The position numbers and the translations under genes were made by a program. A stretch of 64,000 nt of DNA from the IMG/VR virus record IMGVR_UViG_3300043959_000228; one strand, 5' to 3'. The first letter of the stretch is position 1. Every line of letters starts with the position of its first letter. Under the pieces are notes generated by a model. It saw only the letters and a program-made list of their open reading frames with translations, was not told where the DNA came from and did not search any database. This stretch comes from a virus (lineage: Duplodnaviria; Caudoviricetes). This document shows positions 1 to 64,000 of the stretch, piece by piece.

Positions 1-1
1 C

Positions 2-940
2 ATGGTTATTCTAACAGCATTACCAATGATCTTGTTCTTCGCAGGATGGACCATCGATTATACGAAGAATGCTGCCGTCAGATCTGATTTGAATGACATC
101 GCTCAAGAGTCTGTGCAATCAGCTGTCCGAGAACAGAATTCCTCAGGTGCATTGCAATGTGGACAGGACTCCACGTATGAAATGACTCACGATTCGACTC
201 CTCAGCTCGTAGTCCGGGGTCTTTCTAAGATTCAACGATTAGCTCAGGGAGATTATACTGCTATTAATGGCGTCTCTGGAACTGGTAACAGTATGACTTA
301 TTCTGGAGGAGGAAAGTTCAATAAGAACTCAGCAGCTAGTCTATCACAGTTAGCCGCCGCGTATTTGCAGAAGACTGGTCGTGACTCAGGAACGACCAGT
401 GTGTATGGGAGCAATGATAAATACAGCGCTGCGAATGACGCAAGATTTGTGTCGTCAATGAGGAGTTTTGTTGATAAGGGCGTACACGACTCAGCCGAGC
501 AGTCAACTCTTGAGAAGAACTACGGATATTCAGGCGCGTACGATGCAGCCGCTGGAACTCGTCCAGGTAATAATTCATCTCAGAATAAGACACACACCTT
601 CTATAATGGTACAAGTTTTGATGGCACCGGATCTGACCTAGGCGTTAATAACAGTCTGAACTCAGGATCACCGGCTAATAGCTTTACAGTAAACAACGAT
701 GACACGTTGGTCATGATCATTACATGCAGTAAGGGTCTAAAGAACGCTGGATCATATAATGAGGACACTGTAGGATCATCTAACACCTTCACTACAATTG
801 ATGTTGATATTCGTGATTGGACATCAAACTTTGTAATGGGCATGTTTAATTCCGAATGGGATGTCCAACGATTCAGAATTAATCCTCGTGCAACGACATC
901 TTGGTCTACATCGGTTGTCGGTTATCCTAATGTTACATGA
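2..940 (+). CDS. TadG/TadE-like pilus assembly protein (probably 5'-truncated by window edge)
   Basis: Hydrophobic N-terminus 'LPMILFFAGWTIDY...RSDLNDIAQESVQSAV' fits the Tad pseudopilin pattern (P-x-hydrophobic-D...L-x2-A). TadA and TadB are at the other end of the window. Confidence 0.6.
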   Translation: MVILTALPMILFFAGWTIDYTKNAAVRSDLNDIAQESVQSAVREQNSSGALQCGQDSTYEMTHDSTPQLVVRGLSKIQRLAQGDYTAINGVSGTGNSMTYSGGGKFNKNSAASLSQLAAAYLQKTGRDSGTTSVYGSNDKYSAANDARFVSSMRSFVDKGVHDSAEQSTLEKNYGYSGAYDAAAGTRPGNNSSQNKTHTFYNGTSFDGTGSDLGVNNSLNSGSPANSFTVNNDDTLVMIITCSKGLKNAGSYNEDTVGSSNTFTTIDVDIRDWTSNFVMGMFNSEWDVQRFRINPRATTSWSTSVVGYPNVT

Positions 941-949
941 GAAATACTG

Positions 950-1072
950 ATTCTAAGACCCTGAAATCATTCGTCTAGTATAATGTATCATCTGAGGGTT
1001 CTCACAGCCATCACCAATCTTAATAGGCTCAGAACGTGAATCTTTACTCACGTTCTGAGCCTAACTAGATCT
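950..1072. repeat. Dispersed structured intergenic repeat, copy 1 (most diverged 5' part)
   Basis: TCGTCTAGTATAATGTATCATCTGAGG-N24-AATAGGCTCAGAACGTGA-loop-TCACGTTCTGAGCCTAACTAGATCT, with a perfect 16-bp stem at 1024-1039/1048-1063. Homologous to 32483-32611 and 54561-54691. Confidence 0.9.
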
Positions 1073-1082
1073 AAGAACAATC

Positions 1083-1517
1083 TCATGAAAAAGAAATGGG
1101 TCTTACTGGCTTGCTATTCTCCTCAGTAATGCTTTCCATGATCTTTTCCTTAACATCCCTTTCATTTTGATCAAGTAACCGATTGTTCTCATCAGCAATC
1201 TTCTCCATGTCCTCATTAAACGTGAAGATTCTAGCTGTAGCGTCAAACGGTCCATATGGAACCTCGTCCCCGAACGTGCCGTCAGCATGTTCAAGGATAG
1301 ACTGTTCGTCTCTCGGCACGAAGATTGCATTCTTCCCAGATTGCAATCCATAATCACTAAGATTCACTGAAACCGTTGCATAGATCTCTCCAGAAGGATC
1401 TCCAGGATATCTGGCTTGAATGGCTAATGCGCCATTCAGAAAATATCGAGTCGGAATCAGTTCTAGATTCTCACCGTCAGCGTCCTTGCCTTTAGTGTTA
1501 GATGCATGTAAAATCAT
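1083..1517 (-). CDS. Hypothetical protein, DUF4313-like
   Basis: 144-aa ORF with AAGGA RBS. The motif 'Y..NGALAIQ...GEIYATVSVNL' is typical of DUF4313-type mobile-element proteins. Confidence 0.5.
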   Translation of the reverse strand: MILHASNTKGKDADGENLELIPTRYFLNGALAIQARYPGDPSGEIYATVSVNLSDYGLQSGKNAIFVPRDEQSILEHADGTFGDEVPYGPFDATARIFTFNEDMEKIADENNRLLDQNERDVKEKIMESITEENSKPVRPISFS

Positions 1518-1642
1518 TATCAGTCCTTCTACTATTCCGATATAAACAATATCATAATAACATCATTGGTATAGTCTTGTCAACATATGTGCACATTTAC
1601 TAGTAATTGCCATATAGAATTATTTTTGATATGATTCATCAC

Positions 1643-1882
1643 ATGAAAACAATTGCGAAATGGAATACTGAAGATCATACGTATCACGATATAGACATTC
1701 CTGAGGATTGGAATGTCAAAACATATTCATCAGATCTTGATGAAATCATTACTTGTCCTAACTGTGGACATGAATTGACATATGGCGATGGATATTGCTC
1801 ACATCTATATCAGACCGAGCATGGTATGGGATACTCGGTCTGTGAAGATTGCTACGCTAATGAAGATAACGCTATCGGGTAG
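1643..1882 (+). CDS. Small zinc-finger protein
   Basis: CPNCG...VCEDC motifs. Start moved to ATG 1643, which lies 7 nt after TG-A-TATGAT (leaderless arrangement). Confidence 0.6.
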   Translation: MKTIAKWNTEDHTYHDIDIPEDWNVKTYSSDLDEIITCPNCGHELTYGDGYCSHLYQTEHGMGYSVCEDCYANEDNAIG

Positions 1883-3266
1883 AACCCACCGGCGTGGTTC
1901 CAACGACATCGACCTTCGTACCAATGGGAGCAAAGTCATAGATCCATTTAGCGTCATTGACATTCATATTGATGCATCCATGGGACGATGAAATGCCATG
2001 CGCGATATTATAGGTGTTCCATGGTGCGCCATGGAATCCTTCTCCACCATTGAAATACGATATCCATGGAACATTCGGCGTCACGTAATCAGCACCACGC
2101 ATTGTCTGTGTCGTATATTTGACATTGACATAAAAGACACCATTATCGGTTGTCTTATCAGCCTGTCCGCCTTTCCCGGTGGCAGCATTCAATGTGTTCA
2201 CTAAAGTTGATCCCTTATACGCGTAGACGCGTTGTTCGGAAAGATTGACTTGAATCCAAGGAGAACCATTCGCTGATGTGAAATCTCCAGGAGCGTTCTT
2301 CTTAGTCACAGGGCTATCAATGATTTTCCATTCAGCGGTTATCTGAGCGTCGATTCCCTTCTTCATAGCATTCATGATGACTGAGACACTATCATCAGGG
2401 ACAAGTAACTCCTTACCATTCGATCCGTAGGTTATGGTTGCAATTTTCGCTGACCCGTCAGGAGTCATCATATTTACCGTTGGCGTTGCTTCTAATCCTA
2501 ATCCTTTGACATACTGATCAAATGCGCTCTTAGCTACATCGTTATTCCAGACAATGTCTTTTGATTGATTGTCTATAGTCATCATAGAAGCAATAACACT
2601 CGTTGGTATCGTTTCTGATCCCGTATTCGTTTGTATAATATATGATCGACGAAGAATGGTATTTGCCCGTTCAATAGTCTTGTTAAGATCGTCATGTGCT
2701 GATGGTTGGACATCGTCCTTCCTCGTCGTTGTAACGGATGTGGTGATATTATCCAGTTTCCCATTTTTGACCATGGCTTGAATAATAGGATCGACGTCAA
2801 TACTAGAGCCGTTCTTACCTGTGACGAGAGTATAATCATTCGTATTACCGGAGAACGATGCTGAGGCTTGTTGAACAGCCTGATCACCGAGAAAATCCAT
2901 ATTCAATTTCGCGGTCATGTTTTCAGAGTCGATCGTCACGGGTATGTCTACACGTCTATTGATGAATGATTGACCTATTGACCTTCGTTCCGAGGCCTGT
3001 TTCACTGTAGAGTCAATATTTGCTGTGATACCTAGATCGTGTAGTGTATACGTGTGATGCTGAGATCCCACGGACACAGTAATCCTCTGATGCTGAAGAG
3101 CAGTCTTCGCTTGCTTAACCGTCATTCCAGAAACATTCAATCCAGCTATTGATGTGTTTTCAATAGTGTTCGATGATGATGGTATGATGAACAGACAGCC
3201 GATACTGATAGCAATGACGCCGATGACGATAGCCGACGTTACGATGACCTTGTTTTTAACGTTCAT
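1872..3266 (-). CDS. L,D-transpeptidase (YkuD domain) with N-terminal anchor and PG-binding region
   Basis: N-terminal TM, then 'IQVNLSEQRVYAY' and catalytic 'GFHGAPW...SHGCIN' (HxxxxW...SHGC). Confidence 0.9.
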   Translation of the reverse strand: MNVKNKVIVTSAIVIGVIAISIGCLFIIPSSSNTIENTSIAGLNVSGMTVKQAKTALQHQRITVSVGSQHHTYTLHDLGITANIDSTVKQASERRSIGQSFINRRVDIPVTIDSENMTAKLNMDFLGDQAVQQASASFSGNTNDYTLVTGKNGSSIDVDPIIQAMVKNGKLDNITTSVTTTRKDDVQPSAHDDLNKTIERANTILRRSYIIQTNTGSETIPTSVIASMMTIDNQSKDIVWNNDVAKSAFDQYVKGLGLEATPTVNMMTPDGSAKIATITYGSNGKELLVPDDSVSVIMNAMKKGIDAQITAEWKIIDSPVTKKNAPGDFTSANGSPWIQVNLSEQRVYAYKGSTLVNTLNAATGKGGQADKTTDNGVFYVNVKYTTQTMRGADYVTPNVPWISYFNGGEGFHGAPWNTYNIAHGISSSHGCINMNVNDAKWIYDFAPIGTKVDVVGTTPVGSTR

Positions 3267-3610
3267 AATTGTTGTAATCCCTCGATGACATCTCGCTCAG
3301 CCGTAAGATAGATTTTATGATATCGCTCATGTTTGAGCGTAATCATAATGACTGGATGATCTCCTTGAACAAAGCAGAAATCTCGTGTCCTATCCGTTAG
3401 ATTGACGGTTTCGCCAATATGCATCTGATACATTGACGTGCCCATGGTCTTAAATCGATCTAAATGGGCCTTAGACTTATCGAGATGATAATTAATGGAT
3501 ACGATGTTTCTTCGTTGGAAGCTCATTTTATTTTTCATTGACGCAATCTTGCTCATGCCGTCAAACTCAATGATCACTACGCCATTTCGCTGAATGATTC
3601 TAATGGACAC
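3263..3610 (-). CDS. Hypothetical protein (possible bacterial PH-like fold)
   Basis: 115-aa ORF with GGAGA RBS. Its stop overlaps the LDT start (ATGA), which suggests coupling. Confidence 0.55.
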   Translation of the reverse strand: MSIRIIQRNGVVIIEFDGMSKIASMKNKMSFQRRNIVSINYHLDKSKAHLDRFKTMGTSMYQMHIGETVNLTDRTRDFCFVQGDHPVIMITLKHERYHKIYLTAERDVIEGLQQL

Positions 3611-3789
3611 GATATTCTTCTCCCTGATGGCTACCTATGCATAATATGACATGGTACCAACGATATAAGGATATAACAATTGTATGTTTGGTTCATATTA
3701 TGATAATCCGTGATATAATGACGCATGTAATTAGTAAACAACCTATTATACAAGGCTGAGGTATCAGCTTTACACAGGGGTGAATTATT

Positions 3790-4557
3790 ATGAAGAGTAT
3801 GATTAGTAATCTTCGAACCGGATTCGCGTATGCATTGAATCCTAAGAACATCATCAAAGAGCTCATTGATTGGACGAAATTTGAATGGGCGTTGCTCGCT
3901 ACGTTACTTACCGTGCAGACAGGTGCTTTTATCATTGGATCTGATTATTCCATCATGGGATGGATCGGTCTACTTACTGGGATCGCGACTATCCTTTCCC
4001 TCGTCCTCGTGAATAAGGGCCGATTAACCAATTATGTTTGGGGATTCCTTGGTAGCGTGACTTGGTTCATCGTAGCGATACACAACTGGTTGATTGGTGA
4101 CATGTTCAGTCAGGCTTTTTATGTTGTGATGCAGATAGTCGGATTGTACACCTGGGCACGATTGCTCTCTAAGTCGTCTAAGGACACGGTGTCTGCACGC
4201 AAGATGAAGCCATTGCAGGGCGTGCTCAGTATTATCGGAACCATCGCTATCTATGCCATTGTGGTCACGGTGTCTATCCACGCTGACGGTAATCAGATAT
4301 GGCTTGATGGCACACTACTTCCACTTGGCATTGCAGGACAGACCCTGATGACTTTCGGCTATCGTAGCCAGTGGTTCGCTTGGATTGCTCTTGACATCGT
4401 GAATGTCGTGATTTGGTTTAACCAGCTACAGAGTGGAGGTGTGGCTGCAGTGAGCATGTTGGTATTACAGATCGTCATGCTACTGAATGCCTTCTACGGA
4501 GCCTACTGCTGGTTCAAGTCTTCTAATGACACGCCGAAGGTATCGACCAATGATTAA
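3790..4557 (+). CDS. pnuC: Nicotinamide riboside transporter PnuC
   Basis: 7-8 TM helices with 'LVNKGRLTNYVWG', 'GLYTW', 'WLDG' and 'YRSQWFAWIALDIV' (PnuC WxxWxxxD motif). Adjacent to nadR. Confidence 0.92.
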   Translation: MKSMISNLRTGFAYALNPKNIIKELIDWTKFEWALLATLLTVQTGAFIIGSDYSIMGWIGLLTGIATILSLVLVNKGRLTNYVWGFLGSVTWFIVAIHNWLIGDMFSQAFYVVMQIVGLYTWARLLSKSSKDTVSARKMKPLQGVLSIIGTIAIYAIVVTVSIHADGNQIWLDGTLLPLGIAGQTLMTFGYRSQWFAWIALDIVNVVIWFNQLQSGGVAAVSMLVLQIVMLLNAFYGAYCWFKSSNDTPKVSTND

Positions 4558-4605
4558 TGTTACAATAGACGTATTGACAAGGTACATAATCGTAGGGGAT
4601 GCATC

Positions 4606-5178
4606 ATGACAGATTTTCATATCGATATCAACCATCAGATGGTGTCGAATCAGCAAGTATTCGCTGGCCCTATCTTCACCATTGATCAGAGAGTCATTGA
4701 CATTCAGGGTAATCAGGTAATGCGACAAATCGTCAATCATGCACCAGTCGTGTACATTCTGGCTCATAACATCGATAATGATACGTATCTCCTAGAGAAA
4801 GAGTATCGTTCTGGTGTGGACGCCGTGTGCTACGGCCTCCCAGCTGGCTTTATTGATGATCATGAAACACCAATGACGGCAGCACAAAGAGAATTACAGG
4901 AGGAAACTGGTCTCATCGTGCAGGAGAGCGATCTTGAGCATGTCGGAGATTGGCACTCTAGTCAGGGATTCACTAATGAGCTTGCTCATGTATATCGTGT
5001 TGATGTTCATAAGCCAATCATTGGTTCTACATCATTTGACAAGGACGAGTTTGTCGAGTCTCAATGGGTGTCTTGGAATGACCTTTATGAATTGGTAAAG
5101 AATGGTGATCTATCAAGTGCTACGGCCGTAGCGACGGTATTGCATGAGGTTCTATTGAGGCAGGAGAAGGAATCATGA
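4606..5178 (+). CDS. Nudix hydrolase, ADP-ribose pyrophosphatase-like
   Basis: Nudix box 'GFIDDHETPMTAAQRELQEETG' preceded by 'EYRSG...LPAG'. Confidence 0.9.
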   Translation: MTDFHIDINHQMVSNQQVFAGPIFTIDQRVIDIQGNQVMRQIVNHAPVVYILAHNIDNDTYLLEKEYRSGVDAVCYGLPAGFIDDHETPMTAAQRELQEETGLIVQESDLEHVGDWHSSQGFTNELAHVYRVDVHKPIIGSTSFDKDEFVESQWVSWNDLYELVKNGDLSSATAVATVLHEVLLRQEKES

Positions 5179-6296
5179 GTCGTCAACGAATTGGTGTGGT
5201 ATTCGGCACGTTTGCTCCATTGCATGTCGGTCATCAACAGGAGATTTATAAGGCCGTAGCAGAATGTGGACAGGCTATCGTCATCGTCAGTGGATATCAG
5301 GGTGATCGTGGTGATCTAGTTGGTCTGCCCTTGCAGAAGAGGTATCGGTATCTACGAGAGGCCTATAGTGATGAAACGACCATCCACGTGGATATGATCG
5401 ATGAATCAGCAATACCAAGGTATCCTGATGGATGGGGTCCATGGCTTGATGCGCTCGTAGCTGTCATTCGGAGAAACACGCCAGAGGGCATGACTGATAG
5501 GGAGTATGTCCTCTATACTGGTGAGCAAGATTATATTGATGAGTTGTCAACAAGACTGCCGAATTATACGGATGATCATACATCATGGACGACCGTGAAA
5601 CTGGATAGGAGTCGCATACCTGTATCGGCAACCATGATTCGGTCTGATTCAATGCAGTACTGGTCGTTGATCAACCGTGTGTTCAGGCGTGCGTTCACGA
5701 AGAAAGTGCTCGTGATGGGATCAGCGTCAACTGGCAAATCTACTCTTGTACGAAGACTCGCTCGGTCAATTAATGCGCCATTTTCTGAGGAATACGCTCG
5801 AACATACGAGGAGGAGAGGAATCTTAAGGACGACGATCTTAGCGTGGCAGATTACGTGTCCTTCTTTGAGGGACAGGATCGAGTCAATTGTCAGGAGGTC
5901 AAATCACCATCAAATCAAGGTGTGGTCTTCTTTGATACTGACGCTATTGTCACGAAGACGTATGCTGAGCGGTATCTCCCTGAAACTGATCGTAGCCAAT
6001 GGGAGGCCGTTGCCCAGTTATACATCAATAGGGAATCGCCAGATCTCATTCTTCTGATCCCTCCGATGACTGACTATGTTGACGATGGATTCAGGAATAT
6101 GGACTGGGCCGCTGACACTGATGGCTTCTACTCGGCACTACTAGCCAATCTTCGGCAGGCTAATCTTATGGATAAGGTCGTCGTACTTGATGATGGCGGC
6201 ACGCCAGGCGACGAGGGTGGCTTCTACGCAAGATTGACGCATGCTAAGAAAGCCGTTGAGGATCATATTGGTGTCTCGATGGACTTCTTGGACTGA
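5175..6296 (+). CDS. nadR: NadR-type NMN adenylyltransferase / ribosylnicotinamide kinase (no HTH)
   Basis: 'FGTFAPLHVGH' (HxGH) and 'SATMIR', then P-loop 'GSASTGKST', 'EEYAR' and 'FFDTD'. Confidence 0.92.
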   Translation: MSRQRIGVVFGTFAPLHVGHQQEIYKAVAECGQAIVIVSGYQGDRGDLVGLPLQKRYRYLREAYSDETTIHVDMIDESAIPRYPDGWGPWLDALVAVIRRNTPEGMTDREYVLYTGEQDYIDELSTRLPNYTDDHTSWTTVKLDRSRIPVSATMIRSDSMQYWSLINRVFRRAFTKKVLVMGSASTGKSTLVRRLARSINAPFSEEYARTYEEERNLKDDDLSVADYVSFFEGQDRVNCQEVKSPSNQGVVFFDTDAIVTKTYAERYLPETDRSQWEAVAQLYINRESPDLILLIPPMTDYVDDGFRNMDWAADTDGFYSALLANLRQANLMDKVVVLDDGGTPGDEGGFYARLTHAKKAVEDHIGVSMDFLD

Positions 6297-6312
6297 TCCT
6301 GTTTTTCTGACT

Positions 6313-6362
6313 TGAGGACACGAAACTACAATCGTTGAATCAGATGTAGTTTCGTGTCCTCA
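6313..6362. terminator. Long perfect hairpin after nadR (probable terminator)
   Basis: TGAGGACACGAAACTACA / TGTAGTTTCGTGTCCTCA, an 18-bp stem with a 14-nt loop. Confidence 0.7.
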
Positions 6363-6428
6363 GATCGTTTATTCTGAATGCTATCAAATTGGTAATATAA
6401 TTATTATTCGATACGATTGGAGGACTAG

Positions 6429-6908
6429 ATGGTTGATCAGAGGGTTAGAGGCGTTCTCGATTGGGATGAATCCTACATGAGACTTGCTGAGGATATCGCT
6501 CATTTTAGATCGAAGGATCCGTCGACGCAGGTCGGTGCCTTCATTGTTGGCAGGGATCATAAGCCATTGTCCTTAGGCTATAATGGAACCCCTCATGGAT
6601 GGGATGACCGTGATTTTCCATGGGGTAAGACATCGTCGTCTAATCTTGACACGAAATATAAATTCGTCGTACACGCTGAGAGGAACGCTATTCTGAACGC
6701 TCCTGGTGGTGTGACGTCTCTACGTGATTCAACACTGTATACGACGTTGTTTCCATGTAGTGAATGCGCTAAGGACATCGCTCAGACAGGTATTCGAGAA
6801 GTGGTATTCAGAGAATATCGAGAATCAGAGGACGCTGATGCATCAAAGATGATTCTAAGCCATGCTGGTATTACCTGGAGATCAATAGGAGATTATGAGA
6901 ATGCGTAG
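6429..6908 (+). CDS. dCMP deaminase
   Basis: 'RSKDPSTQVGA', 'GYNG', 'HAERNAI' and 'PCSECAK' Zn motifs. Confidence 0.93.
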   Translation: MVDQRVRGVLDWDESYMRLAEDIAHFRSKDPSTQVGAFIVGRDHKPLSLGYNGTPHGWDDRDFPWGKTSSSNLDTKYKFVVHAERNAILNAPGGVTSLRDSTLYTTLFPCSECAKDIAQTGIREVVFREYRESEDADASKMILSHAGITWRSIGDYENA

Positions 6909-7416
6909 GAGAAGCATAGCGTTAACGATCCTTATGATCTTAACGATGATAGCTGTGTCTGGTTGCGGGGCTCATAAGCAAACCTACGATTATGGTTTCT
7001 CGATTTCAGATCAAACCGTTGACGAACAATCTGCTCAAGCACGCAGGGCTGCAGACAAATATCTTATTGTAGATCTTATTCCTTCAGGTAATAATACACA
7101 ATGGACTCCAGCGAAGCGCATTGAGACATCAGATAAGAAGACCATGACTGAATCCGGGTCATTCGTCATTGGTTCTTGTCTTAATGGACCATACACGATA
7201 CAACGATCAACGCGTACATCATCCTGGTCGGGTCAATCACATGTGCAACAGATTGACATCTCGTCAGATATGATGCAACTGCAAATGCAGAACGAGATGT
7301 CGTGTGACCAGAATATCATTGGTCAGCATGATTATTCGATCACTTGGTCGTTGAGTACGAACGATGTAACAGCTATGCAAGTTGACGGGAAGAACTTGAA
7401 GCTAATATCGAAGTAG
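6895..7416 (+). CDS. Putative lipoprotein
   Basis: Basic N-terminus, hydrophobic stretch and lipobox 'VSGC'. Confidence 0.65.
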   Translation: MRMRRRSIALTILMILTMIAVSGCGAHKQTYDYGFSISDQTVDEQSAQARRAADKYLIVDLIPSGNNTQWTPAKRIETSDKKTMTESGSFVIGSCLNGPYTIQRSTRTSSWSGQSHVQQIDISSDMMQLQMQNEMSCDQNIIGQHDYSITWSLSTNDVTAMQVDGKNLKLISK

Positions 7417-7527
7417 ACACCATATAGATGAAGCATACGAGTTAGATTCATCGTATGTAATTGTTGTGTGATGTCATTGTGTTTTTGATGATATCCTCAT
7501 CATACGTCTACATGATTGGAGGATGGA

Positions 7528-8187
7528 ATGCCTGTTCCACTCACTGAGAGGATTTCTAGGAGCATCATTCAGGATGGTTATTTATTAGAGCCAATAGGTC
7601 ATGATGGCAAGGGTCGATTAATATGGCCCAGGATGGTAGATAATCCTCATTCACACATGTTAGTCATCGCTTCACCGTCAAATCAGCGGCGATTAGATGC
7701 ATCCTTGCATATTATTCATGATCGTTCGACGGTCCCAGTCATGATGATTGATCAGCAATTAAGCGTTATGCAAGCAAGATCGAATCTTAGGAATATCATT
7801 AAATCAATAGATTCTGGTTGCAGTCATCCAATGATGGTTATGATTGTTGGATTAGATGCACTTTTGCATGGTATCAGGAGATCAGAGAATATAGAATCCG
7901 TATATCATGATCTTATTCGCTTAATGACTATTGGCCCAGCGTATGATATCCACGTGGTGATTGGACAGACGATGAACGATCGAGGTGTTCGCCAGTTACG
8001 TCGGTTATCATGTGATTGGGATTGGATTATTAGTGTAGGCAGACTGGATCCTATATCATGTGAAATGGCTTTAGGAGATTTGAGCGTATCGTCGTTGCCT
8101 ATCAGGAATACGAATGTGATTCTTCATGAACGATCTGGTCGTCGTCATTCTTCCATGAGGATTATTATGGACCAGAGAATGATATGA
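7528..8187 (+). CDS. Degenerate FtsK/SpoIIIE-like domain protein
   Basis: 'PIGHDGKG...NPHSHMLVIA' and 'LIRLMTIGPAYDIHVVIG' echo FtsK-family motifs, but Walker A/B are absent. GGAGG RBS precedes ATG 7528. Confidence 0.5.
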   Translation: MPVPLTERISRSIIQDGYLLEPIGHDGKGRLIWPRMVDNPHSHMLVIASPSNQRRLDASLHIIHDRSTVPVMMIDQQLSVMQARSNLRNIIKSIDSGCSHPMMVMIVGLDALLHGIRRSENIESVYHDLIRLMTIGPAYDIHVVIGQTMNDRGVRQLRRLSCDWDWIISVGRLDPISCEMALGDLSVSSLPIRNTNVILHERSGRRHSSMRIIMDQRMI

Positions 8188-8335
8188 TTATTGGTATTAT
8201 GTTCTATATGGACGAGAAGCCACCATAAAAATCATGTAGGCTGATGATCTTGTTTCACTGATTGGATACGAGGATCAATCTCATCAGTAATCAGTCTATA
8301 TTCTTACGGGATCTTCATGAACATTGGATGGTTTT

Positions 8336-9766
8336 ATGGTTACTAGAATTACCTCGGTTATTGATACAAACGTTTTTCTAAGCACTGGAGATGAGGTCTT
8401 CAGTCATCTGAAGAATCGGGATATCGTCATTCCACTCACTGTCTATAAGGAATTAGAGAGATACAGGACGGATCCAGGTGGTCGTGGATATGCCTCTAGG
8501 GCAGTTATTAGAAAACTCGAAGAGCTACGAACGAGTAATCCTGATATTGACATGAGCCAGCGCGGCGTGAAAACCTCAAGCGGCAATACTGTACGAGTCG
8601 AAGTGAATCATACGAATCAAGACGTATTGATAGAGGATCTTCGTGATGAATCTTCAAATGATCATAAGATTCTCGCTGTCGTGAAGAATCTTGAAGAGAA
8701 GGACAAGTTAACTGTCGAATTCATTACTAACGATGCGCCATTACGGTTCATTGCTAGTGTATTCGAGAAGATTAATGCTATTCCATATGAGGATGGTCGT
8801 GCTGAGAAATTCACTGGTGTTATTGATCTTGATTTAGACGCACCAGAATACGCTGACAAGCATTATGAAATTGGCTCTATAGAAGATGAAGAGTATACCG
8901 ATCTTATTCGACCGCTATTCCATAGAACGCCATATCATGCTGTGATTCATGTATCACAGGGTGCGAATGATGATTGGATTATCAAGAACGGTCATACGTA
9001 TTCTGATTTTAATAAAACGACATGGCCGCATGTTGGTCCAGTGTATCCAATGAACGAGGAACAGGGTATGGCTAATACCTGGCTGAACGATGACTCCGTG
9101 TCCATGGTGTCTCTTGGAGGAGTTGCTGGAGCTGGTAAATCGTTACTTGCCCTATCATATGGATTAGATGCTGTTGAGCATGGTAAATACTCTAAAGTGA
9201 CGGTATTCAGATCAATGTATTCTGTCGGCCAGCAGGATCAGGGATTCCTCCCAGGAGCTGCTGACGAGAAGATGCGACCATGGGCACAGGCCGTCTGGGA
9301 TAATGTCAGAAAATATGATAAGTCGAAGAAAGGAAAGAAGTCTAAGGCCGCGTCGAGTAAAGCTGTTCATGCAAAGAGTAGTGACGATTCACGAATGACA
9401 ACCATGCCTGATGGCAGGGTGTTACCCATGATTGAGGCTCAATACGGTGATAAGGTATCAGTTGAGCCAATCACCTATCTTAGAGGACGTACACTTGAGG
9501 ATCAGCTTATTATTGTTGATGATGCTCAGTCGTTAGATCGTTCCATTCTTCTTGATGTCGTATCTCGACTAGGTCGTGGGTCGAAGATTATCTTCACGTT
9601 TGATATGGATCAGCAGGATAATCCATATCTTTCCTCGGGAACGTCTATTGAATCATTGATCAATCGTCTAAAGTCGGAGAAAGTGTTTGCTCATGTCAGC
9701 TTCACGAAGTCTGAACGTTCAGAACTCGCTCAATTAGCTTCAAAACTCCTATCAGAATTGAATTAA
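8336..9766 (+). CDS. PIN-PhoH (PhoH2) family protein
   Basis: PIN motifs 'VIDTNVFL', 'DHKILA' and 'ITNDAPLR'. PhoH ATPase motifs 'GVAGAGKS', 'GFLPG...EKMRPW', 'YLRGRTL', 'DDAQ' and 'RLGRGSK'. Confidence 0.92.
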   Translation: MVTRITSVIDTNVFLSTGDEVFSHLKNRDIVIPLTVYKELERYRTDPGGRGYASRAVIRKLEELRTSNPDIDMSQRGVKTSSGNTVRVEVNHTNQDVLIEDLRDESSNDHKILAVVKNLEEKDKLTVEFITNDAPLRFIASVFEKINAIPYEDGRAEKFTGVIDLDLDAPEYADKHYEIGSIEDEEYTDLIRPLFHRTPYHAVIHVSQGANDDWIIKNGHTYSDFNKTTWPHVGPVYPMNEEQGMANTWLNDDSVSMVSLGGVAGAGKSLLALSYGLDAVEHGKYSKVTVFRSMYSVGQQDQGFLPGAADEKMRPWAQAVWDNVRKYDKSKKGKKSKAASSKAVHAKSSDDSRMTTMPDGRVLPMIEAQYGDKVSVEPITYLRGRTLEDQLIIVDDAQSLDRSILLDVVSRLGRGSKIIFTFDMDQQDNPYLSSGTSIESLINRLKSEKVFAHVSFTKSERSELAQLASKLLSELN

Positions 9767-9776
9767 AACAGTAGTG

Positions 9777-9825
9777 ATCATAATGAGGGCTCCAATCCGT
9801 TGAGGGTTGGAGCCCTCATTATGAT
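9777..9825. terminator. Long hairpin after phoH-like gene
   Basis: ATCATAATGAGGGCTCCAA / TTGGAGCCCTCATTATGAT, a 19-bp perfect stem. Confidence 0.7.
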
Positions 9826-9896
9826 TGTTGGTGATATCTTCATTGTGGTAATACGAGACCTCATTGAAAAATGAGATAGACAGTAGGAAGGTTCTG

Positions 9897-12800
9897 GTGA
9901 GTATCTTACAATCGTCACAGTATGTCAGACGCGCCTCCACGACACATGGAGCTGGTCGTCTTATTACGGTTAAAAAAGCCGTAGTGATGATTGTCTTATC
10001 ATTATTAGCTCTGTTCTCTGTAGGTGTATCAGCAGTTTCCATGCAAACGGCTAATGCAGCGAATCCTATAACGGATTTCTTCTGCGGTCTAAGTGGCGGA
10101 ATCGGTTTAAATACGCAATATCGAGATTTCGGTGGAGGCATTCTAGACGCCAATCAGAAAACCGATAACACTGCTAAGATGTCGATGCTAGATCTTTACG
10201 GGGATTCGCTGAATTGGACGACTTATAATGGTACGCCAAAGCCAGATAAAATACCCGGTGGCAGTGGTAACATCTTCGGTTTAGACGCTGATGTCTATCA
10301 GGCTGATCAAAATGATACGTTAGTTAAAAGTTCTGAGAAGAGCCACGCTGTTGTAAAGTGTATCACTCAGCCCTTGATTAGCATGATTGCGGGCACTATC
10401 CTTGGAACCGCTAATATGGTTTCATCGATTAGCAGTTATTTTGTGACGAAAGCCGTTGATCCTGATTTCATCTGCCAGGACGCGAATAATAGTGCGGGTG
10501 TTAGCTGCATCAATCTCTTAGCCGTCATCGGAGGAACAGGGGCCGCAGGAAGTGATGGCGGTATCATAGGCCGATTATATTCTGGATTATATCAGGGATT
10601 GATTATTCTGATATGGGCTATTGTTGGTGTATGGGTAGCCTGGACAGGATTAGCGAAGCGAAAATTAACGACAGCGCTGGGTGGCGTATTCGGCGCATTC
10701 ATCATTTTCGGAGCCGGTGTCATAGCTTTGAATAATCCGTTATTGTTAGCACAAGCGCCAATGCGTATAGGAACTACTGTGGGCGGATGTGTCGTGCAAG
10801 GCATCAATGGTGTTAACTGCATGAGTAGTAATTCCTCAGATCCCAATGGCGAACCAAGTACGAATACTGAATGTTATGTAGATGATGCGAAGAGTGTTGA
10901 TGTATCCCGATCATTAAGTCTTGTAGCTAGACAATCAACATGCTCTATTTGGAAGGCTTTCGTTCTCGAGCCGTGGTCTGTAGGCCAATTCGGTGCGTCA
11001 TACGAATCCCTGTATTATCAGCAGGGTGGCACAACCGGACAGATTTTCCAGAACAAGTATACGAAGGATGTCCTCAGTAAGAATTGGGGAGACAGTGGCT
11101 CTGACAGTTCTGCCACGTTAGGTGTATCAATGTATGCATCTGACTCTAATCCAATGAGTACTTGCTCAGCTTCGTCATCGAAGTTCACCTATAAGAATCT
11201 AGCCTTATATCAGTTGAATCTACAATCATCGCTTCATAATTGTAACGGAGCAGTAAACTCTAAGTATCATTCGACGAAACAATTGAATTATCAGAGTGGA
11301 TCTAATACCTATGCTGATTGGTATTGGATGGTTATGACGATGAACGCGACTAACGCTTCTGCCGGTAAGGGAACCGATGACATCAGTTACATGTGGAATA
11401 ATTGGACTGGTGACAATGCCTTTAGTCGTATTGGCGTAGGGTTAATCGCGCTTATTGCATCCGTTTGCGGCGCATTGATTCTGGTGTCAACATCAGTATT
11501 GGCTATCATGTACCTATTCATGAGTGTCCTTCTTATGGCCTTCGCCCCACTATTCTTCCTCATTGGTATTGTTCCTGGTCAAGGAAAGAAGATCTTCCTA
11601 GGATGGCTTGAGAAGGTTGTCTCAGCAATCTTGAAGTATTTTGCTTGTGTTCTTTGGATGATGGTTACCGTTCAATTATACGGCGCAGTTCTTGGTAATT
11701 CCTCTGGACTTGGAGGAACGCTAATTTTCGTGATCATCGTAACATTAGCCATGATGTTCTATAGGAAGGAATTCCTTGGAATGATTGGAAAGGCGAATTT
11801 CGGTGGTGTACAGTTCTCTAATAGAGTTGGAGAGGAAATCAGCAAACGGGCGAAGAAAGTCGGTCAGGTCGCTGCTCTTACAGGAGCAGGTGCTGCCGCA
11901 GGATTCGTTGCTGGTGGTGGTAATGGAGAATCGTACAAGGGTAAGAACTTTGCTGATCGTGTTAAGACATTCGGTCACAATGTTGCTGATCGTAGTGGCG
12001 CTGCTAAGAATTCTGGCGGATTCACGGCTATGCAACAATTGAAGCGTGGTAACGGCATTGTCGCCAATGGTGCTCGCTCGTATGATAAGATTATGACGAA
12101 GCGTCGAGGCGAAACTATCGCTAAGGCGAATGACGCGGCCGGAAAACTACGTAAGACCAGTGACGCCGTTCGATCTAAGAACGCTGAATTAGCTGCTGAT
12201 AGGGACACTAGAGATTTCATTAAGTCTAATCCTAATGCAACGAAGGATCAAATAGCCGCTCATCGTCAATCAGCGTTGAAGGGTTATACTGATAATCTTG
12301 AATCAGCTAAGACATCCACCGCGCAACTTGAAGCGACTAGAGCACAAGATCTCGGTGGAGCGATGATTGGCGCAAATGGACAGACAAAGCTAACAGCAGA
12401 TGGTAAGACATATACCATGACTCATCAGAGAAGAGATGACTTGTCGGATATCGCTTTGAAGGCTTATCAACAGAAAGCCACGCAACAAGCGTCCATCCTA
12501 CAGAAGGGAACGAATGGATACGATATGTCTAACGATCAAATTGGTCGTCAGTTAGGACTTGCTGGATCTGATGGATCGATGAGCACTGATAATGTTCAGG
12601 CTCTTGATGATTATCGTAAGAACTCCGAGCTTATCTCCAGTTATGATGGACGACAATTGTCGAACGAGGATCAGGCAGCCGTGAATCACGCTCGTAGGGA
12701 ATTAAGTATGAACGCCGTCACGCAGGCTCTTAATCAGCAGAATAACGCCTACATTGATCAGCAAGCATCCGCCGCAGGATATGCCGATATTCATAATATC

Positions 12801-13169
12801 AGTGACGTTAACAATGGTATATCAGCCGCTGACACGAGTATATCCGAAGCTGACACGCACTACGCTGAGGGTGTATCAGTCAATCAATCCATATCCGCAG
12901 TTGATGAACTTGATAGGCAAGCCACCATAGCTGAGAAGAATGCCTCTAGAATGAATCGTCGTAGAGATTCTGGATCAGTCCACGCGAAGGATATGAATAA
13001 CATTAACGCGTCATACGATCTTGCTAATAACATCGCGGATTATGGTGGCGGTGGAGCTAGCTTTGATGATCAGGTTATTGTTGATGAAATGGCCAATATT
13101 CGTCAGGGCGGTGGACCAGGGTTCAATAATCGTATAGATCAACATCGATATAATAGGAACAAACCGTAA
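9897..13169 (+). CDS. Large VirB6/TrbL-like conjugative membrane protein, paralog 1
   Basis: Signal/TM, an extracellular Cys-containing region, two multi-TM blocks ('MAFAPLFFLIGIVPGQGKKIFLGW') and a long cytoplasmic tail. Shares motifs with 17076 and 23953. GTG 9897 follows AGGAAGG. Confidence 0.65.
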   Translation: MSILQSSQYVRRASTTHGAGRLITVKKAVVMIVLSLLALFSVGVSAVSMQTANAANPITDFFCGLSGGIGLNTQYRDFGGGILDANQKTDNTAKMSMLDLYGDSLNWTTYNGTPKPDKIPGGSGNIFGLDADVYQADQNDTLVKSSEKSHAVVKCITQPLISMIAGTILGTANMVSSISSYFVTKAVDPDFICQDANNSAGVSCINLLAVIGGTGAAGSDGGIIGRLYSGLYQGLIILIWAIVGVWVAWTGLAKRKLTTALGGVFGAFIIFGAGVIALNNPLLLAQAPMRIGTTVGGCVVQGINGVNCMSSNSSDPNGEPSTNTECYVDDAKSVDVSRSLSLVARQSTCSIWKAFVLEPWSVGQFGASYESLYYQQGGTTGQIFQNKYTKDVLSKNWGDSGSDSSATLGVSMYASDSNPMSTCSASSSKFTYKNLALYQLNLQSSLHNCNGAVNSKYHSTKQLNYQSGSNTYADWYWMVMTMNATNASAGKGTDDISYMWNNWTGDNAFSRIGVGLIALIASVCGALILVSTSVLAIMYLFMSVLLMAFAPLFFLIGIVPGQGKKIFLGWLEKVVSAILKYFACVLWMMVTVQLYGAVLGNSSGLGGTLIFVIIVTLAMMFYRKEFLGMIGKANFGGVQFSNRVGEEISKRAKKVGQVAALTGAGAAAGFVAGGGNGESYKGKNFADRVKTFGHNVADRSGAAKNSGGFTAMQQLKRGNGIVANGARSYDKIMTKRRGETIAKANDAAGKLRKTSDAVRSKNAELAADRDTRDFIKSNPNATKDQIAAHRQSALKGYTDNLESAKTSTAQLEATRAQDLGGAMIGANGQTKLTADGKTYTMTHQRRDDLSDIALKAYQQKATQQASILQKGTNGYDMSNDQIGRQLGLAGSDGSMSTDNVQALDDYRKNSELISSYDGRQLSNEDQAAVNHARRELSMNAVTQALNQQNNAYIDQQASAAGYADIHNISDVNNGISAADTSISEADTHYAEGVSVNQSISAVDELDRQATIAEKNASRMNRRRDSGSVHAKDMNNINASYDLANNIADYGGGGASFDDQVIVDEMANIRQGGGPGFNNRIDQHRYNRNKP

Positions 13170-13225
13170 GGTGCATGATCTGATATCTTAACGATAGATC
13201 AGGAGTATCTAGGAGGATTATCCGT

Positions 13226-13894
13226 ATGCAGAGCGTCAAACGTTTAGATTGCGGCGTGGAGGTCGTGAAAATGACCACGCCAGAGTTCTACGCGTGTATG
13301 AATTATGCTCTTGTCAATGGCAGGACGTATCCTATGGCTATCCTTGGACTTGATACGGATCAAGTTGATGAACATGCCGTCAGCGGATATAACTCTTTAA
13401 TCGCTGACGGAGCCTTTAGAATTGACACTGATGGATATCCTGAATTGATGGACGCCATTCCTACCATATCAAGTCTTGTCATTAGTCTCGATGAGATGAC
13501 CTATCTCACCACCGTTAAAGCTACTGTTAGTAAAAGCAGAATGCAATTCTATTGGCTTCACGGTGAACATACTTGGTCTCTCATGTGGAAGACAAAAACC
13601 GATTGGTATGTCTGCTCAGCATCTAGCGAATACCGACCATCAACGGTCTTTATGGAATTAGTTAAAGTCGTCATGAAGAATTTAGGACACACGTCCATCG
13701 GTTTTCATTTCGTCTGGTGGACGATGAATGGTAACCAATTAATGTCAACAATCATGAGATCTAAACACGATACGATTTTTATCGAACGTCGACCAGAGAA
13801 TCCTATTCTTTCGTCGATGATTGACCGTTGGCCTAATCGTATGAGCGTATCACAGTTCGCGGAGAGAGCTGGTGCACTGCTAGAGGTGATGTGA
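13226..13894 (+). CDS. Hypothetical protein
   Basis: 222-aa ORF with a strong AGGAGG RBS, within the transfer cluster. Confidence 0.7.
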   Translation: MQSVKRLDCGVEVVKMTTPEFYACMNYALVNGRTYPMAILGLDTDQVDEHAVSGYNSLIADGAFRIDTDGYPELMDAIPTISSLVISLDEMTYLTTVKATVSKSRMQFYWLHGEHTWSLMWKTKTDWYVCSASSEYRPSTVFMELVKVVMKNLGHTSIGFHFVWWTMNGNQLMSTIMRSKHDTIFIERRPENPILSSMIDRWPNRMSVSQFAERAGALLEVM

Positions 13895-13895
13895 T

Positions 13896-15491
13896 ATGTC
13901 TGACGATCAACAATCACCACATACGTCTAATCCATCATCAAACAGTCATCAGTCAGTACCTCAACATTCTCCAGTCACCGATCCATCTGAATCAAGGGTT
14001 CCATCTGCACAACCAGCAGGTACCAGTACAAGCCCAATGAGCTTCGCTAACAGAATGATTAAGAAAGGTGTTGATGGCGTTCGTAATAAGGCTGTCAATA
14101 CTGCTGATCATGTACTTAATGGCGCAACGAAAGTAGCCGCTAAGACTGTTGACATTGCTAAGACCGTAGCTAATAGAACAAAACAGATCGTTGGATCAAC
14201 AATCAAGTTTATAAAAGCTGTGTTCTTCCCACCAGGATTATGGATTACAGCTACGGCCGTAGGTATTATCATATGCCTGTTGAGTTTGATAACGATTGTA
14301 CAGACATTCGGACCATCAGATATGGATTGCTCTAAGGTAGATCAACAATCGAAGGATATCGAATCTAATGGTGGGGCGTCAAGTTCTAGTGGCGCATCAT
14401 GGGAGCAACAAGGAACAGACTCTTATAACAACGCTAAGAAGACGTGGGATTATTGGGTGGCCAAGGGGTTCTCTGGGGCTGCTGTAGCCGGTATTATCGG
14501 CAATGTGGCTACAGAAAGCGGAAACACGTTCAATCCACAGATCGTACAGGGAGGATCAACATCACCAGATCCAGCATCAACGTCAGCCGGATACGGTATT
14601 TATCAGTTCACTCCTGGCAGTAAATATAAGAATTGGAAGGGATACACATCGTCTACTATTGAGAACGAGAGTGACGCTGTGTGGGATATGGAGGTCAAGG
14701 CTTGGTCAGCTAACGCTTTTGCGCAATTGACAGATGTAGCGGCTGCTACAAAATACTGGATGAGGACATATGAGCGTCCAGCTGATCAGTCTGATGCGGC
14801 CGCCCAACCTCGTATTGACCACGCTAATACGGCCTATCAGCTTTTTAATGGCAGTAGCGTACAGTTTGACTCATCAAAATTCGGCGGTTCGGGATCGTCA
14901 TCATCTGATAGCGGATCTGATGGTGATAGTGCTCAAGCTAATACGACGAAATGTGATGAGAAGGACGCCACTGATAATAATGTTCAGGGCGGAACCACCG
15001 ATGTGAAAGCCTGCGATGTAGGATACTGTGATTTTAGTTGGATGTGCAATGCTATCAAATTATGCGCATCTGGTCAGGCTGGATCAGGCATCTATCCTCA
15101 TCTTGAATATGGCTATCAATGCGTCTTCTATGCTTGGAATAGACTAAGTATGATTCATGGTTCGTCTGGCTGGAATTGGGTCATGGGTGATGGTGGAGAT
15201 ATTTGGGCCAATCTCTCCGGAAACTCAGCATGGGAGGTTGACACCACGCCACATCCAGGTGATGGCATATCTGGTCATGGTCATCCTTTCGCTGGTTCAA
15301 CCCACGTCGCTGTCGTCGAGAAAGTAGCAGCCGACCCCAGTGGATGGAAGATTTATATTTCTGAGGGCAACGCTAATGGTACAGCGTCATGGAATAGTTA
15401 TCATACTCGATGGTTAACAAAGACACAGGCTTTAACATCTGATAATCATTTCTTTAGAAACAAGTCTTGGAAGCCAATCAGCGGTTCATGA
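13896..15491 (+). CDS. Conjugation cell-wall hydrolase (phage-tail-lysozyme domain + CHAP domain), VirB1-like
   Basis: TM, then 'GFSGAAVAGIIGNVATESG...GYGIYQFT...YERP' (Phage_lysozyme2) and 'GYQCVFYA...PHPGD...HVAVVE...ISEGN' (CHAP Cys/His/Glu). Confidence 0.88.
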   Translation: MSDDQQSPHTSNPSSNSHQSVPQHSPVTDPSESRVPSAQPAGTSTSPMSFANRMIKKGVDGVRNKAVNTADHVLNGATKVAAKTVDIAKTVANRTKQIVGSTIKFIKAVFFPPGLWITATAVGIIICLLSLITIVQTFGPSDMDCSKVDQQSKDIESNGGASSSSGASWEQQGTDSYNNAKKTWDYWVAKGFSGAAVAGIIGNVATESGNTFNPQIVQGGSTSPDPASTSAGYGIYQFTPGSKYKNWKGYTSSTIENESDAVWDMEVKAWSANAFAQLTDVAAATKYWMRTYERPADQSDAAAQPRIDHANTAYQLFNGSSVQFDSSKFGGSGSSSSDSGSDGDSAQANTTKCDEKDATDNNVQGGTTDVKACDVGYCDFSWMCNAIKLCASGQAGSGIYPHLEYGYQCVFYAWNRLSMIHGSSGWNWVMGDGGDIWANLSGNSAWEVDTTPHPGDGISGHGHPFAGSTHVAVVEKVAADPSGWKIYISEGNANGTASWNSYHTRWLTKTQALTSDNHFFRNKSWKPISGS

Positions 15492-15504
15492 AGCTAATCT
15501 ACCT

Positions 15505-15523
15505 TGGTATAATAAACTTCATG
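15505..15523 (+). promoter_or_regulatory. Class A promoter example: extended -10 TGGTATAAT-N7-ATG (leaderless)
   Basis: The same geometry occurs at 28299, 32647, 46752, 48132, 54770, 59542 and 1630, and with N8 at rarA (40354-40359, minus strand). Confidence 0.8.
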
Positions 15524-15967
15524 GGTAATAAAGCTAAAAGATTCAAATGGGTGACCATCAAATATCGTAATGGTGAATTAATTCCTGATGACATACCATC
15601 GAAGATCTCCGCCTATTGCGCGCAATGGGGAGCACCATCAGACTTCGTCATTGATAATGCCGTCATGAAGAACATCGAGAGAACGATGCACGAACAAATC
15701 GCTGGAAGAGGATCATATGATTGGAATTCAAGAATAGATCTTGCGAATGATGTGGTTCAATTACCACTTATTGGATTTGATGATCTTGATAAAACACAGC
15801 GATTCGTTCTTGACAAGCAGGGCTTGCTTTTAGCTTCAGACGATGACCAGGACGTATCTATGACATATCATGAGCTACGTGAAGAAATCAAACGCAAGAT
15901 CCTTGATTGGGCTGATATCTCCCTCTTGTATTCAGTAGGAGGCGTGGTTGACGCCATAGCGTTATAG
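15521..15967 (+). CDS. Hypothetical protein
   Basis: ATG 15521 lies 7 nt after TGGTATAAT (leaderless) and is in frame with the listed ORF. Confidence 0.65.
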   Translation: MGNKAKRFKWVTIKYRNGELIPDDIPSKISAYCAQWGAPSDFVIDNAVMKNIERTMHEQIAGRGSYDWNSRIDLANDVVQLPLIGFDDLDKTQRFVLDKQGLLLASDDDQDVSMTYHELREEIKRKILDWADISLLYSVGGVVDAIAL

Positions 15968-15978
15968 GGGGATCAACC

Positions 15979-16281
15979 GTGAATGATAATGAGGACATCG
16001 TCAAAGAGATAGCTAATAGAACCGGATTACCTAAAACCTTGATTAGAGTGGTTTTACTAGCTTTCACCGATGTCGCCAATGAGACTCTCGCAGAGCGTGG
16101 AAATTTCCGTATTCCAAACATTTTAACTATTAAAACGAGGACACTGCCAGAGCGTAAGGCGAGGGATCCACAGACAGGTTCACTTAGGATGTATCCAAGG
16201 GTCGACACGTTAACAGCTAAGTTTTCATCGCGTTTTCTGAAACATTTTAAGAACAGCCATCGTGGAGGCAGTCATGAATAA
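15979..16281 (+). CDS. HU/IHF-like DNA-binding protein
   Basis: 'IVKEIANRTGLPK' and arm 'RKARDPQTG' in a 100-aa basic protein. Confidence 0.85.
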   Translation: MNDNEDIVKEIANRTGLPKTLIRVVLLAFTDVANETLAERGNFRIPNILTIKTRTLPERKARDPQTGSLRMYPRVDTLTAKFSSRFLKHFKNSHRGGSHE

Positions 16282-16843
16282 ACGTAAAACGAGAGAGCTC
16301 ACGTTTGACAAAGTCCCCTCAGATGTGAAACGAATAGCTGATGAATCAATGGGTCGTAATGCCCTTAAATCGTTATGGTCATCTGTCGTTGATAATAGTC
16401 CCGACGGCCACCCTAAATTCTATCTACTCCTACGAGTCGTTGATGGGATACCAGTAGGATTTGCCTTATTCCACTACGCCATCATCTCAACGCGCCAATT
16501 TGATTATACGATAGGCGTTATTGACGCCGTTTGCGTATCAGCACCATATCGGTCATCTGGTTATGGCGCTATGCTGACATTCAATGTTCTCAGAAGAATG
16601 AGTCTTCATGGAGTGAACAGAATAGAATTAGTCCTGAAGGCTAGTGGCGTTGATGATGACGAACTACCAGCTGAGCCGATTCTAGGATCAGAACGCTTCC
16701 TATATGATCTAGGCTTCAAGAAAATAGCCTATCTGAAAGAGTATTGGCGTGAGGACAGTCTGAATTGCTCCTATGACTGCCCTATCTGTCATGATCGTCC
16801 GGATCGTTGTACTGGCATGCTACTAGCTATTAATGAATATTAG
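16274..16843 (+). CDS. GNAT-family acetyltransferase with C-terminal Cys cluster
   Basis: Acetyl-CoA motif 'VCVSAPYRSSGYG', 'FLYDLGF' and 'CPICHDRPDRC'. Confidence 0.8.
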   Translation: MNKRKTRELTFDKVPSDVKRIADESMGRNALKSLWSSVVDNSPDGHPKFYLLLRVVDGIPVGFALFHYAIISTRQFDYTIGVIDAVCVSAPYRSSGYGAMLTFNVLRRMSLHGVNRIELVLKASGVDDDELPAEPILGSERFLYDLGFKKIAYLKEYWREDSLNCSYDCPICHDRPDRCTGMLLAINEY

Positions 16844-16854
16844 ACGATATTGCA

Positions 16855-16956
16855 TCTAAGCGCATTAGAAGGGGTTCTAACAGCCGTAATTTCGATAGGT
16901 AAAATTATACCTACTCGTGCTTTGCGGCCGTTAGAGGCTTATTAGAACGCCTTAGA
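16855..16956. other. ~100-bp imperfect palindrome (ssDNA hairpin, sso/ssi-like)
   Basis: Nested arms: TCTAAG/CTTAGA, TTCTAACAGCCGTAA/TTGCGGCCGTTAGAG and CGATAGGTA/TACCTACTCG. Confidence 0.6.
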
Positions 16957-17075
16957 CGGTTGTTATAGACATGTTGGTGGCGTTATATACGAGTAAACGA
17001 TCATTAATCGGGACATATCATCATCTTATTGATATCTACACTATATAACGATGTCAACAATAAGAGGTAGATACC

Positions 17076-20000
17076 ATGATGCAGGATAATATGACCTACT
17101 CGCGTAAGGCCGTCATGTTATCATCGTATCCTCATCACGATTGGAAGCGTCCATTATCGTTCTCAGTGGCCGTCATCATACTCATCGCCTTATCATGCAG
17201 TTACATCTTCATGTCAGCGTCTAATGTTACGACGAATAATACTAGCTTTACCAGTGGATTAGATCTTAGTGGATCAGCATCAAGTCTTAAAAGTGCTCTA
17301 TCTGGTTTAGGACTAGAAGATACATCGAAGGCGTATGCAGCGTTAGCTTCAGATTGTAAGGATTCCGCCTCATCTGATGACGCTGAATCAAAATCAAATG
17401 GCTGCGTTGACTCCATGTTAAATACCAAAGTCGACAAGTCTGATGACAATGATGCAGTTATCGCTAAGGATAAGAACGGGAACTCGTGTCCAACCGTCGA
17501 ATACACCGTTGACGCTAGCGGATCGTGTGTCATGAATAATGATCTAAACACAACTGGCACGATTAAATCAAATCCTGGCGGTTTCATCCAGAAATCGATG
17601 AAGGATTCAGACACATATCAGTCATCAACACCGAGTCTGATGGATATCCTGTCCATGGTTGTTAATAGAGTGGTTCTACCCGGATATTACATTAATTCAG
17701 ATTTTCAGAATTATACTGGTGAGGGTAATAAGGTAGCTCCATATTCTGGCTCAAAGGGTACTCCGGCGGACATTGGCAAAGCCGCTGATGAACGAACATC
17801 TGTCAGCAAGGATTCATCAGATTCTACCGCCCATATGTATGCGTGGCGAGATATGGAATGTAAGACAGGTCTTACTGACGTGTTAACCGGTAAGACAGGA
17901 ACACCAACGTTGAATACGAGTAATTGCGATATTCCTAATATCAGCACTGAGGCCGTTCAGAGCTTAGCGTCATTAGTCACCAGCACTGGTCTACAGAACG
18001 CGCAGAAGAATAGCGCTAAGACACCATTCGGTCTTGGATATTCCTCTGATTTACTACCAACATCAGACGTACCAATCTCAGCAAGTCAACGAACAGACAA
18101 GTATACGGCATTAGAATTATTCGGTTATAATCTTAATTGGACATCGTATGCCGGTGAATTTGATCGAATCAACGTTATGTCTAGTGTAAGATTCTCAGCA
18201 AACATGAGTCTAGGCAACGCGCTGAAAGTCGCGGGCAACGCGCTGTCAGCTTTTGGCGAAGGATATTCATCAGATGCCGCATCTGATTGGGGCAAGTTCA
18301 CTGACTCTAATAATGATTGGTGGTCTAGAGCAAGTGGATTCTTCGGTTTCATCAATCCTGTAAAGCATTTAGCTGCGGGATTCTCAGCAGCTGGATACAG
18401 CCTTCTATCAGACATGTTATACTCAGTCGAATCGAGTTCTACGGAGACTGGAAGTTGGTATCGACCAGATTTCGTATCACAGACAGTCTATGGCGTTCGT
18501 GAGTTGACCTCTATCGAGCAGACTGCTCTAACGGCCTTTAAGACTAAAGCGGGCATGTGGAGTGAGATATCGAAGCATACCCTAGATCAATTAGATTTTA
18601 ATGCGTATTATGCGGCCCATGCTGTTCCAGCTGAGCCAACGTCAAAGGCCGTCACGCCCGATTCATGTGATGATAAGGACAAAGAGGACAAGAAAGATGA
18701 TAAGGGCAATGTTATTAAGGACGCTGATGGTAATACTGAAAGACAATGTAAGAAGGTACAGCAAGTAGAATCATGGTCTGATTATAAGAAGTCACAAGAT
18801 GTAGACAGTAAGGCCTCTGCTATAGGATTAGACGCTAGTAAATACGATGCTATGAATGGCGACGCTACCGTCAAGTATAAGGCCATGGCCTCTGATTGGC
18901 CTGCAGCCATGAAAGCGGCGGCACAGGCGGAGAACGAGAAGACGAAGCAAACGTCCTATAATAATCAGATCGATGGTATTATCGGTGACTCCATCAACAC
19001 TTATGGTGTGGTGAAGGATATGAATAATATCGGTAAATGGTATTGTGTAGACGGATCCGGTAATCCAGAGGGTAAATCGACAAATCAATTCGTCCAATTA
19101 GCCGTCCAACAGGGTATGATGTCTGATCCTGGTAAGGAGGCTTTTAACGCCCAAGGAGAATGGCAGTGCTCATCCAATCAGCCTAGGCCAACCATCATCG
19201 GTGGATTATACGGATCAGCTCATAAGGGTAATGATGACGCCTATAAGGATACTCGACGACAGGCCTATCAGGGCGTGAACATCTTCAACATTCTCGTCGG
19301 TAACAATGTTGACAAGCTTGGTAGCACTATGCTTAGTGTCAGCCAGAATGTCATCATGGTATTGAACACGCTCGTCGGTTGGAGTTTCACACCAATCCTC
19401 GATAAGATAGGATTCACTGATCTGGCTAAGAAGATGATTAAAGAATTGCGAGAGAGTGTGTACATGCAATTCATCGTCATCTTTATTGGCATTGCCGGTC
19501 TTATGGTCATCCTCAAATTGGTCAAGGGTCAACCAGTACAAAGCTTCCAGCAATTAGGATTAATTATCCTATCCGTGTTCCTAGGATTCATGTTGCTCTT
19601 TAACACGGCCATTATGTTTAAGGTTGTCGACGATGTGCCAACGGCCGTGGAGAGAGCAGCCATAGGAACGATATTCAGTAGTAGCGGCGAGGATAAGATC
19701 TGCTCAGCCACTGGTAAGCCTGCGGGAACGTTAAGTGCAGGAGTCTTTGAGGATCTATTCGGTAAGAACACTGGGTATAACCCTGATGCTCAAGTACGAG
19801 TACTGCAATGTCGTATTTGGGAGACATTCGTACTGACGCCATGGTCATATGGACAATTCGGATCGTCTATTAATCAGTTATATGCGACGGGATACTCTAC
19901 ATCAGAAGGCGTAGGAAATTCATCAGGGGAGTTCTCCGTCAGTCAATCAACGTCAGATCTTGTTGGCAACGCTGCCGTTGATATGGGCGCTAACACCACG

Positions 20001-23000
20001 TTACATAATTGGGGAATCTACCAGTTAGCTCATACGACTAGTGGAACCATATCAACCGAGGATTCATCGTCAAGTGCGAGGACCATCGACAAGAATATGT
20101 ATAAGCTCGTTGATCTGCAGGCTGGGCCTAATAACGCTAAGGGGAGGGATACATCTCGATGGAGCACATGGAATGGATCAAATGACAATAAGTTCATGAT
20201 TGGACTTACGGCATTACCTGCGGCCATTCTTGGATTGATAGCCATTGGCGGATTAGCCTTGAAGAAGATTCAATACTCTGTGATGAGTAGCCTTCTCCTA
20301 CTCATATCCCCATTCATGCTCCTATTTGGCGTACTGCCAGGTAAGGGACAGATGAAACTTAAGTCATATTGCTTCGAGATCATCAGTCTTATGATTAAGA
20401 GAGTCATGACGGTCGTCTTCATGAGCTTGGGATTAGAGGTCATGATTGAGATAGCTAATGGTTCGAACACGAGTTGGACAACAGTCTGCATCGGTTTGTA
20501 TGCACTATGTCTTATGATTATCTTCCACGCTGATGAATTAATTGGTCATATGTTCTCCAGTATTGATAAGCGACGACAGGGTTGGGATGAAAAAGAGCAA
20601 CGAATGATGAATGCTGCTACGAACAACACCTTCATGAACACGATGAAACAAAACGCTCATGACATCTTCGTTGGAGGTGCTGGAGCCGCCATAGGATTAG
20701 TCTTAGCTGGATCTGCTGGTGATGAGAACAGTCGTCGTAAAGTGCGTGATCGTCTGAATAAGCAGATGTTAGGATCAAACGGTCTTATCAAGAGGTCTGC
20801 TAATGGTGACATGACGTATGATGGTGATGGTATCGTCAGTCTAGATCTTTCCCGTGTTATGGCCGGTAATGGAACGAATTTCCAAGCACACGTAGGTTCT
20901 GAGACTCGTCGTATAGCCACATTGTATGCAGGATTACAATCATCTAAGCAGAATCTTGATGATATGAGATCGCGTGCTCAAGCCATCCAATTAGAGTTAA
21001 CGTCGATTAAGCATGATAAGAGCGCTTCCGCCGTGGCAAGACGAGCAGAGCTGAAGAGACAGCTTGCAGCTCTGAATATGAATATATCAAAGGCAGAACG
21101 TGTATACCAAGCGAAGAGAAAGAACTATATCAGCGTTCAAAATGCTTATCTTAGTAAGACGCGTCTTATGAGCACGATGGATCAGTCAGATCTATCTCAG
21201 CAATTAGCCGCTGCTCGTGGTAAGGGTGGTAAGGCTGCTGCCGAGGCTGTTGGTAACGTCATGTCGAATAAGATGAAACTCGCTCTTAAGGAAAGGAATC
21301 GTGAGGACGTCTATGATAGCAAGGGTCTAACAGTAGACGATATATCATTAGCTACTGAGGCCTCATTCCGTATTGATAGGATCATGCATCGTTCAAAGTT
21401 AAGCAGGTTGCGTAAAGGTCAATCAAACTTCCTGTTAGAAATGAATAGTGATATGAACAAGGAACTGAGTAATCAAATTAAGCAATCTCAATACGAGCTA
21501 ATGAATAAACTTCATGATGGATATTATGGTGTTGACGAGCGTGGCGAACAATTGAATTCATTGAGTGACGCGATCGGCATTAACGGTGTCACCGATGATG
21601 AGATCACCAGGATCATAGCATCGGCGCCAAATCCCATGATGCTTGAATCAGATATTGATCTTGCTATTCAGAGTGGAGATTGGCGTCAAGTAAGAGCTGG
21701 CATCGGTGATATTCTCAATAACGAGCGTCTAGTAGATGCTAAGATTGCTGATTGGAAATATTCTCCAGACGAGATTGATTATCTTGTGAATGCTCAACTT
21801 AGCGCTAGTGGAAAGGACTTAGCTTCCGCAACGTTACGGGAGGAGGATCTCGCTAGGCAGAAAGTTATATCCAACATTGATTCTACCAGAGCTGCGGATC
21901 TTGAAGGCATCAAATATGATATGGCTTATAATAACGTTGTAGATCGATTCGATGCGAATAGGAAGGCCGCCTTCAACGATTTACTAGGTCCAGAATATCA
22001 GGCTGCTCTTGCTGATGAAGCTACAGATGCTGGCAGAGCACGAATTAAGAATACAATGCAGCGTCTAGGCGGACAGCTTGACAATCAACTGTCAAATATC
22101 AATACTCAGCGTGAGACCCTACGTCAGACATATGGTGATGATGTCAATAAGATGCTTGGACAAGATAAGATTGATTACGATCAGGCTATGTCTAAGTTAG
22201 ACGACGAGGAGAAACGAGCAAGGCAGCAGTTCACTGATGCATCTAGGACTGTGGTTAAGTCAAAGGCCATGGAGGCTGAATGGGAGGATATTGCTCAGAA
22301 GAGGATTCAAGAGTTACGACAGAGTCACGATCCTTCATCATCAAAGCCGATATCGGATAAGCGATATGAGGAAGGTGTGGATAAGATCGTCGCGTTAAGC
22401 GCTAGAGTGAAGACTGCCGAGGGTCAATTAGACGCCGCTCTCATGGCTGTTGCCTATAAGGATGCTGTGACGCAATCTGGTTCTCAATACGATGATATTC
22501 AGCAGAGAATCAATGGATTGGATCAGGAGAAACGTCAGATCAAGGTTGAGCGTATACAGCTTGTCGCGAGCAGTAAGAAAGTTAAATCTGATATGGATAG
22601 ACTATCTAAGAAAAATGAGCAAGGCGGACTCACTCAAGATGAACGTACAGAATTTGATACTCTGGCGGCTCGTCGTTCAGATATTAACGATCAACTGACT
22701 GATAATAGTCGTCGACAGTCATCGCTCAGTAAGAGATCGAGTGTGTATCAGGACGAAAAATCTGATATGATCAAATCTGCTATCGATCAGAGAACATCTT
22801 CGCGTGGATCAATCATTGATCCTAGTAAGAATTATGCTGATCTATCTGATGAGGTCAAGAATGAGATGGAGTCTGTCATTAATGGTAACGATAGCCAAGC
22901 TACAAGATTCATTAATGGTACAACCGTGAAGAAAGATAATATTCATCATCGTGTACGAGACACCATGTTAGGGGACTCTATATCAATTTCGTCGGAATCT

Positions 23001-23903
23001 GCTAGAAGTGATGCTGACAATGTTCTACAGACGGCTAGGGTATCTCAAAGCGAACAGGATCATATAGCTAATGATGAGAAGGACTACACTGCCATCAGTG
23101 AGGGTCTTCAACGATCTGAGAAGCCAAGTCGTCGCTCTAAGTCGAATTGGACATCTAGTGAAGAAGCCAAGGCCTATAATGAATCATTAGAGGTCGATAA
23201 GCAGAATCATAAAGACTTTGACGCTGAGATTGCCTCATCAAAGTCTTCTGAGGACAAGGCTTGGGATTATGCTAGTAAACGATATGATGACGCCAAGCAG
23301 TATTGGAGGAATCACGGCTTGTCTGATGCCGATGCTGACGATCGTGCGTCGGCAGAAGCCTTCAAGGGATATAACGATATACTCGATCAAACGCACTCGA
23401 CAGGTCAACGATGGTCTCATGCTGACACCACAATTACCGTGAACAGTCAAGATGATTTCAATGAGGACGCCAAGGATAAGAGTAAAACCTTCAATGACTT
23501 CCTACACGAGCATATGACTGATCGTCAGGCTGGTAGTTATCAACCTGGTTCTGCGGCTCCATCAACGGCTAATACGCCGTCATTCCAGCCATTGCCAAAG
23601 CCTAGCGGATCTCGTCCTGCAACTAGCCAATCATCAACATCTAATAATCAGCAGACACAGCGAGCGTCTAGTGGATCGTCTTCAAATGTTAATGACATTC
23701 ATAAGGCAAGGAATCTTGTTGAGGACAATGCTAAGAAATTCAGGAGACGCCCGCCTATTGGTAAGAAGGACGATAAGATTTCTAAGCACCGCGTCCATAA
23801 TGATTTCACTGGAGAGGATTATTACGTTGTATCAAGTAAGGATGAGGAGCGCGACAACACCATCATTACTGATGATACTCTAAGGAAGACCGATGGATCG
23901 TGA
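17076..23903 (+). CDS. Giant VirB6/TrbL-like membrane protein, paralog 2 (2275 aa)
   Basis: Same conserved blocks ('LNWTSYAGE', 'CRIWETFVLTPWSYGQFG', 'HNWGIYQL', 'SPFMLLFGVLPGKG') plus a charged coiled-coil tail of about 1100 aa. Confidence 0.65.
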   Translation: MMQDNMTYSRKAVMLSSYPHHDWKRPLSFSVAVIILIALSCSYIFMSASNVTTNNTSFTSGLDLSGSASSLKSALSGLGLEDTSKAYAALASDCKDSASSDDAESKSNGCVDSMLNTKVDKSDDNDAVIAKDKNGNSCPTVEYTVDASGSCVMNNDLNTTGTIKSNPGGFIQKSMKDSDTYQSSTPSLMDILSMVVNRVVLPGYYINSDFQNYTGEGNKVAPYSGSKGTPADIGKAADERTSVSKDSSDSTAHMYAWRDMECKTGLTDVLTGKTGTPTLNTSNCDIPNISTEAVQSLASLVTSTGLQNAQKNSAKTPFGLGYSSDLLPTSDVPISASQRTDKYTALELFGYNLNWTSYAGEFDRINVMSSVRFSANMSLGNALKVAGNALSAFGEGYSSDAASDWGKFTDSNNDWWSRASGFFGFINPVKHLAAGFSAAGYSLLSDMLYSVESSSTETGSWYRPDFVSQTVYGVRELTSIEQTALTAFKTKAGMWSEISKHTLDQLDFNAYYAAHAVPAEPTSKAVTPDSCDDKDKEDKKDDKGNVIKDADGNTERQCKKVQQVESWSDYKKSQDVDSKASAIGLDASKYDAMNGDATVKYKAMASDWPAAMKAAAQAENEKTKQTSYNNQIDGIIGDSINTYGVVKDMNNIGKWYCVDGSGNPEGKSTNQFVQLAVQQGMMSDPGKEAFNAQGEWQCSSNQPRPTIIGGLYGSAHKGNDDAYKDTRRQAYQGVNIFNILVGNNVDKLGSTMLSVSQNVIMVLNTLVGWSFTPILDKIGFTDLAKKMIKELRESVYMQFIVIFIGIAGLMVILKLVKGQPVQSFQQLGLIILSVFLGFMLLFNTAIMFKVVDDVPTAVERAAIGTIFSSSGEDKICSATGKPAGTLSAGVFEDLFGKNTGYNPDAQVRVLQCRIWETFVLTPWSYGQFGSSINQLYATGYSTSEGVGNSSGEFSVSQSTSDLVGNAAVDMGANTTLHNWGIYQLAHTTSGTISTEDSSSSARTIDKNMYKLVDLQAGPNNAKGRDTSRWSTWNGSNDNKFMIGLTALPAAILGLIAIGGLALKKIQYSVMSSLLLLISPFMLLFGVLPGKGQMKLKSYCFEIISLMIKRVMTVVFMSLGLEVMIEIANGSNTSWTTVCIGLYALCLMIIFHADELIGHMFSSIDKRRQGWDEKEQRMMNAATNNTFMNTMKQNAHDIFVGGAGAAIGLVLAGSAGDENSRRKVRDRLNKQMLGSNGLIKRSANGDMTYDGDGIVSLDLSRVMAGNGTNFQAHVGSETRRIATLYAGLQSSKQNLDDMRSRAQAIQLELTSIKHDKSASAVARRAELKRQLAALNMNISKAERVYQAKRKNYISVQNAYLSKTRLMSTMDQSDLSQQLAAARGKGGKAAAEAVGNVMSNKMKLALKERNREDVYDSKGLTVDDISLATEASFRIDRIMHRSKLSRLRKGQSNFLLEMNSDMNKELSNQIKQSQYELMNKLHDGYYGVDERGEQLNSLSDAIGINGVTDDEITRIIASAPNPMMLESDIDLAIQSGDWRQVRAGIGDILNNERLVDAKIADWKYSPDEIDYLVNAQLSASGKDLASATLREEDLARQKVISNIDSTRAADLEGIKYDMAYNNVVDRFDANRKAAFNDLLGPEYQAALADEATDAGRARIKNTMQRLGGQLDNQLSNINTQRETLRQTYGDDVNKMLGQDKIDYDQAMSKLDDEEKRARQQFTDASRTVVKSKAMEAEWEDIAQKRIQELRQSHDPSSSKPISDKRYEEGVDKIVALSARVKTAEGQLDAALMAVAYKDAVTQSGSQYDDIQQRINGLDQEKRQIKVERIQLVASSKKVKSDMDRLSKKNEQGGLTQDERTEFDTLAARRSDINDQLTDNSRRQSSLSKRSSVYQDEKSDMIKSAIDQRTSSRGSIIDPSKNYADLSDEVKNEMESVINGNDSQATRFINGTTVKKDNIHHRVRDTMLGDSISISSESARSDADNVLQTARVSQSEQDHIANDEKDYTAISEGLQRSEKPSRRSKSNWTSSEEAKAYNESLEVDKQNHKDFDAEIASSKSSEDKAWDYASKRYDDAKQYWRNHGLSDADADDRASAEAFKGYNDILDQTHSTGQRWSHADTTITVNSQDDFNEDAKDKSKTFNDFLHEHMTDRQAGSYQPGSAAPSTANTPSFQPLPKPSGSRPATSQSSTSNNQQTQRASSGSSSNVNDIHKARNLVEDNAKKFRRRPPIGKKDDKISKHRVHNDFTGEDYYVVSSKDEERDNTIITDDTLRKTDGS

Positions 23904-23952
23904 GACTAAGATCTCATTGATATCTTCATCATAATAGTACGGGGGTGTAGTT

Positions 23953-26900
23953 GTGACACGATACGCGGAACGAGCAATGATCATTGGCACTCGGACTGTC
24001 GTAGGATATGATCGTAAGCTTATCTTCCGGCGAGTCCTCGCTATCATTATGCTTCTTGTAACGGTCAGTATGACGATGCTCTCCGTGGTCGCTATGCGAC
24101 AGCAGCAAGCTCACGCTGATTTCATTCAACACGTATTATGTACCTGGGGAACCGATGACGCATCAGCGTCCGAAAACGCAGACGATGATGGTGATTATAG
24201 CCCATCACCAGTTCGTATGATTTATCAGTTATCACAAACAGAGGACCTTGCTAAGTCACTCGTCTATAAAAGTGAGGTTGGAGCAGAATCGGCTCTCGGT
24301 AATGATAGCTGGCCTAATGTTCTGACGCGTAAAGATTTTGATAAGGCCACTCTTGATATTGTCAATACGTCTAATGCTACTAAAACGAAGTATACACCAT
24401 ACGATCTATACGGTTTCAGCTCCTTGAAATGGACTGGATATCAGGGTGAGTGGAATTGGATCAAAGTGTATTACTGCGGCGCTAGCGGCACGGGAGATGA
24501 TGCGAAGGACCCTGAGGACCAGAAACTCAATCTTTACTATCCAGATAGGAATAGACCTCGTGACCAATACGCCGACCGCTTCTCATCCTCTGATCCGAGA
24601 GTTCAGTTAAAGGGTGTAAACACTGCTGAAATTTATCGTAACAATTTTACGCTGAATATAGCGAATTTCATCTTCTCCATCACTAAGACCGTTGTAGCTC
24701 TGAATAATGCGTTTATCGAATTAAGTTTTAGTAATGTGGCTTCAGATATGGGATTAGATAAGGTTGCATCAAGTATCATGACTAATCTCATGAATGGCTT
24801 GTTCTTACCTATGGTTGTGTTCATGATTGCACTGACTGGATGTTACATTGCGTACAAGGCTCTATTCAAACGACAGACCACTGAGGCCCTGAAGGAGTTT
24901 GCAAAAGTACTATTATGCTTATTCCTAGGTTATCTTGTATTAGCCATGCCTACCGTTTTCGCTAATCTTGCAAATGATGTAGGCATCACCATGCAATACA
25001 TCGTTATGTCCGCTACTACTAGTACCATTAAGGGATCGTCGTCGGAAATGTGTAGCACAACCGTAACGGCGTCTACCGTTAAGAAAGATGACAGTCTATC
25101 ACTCTTCAAGAATGGTCATTTTAACACTAAGGGCATTCAGAATTGGGGCGCTAATCTAAGCAACGCTACTGGCAGGACGCTGTCATGCCAATATTGGCGT
25201 ATCTTCGCCGTTATACCTTGGTCATTAGGTCAATATGGTACTGATGTAAACAATCTGTACGCCTCTGGATATGCTGAGCAGAATGGCAAGGAGATGAATC
25301 CAAATGGAACTCAAGGCGATTGGGTCGGACTAGCGGCAGTTCCACTTGGAGATGGTCAAGTATCACATAATTGGGCTATCTATCAGATATCTGCTCAATC
25401 AAAGAATCATATTCCATCGACGATCGCTGACGCTAAGACCGGTGAGATCAAGAATGAGAACAAACTTGAGTATAAGAATGTTGATCAAGTCCAACGCAGT
25501 GGACGTATTATCGACTCGACGAATGGCGATTGGTGGAGGGTTGTTGACGCCGTATCCGGATATGACACGGTAAATCAAGATGGATCAACGAAGAGCTCAA
25601 CAACGAGTATTAATACTGCTGTAAAGAAAGCTAAGGCGGCGGTAGACGCCGGCGGACAGGGAACAGATTCTGCTAGTATGATAGCGTCAGCATATACATC
25701 AGCTGGTATTAAACTGTCATCCTCGTCAGTTGGATCATTAGCTAATGATGCTAAGACAGCTGGTTTTCATAAGATTACTGGTGCCAATTTGAATACTGGA
25801 GATGGGCTTAAACCAGGCGACATCCTTATTGGCGGTGGACAGGCCGCTATGTATTATGGATCAAAATCGACGTTATCGTCAAGTGGCACTGGTGGTCTTA
25901 GTGGATTCACCGAGGCTTGGAGAATGGGAACAGGTGGAAGCGCATCCTCCGTCAGTGGCTCTAGTTCGTCTGATGCTATAGCGTTCGCTGGTTCTGATGA
26001 TCTTCTCAGATATACGAAACTCGACGGTGCAAATCTCACCGATTATTGGAGTAATTGGATAGGCGGTAATGCGGCGAATCGTGTCAGTGTGGCTATTATG
26101 AGCCTTATTGCTCTTGTAGCGTTGATCATACCATTGTTCCTAGGAGCAACGTTAATCATACTGGCTTGTGGATCGGTCATTCTTATGGCCTTCCTTCCAG
26201 TGGTCTTATTGATGGGCTTATGGGCTGGTCCAGGTTCTCAGATTGTGAAAGAGTATATTCAGATGATTTGGTCAGTAGTGACGAAACGTATTGCCTTCGG
26301 CATGCTATACGTCATCATCCTAGTCTTAACATCGAAGATATTCAGTGGCGTTACTGGTTCGATGGATTATTTGAAGTCTATCATCCTAACACTTTTTGTG
26401 AGTTATGCTGTATACGCTAATAAGGACAAATTAGCAAGAATGTTTACTAGTGCTATGGGCGCGGTACAGAATAACACTTTAGAAAGAGTAGGTTCAAAGG
26501 CCACTGGAATGATGACCGGTGCTGGCAAATTTGCTGGTGGCGCTGTTGGTGGAGCTGCACTAGGTGCTGTCAAACGTCAGAAAATCTACGCTCAGGACGC
26601 TAATGGTGAATATAAACGCGACAAGTGGGGTAATAGAATTGTCACCGGAAAGGCTAGATATGGATCTATCAATAGTAAGGGTGAGGCTGTGCATGGAACC
26701 GTCAAGCAGATTCTCAATGGTGCTAGAAGAGGTGCTTCTGGAAGCATGAAGACCAGGACGAAGATGGGTCTGTATCAGAGTGAATTCGGTCGTCAATTAC
26801 TGCACACGAACGATCAGATTAAGTCTATCAAGAATAGGAACGCCGTGAGGAATGAATTAATCAACAGTGGCAAGACACCAGATCAAATTAATGAGGCGCT

Positions 26901-27066
26901 ACGTGAACGAATTGGTGAACCTTGCTCTATCTGTAATAATTCCTTCCTTCCGGAAGAACTTACCATGTACTCTACCCCTAACGGAAGCTATTATGTTTGT
27001 GATCAATGCGCAAGTGATTATGGTATCGGCTCTGGAGCCGATATCGAAGCAATTATTGGTATATAG
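23953..27066 (+). CDS. VirB6/TrbL-like membrane protein, paralog 3, with inserted inactive NlpC/P60-like domain and C-terminal Zn finger
   Basis: 'LKWTGYQGE', 'CQYWRIFAVIPWSLGQYG' and 'HNWAIYQI'; insert 'TDSASMI...LKPGDIL...GQAAMYYG'; tail 'CSIC...VCDQC'. Confidence 0.65.
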   Translation: MTRYAERAMIIGTRTVVGYDRKLIFRRVLAIIMLLVTVSMTMLSVVAMRQQQAHADFIQHVLCTWGTDDASASENADDDGDYSPSPVRMIYQLSQTEDLAKSLVYKSEVGAESALGNDSWPNVLTRKDFDKATLDIVNTSNATKTKYTPYDLYGFSSLKWTGYQGEWNWIKVYYCGASGTGDDAKDPEDQKLNLYYPDRNRPRDQYADRFSSSDPRVQLKGVNTAEIYRNNFTLNIANFIFSITKTVVALNNAFIELSFSNVASDMGLDKVASSIMTNLMNGLFLPMVVFMIALTGCYIAYKALFKRQTTEALKEFAKVLLCLFLGYLVLAMPTVFANLANDVGITMQYIVMSATTSTIKGSSSEMCSTTVTASTVKKDDSLSLFKNGHFNTKGIQNWGANLSNATGRTLSCQYWRIFAVIPWSLGQYGTDVNNLYASGYAEQNGKEMNPNGTQGDWVGLAAVPLGDGQVSHNWAIYQISAQSKNHIPSTIADAKTGEIKNENKLEYKNVDQVQRSGRIIDSTNGDWWRVVDAVSGYDTVNQDGSTKSSTTSINTAVKKAKAAVDAGGQGTDSASMIASAYTSAGIKLSSSSVGSLANDAKTAGFHKITGANLNTGDGLKPGDILIGGGQAAMYYGSKSTLSSSGTGGLSGFTEAWRMGTGGSASSVSGSSSSDAIAFAGSDDLLRYTKLDGANLTDYWSNWIGGNAANRVSVAIMSLIALVALIIPLFLGATLIILACGSVILMAFLPVVLLMGLWAGPGSQIVKEYIQMIWSVVTKRIAFGMLYVIILVLTSKIFSGVTGSMDYLKSIILTLFVSYAVYANKDKLARMFTSAMGAVQNNTLERVGSKATGMMTGAGKFAGGAVGGAALGAVKRQKIYAQDANGEYKRDKWGNRIVTGKARYGSINSKGEAVHGTVKQILNGARRGASGSMKTRTKMGLYQSEFGRQLLHTNDQIKSIKNRNAVRNELINSGKTPDQINEALRERIGEPCSICNNSFLPEELTMYSTPNGSYYVCDQCASDYGIGSGADIEAIIGI

Positions 27067-27138
27067 GTATTGCTTCGATGACTAACGGCCATATCATGTC
27101 CGCATATCTTAATATCATCTAATCTACGAGGAGAAGTT

Positions 27139-28227
27139 ATGGACATTTCCAATGTGATAAAGAGCATTAAGTCTCTATTCATGAAGGGACCAGATAAGGG
27201 CGACGACAAGCCATCTAATGCAGGTGGCGTTTCGAGTGCTGTTCTTGAAGCATTGAGTCATGAGGATGATGAACCCTCTGATAGTAATGATATTGACATG
27301 CTTGGTGTGGTCGGAGTGCCCAGAAAATACGAAATATCTGATGAGTATCTTCTTCCCGGTGATCTTGACCGAATTAAATTTGATATTACTAAGCCGTCCG
27401 GATACGATACGGCCATGGTTGATGATTTCTATGAGAACGTATATAACACGTTGAATCATTTATTAGACATTATTAGAAAACGTGATTCAGACGTGAACAA
27501 ATGCGATAAGTTCATTAATCGTTTAGCTGTTGACCTACATAACTCCAAACTGAGTGATGAAATGAGCGAAGGATTGACCGTACTCCCAGGTCAACCATCA
27601 ACATCTGAGGCTGAATTACAACAGGCTAATTTGAGGATTATCAAACTCCAAGAAGAGTTGAAAGCCTATAAATCGACCGGAACGCCTAGAAATACTGGTG
27701 ACTCTAAGTTCGATGACATCCAGAATCAGGTGAGCATTCTACAAGCGAAGAACAGACAATTAACATCTGAAAACAAACGACTACGATTACATGGCGCAGC
27801 CGATGTCGAATCAAATCTCTCCCCGAATATTGATCCTATTGACGACGAGTTAGAGCCTGATGATATGAGTATGCCGTTACCCGATTTTGATGAAGTCGAA
27901 GACATGGCTATGAAGACCGAGGGCTATAAGAATAGTCCTAAAGGATTAGAGAACGTTGCTAAAGCCGACGCATCAGTTGACTTAGATATGGGACCGTCTG
28001 ATAAGAACCATCATGCATCATCATTACCCGTTCCAGACGATATGGTCATACCATCTCCAGAGGATGGATCTCTTCCTCAGATGAGTATGCCTATGCCAGA
28101 TGACCAGTCATCAGATGACGAGGAACTAGAGTTGCCACTCCCATCCGTCATGGATGACTCATATGAGGATATTAATTTTACCGATGGTCACGATGACGGT
28201 GAAATAGACATGTCAAAGTTAGTGTGA
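27139..28227 (+). CDS. DivIVA-domain coiled-coil protein with acidic tail
   Basis: 'DLDRIKFDITKPSGYDTAMVDDFYENV' matches the DivIVA N-terminal signature (K-F-x5-GYD-x3-VDxF) and is followed by coiled coils. Confidence 0.7.
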   Translation: MDISNVIKSIKSLFMKGPDKGDDKPSNAGGVSSAVLEALSHEDDEPSDSNDIDMLGVVGVPRKYEISDEYLLPGDLDRIKFDITKPSGYDTAMVDDFYENVYNTLNHLLDIIRKRDSDVNKCDKFINRLAVDLHNSKLSDEMSEGLTVLPGQPSTSEAELQQANLRIIKLQEELKAYKSTGTPRNTGDSKFDDIQNQVSILQAKNRQLTSENKRLRLHGAADVESNLSPNIDPIDDELEPDDMSMPLPDFDEVEDMAMKTEGYKNSPKGLENVAKADASVDLDMGPSDKNHHASSLPVPDDMVIPSPEDGSLPQMSMPMPDDQSSDDEELELPLPSVMDDSYEDINFTDGHDDGEIDMSKLV

Positions 28228-28311
28228 TAGATACGATAATAAAATCGCGTCTATTCATTGCATCATCGCTATTGCTGACACGATCATATGCATATTGGTA
28301 CCATATGATAT

Positions 28312-30591
28312 ATGCGTACAATAAAAGGTCTTCTCCATACGACGATAGGCGTTATCGGTCTTATCGTCGTATTTGTTTCAGCTATGGCCGCATTCGGATG
28401 CCTGGTCTTTCTCGGTGTCGCACCCGTTGTCAGATATTGGGTAGAGGCTGATGATACCCTACCAGAGATACAGACCAATCAACATACGGTCATGTATGAT
28501 AAGAACGGTTCTCAATTCGCTGAGATATGGTCAGAGGACAGAAAAGAGGTTAAGTCAATCAACGATATTAACCCGATCATGAGGTCTTCTATTCTATCAG
28601 CAGAGGATAAGGACTTCTATTCACATGGTGCAATCGATGTACCAGCAACGGTGAGGAGTGTAGTTAGTAGCTCTGGCGGTGGATCTGGAATTACTCAGCA
28701 GCTCATTAAAAATCTGCTCTTTTATCGGAATAACGCCACGACTGCTGAGAAGAAAACAGCGTCTGAGACTACCATATCGAGGAAGATTAGGGAGTTAAAA
28801 CTCGCCTTGTCATATGAGAAGAATCATTCTAAGGATGATATCCTATTAGAGTATCTGAATACGGTGGCTATTGGTGGACCTAACACGTATGGCATTGAAA
28901 CAGCTTCGGAGTCTATATTTAATAAGTCCGCGAAGGACCTAACGTTAGGTGAGGCGGCAGCTTTAGCGGGGTCAGTGAATAATCCTAGTCTATATAATCT
29001 TACAAGAATGAATGACGCTGATAACGCTAAACGAGTTAAGACGAGACAAGAATATGTGCTCTCTCGATTGTTAGCTGATGGAAAAATATCGAAGAAGGAT
29101 TATGATCAGGCGGTAAAGGATCCTATTACAACGAATATGCAGGAAAGAACGGGATCGTGCTCAGCCAGTAAGTATCCTTTCTACTGTCAGATGGTTGTTG
29201 ATTATTTGCTGAAAGATGGTATGCTCGGTAATACGGCGGATGAACGGGCAAGAAGCGTAGCCGCAGGTGGATTGGAAATTAAAACCCCACTAGATCCTAC
29301 GATGATCGACCAATTAGAACATCAATTGAAGACTGATTGGGGAACTGATAATACCAAGGTCCAGGCAACTGCCGTTGTCCAACCAGGAACAGGATACATT
29401 ATGGCCATAGGATCTAATCGTGACTGGGGATTAGATGCATCTAAGGGTCAGACGCAGGTTGTGCTTCCAACGAGTAAGACACAAACAGGATCAACCTATA
29501 AGATGATGACCCTAGCCGCCGCGTTAAATGCCGGTTGGTCTGAGGATCGATTGAACGCTGTTTCTAGTGCCTGCCCATGGACAAAGAATGGTTTTGATAC
29601 GCCAGTTGGAGGTATCCGTAATTCAACGTCATGTGCCTTACAGGGTGGACATCTGAGTTATCGTCAGGCTACGGCTTATTCAGCGAATACTTGGTTCGTA
29701 GAATTAGAGTCGCAGATAGGCGTGAATGCTGTTAAAAACTTCTCTAAGAGTGTAGGATTGACTGTTCCCGATTCGATAACTAGCCGATCAGCTTCGTTCG
29801 CGCTTGGCGTCACTGACAATAGTCCTGTTGACATGGCCGCAGCTTACGCCACATTCGCTAATAAGGGTGTGTATTGTCCAGCAAGCCCGATCATATCCAT
29901 GCAACGAGCAGATGGTGACGCAATTCAGCCGCCAGATGAATGGAATCCTGATTCTACGACGTGCAGGTCGGTTATGAGTCCGCATTCTGCTAGTATCATT
30001 CTGAAAGCTCAAGACGCCAATATCAATGGAACTGATATCCCCGGTCGTTTCGGAGAGAAAGCCGCGGTTGCCGGGCATCTCACTGTTGGCAAGTCTGGCA
30101 CAACAACAAATTACGCTAATCAGGTATGGACTCAAACCGTTGGACAATATGTCGTGTTTTCAAACGGATATGATCCTAGAGGTAACTTCCAGCATACTAT
30201 GGAGCATTATCGTTGGCGAGGATACTCGTCTAGTCCTGCTACGGAGGCGGTATTACAATCAACACGAGACTTTATATCGACGAATCTACAGGGCCAAAAT
30301 AACGCTGGATTAGATTTGACTAACACCGATGATAATTGGAAGAAAGTTGCGTCCGCTAATAAGAGTATGGTGACAATACCAGATCTTCGTGGTATGAAAC
30401 CATCGTCTGCTTTAGAAACCTTGCGCTCATTAGGTATTAATGGAGCTGTTCTCAAAGTTAAGGAACACGCTGATCAAGTGCAGAATAATAGTCAATGGCC
30501 TAGTGGTGTCATATATCACCAGTCTATTGATCCAGGAACCAAGATTCTTATAGGATCAAATAAAATCATCGCTTTATCCGTTGCTGAATAG
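28312..30591 (+). CDS. Class A penicillin-binding protein (transglycosylase-transpeptidase-PASTA)
   Basis: GT51 motifs 'EDKDFYSH', 'GSGITQQLIKN', 'RKIRE' and 'KDDILLEYLN'. TP motifs STYK, SAN and KSG. C-terminal PASTA 'VTIPDLRGM'. Confidence 0.93.
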   Translation: MRTIKGLLHTTIGVIGLIVVFVSAMAAFGCLVFLGVAPVVRYWVEADDTLPEIQTNQHTVMYDKNGSQFAEIWSEDRKEVKSINDINPIMRSSILSAEDKDFYSHGAIDVPATVRSVVSSSGGGSGITQQLIKNLLFYRNNATTAEKKTASETTISRKIRELKLALSYEKNHSKDDILLEYLNTVAIGGPNTYGIETASESIFNKSAKDLTLGEAAALAGSVNNPSLYNLTRMNDADNAKRVKTRQEYVLSRLLADGKISKKDYDQAVKDPITTNMQERTGSCSASKYPFYCQMVVDYLLKDGMLGNTADERARSVAAGGLEIKTPLDPTMIDQLEHQLKTDWGTDNTKVQATAVVQPGTGYIMAIGSNRDWGLDASKGQTQVVLPTSKTQTGSTYKMMTLAAALNAGWSEDRLNAVSSACPWTKNGFDTPVGGIRNSTSCALQGGHLSYRQATAYSANTWFVELESQIGVNAVKNFSKSVGLTVPDSITSRSASFALGVTDNSPVDMAAAYATFANKGVYCPASPIISMQRADGDAIQPPDEWNPDSTTCRSVMSPHSASIILKAQDANINGTDIPGRFGEKAAVAGHLTVGKSGTTTNYANQVWTQTVGQYVVFSNGYDPRGNFQHTMEHYRWRGYSSSPATEAVLQSTRDFISTNLQGQNNAGLDLTNTDDNWKKVASANKSMVTIPDLRGMKPSSALETLRSLGINGAVLKVKEHADQVQNNSQWPSGVIYHQSIDPGTKILIGSNKIIALSVAE

Positions 30592-30661
30592 GTATAATGC
30601 CTCATATTGGTGATGAACACCAGAGATCATAAGAAGATAGTCCAATAATGAGAGGATAATC

Positions 30662-31141
30662 ATGGCGGCTTCAAACGTAACGACATTAGTTCAACAGATG
30701 GCCGAGGCCCGTAAGGCCGTTGAACAAGCCTTAAAGAAAACTGATACGAAGGAACATACTCTTAATGAGAAGATATCCTCTATTGAGGATCAATTACATA
30801 AGGCTAAGAATCAACTTCAAGAAGTCCTTCAGGAGAAGAACGATCTTACTGCCGCATTGGGTGGATCAGCGCCAACGGTCAGTTCTGATGATGGTCATGA
30901 TGAGATCATCGTTGAAGACGAGCCATCCTCTGATCATGAAGATGCTCATCAAGAGAGTTCATCGAAACCAATCGTAGAGGATCATAGTCAGGACCCAGCC
31001 AATGATGATCTTGACGATTTTGATAATATTGATCCTCAGCAGCCATCATCTGATGCATCTAGTGATACAGCAACCCCTACGCCCAAGGCATCCTCAACGG
31101 CCTATGTCGCTGAGGATGATGAAGACGATGAGTTCATCTAA
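30662..31141 (+). CDS. Coiled-coil protein with acidic disordered tail
   Basis: GAGG RBS, heptad-rich N-half and D/E/S-rich C-half. Confidence 0.7.
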   Translation: MAASNVTTLVQQMAEARKAVEQALKKTDTKEHTLNEKISSIEDQLHKAKNQLQEVLQEKNDLTAALGGSAPTVSSDDGHDEIIVEDEPSSDHEDAHQESSSKPIVEDHSQDPANDDLDDFDNIDPQQPSSDASSDTATPTPKASSTAYVAEDDEDDEFI

Positions 31142-31193
31142 TCGTTATCACGGTACAATGTTCATTACCATACATAAGCATAAGGAGTAAGCA

Positions 31194-32354
31194 ATGGAAA
31201 TACAGTTCGATAGGCAGGACTTCATTAACGCCGTTAAATGGTCTACGGAGATTATCGACGTGAAGAACGATCTGGCTACAGTCAGAATGGACGCAAACGA
31301 TGATGGAACTGTAGAGTTCTCATCAGTTTCTGGTGAGGGCGAGAGGTCAATTACTATTCCCGCGACCATCACCGATTTTACGGACGAGCCATTAGAGTTA
31401 GTTGCTGGAGCTTTGAAGAAAGTTCCATCTCAGATTACATCTGATAGTGTCGTTTTGACGTATTCTGATAAGGACAGGACGCAATTATCGGCTAATGTCG
31501 GATTAAAGTTGAAGCTGCCTATCATGTCTAGTCAGGATAGGCCATTGCACGATATATCGTCAATGGATTATGTTGGCGTTATAGCTCCGGCTGATCTGTT
31601 TTACGTGGCTTCACGACTGGCTGTGGTCAGCGATGAAAGTGTATCTGATTCCCGTTTCCGTTGTCTAGATTTTGAGACTCAAGACGATGGCCATATCAAA
31701 GTCGTGGCCACTGATGGATTCGTATTCACAACACGTTTGATTAGTTATCAGCCAGACGCTGATAAGGATTATGAGGATCGTCAATTCATCCTTCCGTCAA
31801 GTGATATTAAGAAAATGTCTGATGCTAGCAATGCTTCCAGCGTTGACGTGTATGTAGACGATGCATCTATTCTCTTCTCATTTGATGATGGAAGAACCAG
31901 TAGAATTAATAAGTTCCTTGAGGAGTTTCTGGAATATCAGGTACTTGTCTATGGGGAGAGGGAGAATGAGGAATCATTTGACGTCTCCTTCGAGGATTTG
32001 AAGGATGTTGTTACTCGTCTTGGATCGTGGTCGTCTGCATCTGAGGACAATAATGTCTACTTTGATGTCTCATCTGACACGAATGAGATCAAAATCCATA
32101 ACTCCACGAATACCTGGGATACGGCAATTCAATTTGTCGGTGACATTTCTAAGGATTATCACGCTGTATTCAGATTCAATACTCTTATGAGGACGTTGAA
32201 TACAACTGACGCTGAGACTTTAAGATACCGATTCATCCAGGATCCTGAGGACGTGTATGGATATGCGGTTATCTGGAATCAGATTAAGAATGATGGTACG
32301 GTTGATGACACCGTTTATCTATTAAGTCTTCCTGTACCTCCGAACCAGTTGTAA
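31194..32354 (+). CDS. Divergent DNA polymerase III beta sliding clamp-like protein
   Basis: 386 aa; 'MEIQFDRQDFINAV' start and 'VVATDG' clamp motif at the expected position. Confidence 0.72.
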   Translation: MEIQFDRQDFINAVKWSTEIIDVKNDLATVRMDANDDGTVEFSSVSGEGERSITIPATITDFTDEPLELVAGALKKVPSQITSDSVVLTYSDKDRTQLSANVGLKLKLPIMSSQDRPLHDISSMDYVGVIAPADLFYVASRLAVVSDESVSDSRFRCLDFETQDDGHIKVVATDGFVFTTRLISYQPDADKDYEDRQFILPSSDIKKMSDASNASSVDVYVDDASILFSFDDGRTSRINKFLEEFLEYQVLVYGERENEESFDVSFEDLKDVVTRLGSWSSASEDNNVYFDVSSDTNEIKIHNSTNTWDTAIQFVGDISKDYHAVFRFNTLMRTLNTTDAETLRYRFIQDPEDVYGYAVIWNQIKNDGTVDDTVYLLSLPVPPNQL

Positions 32355-32429
32355 GTATAAGCTTTCCTATTGCATGATTGTCCGTCATGCTTGGGAATCA
32401 GAGACTAGGAACATTGCGCGTTTCTATCG

Positions 32430-32469
32430 TAGTGAGGCCGACCATTTTCTTTAATGGTCGGCCTCACTA
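32430..32469. terminator. Perfect hairpin downstream of clamp gene
   Basis: TAGTGAGGCCGACCATT / AATGGTCGGCCTCACTA, a 17-bp stem. Confidence 0.7.
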
Positions 32470-32482
32470 TTATTACAATGAT

Positions 32483-32611
32483 AGATCTCGCGTCTAATCC
32501 TGATTCTGGCCTCGTCTAGTATAACGTATCATCTGAGGTCTTTTATGATCAGCGCCAGTCAGAATAGGCTCAGAACATGACTCTTTACTCATGTTCTGAG
32601 CCTAACTAGAT
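32483..32611. repeat. Dispersed structured intergenic repeat, copy 2
   Basis: AGATCTCGCGTCTAATCCTGATTCT...TCTAGTATAACGTATCATCTGAGG-N24-AATAGGCTCAGAACATGA CTCTTTAC TCATGTTCTGAGCCTAACTAGAT, with a stem at 32565-32580/32589-32604. Confidence 0.92.
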
Positions 32612-32659
32612 TTCATGCGCAATTTTCATGTAAGAAATGGTGTTGGTATAATGTTCTTC

Positions 32660-34687
32660 ATGATGAAATATGATACGAGTGAAATTATTAATGATTTACT
32701 CTCTGATGATGGACAGTCTAACGTAGTCAACTATCTCATGCCTATCGTTGATTCATCTTCGATACCAGCGCGACCACTTGACGATATGATGCCGAACATT
32801 AAGGCTTCAATTATCAGAATCAATAGATCGTTATCCATTATGAATCGCCATCGCAGCGTCATTGTCACCGGTGAGTCAGGATCTGGTAAGACCTATGCCA
32901 TCAAGCAGTTAGTCGCTCATAATAACGATCTTTATCATCCGCATGACCATAAGATCTACTATCGTCGATATGATAGTGTTCTATTCTCTAATCTCATGAA
33001 TAGCCCAGAAATGAGTATGGTCGACACGAAACCAGCATTAGTTCTGAGTGATGTCATACAGCGTATGGCAGCCCTTGACGCTATGAACGACGATAAACTC
33101 GTTCTCATCGTCAATCAAGCGAATATTGCGTCGGCTGTCCATAGGATAGCCCCTCATATTACAATCCTACTAGAACTATCATCGTCTGACGCCGATCTCT
33201 TCACGAAGGACGAACATGACATCGTCGATAAGTTCGAGTTCATCGACATTAACCAGGACCCTCCCACATTCAGGGATATGCTTATCGAATTAGTCAAACG
33301 TGATAGGGACCTCTCACAGCGATACGCCTCATCATTGACTGAGGATCAGTTATGCTACGCTATGAGAACCCTGACTAATGTTGCTTTGAAGGACAGTATC
33401 AGTGGATTCAAGCTCACGTATAAGACAACGATTCTCCTATCCATTGACTTTTATATGACGGCTATTGAACACTTACATGTCTGGCTTGACCAGCATGGAC
33501 TCATAACGGTTGATCATCTATCCACATCAGCCTATCGTAAGAACATCATTGAACTATTCAAGGATCTACCGAATCATATTGATCATGACTCATCAAATTA
33601 TATGATCGCTGATAACGATCTTGATATGGATGACAATACCCGTAGAATGATTATGGACGATGATCGTGATGACGAGGAGGATAGGCCTAAGCCAAAACCT
33701 GTCGCATACTCTGATATTAGCACACTTGCTGAGCGTCTAAAATCCAAAGTCATCAATCAGGACAAGGCTATTGATCAGTTAGTAGACTGTATTAAAATAG
33801 ACGCGTCAGGACTACGTAGGAAGGATAGCCCCATCGCCACTGTACTATTTGACGGCCCCTCAGGTGTTGGCAAGACGGAGTTAGCCAAACAGTTAGCATT
33901 AGAACTTTTCAACGATCCAGTGCAACTCATCAGATTAGACATGTCCGAGTACTCCTCAAAAGAGGACGTCACAAAGCTATTCGGATCTGCTCCTGGATAC
34001 CAAGATTCTGAATTAGGCGGCCAATTAACCAATAAGGTTATGAATAATCCACAATCGGTCATATTACTTGATGAAGCGGAAAAGGCGAATCCTAAAGTAT
34101 GGAATAGCTTCCTCCAAGTATTTGACGACGGCCGCATGACGGACAGTAGAGGAAAAACAGCCGATTTTACCAACACTATCATTATTTTAACATCAAATCT
34201 TGGTAATAAGGAATCAATCACATCAAAGGCAGGATTTGGCTTTGGAGATGCTGCCCTTATCAGATCTCATCAAGAAGTTGATGGCATTATGCGAAAGTCT
34301 CTTGATAAATACTTTGCGCCCGAATTGTTAGCTAGACTTGATGTTATCGTAACTTTCAATAGTCTGCGTAAAGAGGATCTAGAGAAGATTGTTATGATGC
34401 AATTATCAGATCTTGCTGACATTCTATGTGCAAATCATAAACATCTCACAATGGATATGAATATTGATCGTTCCATCATTGATCTTATTCTTAGTGAAGC
34501 CGATACCAGCAAGTTTGGTGCGCGTGAGGTTCAGAGGGTCATTCGAAGGATCGTGACTCTTCCGTTATCAGATTGGGTAATCAGCTATCATGAACATAAC
34601 CATGAAGATGATATCTTAATGATGAAACGCAAAAACGACATGATTATTTTTCAGGTGATCATGAAGGAGCAATCAAATGCCAAATGA
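32660..34687 (+). CDS. ClpA/ClpB-family AAA+ ATPase (intact NBD2, degenerate NBD1)
   Basis: 'GPSGVGKTELAK', 'RLDMSEY', 'GGQLT', 'LLDEAEKA' and 'LQVFDDGRMTD'. N-terminal 'GESGSGKT' has no clear Walker B. Leaderless ATG 32660 follows TGGTATAAT. Confidence 0.85.
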   Translation: MMKYDTSEIINDLLSDDGQSNVVNYLMPIVDSSSIPARPLDDMMPNIKASIIRINRSLSIMNRHRSVIVTGESGSGKTYAIKQLVAHNNDLYHPHDHKIYYRRYDSVLFSNLMNSPEMSMVDTKPALVLSDVIQRMAALDAMNDDKLVLIVNQANIASAVHRIAPHITILLELSSSDADLFTKDEHDIVDKFEFIDINQDPPTFRDMLIELVKRDRDLSQRYASSLTEDQLCYAMRTLTNVALKDSISGFKLTYKTTILLSIDFYMTAIEHLHVWLDQHGLITVDHLSTSAYRKNIIELFKDLPNHIDHDSSNYMIADNDLDMDDNTRRMIMDDDRDDEEDRPKPKPVAYSDISTLAERLKSKVINQDKAIDQLVDCIKIDASGLRRKDSPIATVLFDGPSGVGKTELAKQLALELFNDPVQLIRLDMSEYSSKEDVTKLFGSAPGYQDSELGGQLTNKVMNNPQSVILLDEAEKANPKVWNSFLQVFDDGRMTDSRGKTADFTNTIIILTSNLGNKESITSKAGFGFGDAALIRSHQEVDGIMRKSLDKYFAPELLARLDVIVTFNSLRKEDLEKIVMMQLSDLADILCANHKHLTMDMNIDRSIIDLILSEADTSKFGAREVQRVIRRIVTLPLSDWVISYHEHNHEDDILMMKRKNDMIIFQVIMKEQSNAK

Positions 34688-35819
34688 GAACTTTGACGCG
34701 TCCGAGTTCCTCGATGATGGAGATGATTCAGACTCACTCATTAACGGGGATTCCGAGACGAACGATATACTCGGCATAGAAGAGCATGATCAACAACAGC
34801 CATATCAGCAGGAGACCCCCGATCCGGTGAGCACGGAATTAGATCCAATGAACGATGATCATGTGGAAACTGTAGACAATTCAGGGCAGCAACAGGACAC
34901 ACAAATGGTCCCATCATTGAATATTGGTTCTGAGGACGATTACGCTAGTTTGGACGACTTAGATGAATTTGATTTATCTGATGCTACTGGGACTATTGAT
35001 CTTAGTCAAGAACTTGATGCACAGGACGATACCATCCAACCATCGAATACGGGAGAGGACGATGATCAAGAATCTGAGCCTGAATCATCGTATGTCATTC
35101 CAACGATTGATCCTATTCAGACGCCACAGGTCACCATACAGGATGAAACAGATATGGTGCCTCCGGATGACGATATTGTTCCCATAGTACAGACACCTCC
35201 TCTTGAGGAAGAACAGCCGGTCAGTATTCCAGTAGAATCAATTGATCGTCATGATGACCATCCAATTGAGCGGCCATCATCTCCTCCTGAACGTATCGAG
35301 CAGACACAGGATCAAGAATTAATACGTGAGGAAGCAGATATGGACACTCTTAATGTCAACACCATTCGAAAGATCATCGTCATTATCGGAAATTATCGAG
35401 CATTAGATGATAAATCGAAGAATACGGTCAGTCAGTTCATTAAATCAATATCAGCTATTAAGAAGAGGAAGATTAATCAACTTGATGAGGCAAGCATTAT
35501 TAAGGAAATCATTGAGATCGACCCTGATATTCGATTAGGCGTTAATAATTTGTTACAGGCTAAAGCTAAGACTGGCGCTGATAGGGCTTTCTTCTTAATG
35601 GGCTTAGATGCTAAGAGTCTTATGAATATCGATATTTTCCTGAGAATGACGGCTATCGCTAAGACCAGTCTTGTAATTAAGGATGAATCATTATCGTCTA
35701 TCAAATCGGCTGCAGAAGAATTGAACGGACTGATTGATAAGTTACTCGATAATCAAGTTGTATACATCAAGAAGCTAGACTCTATTCTCCAATCAACCAA
35801 GGAGATTATGGATTCATGA
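34677..35819 (+). CDS. Hypothetical protein, long acidic N-terminal region + helical C-domain
   Basis: AAGGAG RBS; overlaps the clp stop. Confidence 0.7.
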   Translation: MPNENFDASEFLDDGDDSDSLINGDSETNDILGIEEHDQQQPYQQETPDPVSTELDPMNDDHVETVDNSGQQQDTQMVPSLNIGSEDDYASLDDLDEFDLSDATGTIDLSQELDAQDDTIQPSNTGEDDDQESEPESSYVIPTIDPIQTPQVTIQDETDMVPPDDDIVPIVQTPPLEEEQPVSIPVESIDRHDDHPIERPSSPPERIEQTQDQELIREEADMDTLNVNTIRKIIVIIGNYRALDDKSKNTVSQFIKSISAIKKRKINQLDEASIIKEIIEIDPDIRLGVNNLLQAKAKTGADRAFFLMGLDAKSLMNIDIFLRMTAIAKTSLVIKDESLSSIKSAAEELNGLIDKLLDNQVVYIKKLDSILQSTKEIMDS

Positions 35820-36256
35820 CACCAGATGAGCTGCAATTTCTAGAGAAGGCGGGCGCATTAGATCCACGACCCTATGAGAGAACCCTTCGTGAGAAGCATG
35901 ATGAGAAAGCGTCGATACGACCAGTATTGCCAGTAAAGACTATGATTATCATAGCCATTCTCACCATTATTGCAGCTATAGGATTATCATCAACTCTCGA
36001 TGGATTAGCTCCATACGCGACTATCTCACAGAACAAGGACTTAATGTCCTACCTCGAGATGAGTAGCTCGAATGGCACTAGTGCGGACATATCAAGTGAG
36101 GCAGATACAGCTAATCAAGTCTATGGTATGAGAACAGGAATCGTTACCGGTATTATAATTCTTGGTGTGATTATCGAGGCTATCATGATCACGACATGGT
36201 TTATTCGTTGTAAGTTATGGGAGGATCATCATGGCCAGTCCATCATTGAGGAATAA
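35816..36256 (+). CDS. Two-TM membrane protein
   Basis: Two hydrophobic helices; ATGA coupling with the upstream gene. Confidence 0.65.
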   Translation: MTPDELQFLEKAGALDPRPYERTLREKHDEKASIRPVLPVKTMIIIAILTIIAAIGLSSTLDGLAPYATISQNKDLMSYLEMSSSNGTSADISSEADTANQVYGMRTGIVTGIIILGVIIEAIMITTWFIRCKLWEDHHGQSIIEE

Positions 36257-36977
36257 TAAGACTAAGAAGCCAGTTTCATCGAAGAATCCTAATACACGTA
36301 AGAGTATTATCAGAATCGTCATTATGGCCGTCACTATGGTTGTGATCATTATTGCTCTCATTGTGGGTGTCGTGTACACGAGTAGTAGGACTCCTACAAG
36401 TACATCTTCTAACGGAGAACCATCATCCTCATCATCTACTGCAATGCCGTCAAATGCATCAGCGAGTGCAGCGAAATGGTTCATATCAGTATTGAAAGAT
36501 TATGACGGGTCCATGAAGAATGGTTATCTACAATCAGACTCAGCGACAAAAGACCTTGCATCGATGGCTAATGGAGACTATTCTACTGTACCTCAGAAAA
36601 TTCAGAATGCCTTCTACTGGTCGTCTGACGCTCAGAAGGATAGTAAGACCATCGATTTTAATACCTTGAAGGCCGCTGGATACACTGCTATAATGTCAGC
36701 ATGGCAGTTACGATACACCGCTTTAGAGAATAATAAGAGTTTCTCCTACGATGATAATCTTATTTATGTAGATAAGACGCATAACACCGTGACCATACCG
36801 GCAGAGGCTTGGTGTGGATTGCCAGCAGAGTTGACGATCCAATTAGTGTGGAATGGATCTGAGTGGAGGATTAATGGCGCCGATACGGCCATACCTGTAA
36901 CGGCTAAAGTGCGAGCGTCACAATTACAGAGCATCATTAGCTCTAAATCGTCGAGTGATACTAGCTCATCGAAGTAA
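36231..36977 (+). CDS. Membrane-anchored extracellular protein
   Basis: Basic N-terminus, a single TM and a Ser/Thr linker; GGAGG RBS. Confidence 0.7.
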   Translation: MASPSLRNNKTKKPVSSKNPNTRKSIIRIVIMAVTMVVIIIALIVGVVYTSSRTPTSTSSNGEPSSSSSTAMPSNASASAAKWFISVLKDYDGSMKNGYLQSDSATKDLASMANGDYSTVPQKIQNAFYWSSDAQKDSKTIDFNTLKAAGYTAIMSAWQLRYTALENNKSFSYDDNLIYVDKTHNTVTIPAEAWCGLPAELTIQLVWNGSEWRINGADTAIPVTAKVRASQLQSIISSKSSSDTSSSK

Positions 36978-36989
36978 GGATAGCATATT

Positions 36990-38087
36990 ATGAAGACAGT
37001 GCAACGATCATTAATGGAATTCCTACGTAGGAATTCCATGGTCTTGACGATCATTACGGCGGCCTTCATCGTCATTGAAGGATCTATAGCTTGGTTTTAT
37101 CCCTCCTCATGGTGGAAACCTTTAGGATTATTCGCCGGATTGGCTGTTCTTGTGTTAGTCTGGTCGAATATTAAAGTGGTGATTAAGGTCGTCGTATCTA
37201 TTGTAGCCATGATTTTTCTCATGGCCGCTGCGGTCATCACTGGATCAGCATATAGTGGAAGTTCCATTGGCGGATCGACTTGGGCGTTATCACTAGCTTT
37301 CTGCTGGGCATGCATACTTACCATATCGTATTATACGGCATCATCTAAATCACGATGGACGGCGGCTATCCTTGGTGCAGTGATTGCTTTCAGTTCTTCA
37401 TACATGTTGCTTCCAGTTCGGAATATGCTTATAATCATGCTGGCAGGATTCAGTATTGGTTTGCTTTCCGGAGTCGGCTTCCTCAAGATTGGTAGTCTCC
37501 GCGTACGATCAAAACGTGGATTACGAGTATGCCAAGACGATGATATGCTTATACGATCGAAGAAAATTATGTCAAGTCTTTGGCCTGATGCCGAAATGCA
37601 TACGATAAAGATCACCAGGCATCGTTATGGAGGTGTCTGGTTTGGCGTAGGCATGCCTATCGTTGTCATTCTGCCATTAGATCTTAGTGAAGGGCTAGAA
37701 GAGCACAAGCGTAGAGGATTCTCATATAGGGGTAGATTCATAAAAAACAATCTTCAATGGCTTGATTCAAGGATACACTTGCTTGTGCATCGACCTGAGC
37801 CGGTGTCATTATTGCTTGATAGTCGATCAGCTAACATCAAAACACGAGAGGATCCTGGTATCATATCGTATCCAATGTTGAATAGCAATCATGTAGGATT
37901 CTTTGGATTGATTAGCGTTCCTAAACGAGATCAACAATTCAAGAAGATGGTAGGATTATGTGTTTCAAGGTTTGACGGAGTCCAATATTGCACTGATAGG
38001 GATGTGAAACGACTCCATCGTAAGATGACCCGTAAACACCTGTCTGATATCTTTACCATACGTACTACTAATAAACCGAAGGATTGA
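36990..38087 (+). CDS. Polytopic membrane protein with basic cytoplasmic C-domain
   Basis: About 6 TM helices in the first 165 aa. Confidence 0.7.
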   Translation: MKTVQRSLMEFLRRNSMVLTIITAAFIVIEGSIAWFYPSSWWKPLGLFAGLAVLVLVWSNIKVVIKVVVSIVAMIFLMAAAVITGSAYSGSSIGGSTWALSLAFCWACILTISYYTASSKSRWTAAILGAVIAFSSSYMLLPVRNMLIIMLAGFSIGLLSGVGFLKIGSLRVRSKRGLRVCQDDDMLIRSKKIMSSLWPDAEMHTIKITRHRYGGVWFGVGMPIVVILPLDLSEGLEEHKRRGFSYRGRFIKNNLQWLDSRIHLLVHRPEPVSLLLDSRSANIKTREDPGIISYPMLNSNHVGFFGLISVPKRDQQFKKMVGLCVSRFDGVQYCTDRDVKRLHRKMTRKHLSDIFTIRTTNKPKD

Positions 38088-38089
38088 TA

Positions 38090-38998
38090 ATGCCTGATTA
38101 TATGGATCAATTAGTTGATGCTCAGACGCAACTTGATTTAGCTGACGCTGAATCACGTAAGACGAAGAGTAAGGAACATGATAAGAATAAGGCCCTGCTT
38201 GATGAAGGAGCCATGACCGTCGAGGCAGCTAGACGAATCACTGATTCTATTAAGGCCGCTTCAACCGCGACTTGGATTCTTATTAAGCGAGCACATGATG
38301 GCAAGGCTTGGAAATCACTTGATTATGATACTTGGGCTGAGTATGTTACGAGCGAATTCAATATATCGTCTAGCAGGTCGTATCAGCTGATTAATCAAGC
38401 TAATGTTATCTCTGACTTAGAGGCCGTTGCTCCAGAAGGCACTCATTTGATGCTAACAGAAGCTCAGACTAGAGACATCAAGGATACCTTGCCAAAGATT
38501 ACCGAGAAGATCAAGAATCAGACATCATCACATGATGATCCTAGTGTGACCGCTGACAAGATTAATAAGATCGTAGAAGAGGAACGATCAACTATTAAGA
38601 GTGACGCCGCTATGGACACTAAGGACGAGCCCGTCAATGAGGATACGAAGAATGACGCCTTTCAGGATCTTGACAGTAAAGGATCAGCACCGAAACCTGA
38701 TAGAATGTCTGCTAAGAGTTCTGGATCGACCGCCGACGATCCTATCGACCTTGATGCCGATCTACCAGAGGATGATTTCACCGATCAGCTTAACGATTAC
38801 TCAGACGTATCATCTGATGATATGAATGAGGATCAACAGACCATGAGTTATCTATTCAGTTATTTCGACATGCTATCAGACTCTAGTAAGGTTGCTAAGA
38901 CGTTTAACGGTGATCTTAAAACTACGAAGACTCAGGTTGATAAAATCATCAAATGGTTCACTGATTTTAGACGTCAGCTAGGCCGATCTAAGAATTGA
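38090..38998 (+). CDS. Phage/plasmid-type HTH-like hypothetical protein
   Basis: 'AHDGKAWKSLDYDTWAEYVTSEFNISSSRSYQLI' is a motif common in mobile-element DNA-binding proteins. Confidence 0.55.
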   Translation: MPDYMDQLVDAQTQLDLADAESRKTKSKEHDKNKALLDEGAMTVEAARRITDSIKAASTATWILIKRAHDGKAWKSLDYDTWAEYVTSEFNISSSRSYQLINQANVISDLEAVAPEGTHLMLTEAQTRDIKDTLPKITEKIKNQTSSHDDPSVTADKINKIVEEERSTIKSDAAMDTKDEPVNEDTKNDAFQDLDSKGSAPKPDRMSAKSSGSTADDPIDLDADLPEDDFTDQLNDYSDVSSDDMNEDQQTMSYLFSYFDMLSDSSKVAKTFNGDLKTTKTQVDKIIKWFTDFRRQLGRSKN

Positions 38999-40345
38999 TC
39001 GTACTTTCTGCATTCGTTCATTAATTTCGAGTTCGTGTCCACGATTGGTTGGATGATAATACTCTACTCCTTCTAAGCCCTCAGGCATGTATTCTTGAGG
39101 GCTTACAGCGTGAGGATAATCGTGAGCATATTGATATCCGGCGCCGTATCCGTCCTTTCGTTTCTGAGCATTCGTCGCATTACGAAGATGTAATGGGACT
39201 CCCTCTCCAATGCGATTATCCACATCATCTAATGCTTGATTCATGGCAAGATAGGAGGCGTTTGATTTTGGAGCTGTCGCCACGGCAATGATAGCCTCAG
39301 ATAATGGAATACGAGCCTCTGGCATACCAATCATGTCTACTGCCTGTGCTGCAGATGTGCATATTGTCAACACCTCAGGTGCAGCCAATCCGACTTCTTC
39401 AGCAGCCGCGATGATCACACGTCTCGCAATGAATCTTGGGTCCTCTCCACCTCGAAGCATCATCGCTGCATAATGAAGGGCGGCATCTGGATTTGATCCC
39501 CTCATTGATTTGATGAACGCGCTCGCGTAATCATAATGTTGATCTCCACCTCGATCATAATTAACACCAGCAGAAGATAAGATGTCGTTGACTATATCAG
39601 CAGTGATCACCTTATCATGGGCTAACGCTGAATTAGATGCAGCCTCAAGCATCACTAGAACTTTACGACCATCACCGCCAGATGATCTAATAATCATATC
39701 GATAGACGTCTTATCAATCGTAACGGTGTCATGCAATCCTCTCGGATCATGTAACGCAGTATCAATGATCAATCGTAAATCATCATCAGTCAATGCTTCT
39801 AATCGAACGATAACCGATCGTGAAATCAATGGACGAATAACCGCGTAACTAGGATTCTCCGTTGTAGCGGCAATAAATGTGACGTCCCTATTCTCTACAC
39901 CAGGTAGTAATGCATCTTGCTGATTCTTAGAGAATCGATGGATCTCATCAATGAATAGGATGGTCTCTAATCCAGTAGATTGATATGTCTTCTTAGCGTT
40001 AGCTATCGATTCTTTAACGTCCTTCACGCTAGCACTTGTAGCTGATAATTCAATAAATTTTCGATGAGATTGCTTGGCTATGACATGAGCAATAGTCGTT
40101 TTTCCAACTCCTGGAGGTCCGTACAATATAATAGAGCTTGGCGCTGTGACCATGCTCTCATCTACAGGCATAGCCATACGTCGTAAAGGAGAGCCTGGTG
40201 TAAGAGCTTGTCGTTGACCTACAATTTCATCAAGATTCGTTGGTCTCATTCTGATAGCGAGAGGATCATGCATCGTTGGTGCATCATCGTCAGGAGATAC
40301 ATTGTGATCTATAGGTCGAGTAAAAAGATTCATAGTAGCATCCAT
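38978..40345 (-). CDS. rarA: Replication-associated recombination protein RarA/MgsA
   Basis: 'PLAIRMRP', 'GPPGVGKTT', 'FIDEIHRF', 'ATTENP', 'SAFIKSMRGS', 'PKSNASY' and 'VPLHLR'. Confidence 0.95.
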   Translation of the reverse strand: MDATMNLFTRPIDHNVSPDDDAPTMHDPLAIRMRPTNLDEIVGQRQALTPGSPLRRMAMPVDESMVTAPSSIILYGPPGVGKTTIAHVIAKQSHRKFIELSATSASVKDVKESIANAKKTYQSTGLETILFIDEIHRFSKNQQDALLPGVENRDVTFIAATTENPSYAVIRPLISRSVIVRLEALTDDDLRLIIDTALHDPRGLHDTVTIDKTSIDMIIRSSGGDGRKVLVMLEAASNSALAHDKVITADIVNDILSSAGVNYDRGGDQHYDYASAFIKSMRGSNPDAALHYAAMMLRGGEDPRFIARRVIIAAAEEVGLAAPEVLTICTSAAQAVDMIGMPEARIPLSEAIIAVATAPKSNASYLAMNQALDDVDNRIGEGVPLHLRNATNAQKRKDGYGAGYQYAHDYPHAVSPQEYMPEGLEGVEYYHPTNRGHELEINERMQKVRSILRSA

Positions 40346-40394
40346 AATATGACATTATACCTGCGATATCAGGCTCTAGTGATATATAGATATT

Positions 40395-42041
40395 ATGGCT
40401 TTACCGAAGAGAGGATCGAATCACTCTAATTCTAATGAGTTGAATCCAGATGATCGTAATGCAGGCATGCCTATGCCGATGCCCATGCCTGAACCTGTTG
40501 ACGATCAATCATTGCGTCCAGCAGATCCTGTATCACAGCCTCATCCCCAATATCAGGCACCTCAGACTCCAGATCCGTCTCCGTATCTTGATTATGATGA
40601 CGAGGATGAAGACGATTTTGATCCACTGGCCTTTAGCGGACAGAATAATCAACAGAATGATAATGATTTTGATGAAGTATTGTCTCCTGAGGATATTCAA
40701 CAACGTGTAGACAATCAACAGCAGATGCAAGTACCGTTGACCACGCCAGCACAAACATCTCAATATCAGGAATCTTATCAAGCCTCTGAGGAACCATTAT
40801 ATGATCCTAGGACCATGAGGAATCAAAAGCAAGAATACGATAATCCAGTTAATCCACGCCCGCAAATGCCAGACAATCAGGATGTACAGGGCGAGAGGAT
40901 GGTCCAACGGATTCAGGAGGCTGAGGATAGAGCTGTCAATCATGCCCAACAACGTGCTGCCGAGGACTCCAGGGATGTGCGTCGATCACATAAATCTTCT
41001 TTGAGTGAGACGGTGTCTCTTAAGGACGCTGAGAAGAAAGCGAAGATGTATCGTATAGGCGCGTTAGTCGTTGTAGTCATTATTCTGATTCTAGCCGTAT
41101 ATCAAACGGTCATACCGAAGAAGACACTTTCTGAGAGTGATGTACAGACCATAGCAGCTCAGACTTATAATGACACAGGATTCCCATTGCAGTCTGGTAG
41201 TGGATTAGTTCAACAATTCATGACGGCTTATCTACAGGCCGATGGAAGTTCTTCTGCTTCACAGATGATTGACACGTTCTATAATGGCATGTCATTTGCT
41301 GATGCCTCAAAGACTGAGAAGGGCGGGAATACATCAAATTATCCTAATATCACTGTTCCTAGTGATATTCAGCAAAAGATTGAATATGGTCCATATGTCT
41401 ATGAAGCGAAAGCGCTAGCTAGTAATGGCACCACAGCGACGTATCGTGTTGGCGCGTTAGTTTATCATCTTGATAACAATGGTCAGCCAATACAGAATAC
41501 GGACACGAATACGACACAATATGACTGGGTATTCTATCAGGTTGATTTATCGTATAACGCTAAGACCGAGAAGTACACGGTGTTCCAGAACTCACCTACA
41601 CGAGTTGCGCCACCTACTATGAGTCAGGCTACTAGTGGCGATGATAATTATCTGCTCCCTGGAGATAAGACTGAGGCCAAGAGTTTAGAGAACTCTGCTG
41701 TTGATGATCTTGTTAAACAGTTCATGCAGGCTTGGGCTGCATCTGATTCATCCGCCTTATCACCATTGACATCGAAGCAGAGCACGGCTGATACGAAGAC
41801 CGGGTTACATGGCACCGTTACACTTAATGGTAATCCAGAGTATAAGGTATACGGTCATCCATCAGACGATAATTATTATCGTGTACTCGTAACGGTCCAG
41901 TGGAATCAGAAAGTCACTGATCAATCGAATATCGTGCAGAAGTCGACATATGTTCTCAAGATGAGTAAAGACGGTGAGAATTTGTCCATCATCGATATTC
42001 AACCATATCCATGGTATCCGCAACAAAAGAGTGACGATTAG
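40395..42041 (+). CDS. TcpC/VirB8-like conjugal transfer protein
   Basis: Disordered cytoplasmic N-terminus, one TM, then two repeated domains starting 'LVQQFMTAYL' and 'LVKQFMQAWA' (tandem NTF2-like layout of TcpC). Confidence 0.72.
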   Translation: MALPKRGSNHSNSNELNPDDRNAGMPMPMPMPEPVDDQSLRPADPVSQPHPQYQAPQTPDPSPYLDYDDEDEDDFDPLAFSGQNNQQNDNDFDEVLSPEDIQQRVDNQQQMQVPLTTPAQTSQYQESYQASEEPLYDPRTMRNQKQEYDNPVNPRPQMPDNQDVQGERMVQRIQEAEDRAVNHAQQRAAEDSRDVRRSHKSSLSETVSLKDAEKKAKMYRIGALVVVVIILILAVYQTVIPKKTLSESDVQTIAAQTYNDTGFPLQSGSGLVQQFMTAYLQADGSSSASQMIDTFYNGMSFADASKTEKGGNTSNYPNITVPSDIQQKIEYGPYVYEAKALASNGTTATYRVGALVYHLDNNGQPIQNTDTNTTQYDWVFYQVDLSYNAKTEKYTVFQNSPTRVAPPTMSQATSGDDNYLLPGDKTEAKSLENSAVDDLVKQFMQAWAASDSSALSPLTSKQSTADTKTGLHGTVTLNGNPEYKVYGHPSDDNYYRVLVTVQWNQKVTDQSNIVQKSTYVLKMSKDGENLSIIDIQPYPWYPQQKSDD

Positions 42042-42095
42042 AAAATCTTAGTGATATCTAATGTTTGTCAAACAGATTAGCAAGGAGATAACCTC

Positions 42096-42404
42096 ATGTT
42101 AAACAACGTCTTATACACGCCAGAGTTCAACTCACTGATTCTCGGAGCAGGATTGAACGATCTTTGGAATAGCGTCAGAGACAACTGGATCGGACCAGTG
42201 TTCTTCGCAGCCGTCGCTGTTGGAGCATTCATGTTCATCAAGAGCCAGCAGATCACAAAGTTGATCATGTTCCTCGTCGTAGCATCTTTAGTCGGCGTAC
42301 TGATCTTCTTCGGTGATGCATTATTCGGCGCTAATGGATCTCTTAGCAGAATGTTCAAGGGCACATCTACTAATGTTGGTAACAGTAATTCTGACGGTAT
42401 CTAA
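42096..42404 (+). CDS. TcpD/VirB2-like small membrane protein
   Basis: 102 aa with two TMs ('NWIGPVFFAAVAVGAFMFIK...LIMFLVVASLVGVLIF'), directly after the tcpC-like gene. Confidence 0.6.
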   Translation: MLNNVLYTPEFNSLILGAGLNDLWNSVRDNWIGPVFFAAVAVGAFMFIKSQQITKLIMFLVVASLVGVLIFFGDALFGANGSLSRMFKGTSTNVGNSNSDGI

Positions 42405-42454
42405 ACCATCTTTACGTTGTCCAACGTCTCCTTGTCTTATCTCGATTCTACGAT

Positions 42455-42471
42455 GATATCTTATCATCATG
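42455..42471 (+). promoter_or_regulatory. Class B promoter example: GATATCT-N7-ATG
   Basis: Variants at 40381, 61809 and 63430 also lie exactly 7 nt before an ATG. The motif also precedes leadered genes at 9833, 13182, 17031, 23919, 27103, 42053 and 44185. Confidence 0.7.
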
Positions 42472-42876
42472 AACGCCAATAAGAACGGATTACGTAAAGA
42501 CCTATCATATGTGGCGAGTTTATCTAAGGAATTAGATGACTCGCCACAATCATATGACGATGAACAGGACATCCAGAATGCTAGTAGTGATTCACTATCA
42601 CAATTCATGGACGTTGATACTGATCAGCAGGACGATGATTTAGAAGACGATTTCTTATCATCGGCTATAGGTCAATCATTACCGCAGAATTTCCTATCAT
42701 CAACATTCGAAGATGACGAAATTAACGTATCAGAGTTATTGACTACTTTGAATCGATTATATCAATCGTATCCAGTTAGTCAACGATTGCATATTCCGCT
42801 ACGAGTATCTGGAGAAGGAACGCACATCGTCAACGTTAGATCTACTAGTGATGAGGTTATCATAACCTTAGGATGA
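42469..42876 (+). CDS. Small acidic hypothetical protein
   Basis: Leaderless ATG 7 nt after GATATCT; D/E-rich. Confidence 0.65.
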   Translation: MNANKNGLRKDLSYVASLSKELDDSPQSYDDEQDIQNASSDSLSQFMDVDTDQQDDDLEDDFLSSAIGQSLPQNFLSSTFEDDEINVSELLTTLNRLYQSYPVSQRLHIPLRVSGEGTHIVNVRSTSDEVIITLG

Positions 42877-42888
42877 CGAGGAGATCTT

Positions 42889-44172
42889 ATGAGTAATATG
42901 TACGGTATAGCATTAAAGGGTATACATCGTGGTGAATACACTTTATGTAGAGCTTCTGATATCACAACCTGTTCATATCATGATCAATCAAGTCATCGAA
43001 ATATGACGAAAGATGAAGTAGATGCCGAGAATGAAGCAATTATTGCCAAATTGTCAACACCAAAGAAACTAGGAAGAAAATTATCAAGTCTAGCATTCTC
43101 CGATAGGCGCTCAGCGTCCGTACATTCTCGATCAGCTATTAAGAAAACCTTAGCCGTTGTACTTACCAGCGCGTCATTATGGTCGTTGGCAGCGTGCGGC
43201 CCTCAGCAAACATCAGCCGCATCTACACCAGAACCCTCAACATCAACATCGCAATCTACAGATGGATCATATCAGGAGTACTATGACCAGGCATCGCAGG
43301 GTGCGAAGAGTACCGAGAACGATATCACGTCATCTAAGGCTTATCAAGACGCCAAGAAGAAATTACAAGAATTAAAAAGCTCAGATGCCTATAAATATCT
43401 TAAAGATTCAGCTTCGTATAAACAGCTTGAGAAAAGTCTCGAAGATACGTTATCATCATATGATCAATCTTCATCAGACGCTACCTCGTCATCGGGTTCA
43501 TCCTCATCAACCACATCCTCGGATGCACAGGCCTTATCCTCGTGGTCATCATCAGTAGCGCCAGATTATTATAAAAGTACTGGTTCTGCTGTCCTACCAT
43601 CTACATTACTGCCATCAGGACAATCTGATTACCAAGGATTGGACAGCTTAGGAAGAACTGGATATGCTCATGCAACGCTTAACACGACGATGCGCTCAGA
43701 AGCGAAGGCCCGTGGACGCCAGGAATTTGATAGCACGGCAGACGATGTATCCGGTCTAAAGAATCCAGTCACTGGCCAATCAAATAATTTCAAAATGACG
43801 AAAACCGGTCTTCATGGATCAACAGGATACTTCTACAATAAGTCACACCTTATCGCTGACTCTTTAGGTGGTAAACCAACAAGAACCAATCTAATTACTG
43901 GTACTAGGATGCAAAATGTAGGATATAATGGTGGTACACCTGGTGGCATGGCCTATACCGAGACGAAAGCAAGATCGTATCTAGACACTCATCCTAATGG
44001 GACTCTAGCGTATTACGTCCAACCAATCTATCAGGGTAATGAGATCGTTCCTAGGGGTGTAACGGTAGATATGAGGTCCTCTGATTCAGAATTGAATGAG
44101 CACGTAATCGTCTGGAATTATTGTGATGGATACACTATTGATTATACAACTGGTGCAGTTACAAGGAACTAA
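42889..44172 (+). CDS. DNA/RNA non-specific endonuclease (EndA/streptodornase-like) with Cys/His leader and internal lipoprotein signal
   Basis: 'LDSLGRTG', 'YNKSHLIADSLGG', 'NLITGTRMQN' and 'GMAYTE'. Lipobox 'LAAC' lies near residue 103. Confidence 0.88.
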   Translation: MSNMYGIALKGIHRGEYTLCRASDITTCSYHDQSSHRNMTKDEVDAENEAIIAKLSTPKKLGRKLSSLAFSDRRSASVHSRSAIKKTLAVVLTSASLWSLAACGPQQTSAASTPEPSTSTSQSTDGSYQEYYDQASQGAKSTENDITSSKAYQDAKKKLQELKSSDAYKYLKDSASYKQLEKSLEDTLSSYDQSSSDATSSSGSSSSTTSSDAQALSSWSSSVAPDYYKSTGSAVLPSTLLPSGQSDYQGLDSLGRTGYAHATLNTTMRSEAKARGRQEFDSTADDVSGLKNPVTGQSNNFKMTKTGLHGSTGYFYNKSHLIADSLGGKPTRTNLITGTRMQNVGYNGGTPGGMAYTETKARSYLDTHPNGTLAYYVQPIYQGNEIVPRGVTVDMRSSDSELNEHVIVWNYCDGYTIDYTTGAVTRN

Positions 44173-44227
44173 AATAGGTATCGTGATATCTTATTGTTAC
44201 AAAAAAACAATGAGAGGAGAGCGTTTT

Positions 44228-44896
44228 ATGGCCCTGTTAAAAGCCTACAAGAATTTAGATTTACGTCCTAATGGCGTTGATTCTTTAGGTCGTCTGACAG
44301 CGTTAGAGGAAAGATCAATACGAGATCAATTCAATGACATCTATGGTAAGGATAGATTGAATCTTGATTTACGACGGTTAGACTTAGCAGTGGCTTCGTC
44401 AATAGGATTATCCCCATGGCAGCTTATGATTACGATTCGATCTAAGGAATTACCTCGACTGGATAGGAATGATGACCCTGAAACCATCATAGGAGTGATG
44501 ATTGGTCATTTAGCTTCAAAGAACGATCGAGCTACGTTGAAAACTTTTCTGCCAATTCGACAGACACTGCCATTCAAACCACAAATAGACGCCGCCGTTG
44601 ACGCGTCACCATCGATTCTCATTATTGACGCCTTTTACAATGATAGCTCTTATCCCATAGCAACCATGACGGCTTTCCTATTACGCAAAGTGCAGGCATC
44701 ACGTTTCGGACATTGTATGACGTTCCTTTTCTGGCCTTCGACACGTATAGACGTCAAATTAGGTACACAGTTAGTCAAATTCGGTTATAGGCCATATGGT
44801 ATTATGAATTTTAGAGCAATACAGGACGCGATCTTTAAGAATGGCAAATGTTTAGCCATGTGGACAAGTAAGACAAAAGACTCTAGAGAAGGATAA
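44228..44896 (+). CDS. Hypothetical protein
   Basis: GAGGAG RBS before ATG 44228, in frame with the listed ORF. Confidence 0.65.
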   Translation: MALLKAYKNLDLRPNGVDSLGRLTALEERSIRDQFNDIYGKDRLNLDLRRLDLAVASSIGLSPWQLMITIRSKELPRLDRNDDPETIIGVMIGHLASKNDRATLKTFLPIRQTLPFKPQIDAAVDASPSILIIDAFYNDSSYPIATMTAFLLRKVQASRFGHCMTFLFWPSTRIDVKLGTQLVKFGYRPYGIMNFRAIQDAIFKNGKCLAMWTSKTKDSREG

Positions 44897-44901
44897 TAAC
44901 C

Positions 44902-45558
44902 ATGATTGAAACAACGATCAATAAGATCAAGCAGATATACACTAAGAAGTCATCGTATCTGATAATTGGATCTATTATTACAGGTGTATTATTCATCATC
45001 GATATTATTGCGGACGTTACGCTAGGATCTGGCAAGAATTGGGCCAATTATATTAGATGCGTCCTTGCTTTACTTACAGCCGTTCCACTATTCTCAACAG
45101 GATATATGATTGCTCTCAAACAGCATGATGGGCAGGTAGAGAAAGCTATTGATACTGGAACGGAATATGTTGAATGGAGATTACGTTTCTCATATAGGAA
45201 GCGCTTGCAGCATAGTATCATCGTTGGAGCTTGCTTAGCGTTACTGGGTATTATCACGAGCTATACAAGAGTGTACACTATATCGGCTGCCGTTATTCTC
45301 GCCGGAGGATTCGCGTTAATCGTATATTGTCGTCTTACTAACGATGAACGGACTCTCAAGAATTATGGTGTACCCGACCCTAGGGATGTGCTGGATGACA
45401 GTGAGGAAGCCGAAGCTCAATTAGCCGATGAGGCTAAACAGGAGCTTAAAGACGAGATTAAACGGAAGAAGAAGGGTCAGGATACTGAGGAAGATAATGA
45501 TGACCAATCATCTGATGACTCAGATGATACGACTAAGCATAATGTTTGGAAGCTATGA
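44902..45558 (+). CDS. Four-TM membrane protein with acidic tail
   Basis: Four hydrophobic helices; AAGGA RBS. Confidence 0.7.
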   Translation: MIETTINKIKQIYTKKSSYLIIGSIITGVLFIIDIIADVTLGSGKNWANYIRCVLALLTAVPLFSTGYMIALKQHDGQVEKAIDTGTEYVEWRLRFSYRKRLQHSIIVGACLALLGIITSYTRVYTISAAVILAGGFALIVYCRLTNDERTLKNYGVPDPRDVLDDSEEAEAQLADEAKQELKDEIKRKKKGQDTEEDNDDQSSDDSDDTTKHNVWKL

Positions 45559-45681
45559 TCATGACGTATCGTCATTGATGAATATTGAGGAATCGCTATA
45601 GCTGTCTACAATTATGGATATAGTCCTGATAGATACATATCGTAGTAAACTTATTCACCTGATCTACGGAGGTTATTTCTT

Positions 45682-46716
45682 ATGAGTTCTAATACTAAGA
45701 GAGTATATGGAAGAACGCCAGATGGACGTATGACACCATGTAATGCTCAGGATCCTAGAACATGTCGATATCACGTTCACGATGTAGCTCATGTGTCCCT
45801 AACAGCAGATCAAGCAAATAAGATGAATGAGGCCTTGGCCGCTGAGAAGTATCAGTCATCATCTAAAAAGCTGAAACGAGAATCATCAAAGATCAACGAT
45901 TTGGTGAATCAGCCAATTAACGATGTCATTACGATATCTGATAGCGACTTTATGAAGCTTGATGAGGAACTTGATCAAGTCATTCACGATGCTAATGATC
46001 GTAAGGCTATCACAGAACCATCTCAATATGCTGATATTGATGCTATAGACTATTCTGTTGACAAGCCTGGTGAATCTGAAATTACATGGATGCAATCATC
46101 TGTCGACCTTAGGGGTCTACCATTAAAAGAGGGGGAGTCTGAAGCCGCCTATGAGGCTCTTAGTAGAGTGAACGATCATCATCGTGACGATGCTAATGAT
46201 TCTACTCCAAGCCCTCTACAGGAAAGATTGATGCAAACTCTTGCATATGATCCGAATATCTCGCAGGATACTCAGGCGGCCTTAGCCCATGACGCTGACA
46301 CTATGAGATATGGTGCTAGGACGCTAGTCAATAGCCCATTCGTGACTGATGACCATAAACGTGAGGCTTTTAACACGAGTCCGGCATCAGCATTAGAGTC
46401 TCCATCACTTCCAGGTGACTGCGCTAATCAAATGCTAACATCTGACAACCCATACACTCGTAATGGACAGCCAGTAGATCATCAAGCCGTGTTAAACGCT
46501 CTTCATCATCCGAATGCTGATCCTAAAATGATTTACGATTATGTCAGAGCGAATAATGATGACGACCAGGCTAAATGGGCAGTGTCCTTAAATCCTAATG
46601 AATCTGTCATTGAGGCTGTGCACGATTATGACGTAGAGGACAACGGGACCGATACGATTATCGTTGATGATCCGAAGAACGACGATACGTCTGAATGGCA
46701 CGATTTCCTGGATTAA
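45682..46716 (+). CDS. Hypothetical protein with Cys/His N-terminal leader and helical (LRV-like) repeats
   Basis: N-terminus is homologous to that of 42889. C-half has repeated 'A-x2-PN' units (LAYDPN, ALHHPN, SLNPN). Confidence 0.7.
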   Translation: MSSNTKRVYGRTPDGRMTPCNAQDPRTCRYHVHDVAHVSLTADQANKMNEALAAEKYQSSSKKLKRESSKINDLVNQPINDVITISDSDFMKLDEELDQVIHDANDRKAITEPSQYADIDAIDYSVDKPGESEITWMQSSVDLRGLPLKEGESEAAYEALSRVNDHHRDDANDSTPSPLQERLMQTLAYDPNISQDTQAALAHDADTMRYGARTLVNSPFVTDDHKREAFNTSPASALESPSLPGDCANQMLTSDNPYTRNGQPVDHQAVLNALHHPNADPKMIYDYVRANNDDDQAKWAVSLNPNESVIEAVHDYDVEDNGTDTIIVDDPKNDDTSEWHDFLD

Positions 46717-46764
46717 AGAAGATTAACTAGTAGAACTTCGTAGCCATATGGTACCATATATCAT

Positions 46765-48129
46765 ATGGCTACTATTACGAAATACCGCTGTTCTAACTGT
46801 CATTCAGTACGGACGTCTGATACTGGTGCATGTCCATCATGCGGATTATATGGAACCATGGAGTTAGTAGTTGAATCGTCTGCTGGACGAAAGATATCTT
46901 CGAAAAACACGACTCCACCATCAGGATTATGGACTGTTTCTGAATTGAACAAAGAAGACAATCAGAAAATGTCTACTGGCGTTAAAGAATTCGATCGATT
47001 GCTTGGTGGGGGTCTGGTCAATGGACAAGTTGTTCTTATTGGTGCTGAGCCTGGTTTTGGTAAATCAACATTATGCTTAGAAATATTGGGTAAGATCGCA
47101 GGATCTGGTAAGCCAGTATTATATGCATCTGGTGAGGAGTCAGCAATACAGATAGGTGAGCGTGCAAGAAGATTAGGCGAGACATCAGACAATTTGAAGA
47201 TTATTAGTACCACGTCTGTAGAGGACGTCATGCAACAGGCTGACGCTATTGAGGCCGAGATTGTATGTGTTGATAGCCTGCAAGCTATGGCTTCAGCTTC
47301 AGTTGATGGAAGTATAGGTGGGATCAGTCAGTCTAAAGAGGCTAGTCTTGCCTTCAAGGATTATGCGAAGAGGACGAATGTGCCATTTTTGCTTATTAGT
47401 CAGTTTACGAAGAGTGATGAGGTCGCTGGTTCGAATCAAATTCCTCACGTCGTGGACACCATCCTTGTAGGAGACGCTGATAAGGATACGCCATTGAAAT
47501 TCTTGAGATCAAGGAAGAACAGGTATGGCGTTACTGGCGTGACTGGTGTGTTCGTCCACGAGAACAATGGATTACGGTCAGTTCAGGATCCATCACGATA
47601 CCTGATGGGAGCAATGAACGCTGATTTGGCCGGATCGGCTATGACTATGATTTCAGACGGCGGTCGCCTCCTACCAGTAGAGATTGACGCTTTAGTAGCA
47701 CCAGCAGCCTATGGTAATCCTCAACGAAGATTTGATGGTCTGCAATCTCAACGAGCAACTACCCGCGTAGCAAGATTAATGGTCAGCGCGGAGGAATTAA
47801 ATCTAGACCAGAACGATGTTTTCGTTGGATCTGTCAACGGTATTAAAATCAATGACGCCTCATCTGATCTGGCCATGTTAGCGTCTATCGTATCGTCAGC
47901 TCTTCATCAACCACCGAATGAATACACTATGTGGATTGGCGAAGTTTCATTGACCGGACAAGTCAGGGGTCGTACAATGATTCAAGAGAAGGTTCGGGAA
48001 GCTATACGATTAGGATTTAGTCGAGTAATCATTCCGTCAATGGCTATTGACGCTATACCGAAGTCATTATCTCATAAAATTACTGTGACGCCAGTCGATA
48101 TGATTGAGGACATCCTCCATCTTATTTAA
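46765..48129 (+). CDS. radA: DNA repair protein RadA/Sms
   Basis: C4 Zn finger, 'EFDRLLGGG', 'EPGFGKST', 'YASGEES', 'KNRYG' and a Lon-like C-terminus 'IGEVSLTGQVR'. Confidence 0.93.
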   Translation: MATITKYRCSNCHSVRTSDTGACPSCGLYGTMELVVESSAGRKISSKNTTPPSGLWTVSELNKEDNQKMSTGVKEFDRLLGGGLVNGQVVLIGAEPGFGKSTLCLEILGKIAGSGKPVLYASGEESAIQIGERARRLGETSDNLKIISTTSVEDVMQQADAIEAEIVCVDSLQAMASASVDGSIGGISQSKEASLAFKDYAKRTNVPFLLISQFTKSDEVAGSNQIPHVVDTILVGDADKDTPLKFLRSRKNRYGVTGVTGVFVHENNGLRSVQDPSRYLMGAMNADLAGSAMTMISDGGRLLPVEIDALVAPAAYGNPQRRFDGLQSQRATTRVARLMVSAEELNLDQNDVFVGSVNGIKINDASSDLAMLASIVSSALHQPPNEYTMWIGEVSLTGQVRGRTMIQEKVREAIRLGFSRVIIPSMAIDAIPKSLSHKITVTPVDMIEDILHLI

Positions 48130-48144
48130 GGTATAATGAGTATT

Positions 48145-48624
48145 ATGAATGAAGATCAGGACGAACTCACAGAACTGGGGTCATCATCGATAGATCTGCC
48201 GGAGATGGTCAATCCTTTCCCGTTTGAGAAGGATTACGTGCCTCAGACGATTCTATCCATGAAGATCGAACAGGTTGGTGATTATAACGATATGGCTGCG
48301 ATTAATCAAGCTATTGATACGGTTCGCATAGCCATGTTCAAAATCAACGAGAATCTTCGTGTAGCTGAGGCCAAGGTAGCGTCAGCTAAAATCGCTTATG
48401 ATCGAAATTACAATCGATCGTACATCCTTGCTAGCGACGCTAAGACAGAGGGCGTGCGTAAGGCCATCGCGCAGATCAAATCTGAAGCATATGAGAACAA
48501 GCTCGTTGTCAGACAGGACATCGTCCGAGAATTAATACGACGAACCAGACTTATGGCTAATGAATTAGAGGCTCTAAAAACGTTGTCATATAACGTTAGA
48601 AAGGAGATGGATTCATCACGATGA
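48145..48624 (+). CDS. Helical coiled-coil hypothetical protein
   Basis: Leaderless ATG 48145 after GGTATAAT; all-helical sequence. Confidence 0.65.
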   Translation: MNEDQDELTELGSSSIDLPEMVNPFPFEKDYVPQTILSMKIEQVGDYNDMAAINQAIDTVRIAMFKINENLRVAEAKVASAKIAYDRNYNRSYILASDAKTEGVRKAIAQIKSEAYENKLVVRQDIVRELIRRTRLMANELEALKTLSYNVRKEMDSSR

Positions 48625-50273
48625 AAAAGACCATACTACGAAGAACGCCGCAGGCTATAATGACAATCGTCGGATTCATTCTACTCATAGCGTTCGCCGG
48701 TATCTTTATCTACACCGCTAGGACATGGAAAACCGTTAATGATCCCGTCATTAAACCAAATCCTTATTCAACGCATTATCAAGCTTCCGATTATCCTGCA
48801 AAAACTTTTATGTCCAAGGTTCTGTCTACACCTCCTGACGGCGTGACGGCCTCTGATTGGAAAGTTTCAGAGGATCATAAGGCTGACACTGAGGCGAATA
48901 TTCTTCCAGAATCCTGTGATGCCCCAACCCAACCTAAATCATTGCTAAGCAGTAAGTCAGCTTCTGGAGGCGGTATCAAAATCGTTATAGCCGTTTTCGG
49001 ATCTGGTCAAGCGCGATCACAATATCAATCATACGCGAAAGCTCTAGCTGATTGTCAGACAGTCCAGTCAGATGATACATCATCGTCATATAATGCTGGA
49101 TTGCTTATGACAAAGGGTGACGCTATCATCAGTTTACAGAACACGTCTACCACACCATTGGCTACTATACAATCATGGTTACAACGCCGTGTAGACGACT
49201 CTTTGACAGCAACATCGTGTGTATCTACTGACGAGAGCATTGATGATGCGAAACGATCGTTCTATTATGATCAGAGTTCATATAGTGGTACATTCACGCA
49301 GGAGGTCGTAACGGTTAACGACCCTATGATCGTTATATCAAGTCCTCAGAGTCTATCAAATACGAATATGAACATCGAAGCGACGTTTGTCGATCCATCC
49401 TCGTCTAAGACCGTAGTTCCAGAATCTCCATTACCAGCAGGCATGGCATCTAGCATTCCTTCAGCACCAGGCAGGCCAGCTGTCACCTCAATGCCAGTAA
49501 AACCATCTAATCAGCAAACAGTAACATACCAAATAGCTGATACGAAGGGTCCAGGATGCGGATGGTACTGGTCAGGTCAACAAGCTCCCGTATTCTCTAA
49601 GGACGTCATATCGAAGAATAAAAAGACGATTATTACTGCTGCTCGAAAGGAATTACGATCAAATATCGCATCGTATAATCAGCGTGCTGCATCATGGTCA
49701 ACAGTGACGTCGTTATCCTTCAATACTCGTACATCATGGGATTCATATACAAATCAGGTGAATGCTGTTTATGCTTCATGGAATGATTTACGTTCTAAAC
49801 GAGCGTCAGTTCGATCTGCTTGGTATCAATATGTCGAGGACTACACGACGTGGTCACAATGGGATCAGAAGAAAGCAGACGCTCAGACACAATGGGATAA
49901 AGATGTCAGTAGTTGTGTGGCCAAGGCTAAACAGGACTATGATCAAGCAAAGCAACAATCAGCGGAAGCGTCAGCCTCCGCATCAGCATCGGCTTCTCCT
50001 TCGCCCTCACCATCTGACTCTGACTCTCCGTCTCCATCACCATCTGATTCATCGTCTACGGCTTCTCCATCACCATCGACTACACCATCAGAGACCCCTG
50101 AGGAGAAGGCCGCTGATGACGCTGCATATGCTAAGATGCAGACTGATTGTTCGTCCAGTGTAGCGAAGCCATCGATATTAACGGCTACGAAACCTGGAAA
50201 TCCGGTTAGACCAGCTATCCCATCTGGTATGACTATGCCTGCATCATGGCCTACGGTTAATGATGGTCAATAA
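48621..50273 (+). CDS. Membrane-anchored extracellular protein with paired Cys and Ser/Pro-rich linker
   Basis: N-terminal TM, Trp-rich coiled segment and (SP)n repeats near 49970-50095. Confidence 0.7.
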   Translation: MKKTILRRTPQAIMTIVGFILLIAFAGIFIYTARTWKTVNDPVIKPNPYSTHYQASDYPAKTFMSKVLSTPPDGVTASDWKVSEDHKADTEANILPESCDAPTQPKSLLSSKSASGGGIKIVIAVFGSGQARSQYQSYAKALADCQTVQSDDTSSSYNAGLLMTKGDAIISLQNTSTTPLATIQSWLQRRVDDSLTATSCVSTDESIDDAKRSFYYDQSSYSGTFTQEVVTVNDPMIVISSPQSLSNTNMNIEATFVDPSSSKTVVPESPLPAGMASSIPSAPGRPAVTSMPVKPSNQQTVTYQIADTKGPGCGWYWSGQQAPVFSKDVISKNKKTIITAARKELRSNIASYNQRAASWSTVTSLSFNTRTSWDSYTNQVNAVYASWNDLRSKRASVRSAWYQYVEDYTTWSQWDQKKADAQTQWDKDVSSCVAKAKQDYDQAKQQSAEASASASASASPSPSPSDSDSPSPSPSDSSSTASPSPSTTPSETPEEKAADDAAYAKMQTDCSSSVAKPSILTATKPGNPVRPAIPSGMTMPASWPTVNDGQ

Positions 50274-50376
50274 TTTTTGCACAATAACATCGTTTCATTA
50301 TTACGTTGGTAATATGTATCTCATGATCGAATGGCGGTCATGAAGTATATGGAACATAAGAAGTAAGGAGATTATA

Positions 50377-50859
50377 ATGAGCTCAGGATACGGATTCGCG
50401 GCTTTCAATGGTGGCGTCACATGGATTGGTGAACCAAGGAAGACGAAAGCTGGAAAGACTGTTGTCAATTTTAGTGTTGCTGTTTCTAAGGACAGAAAGA
50501 ATGATGATGGTACCTGGACGCAGGATGGAGGCGGTAAGTATTTCGAGTCCGTCACCGCTTTCGGAAGGCTAGCCGATAATGTACTAACCACCTTCAAGCC
50601 GGGTGATCGAGTGATCGTCATTGGTGAGCGTGATCCGAAGCCAAGTTATACTGATGGTAAGGGCGTTGAGCACCAGAATGAGAATCAGGTAACGGCCAAG
50701 GCTGTCGGCCCGAACGTCGAAATGTGGCCGTGGAAGGCTATCAGAGAGTCATCGGGTGAGAACACCTCTCGTCCGAAGGCTGCTACTCAGCATCATTCCG
50801 CACCGAAGGCCGCACCAGTAACATCGTCAAGTGACGATGATGAAGAGGACGATTGGTGA
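50377..50859 (+). CDS. ssb: Single-stranded DNA-binding protein
   Basis: 'GKTVVNFSVAV', 'VTAFGRLADNV', 'KPGDRVIVIG' and acidic tail DDDEEDDW. Confidence 0.9.
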   Translation: MSSGYGFAAFNGGVTWIGEPRKTKAGKTVVNFSVAVSKDRKNDDGTWTQDGGGKYFESVTAFGRLADNVLTTFKPGDRVIVIGERDPKPSYTDGKGVEHQNENQVTAKAVGPNVEMWPWKAIRESSGENTSRPKAATQHHSAPKAAPVTSSSDDDEEDDW

Positions 50860-50887
50860 TCATATCGTAACATTATCATGTTACACC

Positions 50888-50927
50888 AACAGGACAGTAA
50901 CAATCGTGTTGCTGTCCTGTTCTTTTT
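50888..50927 (+). terminator. Intrinsic terminator after ssb
   Basis: AACAGGACAGTAACA-ATCG-TGTTGCTGTCCTGTT followed by CTTTTT. Confidence 0.8.
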
Positions 50928-50948
50928 ATATAGGTATAATGTATCATT

Positions 50949-52580
50949 TGCAGTAAAATATCTTTTATAGCACACGCCATACTATCATACGAATAATATG
51001 ACCATGGTATAATGTGATTATCACACGATAAGACGAGGAGGAGTAGATGACCAGTAAGACACTCGTCTACACTCGCTCCTACAAGCTCGCGGCCCCCGCT
51101 AACAAGGGGAAGATCAACAGGATCAGAGACCTAATCCACGAGTACCAGCACGGCCTCACCATCCTAGTAGCCGTTATGGACAGGAACCTGACACGAAACG
51201 CCGCGCTACCAGGCAAGTACACTAACTCGAGAGCCATCCTCCACCTCTCCGCTCGGCAGACCCAGTCCTGTTACGCGCAGGCCAGGGAATCATACGCTTC
51301 CTGGCTCTGCTCCCTACAAAAGACTGTGAAGCTGATCATCACGCTCAGTACCCTCGACGCGCACACGAGGGATGTCCTCTACAGGCTGAATTACCGCATG
51401 GCATGGTACGCGAAGACCTACGAACTGGACTGGATCGTCACTAGCGACGGCGCGCTTATCCACCCCACTACAGTGGAACGAAGAGATGGTAAGACAATGA
51501 TGCTTCCCGTGAGTAGTGAGCATCTCTGGCTCATGAGACGCATTGTGAAGCGCGCTCGCAGGGTGAATCACCGCCCAATCCTCGGGCATGAGACCACGTT
51601 AAAACTAGACGAGAAGAGCGCTGTCCTAGAGGAGTCCAAGGGGACGGGCTTCTCATGGTGGCTACGAACGAGCACACTGGATAGGGGTCACCCCGTACTC
51701 ATACCAGTAAAGGATAACAGGTTCTTCGCTAGGAGGCGCGTTGGTGGAAGACTCCTGAATCATGTCCAACTCGCGTTAAAGAGTGACACGCTGAGTGTGT
51801 CAACCGTAATAGAGAAGCCATGCGCCCCGCTCCGCGAGGATGGTGACGTGATCGCCTTTGATTGGGGTCTCGTGAGCCTGTTCACACTCCCTGACGGGCG
51901 TATGCTCGGCCGGTCAGCCCTGGCTGAGTTGAAACGATTAGACGCCATGCTCATGAATCGCGTGAGAGATCTTACTAGCCGGGGTGAGCGTCTCAGGGAT
52001 GACTTGTATTACAATGCTCTAGTATCCAGGAGTCGGAGTCTCATGGAGAACGAGATTGGGCGCCTGCTGAACATGCTAGCCAGAACGGCCAGGGAGATCG
52101 TGGTTGAGGACTTGGATTTCAGGGGTGGCGGACTCTCAAAAAGGATGAATCGTATCATATCGAGAGCGGGTCGTGGGTTCTTGAAGCGGAAGCTGCAAGC
52201 GTTACACGAGGAAAAGGGCATTATCGTAACTAAGATTGATCCTGCGTACACCTCGCAGGAGTGCTCCTCGTGTGGTCACGTCTCGAATCGGAATCGGCGC
52301 GATCAGGCTAGGTTTAAGTGTGAGTGCTGCGGACGGGCTCTGAACGCGGACGTGAATGCTGCTCGCATCATCGGAGGACGTTCCTCCGATGTCTTACCCA
52401 GGGGCCGGGGCGCGGCCCATCGTAAAACACTCTATGACGTGCTGGAGAACCGTCACCGTGCTTCGTGTGGTGCATGGCTGGCACGTCACACGACGGCCGG
52501 CTTGTAGATCCGGTCGGTGACGGTGATACTCTCGTCTCGTGTCTCGGGATTGTTTGCTTGTTATAAACATTTCGAGTTAC
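50949..52580 (+). mobile_element. Solo TnpB cassette (IS200/IS605- or IS607-derived, no TnpA); left end uncertain
   Basis: Visibly higher GC from about 51030 to 52550. Contains tnpB and a 3' RNA scaffold and is flanked by a 14-bp direct repeat TATAATGTATCATT (50935-50948, 52581-52594). Confidence 0.6.
51047..52507 (+). CDS. tnpB: RNA-guided endonuclease TnpB
   Basis: RuvC triad intact: 'IAFDWG', 'IVVEDL' and 'NADVNAA'. Zn ribbon 'PAYTSQECSSCG...FKCECCG'. GAGGAGG RBS. Confidence 0.92.
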   Translation: MTSKTLVYTRSYKLAAPANKGKINRIRDLIHEYQHGLTILVAVMDRNLTRNAALPGKYTNSRAILHLSARQTQSCYAQARESYASWLCSLQKTVKLIITLSTLDAHTRDVLYRLNYRMAWYAKTYELDWIVTSDGALIHPTTVERRDGKTMMLPVSSEHLWLMRRIVKRARRVNHRPILGHETTLKLDEKSAVLEESKGTGFSWWLRTSTLDRGHPVLIPVKDNRFFARRRVGGRLLNHVQLALKSDTLSVSTVIEKPCAPLREDGDVIAFDWGLVSLFTLPDGRMLGRSALAELKRLDAMLMNRVRDLTSRGERLRDDLYYNALVSRSRSLMENEIGRLLNMLARTAREIVVEDLDFRGGGLSKRMNRIISRAGRGFLKRKLQALHEEKGIIVTKIDPAYTSQECSSCGHVSNRNRRDQARFKCECCGRALNADVNAARIIGGRSSDVLPRGRGAAHRKTLYDVLENRHRASCGAWLARHTTAGL

Positions 52581-52600
52581 TATAATGTATCATTGTCTTT
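52440..52600 (+). ncRNA. Predicted TnpB omegaRNA/reRNA (scaffold ~52440-52580, guide from ~52581)
   Basis: Stems at 52449-58/52515-24 (10 bp perfect), 52463-73/52481-93 and 52496-500/52510-14, plus a terminal hairpin at 52543-52576. It overlaps the tnpB 3' end, as is typical for TnpB RNAs. Confidence 0.72.
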
Positions 52601-52649
52601 ATATCTTAATGTCAATAATACTTACAGGAAATACAGGAGAACAAATCAT

Positions 52650-53447
52650 ATGGCTATCTTTAGAAGGTCACAGGAAGAACATGATGATATTGATCCTATG
52701 GACACTATCAAAGGCAACGAGGCCTGGGAGACCATATTTGACTCTAAGAAGAGCGGTATTGAGGACATTAAGGGTATCAAGTTAGAGAAAAGCTCTAATC
52801 GAAAGAAAATTCTCATTATAGCTGCATCAATAGTGACCATCATGGCTTTAGGATTTGGAGGATATTGCCTATATGATTATATGATGTCACTGCGAAATAA
52901 TCAAATTGTTAATAATGAGCAACCATCAACATCTTCTAGCCAATCAGTGAATCAGAATGGATTGAAGAACCCAGCAGCTGACGCTAATGATATTAACGGT
53001 TCATTATCAGGACCTGTACAAATCACCGTCGAGGATAACAGGAACGTTGCTTTGAATCTCCCTGATAAGAAAAAGCATACTCTTGTATTTCCAGCTCTTA
53101 CTGATAACATCACAGTGTCATCAGATGACTGCACTTTGAAGAATCAGGCAGCTAATTGTTATCTAGGGACATCAAAAGTCAACGATCAAAATATCAGCAT
53201 CTATGCTATCCGCGACGCTAAAAGTAGTTCCTTGTTATACGCCTCGACTGATTATAAAGTGACGCCATCAAATGGAGCTGGTTTAGCTTATGTTCGTAAA
53301 ATGACGGTGTCTGATAAGAAGGACGTGACTGCGCTAATTATTGTCTTCAAGGATCAGACAGGTGTCATACTGACGTCTGATAACGCTGACGCAATCACCT
53401 CGTTAGCTGCAGGAGACACACATTTTAACGCTATGGCGTCAGAATAA
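52650..53447 (+). CDS. Single-TM membrane protein
   Basis: AGGAG RBS before ATG 52650; TM 'ILIIAASIVTIMALGFGGY'. Confidence 0.7.
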   Translation: MAIFRRSQEEHDDIDPMDTIKGNEAWETIFDSKKSGIEDIKGIKLEKSSNRKKILIIAASIVTIMALGFGGYCLYDYMMSLRNNQIVNNEQPSTSSSQSVNQNGLKNPAADANDINGSLSGPVQITVEDNRNVALNLPDKKKHTLVFPALTDNITVSSDDCTLKNQAANCYLGTSKVNDQNISIYAIRDAKSSSLLYASTDYKVTPSNGAGLAYVRKMTVSDKKDVTALIIVFKDQTGVILTSDNADAITSLAAGDTHFNAMASE

Positions 53448-53475
53448 TCGATATTTCACCAATGAGGACAGTCAT

Positions 53476-54561
53476 ATGACCAGTAATCTATTCGGTACCA
53501 TACCATCTTCACAGGACGAAGACTTAGTCTTGTCTAAGCAGGCCGTGATGACTCGTGAGGGTCTAAAGATGGAGATGACGAATCAAGATGATCAACAGAA
53601 AATCCAGAACGTCAGTCTTTCGAACAGCTTCATATCAGCATTACAGCAATGTCCAGCCAAGGCGGCAGCTGACAAATGGTTACTGAAAGACATCCTTCCT
53701 GATGACCCATTAAGCCCAATGGTCTTAGGATCAGCTTTTCATAAGGTCATGGAAGTATTCTTCCATTATCAGTCAAAGGATAGAACGGTTGATGGTATCC
53801 GTCTAGCATTTGACGCCATGTTGAAAGACAAGGACTTAAGTATCATCGGAACCGATGAGAAGGCTCTTCATTGGGTGCAGAATGCTGTCAACAAATATTG
53901 GACTCTCGGATTAGAGGATCCTAAGAGCATTACGATTCCTGAAGTCACTATCCACCATGATGGAAAGTATGGTCCATATGATAAGACGGAAGTAGGATTG
54001 GAGTTATTCATTGATGGTCAGATTGGACAGGCCTCAAGGAAGACCCTAGGATTCATTGATCGATTGATTATTGATCCAGATTCTAATAACAATGAATTTA
54101 TTGTTGATGATTGGAAGACTGGTAAGAAGGCCTCAGATTATCTTCCCAAGATCCAGAAATTCCCAGATTTCGGATATGTCCGACAACAGGTTCTTTACAG
54201 TATGATGATGGAGCAGGCGGGATTTCCAATATCCAAGGCAAGGCTCATCTACCCTATAGCAAAATATGAGGATCCTACGTCACATGAGATCTCTAATGGC
54301 CATGTCAGTATTATCGATGTGCATCGTGATGATTATCGAGAGCAGGCCGTGAAAGACGTCGAAGAGGCTGATCGTACGATCAATGTATCGTTAGAGACTA
54401 ATACCTGGGAATGCTCATCATCTCCATTATGCTCATGGTGCCCTCTGGTGAACGTCTGTCCAGCAGCATTCAAACTCAATAAGGCAAATGCCGTAGAGGC
54501 TCGTAAGAACGCTCCTACGCCAGCATTTTACAAAACTCATGGTATTGTTGCAAGCACATGA
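53476..54561 (+). CDS. PD-(D/E)XK RecB/AddB-like nuclease with Fe-S staple
   Basis: 'LSNS...QQCP', 'GSAFHKVME', 'GFIDRL', 'DDWKTG', 'QQVLY' and 'CSWCPLVNVC'. Confidence 0.85.
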   Translation: MTSNLFGTIPSSQDEDLVLSKQAVMTREGLKMEMTNQDDQQKIQNVSLSNSFISALQQCPAKAAADKWLLKDILPDDPLSPMVLGSAFHKVMEVFFHYQSKDRTVDGIRLAFDAMLKDKDLSIIGTDEKALHWVQNAVNKYWTLGLEDPKSITIPEVTIHHDGKYGPYDKTEVGLELFIDGQIGQASRKTLGFIDRLIIDPDSNNNEFIVDDWKTGKKASDYLPKIQKFPDFGYVRQQVLYSMMMEQAGFPISKARLIYPIAKYEDPTSHEISNGHVSIIDVHRDDYREQAVKDVEEADRTINVSLETNTWECSSSPLCSWCPLVNVCPAAFKLNKANAVEARKNAPTPAFYKTHGIVAST

Positions 54562-54691
54562 GATCTCGCGTCTAATCCTGATTCTCGGCTCATCTAGTAT
54601 AACGTATCATCTGAGGGCTTTTACGGCCAGTACCAATCTGAATAGGCTCAGAACATGACTCTTTACTCATGTTCTGAGCCTAACTAGATCT
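54561..54691. repeat. Dispersed structured intergenic repeat, copy 3
   Basis: Begins and ends with AGATCT; stem at 54643-54658/54667-54682. Near-identical to copy 2 outside the 24-nt variable segment. Confidence 0.92.
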
Positions 54692-54782
54692 AATCATCTT
54701 ATATATTGTCGATATTTCCTTAAAGATATATTCACGATACGGATATGGCGTCCAATCATCAATTGATGGTATTATGAAAATC

Positions 54783-56264
54783 ATGAATGAATTGACCGCT
54801 TATGAAGAGGCTCAGAATGGTCTCATAAGTTCCCTTCTCTATCTACCTGGTAGGGTGAAGGATGTTATTGATCTTATCCACGAGGAAGATTTCGATAATG
54901 GTCGTTTGCAGACAATCTGGAAAGCCATTGTCTATCTTGATAGACATGATCAGGCCATCGACTATCCGAATATCATATCCATCATCAATTCTAAGAATAA
55001 AACGGCTGAGGTCGGTGGCGTCGCGGAGATTCAACGTCTTTTCAATGAGGGCGCTATTAGCGCGAGTATGTCTACTATAGAGACCTACGCTCAGGTTGTT
55101 AAGAATGAGGCCGTCAAGAGGTCATTGCAACCAGTATTCAGTGAATTGTCCGATAGAGCAGGACAAGCCGGTGGCAACGCTAAGAAGCTCATCGAGTCAG
55201 GTAAGTCTGCTCTTGACGAAGAGCTAATGCACCTCTCATCTGATTCAGATGTTGTTAAGGTCAGTGATTATTTCGATGATTATATGGACGATTTGAGTCA
55301 GAAGAGGAAGCTTTATAAGGAATTCGGCAATAACCCTCTAGCCGCTCAGAATGGTATTGCCTCGGGATTCAAAACCATTGATAAGTATGTAGGAGGATTC
55401 TTACCAGGACAGGTCATTACGGTTGGTGCCAGAACCAGCATTGGTAAATCATTCCTGCTTACCGATTTTGCTCTATGCGCAGCTAACTCAGGTGTTCCAG
55501 TCCTCTTCTTCAATCTTGAAATGCTTCCATCCGAGATCATGAATCGACTCATAGCTGCTAACTCGAATATTCTCCTCACCCATCTGAAAGAGGGATCACT
55601 GAGTGACGATGAATTTAATAAGGTTATGGCCTCTAGGGAAGAGATCAAAAGGCTTCCCATTGAGATTGACTCCACAGCTGGAATTACGGTTGATCATATC
55701 AGAGCTAAATCACAGCAGAAAGCGACGAGCCCTGAAGGATTAGGCATGGTTGCTATCGATTATCTCCAGTTAGTCAAGATGAATAGTGGCATGACGAATG
55801 ACGATAATCGCCAGCAACAGGTTGCCAATATGTCTAGGGACATTAAGATGTTGTCTATGAGCTTAAAGATTCCTATTATTCAGGCCGTCATGTTGAATCG
55901 TATGAAGCGTGGTGATGAGAATCCGATGCCAACAAGAGACGATATTCGAGAGTCTGGATCAATTGCGTCTGACTCGTCTGTCGTCATTCTTATTCACAGG
56001 GATTCAGGTGAGGCTCATAAAAGCGATGACGCGACGTTTATCATCGATAAGAATCGTAATGGACGTGATCATGTCTATTTCAAATGCCATAACGTATTGA
56101 AATACGCTAAATTCGTCGAGGTCGAGAATCAGATAGACGACGACGCTGATCTAGACGGAGATGGAACGCCACCTCCTCTTCCAACGGATAAGATAGATAC
56201 TAATGGTAAGATTGCGGCACAGGATGATCGTGACGTTTTTGATGAAGATGAGGATGATTTGTGA
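54783..56264 (+). CDS. dnaB: Replicative DNA helicase DnaB
   Basis: 'GARTSIGKS', 'FNLEM', 'IDYLQL', 'IRESGSI' and 'KNRNG'. Leaderless ATG 54783 follows TGGTATTAT. Confidence 0.93.
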   Translation: MNELTAYEEAQNGLISSLLYLPGRVKDVIDLIHEEDFDNGRLQTIWKAIVYLDRHDQAIDYPNIISIINSKNKTAEVGGVAEIQRLFNEGAISASMSTIETYAQVVKNEAVKRSLQPVFSELSDRAGQAGGNAKKLIESGKSALDEELMHLSSDSDVVKVSDYFDDYMDDLSQKRKLYKEFGNNPLAAQNGIASGFKTIDKYVGGFLPGQVITVGARTSIGKSFLLTDFALCAANSGVPVLFFNLEMLPSEIMNRLIAANSNILLTHLKEGSLSDDEFNKVMASREEIKRLPIEIDSTAGITVDHIRAKSQQKATSPEGLGMVAIDYLQLVKMNSGMTNDDNRQQQVANMSRDIKMLSMSLKIPIIQAVMLNRMKRGDENPMPTRDDIRESGSIASDSSVVILIHRDSGEAHKSDDATFIIDKNRNGRDHVYFKCHNVLKYAKFVEVENQIDDDADLDGDGTPPPLPTDKIDTNGKIAAQDDRDVFDEDEDDL

Positions 56265-56674
56265 TGAGTGACCCGTATTATAAGAGAGCAGTTCATTCTC
56301 CGTTGTTCCCAGATGTTCACCTTGTTGATGATCGTGATAAGGCCAAGGCGTTCATAGGAAGATTTCAGAAAGCCGATGATGGTTTAGTGTATCAACAATA
56401 TATGGTTGATTATGCCGGCGGCAATGGATCCTATGATATTAATAATAAGATGCTTGAGAACATGTATAGGAAGTACTATATCAGTGGATTATGGGAAACC
56501 ATGAAATTCATCAAGATCACGTTCTGGATTCTTGAACATCATTACGATATCAATACGTTCTCCTATGATAAGGTCGGACGGATATATGATCGAGGAAGAT
56601 TGTCTAATGGTAAGTTAGAGGATATGGATTATGATACGATTATGTGGATCATCACTGGGGAGGACGAGGCATGA
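56261..56674 (+). CDS. Hypothetical protein
   Basis: Translationally coupled between dnaB and the next gene. Confidence 0.6.
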   Translation: MMSDPYYKRAVHSPLFPDVHLVDDRDKAKAFIGRFQKADDGLVYQQYMVDYAGGNGSYDINNKMLENMYRKYYISGLWETMKFIKITFWILEHHYDINTFSYDKVGRIYDRGRLSNGKLEDMDYDTIMWIITGEDEA

Positions 56675-57426
56675 GTAAGATCACGTTTGATGGAGACCGC
56701 ATTCTTAATAAACCCGATATTAACTACGACGCGTATTTCAAATGGAGGCATGAGCAGCAACAGGATTTGAATCGTATTATGGCTGAGGAAGAGGCATCGA
56801 ATGCTGATAAGGCTTTAACATTATGGCAAGATATGATTCCTCATACGTATCAAAAAGCAACCATTGATTCGATACGATCCTACGAGCCACGGATTGCTGG
56901 ACGTCTTGACTCCATGATTGATCAAGTTATCGAGCATCCATCTCATCCCATCCACTTAGCTTTAAGTTCTGAGATGATGTCCTATACTGGAGGTGATGGT
57001 AAGACACATAAACGGCCAATTCGGGGTAAGACGTGGGCTGCATTCGCTTATGTTCACGATCTTATTGATCGTACATCGTATATTAGTGATCCATCCTCCC
57101 AAATCGTATATAAGATGGAGAGTGACATTATTGACGATATCTACAATTACAAAACTCGAACAACGGCTATGAGGACGTTAGTCAATAATCAAAGGAAGTT
57201 GTTGATTATTGACTCATGCGGACAGACGAATAGCAATGTTCGATCTGACGCGTTGAATAGACTAATTGACGCGGTGAATGCTAACGGTCATATTACAATG
57301 ATCCTCATCATATCATCTAATCAATGGGCCCTCGATGATTTCAAACCATTAGTAGCGCGATTACAGCCGCCACCACGTAGGATGAAATTACGCGCAGAGC
57401 CAGATACATTAGACACCGAGGAATAA
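56671..57426 (+). CDS. Divergent DnaC/IstB-like helicase-loader ATPase
   Basis: 'IPHTYQKATI', 'RGKTWAAFA' (split Walker A) and 'LLIIDSCG' (Walker B-like); two genes after dnaB. Confidence 0.55.
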   Translation: MSKITFDGDRILNKPDINYDAYFKWRHEQQQDLNRIMAEEEASNADKALTLWQDMIPHTYQKATIDSIRSYEPRIAGRLDSMIDQVIEHPSHPIHLALSSEMMSYTGGDGKTHKRPIRGKTWAAFAYVHDLIDRTSYISDPSSQIVYKMESDIIDDIYNYKTRTTAMRTLVNNQRKLLIIDSCGQTNSNVRSDALNRLIDAVNANGHITMILIISSNQWALDDFKPLVARLQPPPRRMKLRAEPDTLDTEE

Positions 57427-57452
57427 ATTAGATATTACGAAGGAGTTCATCC

Positions 57453-58370
57453 TTGCTGAATGCAGAGGATCTGAATATTGATCGTTCAGATATTATGACC
57501 ATGGCTATCATCGATTTAGGCCCCGATCTACCAGAATACGTTGAACGATCTAAACATTATCTTCATGATATGATGAATATGACCTTTCCACCAGACGTAC
57601 TTATGATTCAGGGCGTTAGGTGTGATACGCCGTCAATCTTATCTGATGTATCTCGATGCGGCTATCAAATTCATGATACGACGAGTGATACTGGCCTTGT
57701 TCATCGGAACACCACTGCTATCCATGAACACTTAGAGTTTGATCATAGCGAGAATCTTGAAATGAGCATGGTCGGTCGTGATGGTCGCTCACATCATATC
57801 GCACCAGACTGTTTGATTGATGTCATTAAACATCATGGCTGGACCATTCGATTATACAATTATGAATCATTAGATGGGCCGTTCTATGAACATCATCGTT
57901 CTCATCTATCAAGTTTGATTATTAACGATGCGTATCTTCATCAAAGGAAGGATCCAGAATATCTTCATGGTCTAATGTATCTTGGTGGGGATCTCCATGC
58001 TGATGATACGCATGATAGCGTTCGATTGTTACTAGGAAGGTCAATACAGCAAGGATGTGATCCGAGCGCTTGGATTGACGTATGGCCGATTCTACATAGT
58101 GATGATCATATGGATGGTTCAACCGAACGTCAGACATCAGTATTAGACAGTAGCGTTAAGATACCTCAATTGGTGAGAGCACGAAGAAACACTTTCTTCA
58201 TGGCTTATGGTGATGTCCTAGGAAGAGCTGGATCACCAATAACGATAGATTTGAATGGTAATACAACGACTGATGAAGGCATACCGTACTCGAATGATTA
58301 TGGCCTGACAATGGACGTTTGGATACCACCATTTAATAGGTTCACTACTAACGACGATGAAGAGGAGTAA
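57453..58370 (+). CDS. Degenerate endonuclease/exonuclease/phosphatase (EEP)-fold protein
   Basis: 'PDVLMIQGV', 'LGGDLHA', 'WIDVW' and 'YSNDYGL' align with EEP motifs (LQE, GDFN, SDH) but carry substitutions. Confidence 0.55.
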   Translation: MLNAEDLNIDRSDIMTMAIIDLGPDLPEYVERSKHYLHDMMNMTFPPDVLMIQGVRCDTPSILSDVSRCGYQIHDTTSDTGLVHRNTTAIHEHLEFDHSENLEMSMVGRDGRSHHIAPDCLIDVIKHHGWTIRLYNYESLDGPFYEHHRSHLSSLIINDAYLHQRKDPEYLHGLMYLGGDLHADDTHDSVRLLLGRSIQQGCDPSAWIDVWPILHSDDHMDGSTERQTSVLDSSVKIPQLVRARRNTFFMAYGDVLGRAGSPITIDLNGNTTTDEGIPYSNDYGLTMDVWIPPFNRFTTNDDEEE

Positions 58371-58378
58371 GTAAACAG

Positions 58379-59521
58379 ATGAATATCAATGAAGTCTTAA
58401 GACGCTACGATGATCATAGGCTAACTGTGGAGCCAGATTGGTCGTCAGTATCTATTCAAGAAGTACCAACGCCATGGAATGAGGGTCATGGTCATACGAT
58501 ACAAGCCACTTTCAGTGATCCTGTTCTTACGGGATATCGTGCAATGATCATTGAAGACACTATTGATCATGAGCCAGAACAAGATGAGGATCTTATTTCT
58601 CCTCATCGTATCACGACTATGGTCGTTCGATATCCTAGGATGATTCTCCCAGAGTTCAATACGCATAGAGTATTCAGTAGGAATAGTGCTTCGAGTAGAG
58701 CGCGGAGCATCAAGACGACTTTACGTCCAGTCATTGAGGATCCGATGATTCCATTATGGACGCAGAATCAGAAGGGCATGGGCGGATCGTTCGCTACTAT
58801 TGATCATGCTCGATCAGCTGCTGTAACGTGGATGAAGGCTCGTGATGCTGCTGTTGAAAGCATGTTACGATTACTCATGAGCCCATCAGAAGTTTCAGAT
58901 TACGCGCGGGTTGAGGATTGGGAGACGAGAGCTAATCGATACGATAGGGAGTATAAGGCCCAATCCGTGCCGAATGCTTGGTCAAATATTCATAAACAGG
59001 ACGCTAACAGGCTGTTGGAGCCATGGATGTGGCATGAAACTTTAGTTACATCAACGTATTGGAAGAATTTCTATGATCTGCGAATCAGTGAATATGCTCA
59101 ACCCGAGATCAAGGCTATTGCCATTCTGATGCAGGCCGTTATGAAGCAGAGTCTTGACCATCATGTTCTCCGATACGATGCTCTTCATATACCATTCATG
59201 GATAGGCAATCAGTTAACGACACTATTTCATGGGGAGATCTGGAAGAGATATTACTAGCTTCAGCTTCAGAATGTGCGAGAATATCCTATAATGATAGGG
59301 ACGTGATGAAGAATAAGGACCTCGGATTAGGTAGAAAATTGCTTGAACAAAAGCATATGAGTCCTTTTGAGCATATAGCTTGGTCGAGCGACGAATCGGA
59401 GTACGCCAAGTATCCAGCTATCATAGAAGCTATGGATTCAATTCATAATAGGAATCTTAGTTCTAATCTTAGTGATGACTGGATACAATTCCGACGCGTG
59501 GTCAGTGCACGAGAGCAATAA
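58379..59521 (+). CDS. thyX: Flavin-dependent thymidylate synthase ThyX (phage-type)
   Basis: 'RYPRMILPEFNTHRVFSRNSASSRA', 'NRLLEPW', 'AQPEI', 'CARISY' and 'HMSPFEH'. Confidence 0.88.
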   Translation: MNINEVLRRYDDHRLTVEPDWSSVSIQEVPTPWNEGHGHTIQATFSDPVLTGYRAMIIEDTIDHEPEQDEDLISPHRITTMVVRYPRMILPEFNTHRVFSRNSASSRARSIKTTLRPVIEDPMIPLWTQNQKGMGGSFATIDHARSAAVTWMKARDAAVESMLRLLMSPSEVSDYARVEDWETRANRYDREYKAQSVPNAWSNIHKQDANRLLEPWMWHETLVTSTYWKNFYDLRISEYAQPEIKAIAILMQAVMKQSLDHHVLRYDALHIPFMDRQSVNDTISWGDLEEILLASASECARISYNDRDVMKNKDLGLGRKLLEQKHMSPFEHIAWSSDESEYAKYPAIIEAMDSIHNRNLSSNLSDDWIQFRRVVSAREQ

Positions 59522-59554
59522 CGAGCATGGCGTCCTGTTGGTATAATGTTCCTT

Positions 59555-60820
59555 ATGGACAAAGGGCTTATCACAATTGCGCATCTATCAGATCTGCATT
59601 TAGGATACCACTCAGGACGTCGAAGAAACAAGAAGGGCGTTAATTGGCGTGAAGTTGATGGGTACGTCGCTTTCAAACGCATGGTTACAGACATCATCAA
59701 CGATGGTAGCATTGACGCTGTCCTCGTCGCTGGTGATGTCTTCCATACGCCTAATCCATCGGTGAGAACTGTTGGATTCGCTCAACGAGAGTTCCGGAGA
59801 CTAGCCGATGCTGGTTTGAGAGTATACATTCTTACTGGCAATCACGATGTGAGTGATGTTAAGACCGAGATGGCCGCGACTGCTCTTCTGAATGATCCTA
59901 GTAGACATATCTACGCGCATTGGGAGGCATACGCTGTCCACGAGATTGCTCCTAACGTATTACTACATATGGTCAGTCATCACCTATATCAAGAACAGGC
60001 TGCCACATGGGATACGATTAAGCCGAATGCTGGCGCAATCAATATCTTCTCGACACATGGTAGCGTTATCGACCCCATCACCAAGTTAGCTCTGCATACT
60101 GAGGCGTCACCACGCGAGGTCATCATACCAGATGAGATCGTTGAGGGGCGTGACTGGAATTACCGGTTGTTAGGTCATATTCACGAACGGGGCTTCGTCG
60201 GCAGTTCTGATGGTTTGCATGACACGGCTAAACTCAAAACCTATTACAATGGATCGGCTATAAGACGAGGATTCTCCGATGCTCCGGATCGATTGGATAG
60301 AGGATGGACAAAATGGACGATCTTACAATCTGGTATCATGATACCACAATTCAAAACTGTTGCACAGCGTCCACAGATTGATTTTCCGGTCATCAACGCT
60401 CAGGATCTCAGCGCGGCCGACGTGACTGATGTTATCATCGATAATCTTACGTCGTCGTTATCTGATGCAGGAGAGGATGATGGATCGGGGGAGTCATGGT
60501 CGGCCGCGCCTATACTGAGGCAGCGTGTGATGAATATCACGCCAGAGAAGAAACGGGCGATTGACTATCAAGCAATATCCAAATGGTCTAGTAAGGCTCT
60601 TACTTGGGGTCTCCCGATGAAGAATGATGATACGCCAGATGAGGAAGACAGCATCATTCGATTAGGCCAATCAACAGGAACGATATCTGAACAATTCGAT
60701 ACGTGGCTTAAAGATAGTGATGCTTACACTCGCTTACAGGACGCCATCAAGGAACAAGTCGCTGATGAGACGAAACGATTAATCAAACAAAGTCAAGACG
60801 CTGTTCTTGACGAGGCTTAA
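59555..60820 (+). CDS. SbcD/Mre11-like metallophosphoesterase nuclease
   Basis: 'SDLHLG', 'AGDVFH', 'GNHD', 'THG' and 'LGHIH'. Leaderless ATG 59555. Confidence 0.88.
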   Translation: MDKGLITIAHLSDLHLGYHSGRRRNKKGVNWREVDGYVAFKRMVTDIINDGSIDAVLVAGDVFHTPNPSVRTVGFAQREFRRLADAGLRVYILTGNHDVSDVKTEMAATALLNDPSRHIYAHWEAYAVHEIAPNVLLHMVSHHLYQEQAATWDTIKPNAGAINIFSTHGSVIDPITKLALHTEASPREVIIPDEIVEGRDWNYRLLGHIHERGFVGSSDGLHDTAKLKTYYNGSAIRRGFSDAPDRLDRGWTKWTILQSGIMIPQFKTVAQRPQIDFPVINAQDLSAADVTDVIIDNLTSSLSDAGEDDGSGESWSAAPILRQRVMNITPEKKRAIDYQAISKWSSKALTWGLPMKNDDTPDEEDSIIRLGQSTGTISEQFDTWLKDSDAYTRLQDAIKEQVADETKRLIKQSQDAVLDEA

Positions 60821-60833
60821 GGAGCAGAGACAA

Positions 60834-61787
60834 ATGGACAATCAAAAGCCAGACGTCGGGAAACAGGAAACTGATCAAGTAGCAATAGATGACACCAACG
60901 CTGTTCAGAAGGATCAGAAAGACTCCTCTAACGCCAATAAGAGAATGACCCTTAAATCGTTCTTCTGGTCATGGCGTCTTATCGTTGTCATACTAATATT
61001 CGTGTTGGCTATCGGAGGACCGATATCATGGGTAACATGGATACAGCCAATGATCGCAACAAATACAGCTAAGGAGATAGGATCAACAACCGTCGTATCG
61101 TATCAGCATTCATGGAAGAAGGGAACGCTCGATAAAACTCTTGTAGATGATCTTAATATTAACGAGTCTCAATACTCTCTCGTTTATAAGGATCAGGGAT
61201 TGACGACCAATAAATCTATTGGCCGATCTGGCGACACGTCATGTCTAGTATTCAAGGGTGATGGTAGGACACCGAATCATCATGTAAAACTCGTTCTATC
61301 ATTCGGTGATGATAAATCGAGGAATCTGTTATCAGAACAGGCGACACAATTAGCTTATGGTATGAAGAAGGGTACGATCAGCGTGGAGACATGTTTCCTG
61401 CTATCTGATACTGAGTATTCTGCATTAGCTCTTGAGGCGCTTGGTGAGATTGACTTCAATGATCCATCCTATACATGGCAGGCATTACAATCACTAGCTC
61501 AGGTTGACACATCGTCATTCAGTAATACCAACGATATGGTCAAGGCTATTCTCAAGATAGTATCATCGTTAAAGAATAGCGGATTCCAAGAAGGTACGAA
61601 GAGCACGATCAGCGAGAAATCCTTGAAAACTGGCTCGTTTATTCAATGGGCGAGAGTTATGACGAATGCGAATACCGTAAAGACCATACCAGCGTTCTTC
61701 TTGGACGGAGATAATCTTTCTAATATCAGCGATTTTAAGATGTATAACCCAGATGCGTTGTACCAGAAGATTGAGGCATTGAAGTAG
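60834..61787 (+). CDS. Membrane-anchored DsbA/thioredoxin-fold protein lacking CxxC
   Basis: TM, then 'VKLVLSFGDDKS...QL...KKGTISVE' and 'KTIPAFFLDG', which parallel actinobacterial DsbA but lack CxxC. Confidence 0.5.
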   Translation: MDNQKPDVGKQETDQVAIDDTNAVQKDQKDSSNANKRMTLKSFFWSWRLIVVILIFVLAIGGPISWVTWIQPMIATNTAKEIGSTTVVSYQHSWKKGTLDKTLVDDLNINESQYSLVYKDQGLTTNKSIGRSGDTSCLVFKGDGRTPNHHVKLVLSFGDDKSRNLLSEQATQLAYGMKKGTISVETCFLLSDTEYSALALEALGEIDFNDPSYTWQALQSLAQVDTSSFSNTNDMVKAILKIVSSLKNSGFQEGTKSTISEKSLKTGSFIQWARVMTNANTVKTIPAFFLDGDNLSNISDFKMYNPDALYQKIEALK

Positions 61788-61822
61788 TTCCCGTAAATTA
61801 AGCGAAGACATATCTTATTTGT

Positions 61823-63421
61823 ATGGCTATAGAAAAAGGACTTAAACGATTCCGACAGTCAGTGACGGATAAGTCAAGTTTAGATAACGATGTGAAAGAC
61901 GAGAGTATTCTACGTTCGAGAATGGCTTCTGAGAATAATACGATATCTCGATTAGACTTGCAGACATTAATGTCATCAAATGAGAATTTGATTAAGCCAT
62001 ATTGGGGTATCGTCCTATCCTGTGTGGAGTGGATTTATTCCGAGGCTAGTAATAAGGAGAGGGGTAGGCTTGTCTATTTACTAGCTGAGGGCGGATCTGC
62101 CGATAGGAGCACGAAGAAAGGACAGCAGAATTACGAGCGAGCGTCTGCAAGAATCAGGACGATGGCGTCTGAGTATCTTACTCGAAATAATCAGAGCATG
62201 TATGTCAATGGTCGTCAATTGCAGCCAGAGGTTGCGTATCAGTTAATCGTCAATGAAATGTTAGGACTGGGTATTATTGATCCTATTTGGAATAATACTG
62301 ATCCCAGATTCAAAGTCGAAGAGGTCTGGATTGATGGACCTGATCGAGTTCGTATATCAGTGAATGGTCAGAAGAAGATTGTTCGAGCGGCAAAATTTAA
62401 AGACGCTGATCATGTCATGGCTTTCTGTAACACTATTTTGCAACAGGCTAAGCGAGACGATCTTCATATCGATACGAAGCATCCTTATGTGGATGCCCGT
62501 CTAAAGGACTTATCCCGTGTAGCCATAGCGTCAACGGCTATCGTTCCAGGTGGCCCGATCGTGTCTATCAGGCGACATCCTACCGAGTACTTCACCATTA
62601 CTCAATTTGATCAATGGGGAACCTGCAATAAGGCTATGTGGTGTGATCTAGCCAAGTGGATGTCCGCTCGTCTTTCCATTCTTGTCATCGGTGAGACTGG
62701 ATCAGGTAAGACGTCCTTCCTTGATGCTCTATCAGGATTGTTCCCACAATCATCAAGAATCATGACCATTGAGGACGTACTTGAGTTGGAGCTGAATCCT
62801 AATAAGCCGTTTAAGGTTCCCGGTGGTGAGAAACGTGAGCCGAATAAGAGCGGTGAGGGTGGCTTCACTATTAGGGATCACGTTAAGATGAGTCTTCGTA
62901 TGGCCCCAGATATTGTGGTTATCGGTGAGGTCAGGGATCAGGCCGCGTACGATCTAGTCGACGCTGCTAACACTGGTCATAACGTGTTCTCAACCATTCA
63001 CGCTAACGGTCCTGACGATGCTATTGTACGATTAACGAACTTAATTTCCATGGGCGGTGAGATCAGTGGACCTAACGCTCTTCCTATGATTGCTTCTGCT
63101 TTTGATTTGATTGTGTATCTTGACCGTTTATCTGACGGATCACGTAAAGTTATGAACATTAGTGAGGTCGATTCATATCCTAAAATGAATCCAGCCACTG
63201 GCAATGTCACTGTAGCTACATTTCCATTATGGGAGTATCAGCAGACAGGCGTATCCAAGGATAGTCGAATCATCGGAGACTTCAAGAAAGTCGGTTCATT
63301 GAAACCTATTACAGTCGCCCGACATCGTATTGATTTCCTTCCTGATTTCTCATGGGATGATTGCGTGAAACTCGAAGGATTCCCGAATGGCATGGCCACT
63401 AAGATTCCGAGTAAATTCTAA
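61823..63421 (+). CDS. tadA: TadA/CpaF pilus assembly ATPase
   Basis: 'GLGIIDP', 'VDARL', 'SIRRH', 'GETGSGKTS', 'TIEDVLEL', 'SLRMAPD..VIGEVR' and 'NTGH...STIHAN'. Confidence 0.92.
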   Translation: MAIEKGLKRFRQSVTDKSSLDNDVKDESILRSRMASENNTISRLDLQTLMSSNENLIKPYWGIVLSCVEWIYSEASNKERGRLVYLLAEGGSADRSTKKGQQNYERASARIRTMASEYLTRNNQSMYVNGRQLQPEVAYQLIVNEMLGLGIIDPIWNNTDPRFKVEEVWIDGPDRVRISVNGQKKIVRAAKFKDADHVMAFCNTILQQAKRDDLHIDTKHPYVDARLKDLSRVAIASTAIVPGGPIVSIRRHPTEYFTITQFDQWGTCNKAMWCDLAKWMSARLSILVIGETGSGKTSFLDALSGLFPQSSRIMTIEDVLELELNPNKPFKVPGGEKREPNKSGEGGFTIRDHVKMSLRMAPDIVVIGEVRDQAAYDLVDAANTGHNVFSTIHANGPDDAIVRLTNLISMGGEISGPNALPMIASAFDLIVYLDRLSDGSRKVMNISEVDSYPKMNPATGNVTVATFPLWEYQQTGVSKDSRIIGDFKKVGSLKPITVARHRIDFLPDFSWDDCVKLEGFPNGMATKIPSKF

Positions 63422-63443
63422 CCATCCTTGATATCTACATCAT

Positions 63444-64000
63444 ATGACGAACATATTCTCGAATAACGCGATGCTCCTTGTCGAAGGAGCTGTAGCTTTA
63501 GCTTGTGTAGGCTTGGTCTTATTAGTGGCCATGCTCATATCAAATTATTGGTCTAAATACTCCGCCAAGGTTGCTTTAGATCGACAATTTGATGAACAGT
63601 TCTCACCCGAAATTGGTGTTGAACAGAAAACGAAGAAAAATAATTTCATGCTGAAATGGGATAAATTCTGGGAGAAACGTCTTGTTGATTCCGGTATTAA
63701 TTTCATGGCGGCCAATCGATCTAACGCTGGCAAGATAGTTATTTATTTTGATATAGCTGCTCTAGCCCTGTTAACGCTAATCTTCGGTGGATCTATCCTA
63801 GGTGCGGCGATTATCGTTGTAGCGGCTAATATTATAGCCGCCTACGCTCTAGGATTCATAGCCAACAAGAAACTACAGACCCTATCTGGTCAAGTCCCTG
63901 AATTCCTATCAGCTCTTAGTGCTGCAAACGACGCCTCTGGTGCCTTGCAGCCATCATTGATACAGGCCATAGGGACAACACCGAATGAATTGCACGAGGA
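63444..64000 (+). CDS. TadB-like pilus platform protein (runs off window; absent from ORF track)
   Basis: Open frame from ATG 63444: MTNIFSNNAMLLVEG... with TMs and a T2SSF start 'QVPEFLSALSAA...LQPSLIQAI...PNELHE', directly after tadA. Confidence 0.8.
   Translation, partial: MTNIFSNNAMLLVEGAVALACVGLVLLVAMLISNYWSKYSAKVALDRQFDEQFSPEIGVEQKTKKNNFMLKWDKFWEKRLVDSGINFMAANRSNAGKIVIYFDIAALALLTLIFGGSILGAAIIVVAANIIAAYALGFIANKKLQTLSGQVPEFLSALSAANDASGALQPSLIQAIGTTPNELHE

Follow-up and report, generated by a model that had tools for sequence, protein, structure and literature searches.

A tnpA-less TnpB unit of the IS607 lineage in a huge phage, and the 14-nt repeat that probably marks its insertion junctions

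Three described systems come closest to the locus analysed here. The IS607 IStron of C. botulinum combines a serine-recombinase TnpA with TnpB and an omegaRNA, has a TGGG/TCGG core, and provides the precedent both for the TAM and for homing; in it, the copy of the core counts as part of the scaffold (bioRxiv 10.1101/2023.11.20.567912). In ISDra2, an IS200/IS605 element, the TAM recognized by TnpB is the transposon target motif, and the nuclease makes staggered cuts (PMC8612924). TldRs are nuclease-dead, TnpB-like repressors, some of them phage-encoded, for which guides of 9-16 nt suffice for binding (bioRxiv 10.1101/2023.11.30.569447).

The window, which is the whole 64,000-nt stretch of phage DNA that was analysed, carries a tnpB resembling the IStron in several respects. 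Close relatives of its element have the order tnpA(Resolvase)-tnpB, the predicted omegaRNA scaffold extends over both the 3' end of tnpB and the right end, and a short putative core is found at the left flank and again at the right terminus with one base differing upstream (GTAT/CTAT here, TGGG/TCGG in the IStron). As in the IStron, the predicted TAM and guide would together rebuild the empty site. Unlike the IStron, the window has no tnpA, its putative core is TAT or AT rather than the GG of canonical and studied IS607 elements, no group I intron was detected, 11 extra identical bases are present at both junctions, and the host is a huge phage.

The protein shares RuvC and zinc-ribbon regions with ISDra2 TnpB and, by prediction, a guide derived from the DNA that directly follows the right end. 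However, only the C-terminal TNB region matches (E ~0.007), the protein has 486 residues compared with 408, and the partner transposase of the lineage is a serine recombinase rather than Y1. The locus recalls TldRs in that a TnpB-family protein has a predicted guide matching a promoter, whereas TldRs have lost RuvC residues and adjoin the genes they regulate; the window protein keeps its triad, and the insertion junctions account for the promoter match. The features are listed in Table 1.

Table 1. Features of the tnpB locus, ordered by position in the window
Feature	Position	Strand	Basis or remark
ssb, upstream phage neighbour	50377..50859	+	Pfam SSB, PHROG 44; 62%-identical homologue in L005
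ssb intrinsic terminator	50888..50929	+	15-pair stem and T run (terminator scan)
GTAT, candidate TAM and left copy of the junction core	50934..50937	+	Analogy with the C. botulinum IS607 IStron
Left 14-mer copy, TATAATGTATCATT	50935..50948	+	Spans the left junction: TAT(AAT) of the flank, then 8-11 nt from the start of the left end
Left end, without tnpA	50938..51046	+	Start at 50938, 50941 or 50945; register not fixable inside the repeat
Proximal tnpB promoter, extended -10 TGGTATAAT	51005..51013	+	Sequence reading
tnpB ribosome-binding site, GAGGAGGAG	51035-51043	+	Downstream of the proximal promoter
tnpB, 486 aa	51047..52507	+	RuvC D272/E354/D435 and zinc ribbon intact; G+C 54-59%, flanks 38-45%
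omegaRNA scaffold (predicted)	52357..52583	+	Overlaps the tnpB 3' end and the 76-nt right end; consensus fold, seven relatives
Hybrid outward promoter (predicted)	52558..52586	+	TTGTTA (-35-like, right end), 17-nt spacer, TATAAT from right-end TAT and flank AAT
Invariant AGTTACTAT	52575..52583	+	Terminus of right end and scaffold; identical in all relatives
Right 14-mer copy	52581..52594	+	3 nt of right end and 11 nt of flank
Predicted guide, AATGTATCATTGTCTTTATA	52584..52603	+	Right-end boundary and IS607 precedent (core copy counts as scaffold); guides of studied TnpBs ~16 nt
Downstream phage gene, its promoter being the insertion site	52650..53447	+	ORF; L005 homologue at 4716-5534

Protein, lineage and insertion state

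The three catalytic RuvC residues are invariant in an alignment with seven relatives, in agreement with the first-pass annotation of this DNA, and so are the four cysteines of the CxxC..CxxC zinc ribbon (C406, C409, C425 and C428). A zinc-ribbon/TNB region lies between RuvC-II and RuvC-III, the ORF matches Pfam PF07282 (Cas12f1-like_TNB; E 9.9e-18), and the protein is matched by both Cas12f and TnpB chains in the PDB. Two paralogues, P0002 and P0003 (83% identity), lie in the same 491-kb genome, and protein-pattern scans of viral and metagenome contigs yielded no close copy of TnpB. In contigs of four bioreactor-sludge DNA runs, paralogous copies interrupt the assembly, with homology from 50993 and divergence after 52518.

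Judged from the sequences and gene order of its relatives, tnpB belongs to the IS607 lineage. A Resolvase-domain (serine-recombinase) tnpA stands directly upstream of tnpB in P0005 (71% identity), P0006 (46%), P0014 and P0133, and was found at loci L002, L003, the P0014 contigs and L154-157; at L158-163 it has decayed. Neither tnpA nor a remnant was detected in the window by tblastn with two TnpA proteins. Since tnpA is absent here and present in relatives, the window copy is a non-autonomous derivative of the lineage. No relative has a Y1 transposase beside tnpB, the neighbour being either a Resolvase or nothing; the original premise that the element, as a member of IS200/IS605, makes no target duplication was borrowed from the wrong family. 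Similar hairpins at both ends, in the IS200/IS605 style, are also missing: the one upstream (50888-50921) belongs to the ssb terminator and does not resemble the right-end hairpin.

Comparison with a complete 419,707-bp relative phage with terminal repeats (L005) reveals the insertion state. This genome is syntenic over 46.7-56 kb of the window, and because its ssb homologue adjoins the homologue of the downstream gene with no tnpB between them, the tnpB unit is an insertion. No homologue of the window TnpB is present in the complete L005 genome. The high G+C of tnpB (54-59%, compared with ~40% in the flanks) likewise points to an insertion. A truly empty allele of the window site was not found, the L005 intergenic region being too diverged to align; a metagenome scan with SSB gave no closer empty site, the contigs of the four bioreactor-sludge runs gave no joint across the element, and megablast of 49500-54500 against phage and plasmid collections returned zero matches. 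Phage recombination genes lie nearby, encoding a helicase/RecA-like ATPase, SSB and a PD-(D/E)XK exonuclease (Pfam, PHROG). The downstream gene has no Pfam or PHROG match.

Element ends, scaffold RNA and guide

Distant relatives (<=37% identity), which lack the GTTAC end motif, were left out of the boundary work. Among the others, TAT follows TTAC in 10 of 10 independent right junctions, and the flanks diverge immediately past it. In near-identical elements that have four different right flanks, divergence sets in exactly past TTACTAT; the same point of divergence is seen between the window and L001, and in L003, L004, L151 and L152. The scaffold was originally taken to close with a hairpin (52543-52576) plus TTAC. 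The hairpin is indeed the last helix of a conserved RNA, but the conserved end is AGTTACTAT rather than TTAC.

This boundary bears on the guide. As the right end runs through the invariant AGTTACTAT in ten independent contexts, the most likely start of the guide is 52584 (AATGTATCATTGTCTT), 3 nt downstream of the 52581 first proposed, so that the predicted scaffold would end in AGUUACUAU and be followed by AAUGUAUCAUUGUCUU... as guide. With this start, the upstream match to the guide is 11 nt long, not 14.

The consensus fold of the scaffold contains 66 pairs, with 88.8% of cells paired compared with ~40% in slid controls. Both sides have changed in 31 of the pairs (6-13 in slid controls), a covariation above that of all shuffled and slid controls, and the single-sequence z-score is -3.0. 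The only Rfam match at E<=1 in 50000-53500 was to KDPG-aldolase and is due to chance; no RAGATH-18, IS605-orfB RNA or group I intron was detected.

At the left junction, (G/T)TAT is found in the window and in L001, L002, L154, L158, L003 and L004, and the window shares the left-end motif GTATYRTY..CAGTA with its relatives; this rule is in part circular, since GTAT is also the start of the conserved block. Identical elements with three different left flanks start at GTATTG, and the window reads GTATCATTTGCAGTA where these read GTATTGTCACCAGTA. Elements of the IS607 family lack terminal inverted repeats and have a short core common to the left flank and the right terminus. All loci examined have TAT at both junctions, the right end has no GG core, and the crossover cannot be placed within the 14-mer. 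Homology of the left end to the L002 type is short (11/15 bases). Conservation with L001 and the paralogues begins only at 50993, next to a loose end at 50992 in the read contigs, so 50949-50992 could be phage DNA.

The junctions, together with the analogy to TGGG/TCGG of the IStron, point to GTAT as candidate TAM. An earlier suggestion that the TAM ends in GG was not far off: of 9 left junctions, 7 have G ahead of TAT and 4 have GG. The upstream site (50934-50948) has GGTAT in front of the 11-nt guide match, and TnpB may bind weakly at this candidate site.

Origin of the 14-nt repeat

As first noted, the 14-mer is present in two exact copies. Their identity ends sharply on both sides (ATAGG compared with TTAC to the left, TGCAG compared with GTCTT to the right). 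Some identical pair of 14-mers in 64 kb is unremarkable, ~8 pairs being expected (4^-14 x number of position pairs), but chance is rejected for the position of this one, which abuts the right end and recurs in the 187-bp region upstream of the same tnpB. An old, decayed left end and a longer promoter duplication were likewise rejected, since similarity was not above shuffles either between the DNA 3' of the left copy and that 3' of the right copy or between each of these and the L005 intergenic region.

The upstream copy coincides with the left junction of the element itself; relatives have (G/T)TAT there, followed by left-end sequence. The repeat is probably the mark of two insertion junctions rather than a promoter-targeting guide, which would make the element an ordinary, if neat, selfish insertion. 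We favour, with a probability of roughly 55%, a non-autonomous, tnpA-less IS607 TnpB/omegaRNA unit that inserted in a native promoter and is kept by homing or retention, the 14-mer being the junction TAT plus 11 nt.

On this account the element would span ~1.64 kb (50938/50941 to 52583) between ssb and the downstream gene, in the replication module of a ~0.49-Mb phage genome, and would encode a TnpB predicted to be catalytically intact and an omegaRNA with a scaffold ending in AGUUACUAU. In its lineage, both junctions would carry TAT, with (G/T)TAT preceding the left end and CTAT closing the right end. For the uninterrupted allele we predict ..AGGTAT/AATGTATCATTGTCTT..., in which TAM and guide together make up the undisturbed promoter (-10 box plus start region), as suits a homing or retention nuclease. 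The most likely targets of TnpB would be phage genomes without the insertion, such as those left by excision or encountered in a co-infected cell; once cut, they would receive a copy of the element through recombination genes of the phage itself. Canonical serine-recombinase insertion requires just 2 bp of identity and thus, alone, leaves the 11 extra bases unexplained. These probably arose when the joined ends of the element recombined with a TATAAYGTATCAT-family promoter resembling its own left end. The outcome would be a -10 box before tnpB and a rebuilt -35/-10 pair before the downstream gene.

Could the 14-mer instead be a true target-site duplication of 11-14 bp, formed when the element or a tnpB cassette was pasted into a staggered break that was then filled in? 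The break would possibly be a TnpB cut, with 5' overhangs 15-21 bp from the TAM, and the real left end would run from 50949. Such an origin would account for a repeat that is perfect and sharp-edged with no fading similarity outside, and staggered TnpB cuts with 5' overhangs have been reported (PMC8612924). It would also suit the left region of a paralogue seen in reads (TTATAAT-AAGTAAAAC..), which lacks the GTATCATTTGC separating TATAAT from AGTAAAA in the window. However, the reported overhang is ~5-6 nt, below the 11-14 nt needed, and the left-end motif of the family is carried on by the final 8 nt of the left copy, with the same 7-nt spacing to CAGTA as in L002, L154 and L158. No such duplication, nor any long flanking repeat of this kind, is found among the relatives examined, and none is known for IS607 or IS605 elements. 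We consider a duplication unlikely.

Promoters at and around the element

The sequence GTATAATG is this phage's general -10 box, with 8 sites in the window. Five GGTATAATGT sites are present (32645, 40352 on the minus strand, 50933, 51006 and 59540), compared with 0.13 expected. The first-pass annotation had taken the other GGTATAATGT promoters as possible guide targets; with the guide starting at 52584 they share just 5 nt (AATGT) with it, and chance is sufficient for the 8-mer matches there. At the proximal tnpB promoter, the ACCATGGTATAAT of the window is kept in L001.

A native promoter family of the phage, which speaks for insertion into such a promoter, contains TATAAYGTATCATC and has members at 979, 32520 and 54598, none of them near a tnpB. 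These promoters sit within dispersed repeats of ~125 bp that include a long hairpin, and site 979 has GTAT followed by a 10-nt guide match (982-991). With such a dispersed family, the tnpB cassette might have moved by recombination between repeated phage promoters rather than by transposition, in the manner of the promoter/stem-loop cassettes of T4-type phages: if a circle with a single promoter copy entered a similar promoter through one crossover, exactly such a flanking direct repeat would result. The adjacent recombination genes and the lack of a transposase agree with this route. Against it, just 14 bp are common, the rest of the 125-bp repeat being absent from the tnpB flanks, and the right boundary is exactly the transposon end of the family, which argues for transposon ends rather than arbitrary promoter homology. 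We therefore regard recombination between promoters as quite unlikely.

The left junction is TATAAT in the window, in L001 and L004, and in one paralogue seen in reads. The right junction is TAT/AAT at 4 of 10 independent sites; in the window it contributes to the hybrid outward promoter, which faces the downstream gene and scored 10/12 matches in the promoter scan. These left and right junctions agree in part with the original idea that the element homes into TATAAT promoters and restores one. An extension of this idea, which strikes us as rather improbable, is an IS607 branch whose TAT core inserts in -10 boxes (TAT^AAT), leaving half a box at each end and thereby restoring promoters on both sides. 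In the window copy, the 11-nt self-match of the nuclease-active TnpB would then give RNA-guided autoregulation; the match, lying beside a possible TAM, would bind TnpB while being too short for cutting.

Full autorepression had also been proposed at first. TnpB-omegaRNA would bind its own left junction (50934-50948) without cutting and, like a TldR, repress a distal promoter into tnpB; the 10-nt match at 982-991 might also be touched. The match does start at guide position 1, following GTAT as at the left junctions of relatives, and it overlaps the -10 box; site 979 likewise offers GTAT plus a 10-nt match. Its length is within the 9-16 nt of TldR guides, which have a seed of ~6 nt and promoter targets (bioRxiv 10.1101/2023.11.30.569447). 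However, TldRs are nuclease-dead and the RuvC triad here is intact, the proximal extended -10 promoter of tnpB, ~60 bp downstream of the site, would stay unblocked, and the other GGTATAATGT promoters have only the 5 nt in common with the guide. Six relatives (L001, L002, L154, L156, L158 and L003) have no match to their own left end from the first base of the right flank, and the conserved guide-promoter match typical of TldRs is absent among relatives compared with their own upstream DNA. With no self-match of this kind in any relative and the triad intact, an evolved autorepression system is not indicated, and we hold the autorepressor to be very unlikely. If true, it would matter more, as a nuclease-active TnpB already doing the job of a TldR; nothing conserved supports it.

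If the favoured reading of a homing or retained insertion is right, the window adds another selfish element to the known TnpB units, and offers a clean natural case of TnpB and omegaRNA maintained without a transposase by a very large phage. Its TnpB would work as phage homing endonucleases do, with an allele of a promoter as target. For an uncharacterised group of ~490-aa TnpBs that lacks an Rfam RNA model, the locus yields a candidate TAM and a candidate guide, and it hints at an IS607 branch with TAT in place of the GG core and a preference for -10 boxes.

Promoters formed at junctions have parallels elsewhere. In circular insertion-sequence intermediates, a -35 box in one end and a -10 box at the junction form a promoter. 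T4-type phages carry promoter/stem-loop cassettes, and promoter repeats flank small mobile cassettes for which gene shuffling has been proposed. To our knowledge, neither junction promoters nor promoter cassettes have been described for IS607 elements. Unlike the promoters of circle junctions, the -35/-10 pair of the window lies at the junction between the right end and the flank of an integrated copy.

The tnpB unit and its relatives

The tnpB unit of the window is best read as an IS607-lineage insertion in a phage promoter, serving homing or retention, whose junctions gave rise to a flanking 14-mer repeat (probability about 0.55). It is unexceptional, belongs to a known kind and shows a tidy insertion anatomy. 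The sole ORF between the two 14-mer copies encodes a protein of 486 residues with a Pfam Cas12f1-like TNB domain, and its G+C content is 54-59% versus 38-45% on either side. When seven relatives are aligned with it, neither the RuvC triad (D272/E354/D435) nor the four zinc-ribbon cysteines vary. The database record of the protein is from a 491,046-bp JGI contig, which also encodes two paralogues (83% identity). Around tnpB lies the replication/recombination module of the phage, with a helicase/RecA-like ATPase, SSB, a PD-(D/E)XK exonuclease and a DnaB-like helicase.

A related phage, L005 (a 419,707-bp IMG/VR genome with terminal repeats, complete according to CheckV), is syntenic with the window across 46.7-56 kb. 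There, the homologue of the gene at 52650 comes directly after ssb and the whole genome lacks a homologue of the window TnpB, which indicates that the tnpB unit is an insertion in the lineage of the window. Because of its divergence, the intergenic region of L005 does not reveal the exact empty site. Downstream of ssb, the L005 promoter region (4614-4650) contains TTGACATATCTATTCTA twice, a 17-bp tandem duplication that places two -35 boxes before TATAGT.

The closest retrievable relatives were compared (loci L001-L004, L151, L152 and L154-165, and the contigs of TnpB relative P0014). Complete elements (L002, L154-157; 71% identity) carry a 191-aa Resolvase-domain gene directly 5' of tnpB, and a Resolvase gene also accompanies tnpB in L003 (46%) and the P0014 contigs, whereas L001, L164 and L165 (81%) and L004, L151 and L152 are solo tnpB copies. 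This gene order is that of IS607 and not of IS200/IS605, the family cited in the first-pass annotation. The window contains neither tnpA nor a tnpA remnant. In L158-163, of L002 type and from the same JGI sample series as L005, tnpA has decayed: ~320 nt upstream of tnpB a left end and the start region are recognisable, and after internal deletions a 46-aa ORF is all that remains. These copies stand midway between the complete and the solo form. L154, L155, L157 and L156 contain one complete IS607-type element with a common left flank (>200 nt identical), but the right flank of L156 differs from the others directly after TTACTAT, which could mean that DNA at the right end was rearranged or lost, or that two copies recombined. 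Another, different TnpB gene lies just 5' of the element in L154 and L155 (1-103); TnpB genes seem to accumulate in such genomes.

Features of the tnpB unit and related promoter-like sites in the window
Feature	Position	Sequence	Remarks
14-mer, exact copies	50935-50948, 52581-52594	TATAATGTATCATT	
tnpB extended -10	51005-51013	TGGTATAAT	own promoter, plus strong ribosome-binding site
tnpB ORF	51047-52507		
Final hairpin	52543-52576		
Guide start (predicted)	52584	AATGTATCATTGTCTT	by IS607 precedent
-10-type sites	978, 30592, 32646, 40360(-), 48131, 50934, 51007, 59541	GTATAATG	mostly G before; without clear -35
Intergenic sites without tnpB	979, 32520, 54598	TATAAYGTATCATC	
~125-bp dispersed repeat	934-1075, 32475-32615, 54553-54695		same strand; three intergenic copies

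Element ends and the predicted guide

Near-identical L002-type elements occur with four different right flanks; they share every base as far as ..AAGAAGTTACTAT, and the next base already differs. The window matches L001 through ..CATTTCGAGTTACTAT and diverges from it thereafter, and TTACTAT is also found in L003, L004, L151 and L152. A consensus fold of seven relatives contains ten helices across the final 150 nt of tnpB and the 76-nt right end, with 88.8% of cells paired versus 37-47% when partners were slid. Changes on both sides affect 31 pairs; slid controls gave 6-13 such pairs and shuffles 17. The series of helices ends with the final hairpin, and the invariant AGUUACUAU follows. In the IS607 system of C. 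botulinum, the one studied in detail, the scaffold ends with the right-end core copy, which stays unpaired with the target (bioRxiv 10.1101/2023.11.20.567912). By this precedent, and given the invariant right end, the guide of the window element is predicted to start three bases later than first proposed.

On the left, L002-type elements in three flanks (ending CATGAT, CAGGTG and CTCCGA) all start with GTATTG, L003 starts with GTATTATT, and the L001 junction is TATAATGTGTATTATT. At 50941 the window has GTATCATTTGCAGTA in place of the GTATTGTCACCAGTA of L002-type elements, and in both TAT and CAGTA are 7 nt apart. Consequently, the left 14-mer copy straddles the junction; three AT steps within the 14-mer are possible crossover points, and sequence alone fits each. 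Since conservation with L001 and the paralogous copies (sludge contigs) starts only at 50993, the stretch 50949-50992 is where the left end is least certain.

TAT is present at both junctions of every locus examined, as (G/T)TAT at the left junction and as CTAT at the right-end terminus. The pair parallels TGGG/TCGG of the C. botulinum element, whose left motif is both integration target and TAM (bioRxiv 10.1101/2023.11.20.567912). By analogy we propose (G/T)TAT as a candidate TAM. The argument is to some extent circular, since GTAT also opens the conserved block. We regard the IS607 lineage and these boundaries as highly probable.

The 14-mer repeat and promoters at the junctions

The 14-mer pair is exact, and GGTATAATGT has five occurrences in the window versus 0.13 expected; the sequence facts of the first-pass annotation, among them the D-E-D triad of tnpB, hold. 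The 14-mer consists of the junction TAT and 11 more identical bases. Sequences beyond the two copies are unrelated, which disfavors the remains of an older left end as well as a promoter duplication of greater length. As TATAAYGTATCATC recurs at intergenic sites without tnpB, it is a native promoter element of the phage, and the element most likely inserted into a promoter of this kind. In the simplest account, the joined ends of the element would have recombined with a promoter resembling its own left end, leaving attL/attR-like junctions that share a core. This explanation of the 11-nt identity is tentative, at clearly less than even odds. The exact copies could instead be a true 11-14-bp duplication, which we consider unlikely, or the product of a single crossover between promoter repeats, which seems quite improbable.

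In five of seven independent insertions (L002, L154, L158, L003 and the window), an identical stretch of 8-11 nt occurs both within 30 nt of the start of the right flank and within the first 30 nt at the left end of the same element (individual shuffle p 0.005-0.09); the remaining two have none. The comparison is post hoc and offsets vary by locus. This trend may reflect recombinase target choice at end-like DNA, and is a lead rather than a result.

The left junction retains a TATAAT reading into tnpB. At the right junction, TTGTTA from the right end lies 17 nt upstream of a TATAAT formed by right-end TAT and flank AAT, and the two score 10/12 as a sigma-70-type promoter before the downstream gene. 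TAT|AAT occurs at 4/10 independent right junctions of the family, and TATAAT at the left junction of all four solo copies with a readable left side (window, L001, L004 and one paralogue). These counts, from a small sample, fit the earlier suggestion of an element that inserts into -10 boxes and restores them.

The distribution of GTATAATG points to a -10-type promoter consensus used throughout the phage; TGTTGGTATAATGTTC is common to the sites at 32646 and 59541. The ~125-bp repeat is composed of TCTAG, TATAAYGTATCATC and TGAGG.., then a long perfect hairpin (AGGCTCAGAACATG..CATGTTCTGAGCCT) and CTAGAT, and resembles a regulatory cassette made up of a promoter and a stem-loop. The 14-mer in this repeat is one or two bases off that flanking tnpB.

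Guide matches and possible function

The first-pass annotation raised the clp, sbcD, rarA and tnpB-proximal promoters as possible guide targets. With the predicted guide start, only AATGT is common to guide and promoters, far too little for RNA-guided recognition. Two sites match the guide over a longer stretch from its position 1 and have GTAT in front: the left junction of the element itself (11 nt) and the repeat at 979 (10 nt). The TldR repressors, which derive from TnpB, use guides of 9-16 nt and a ~6-nt seed for binding (bioRxiv 10.1101/2023.11.30.569447), so TnpB binding at these two sites is conceivable. Studied TnpB cleaves 15-21 bp from the TAM (PMC8612924). An evolved function for the match to the own left junction is, however, at odds with the intact nuclease triad, with the proximal tnpB promoter lying ~60 bp downstream of the matched site, and with the relatives, none of which has an own-left-end match starting at the first base of the right flank. 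The striking identity of guide and promoter mostly follows from the element's position.

Homing or retention has roughly even odds as the function. TAM and guide together would spell the uninterrupted promoter allele; in other TnpB elements the guide likewise matches the donor joint (bioRxiv 10.1101/2023.11.20.567912). TnpB would cut genomes without the insertion, and in this phage, which carries recombination genes of its own, the element would thereby be copied in during co-infection or after excision.
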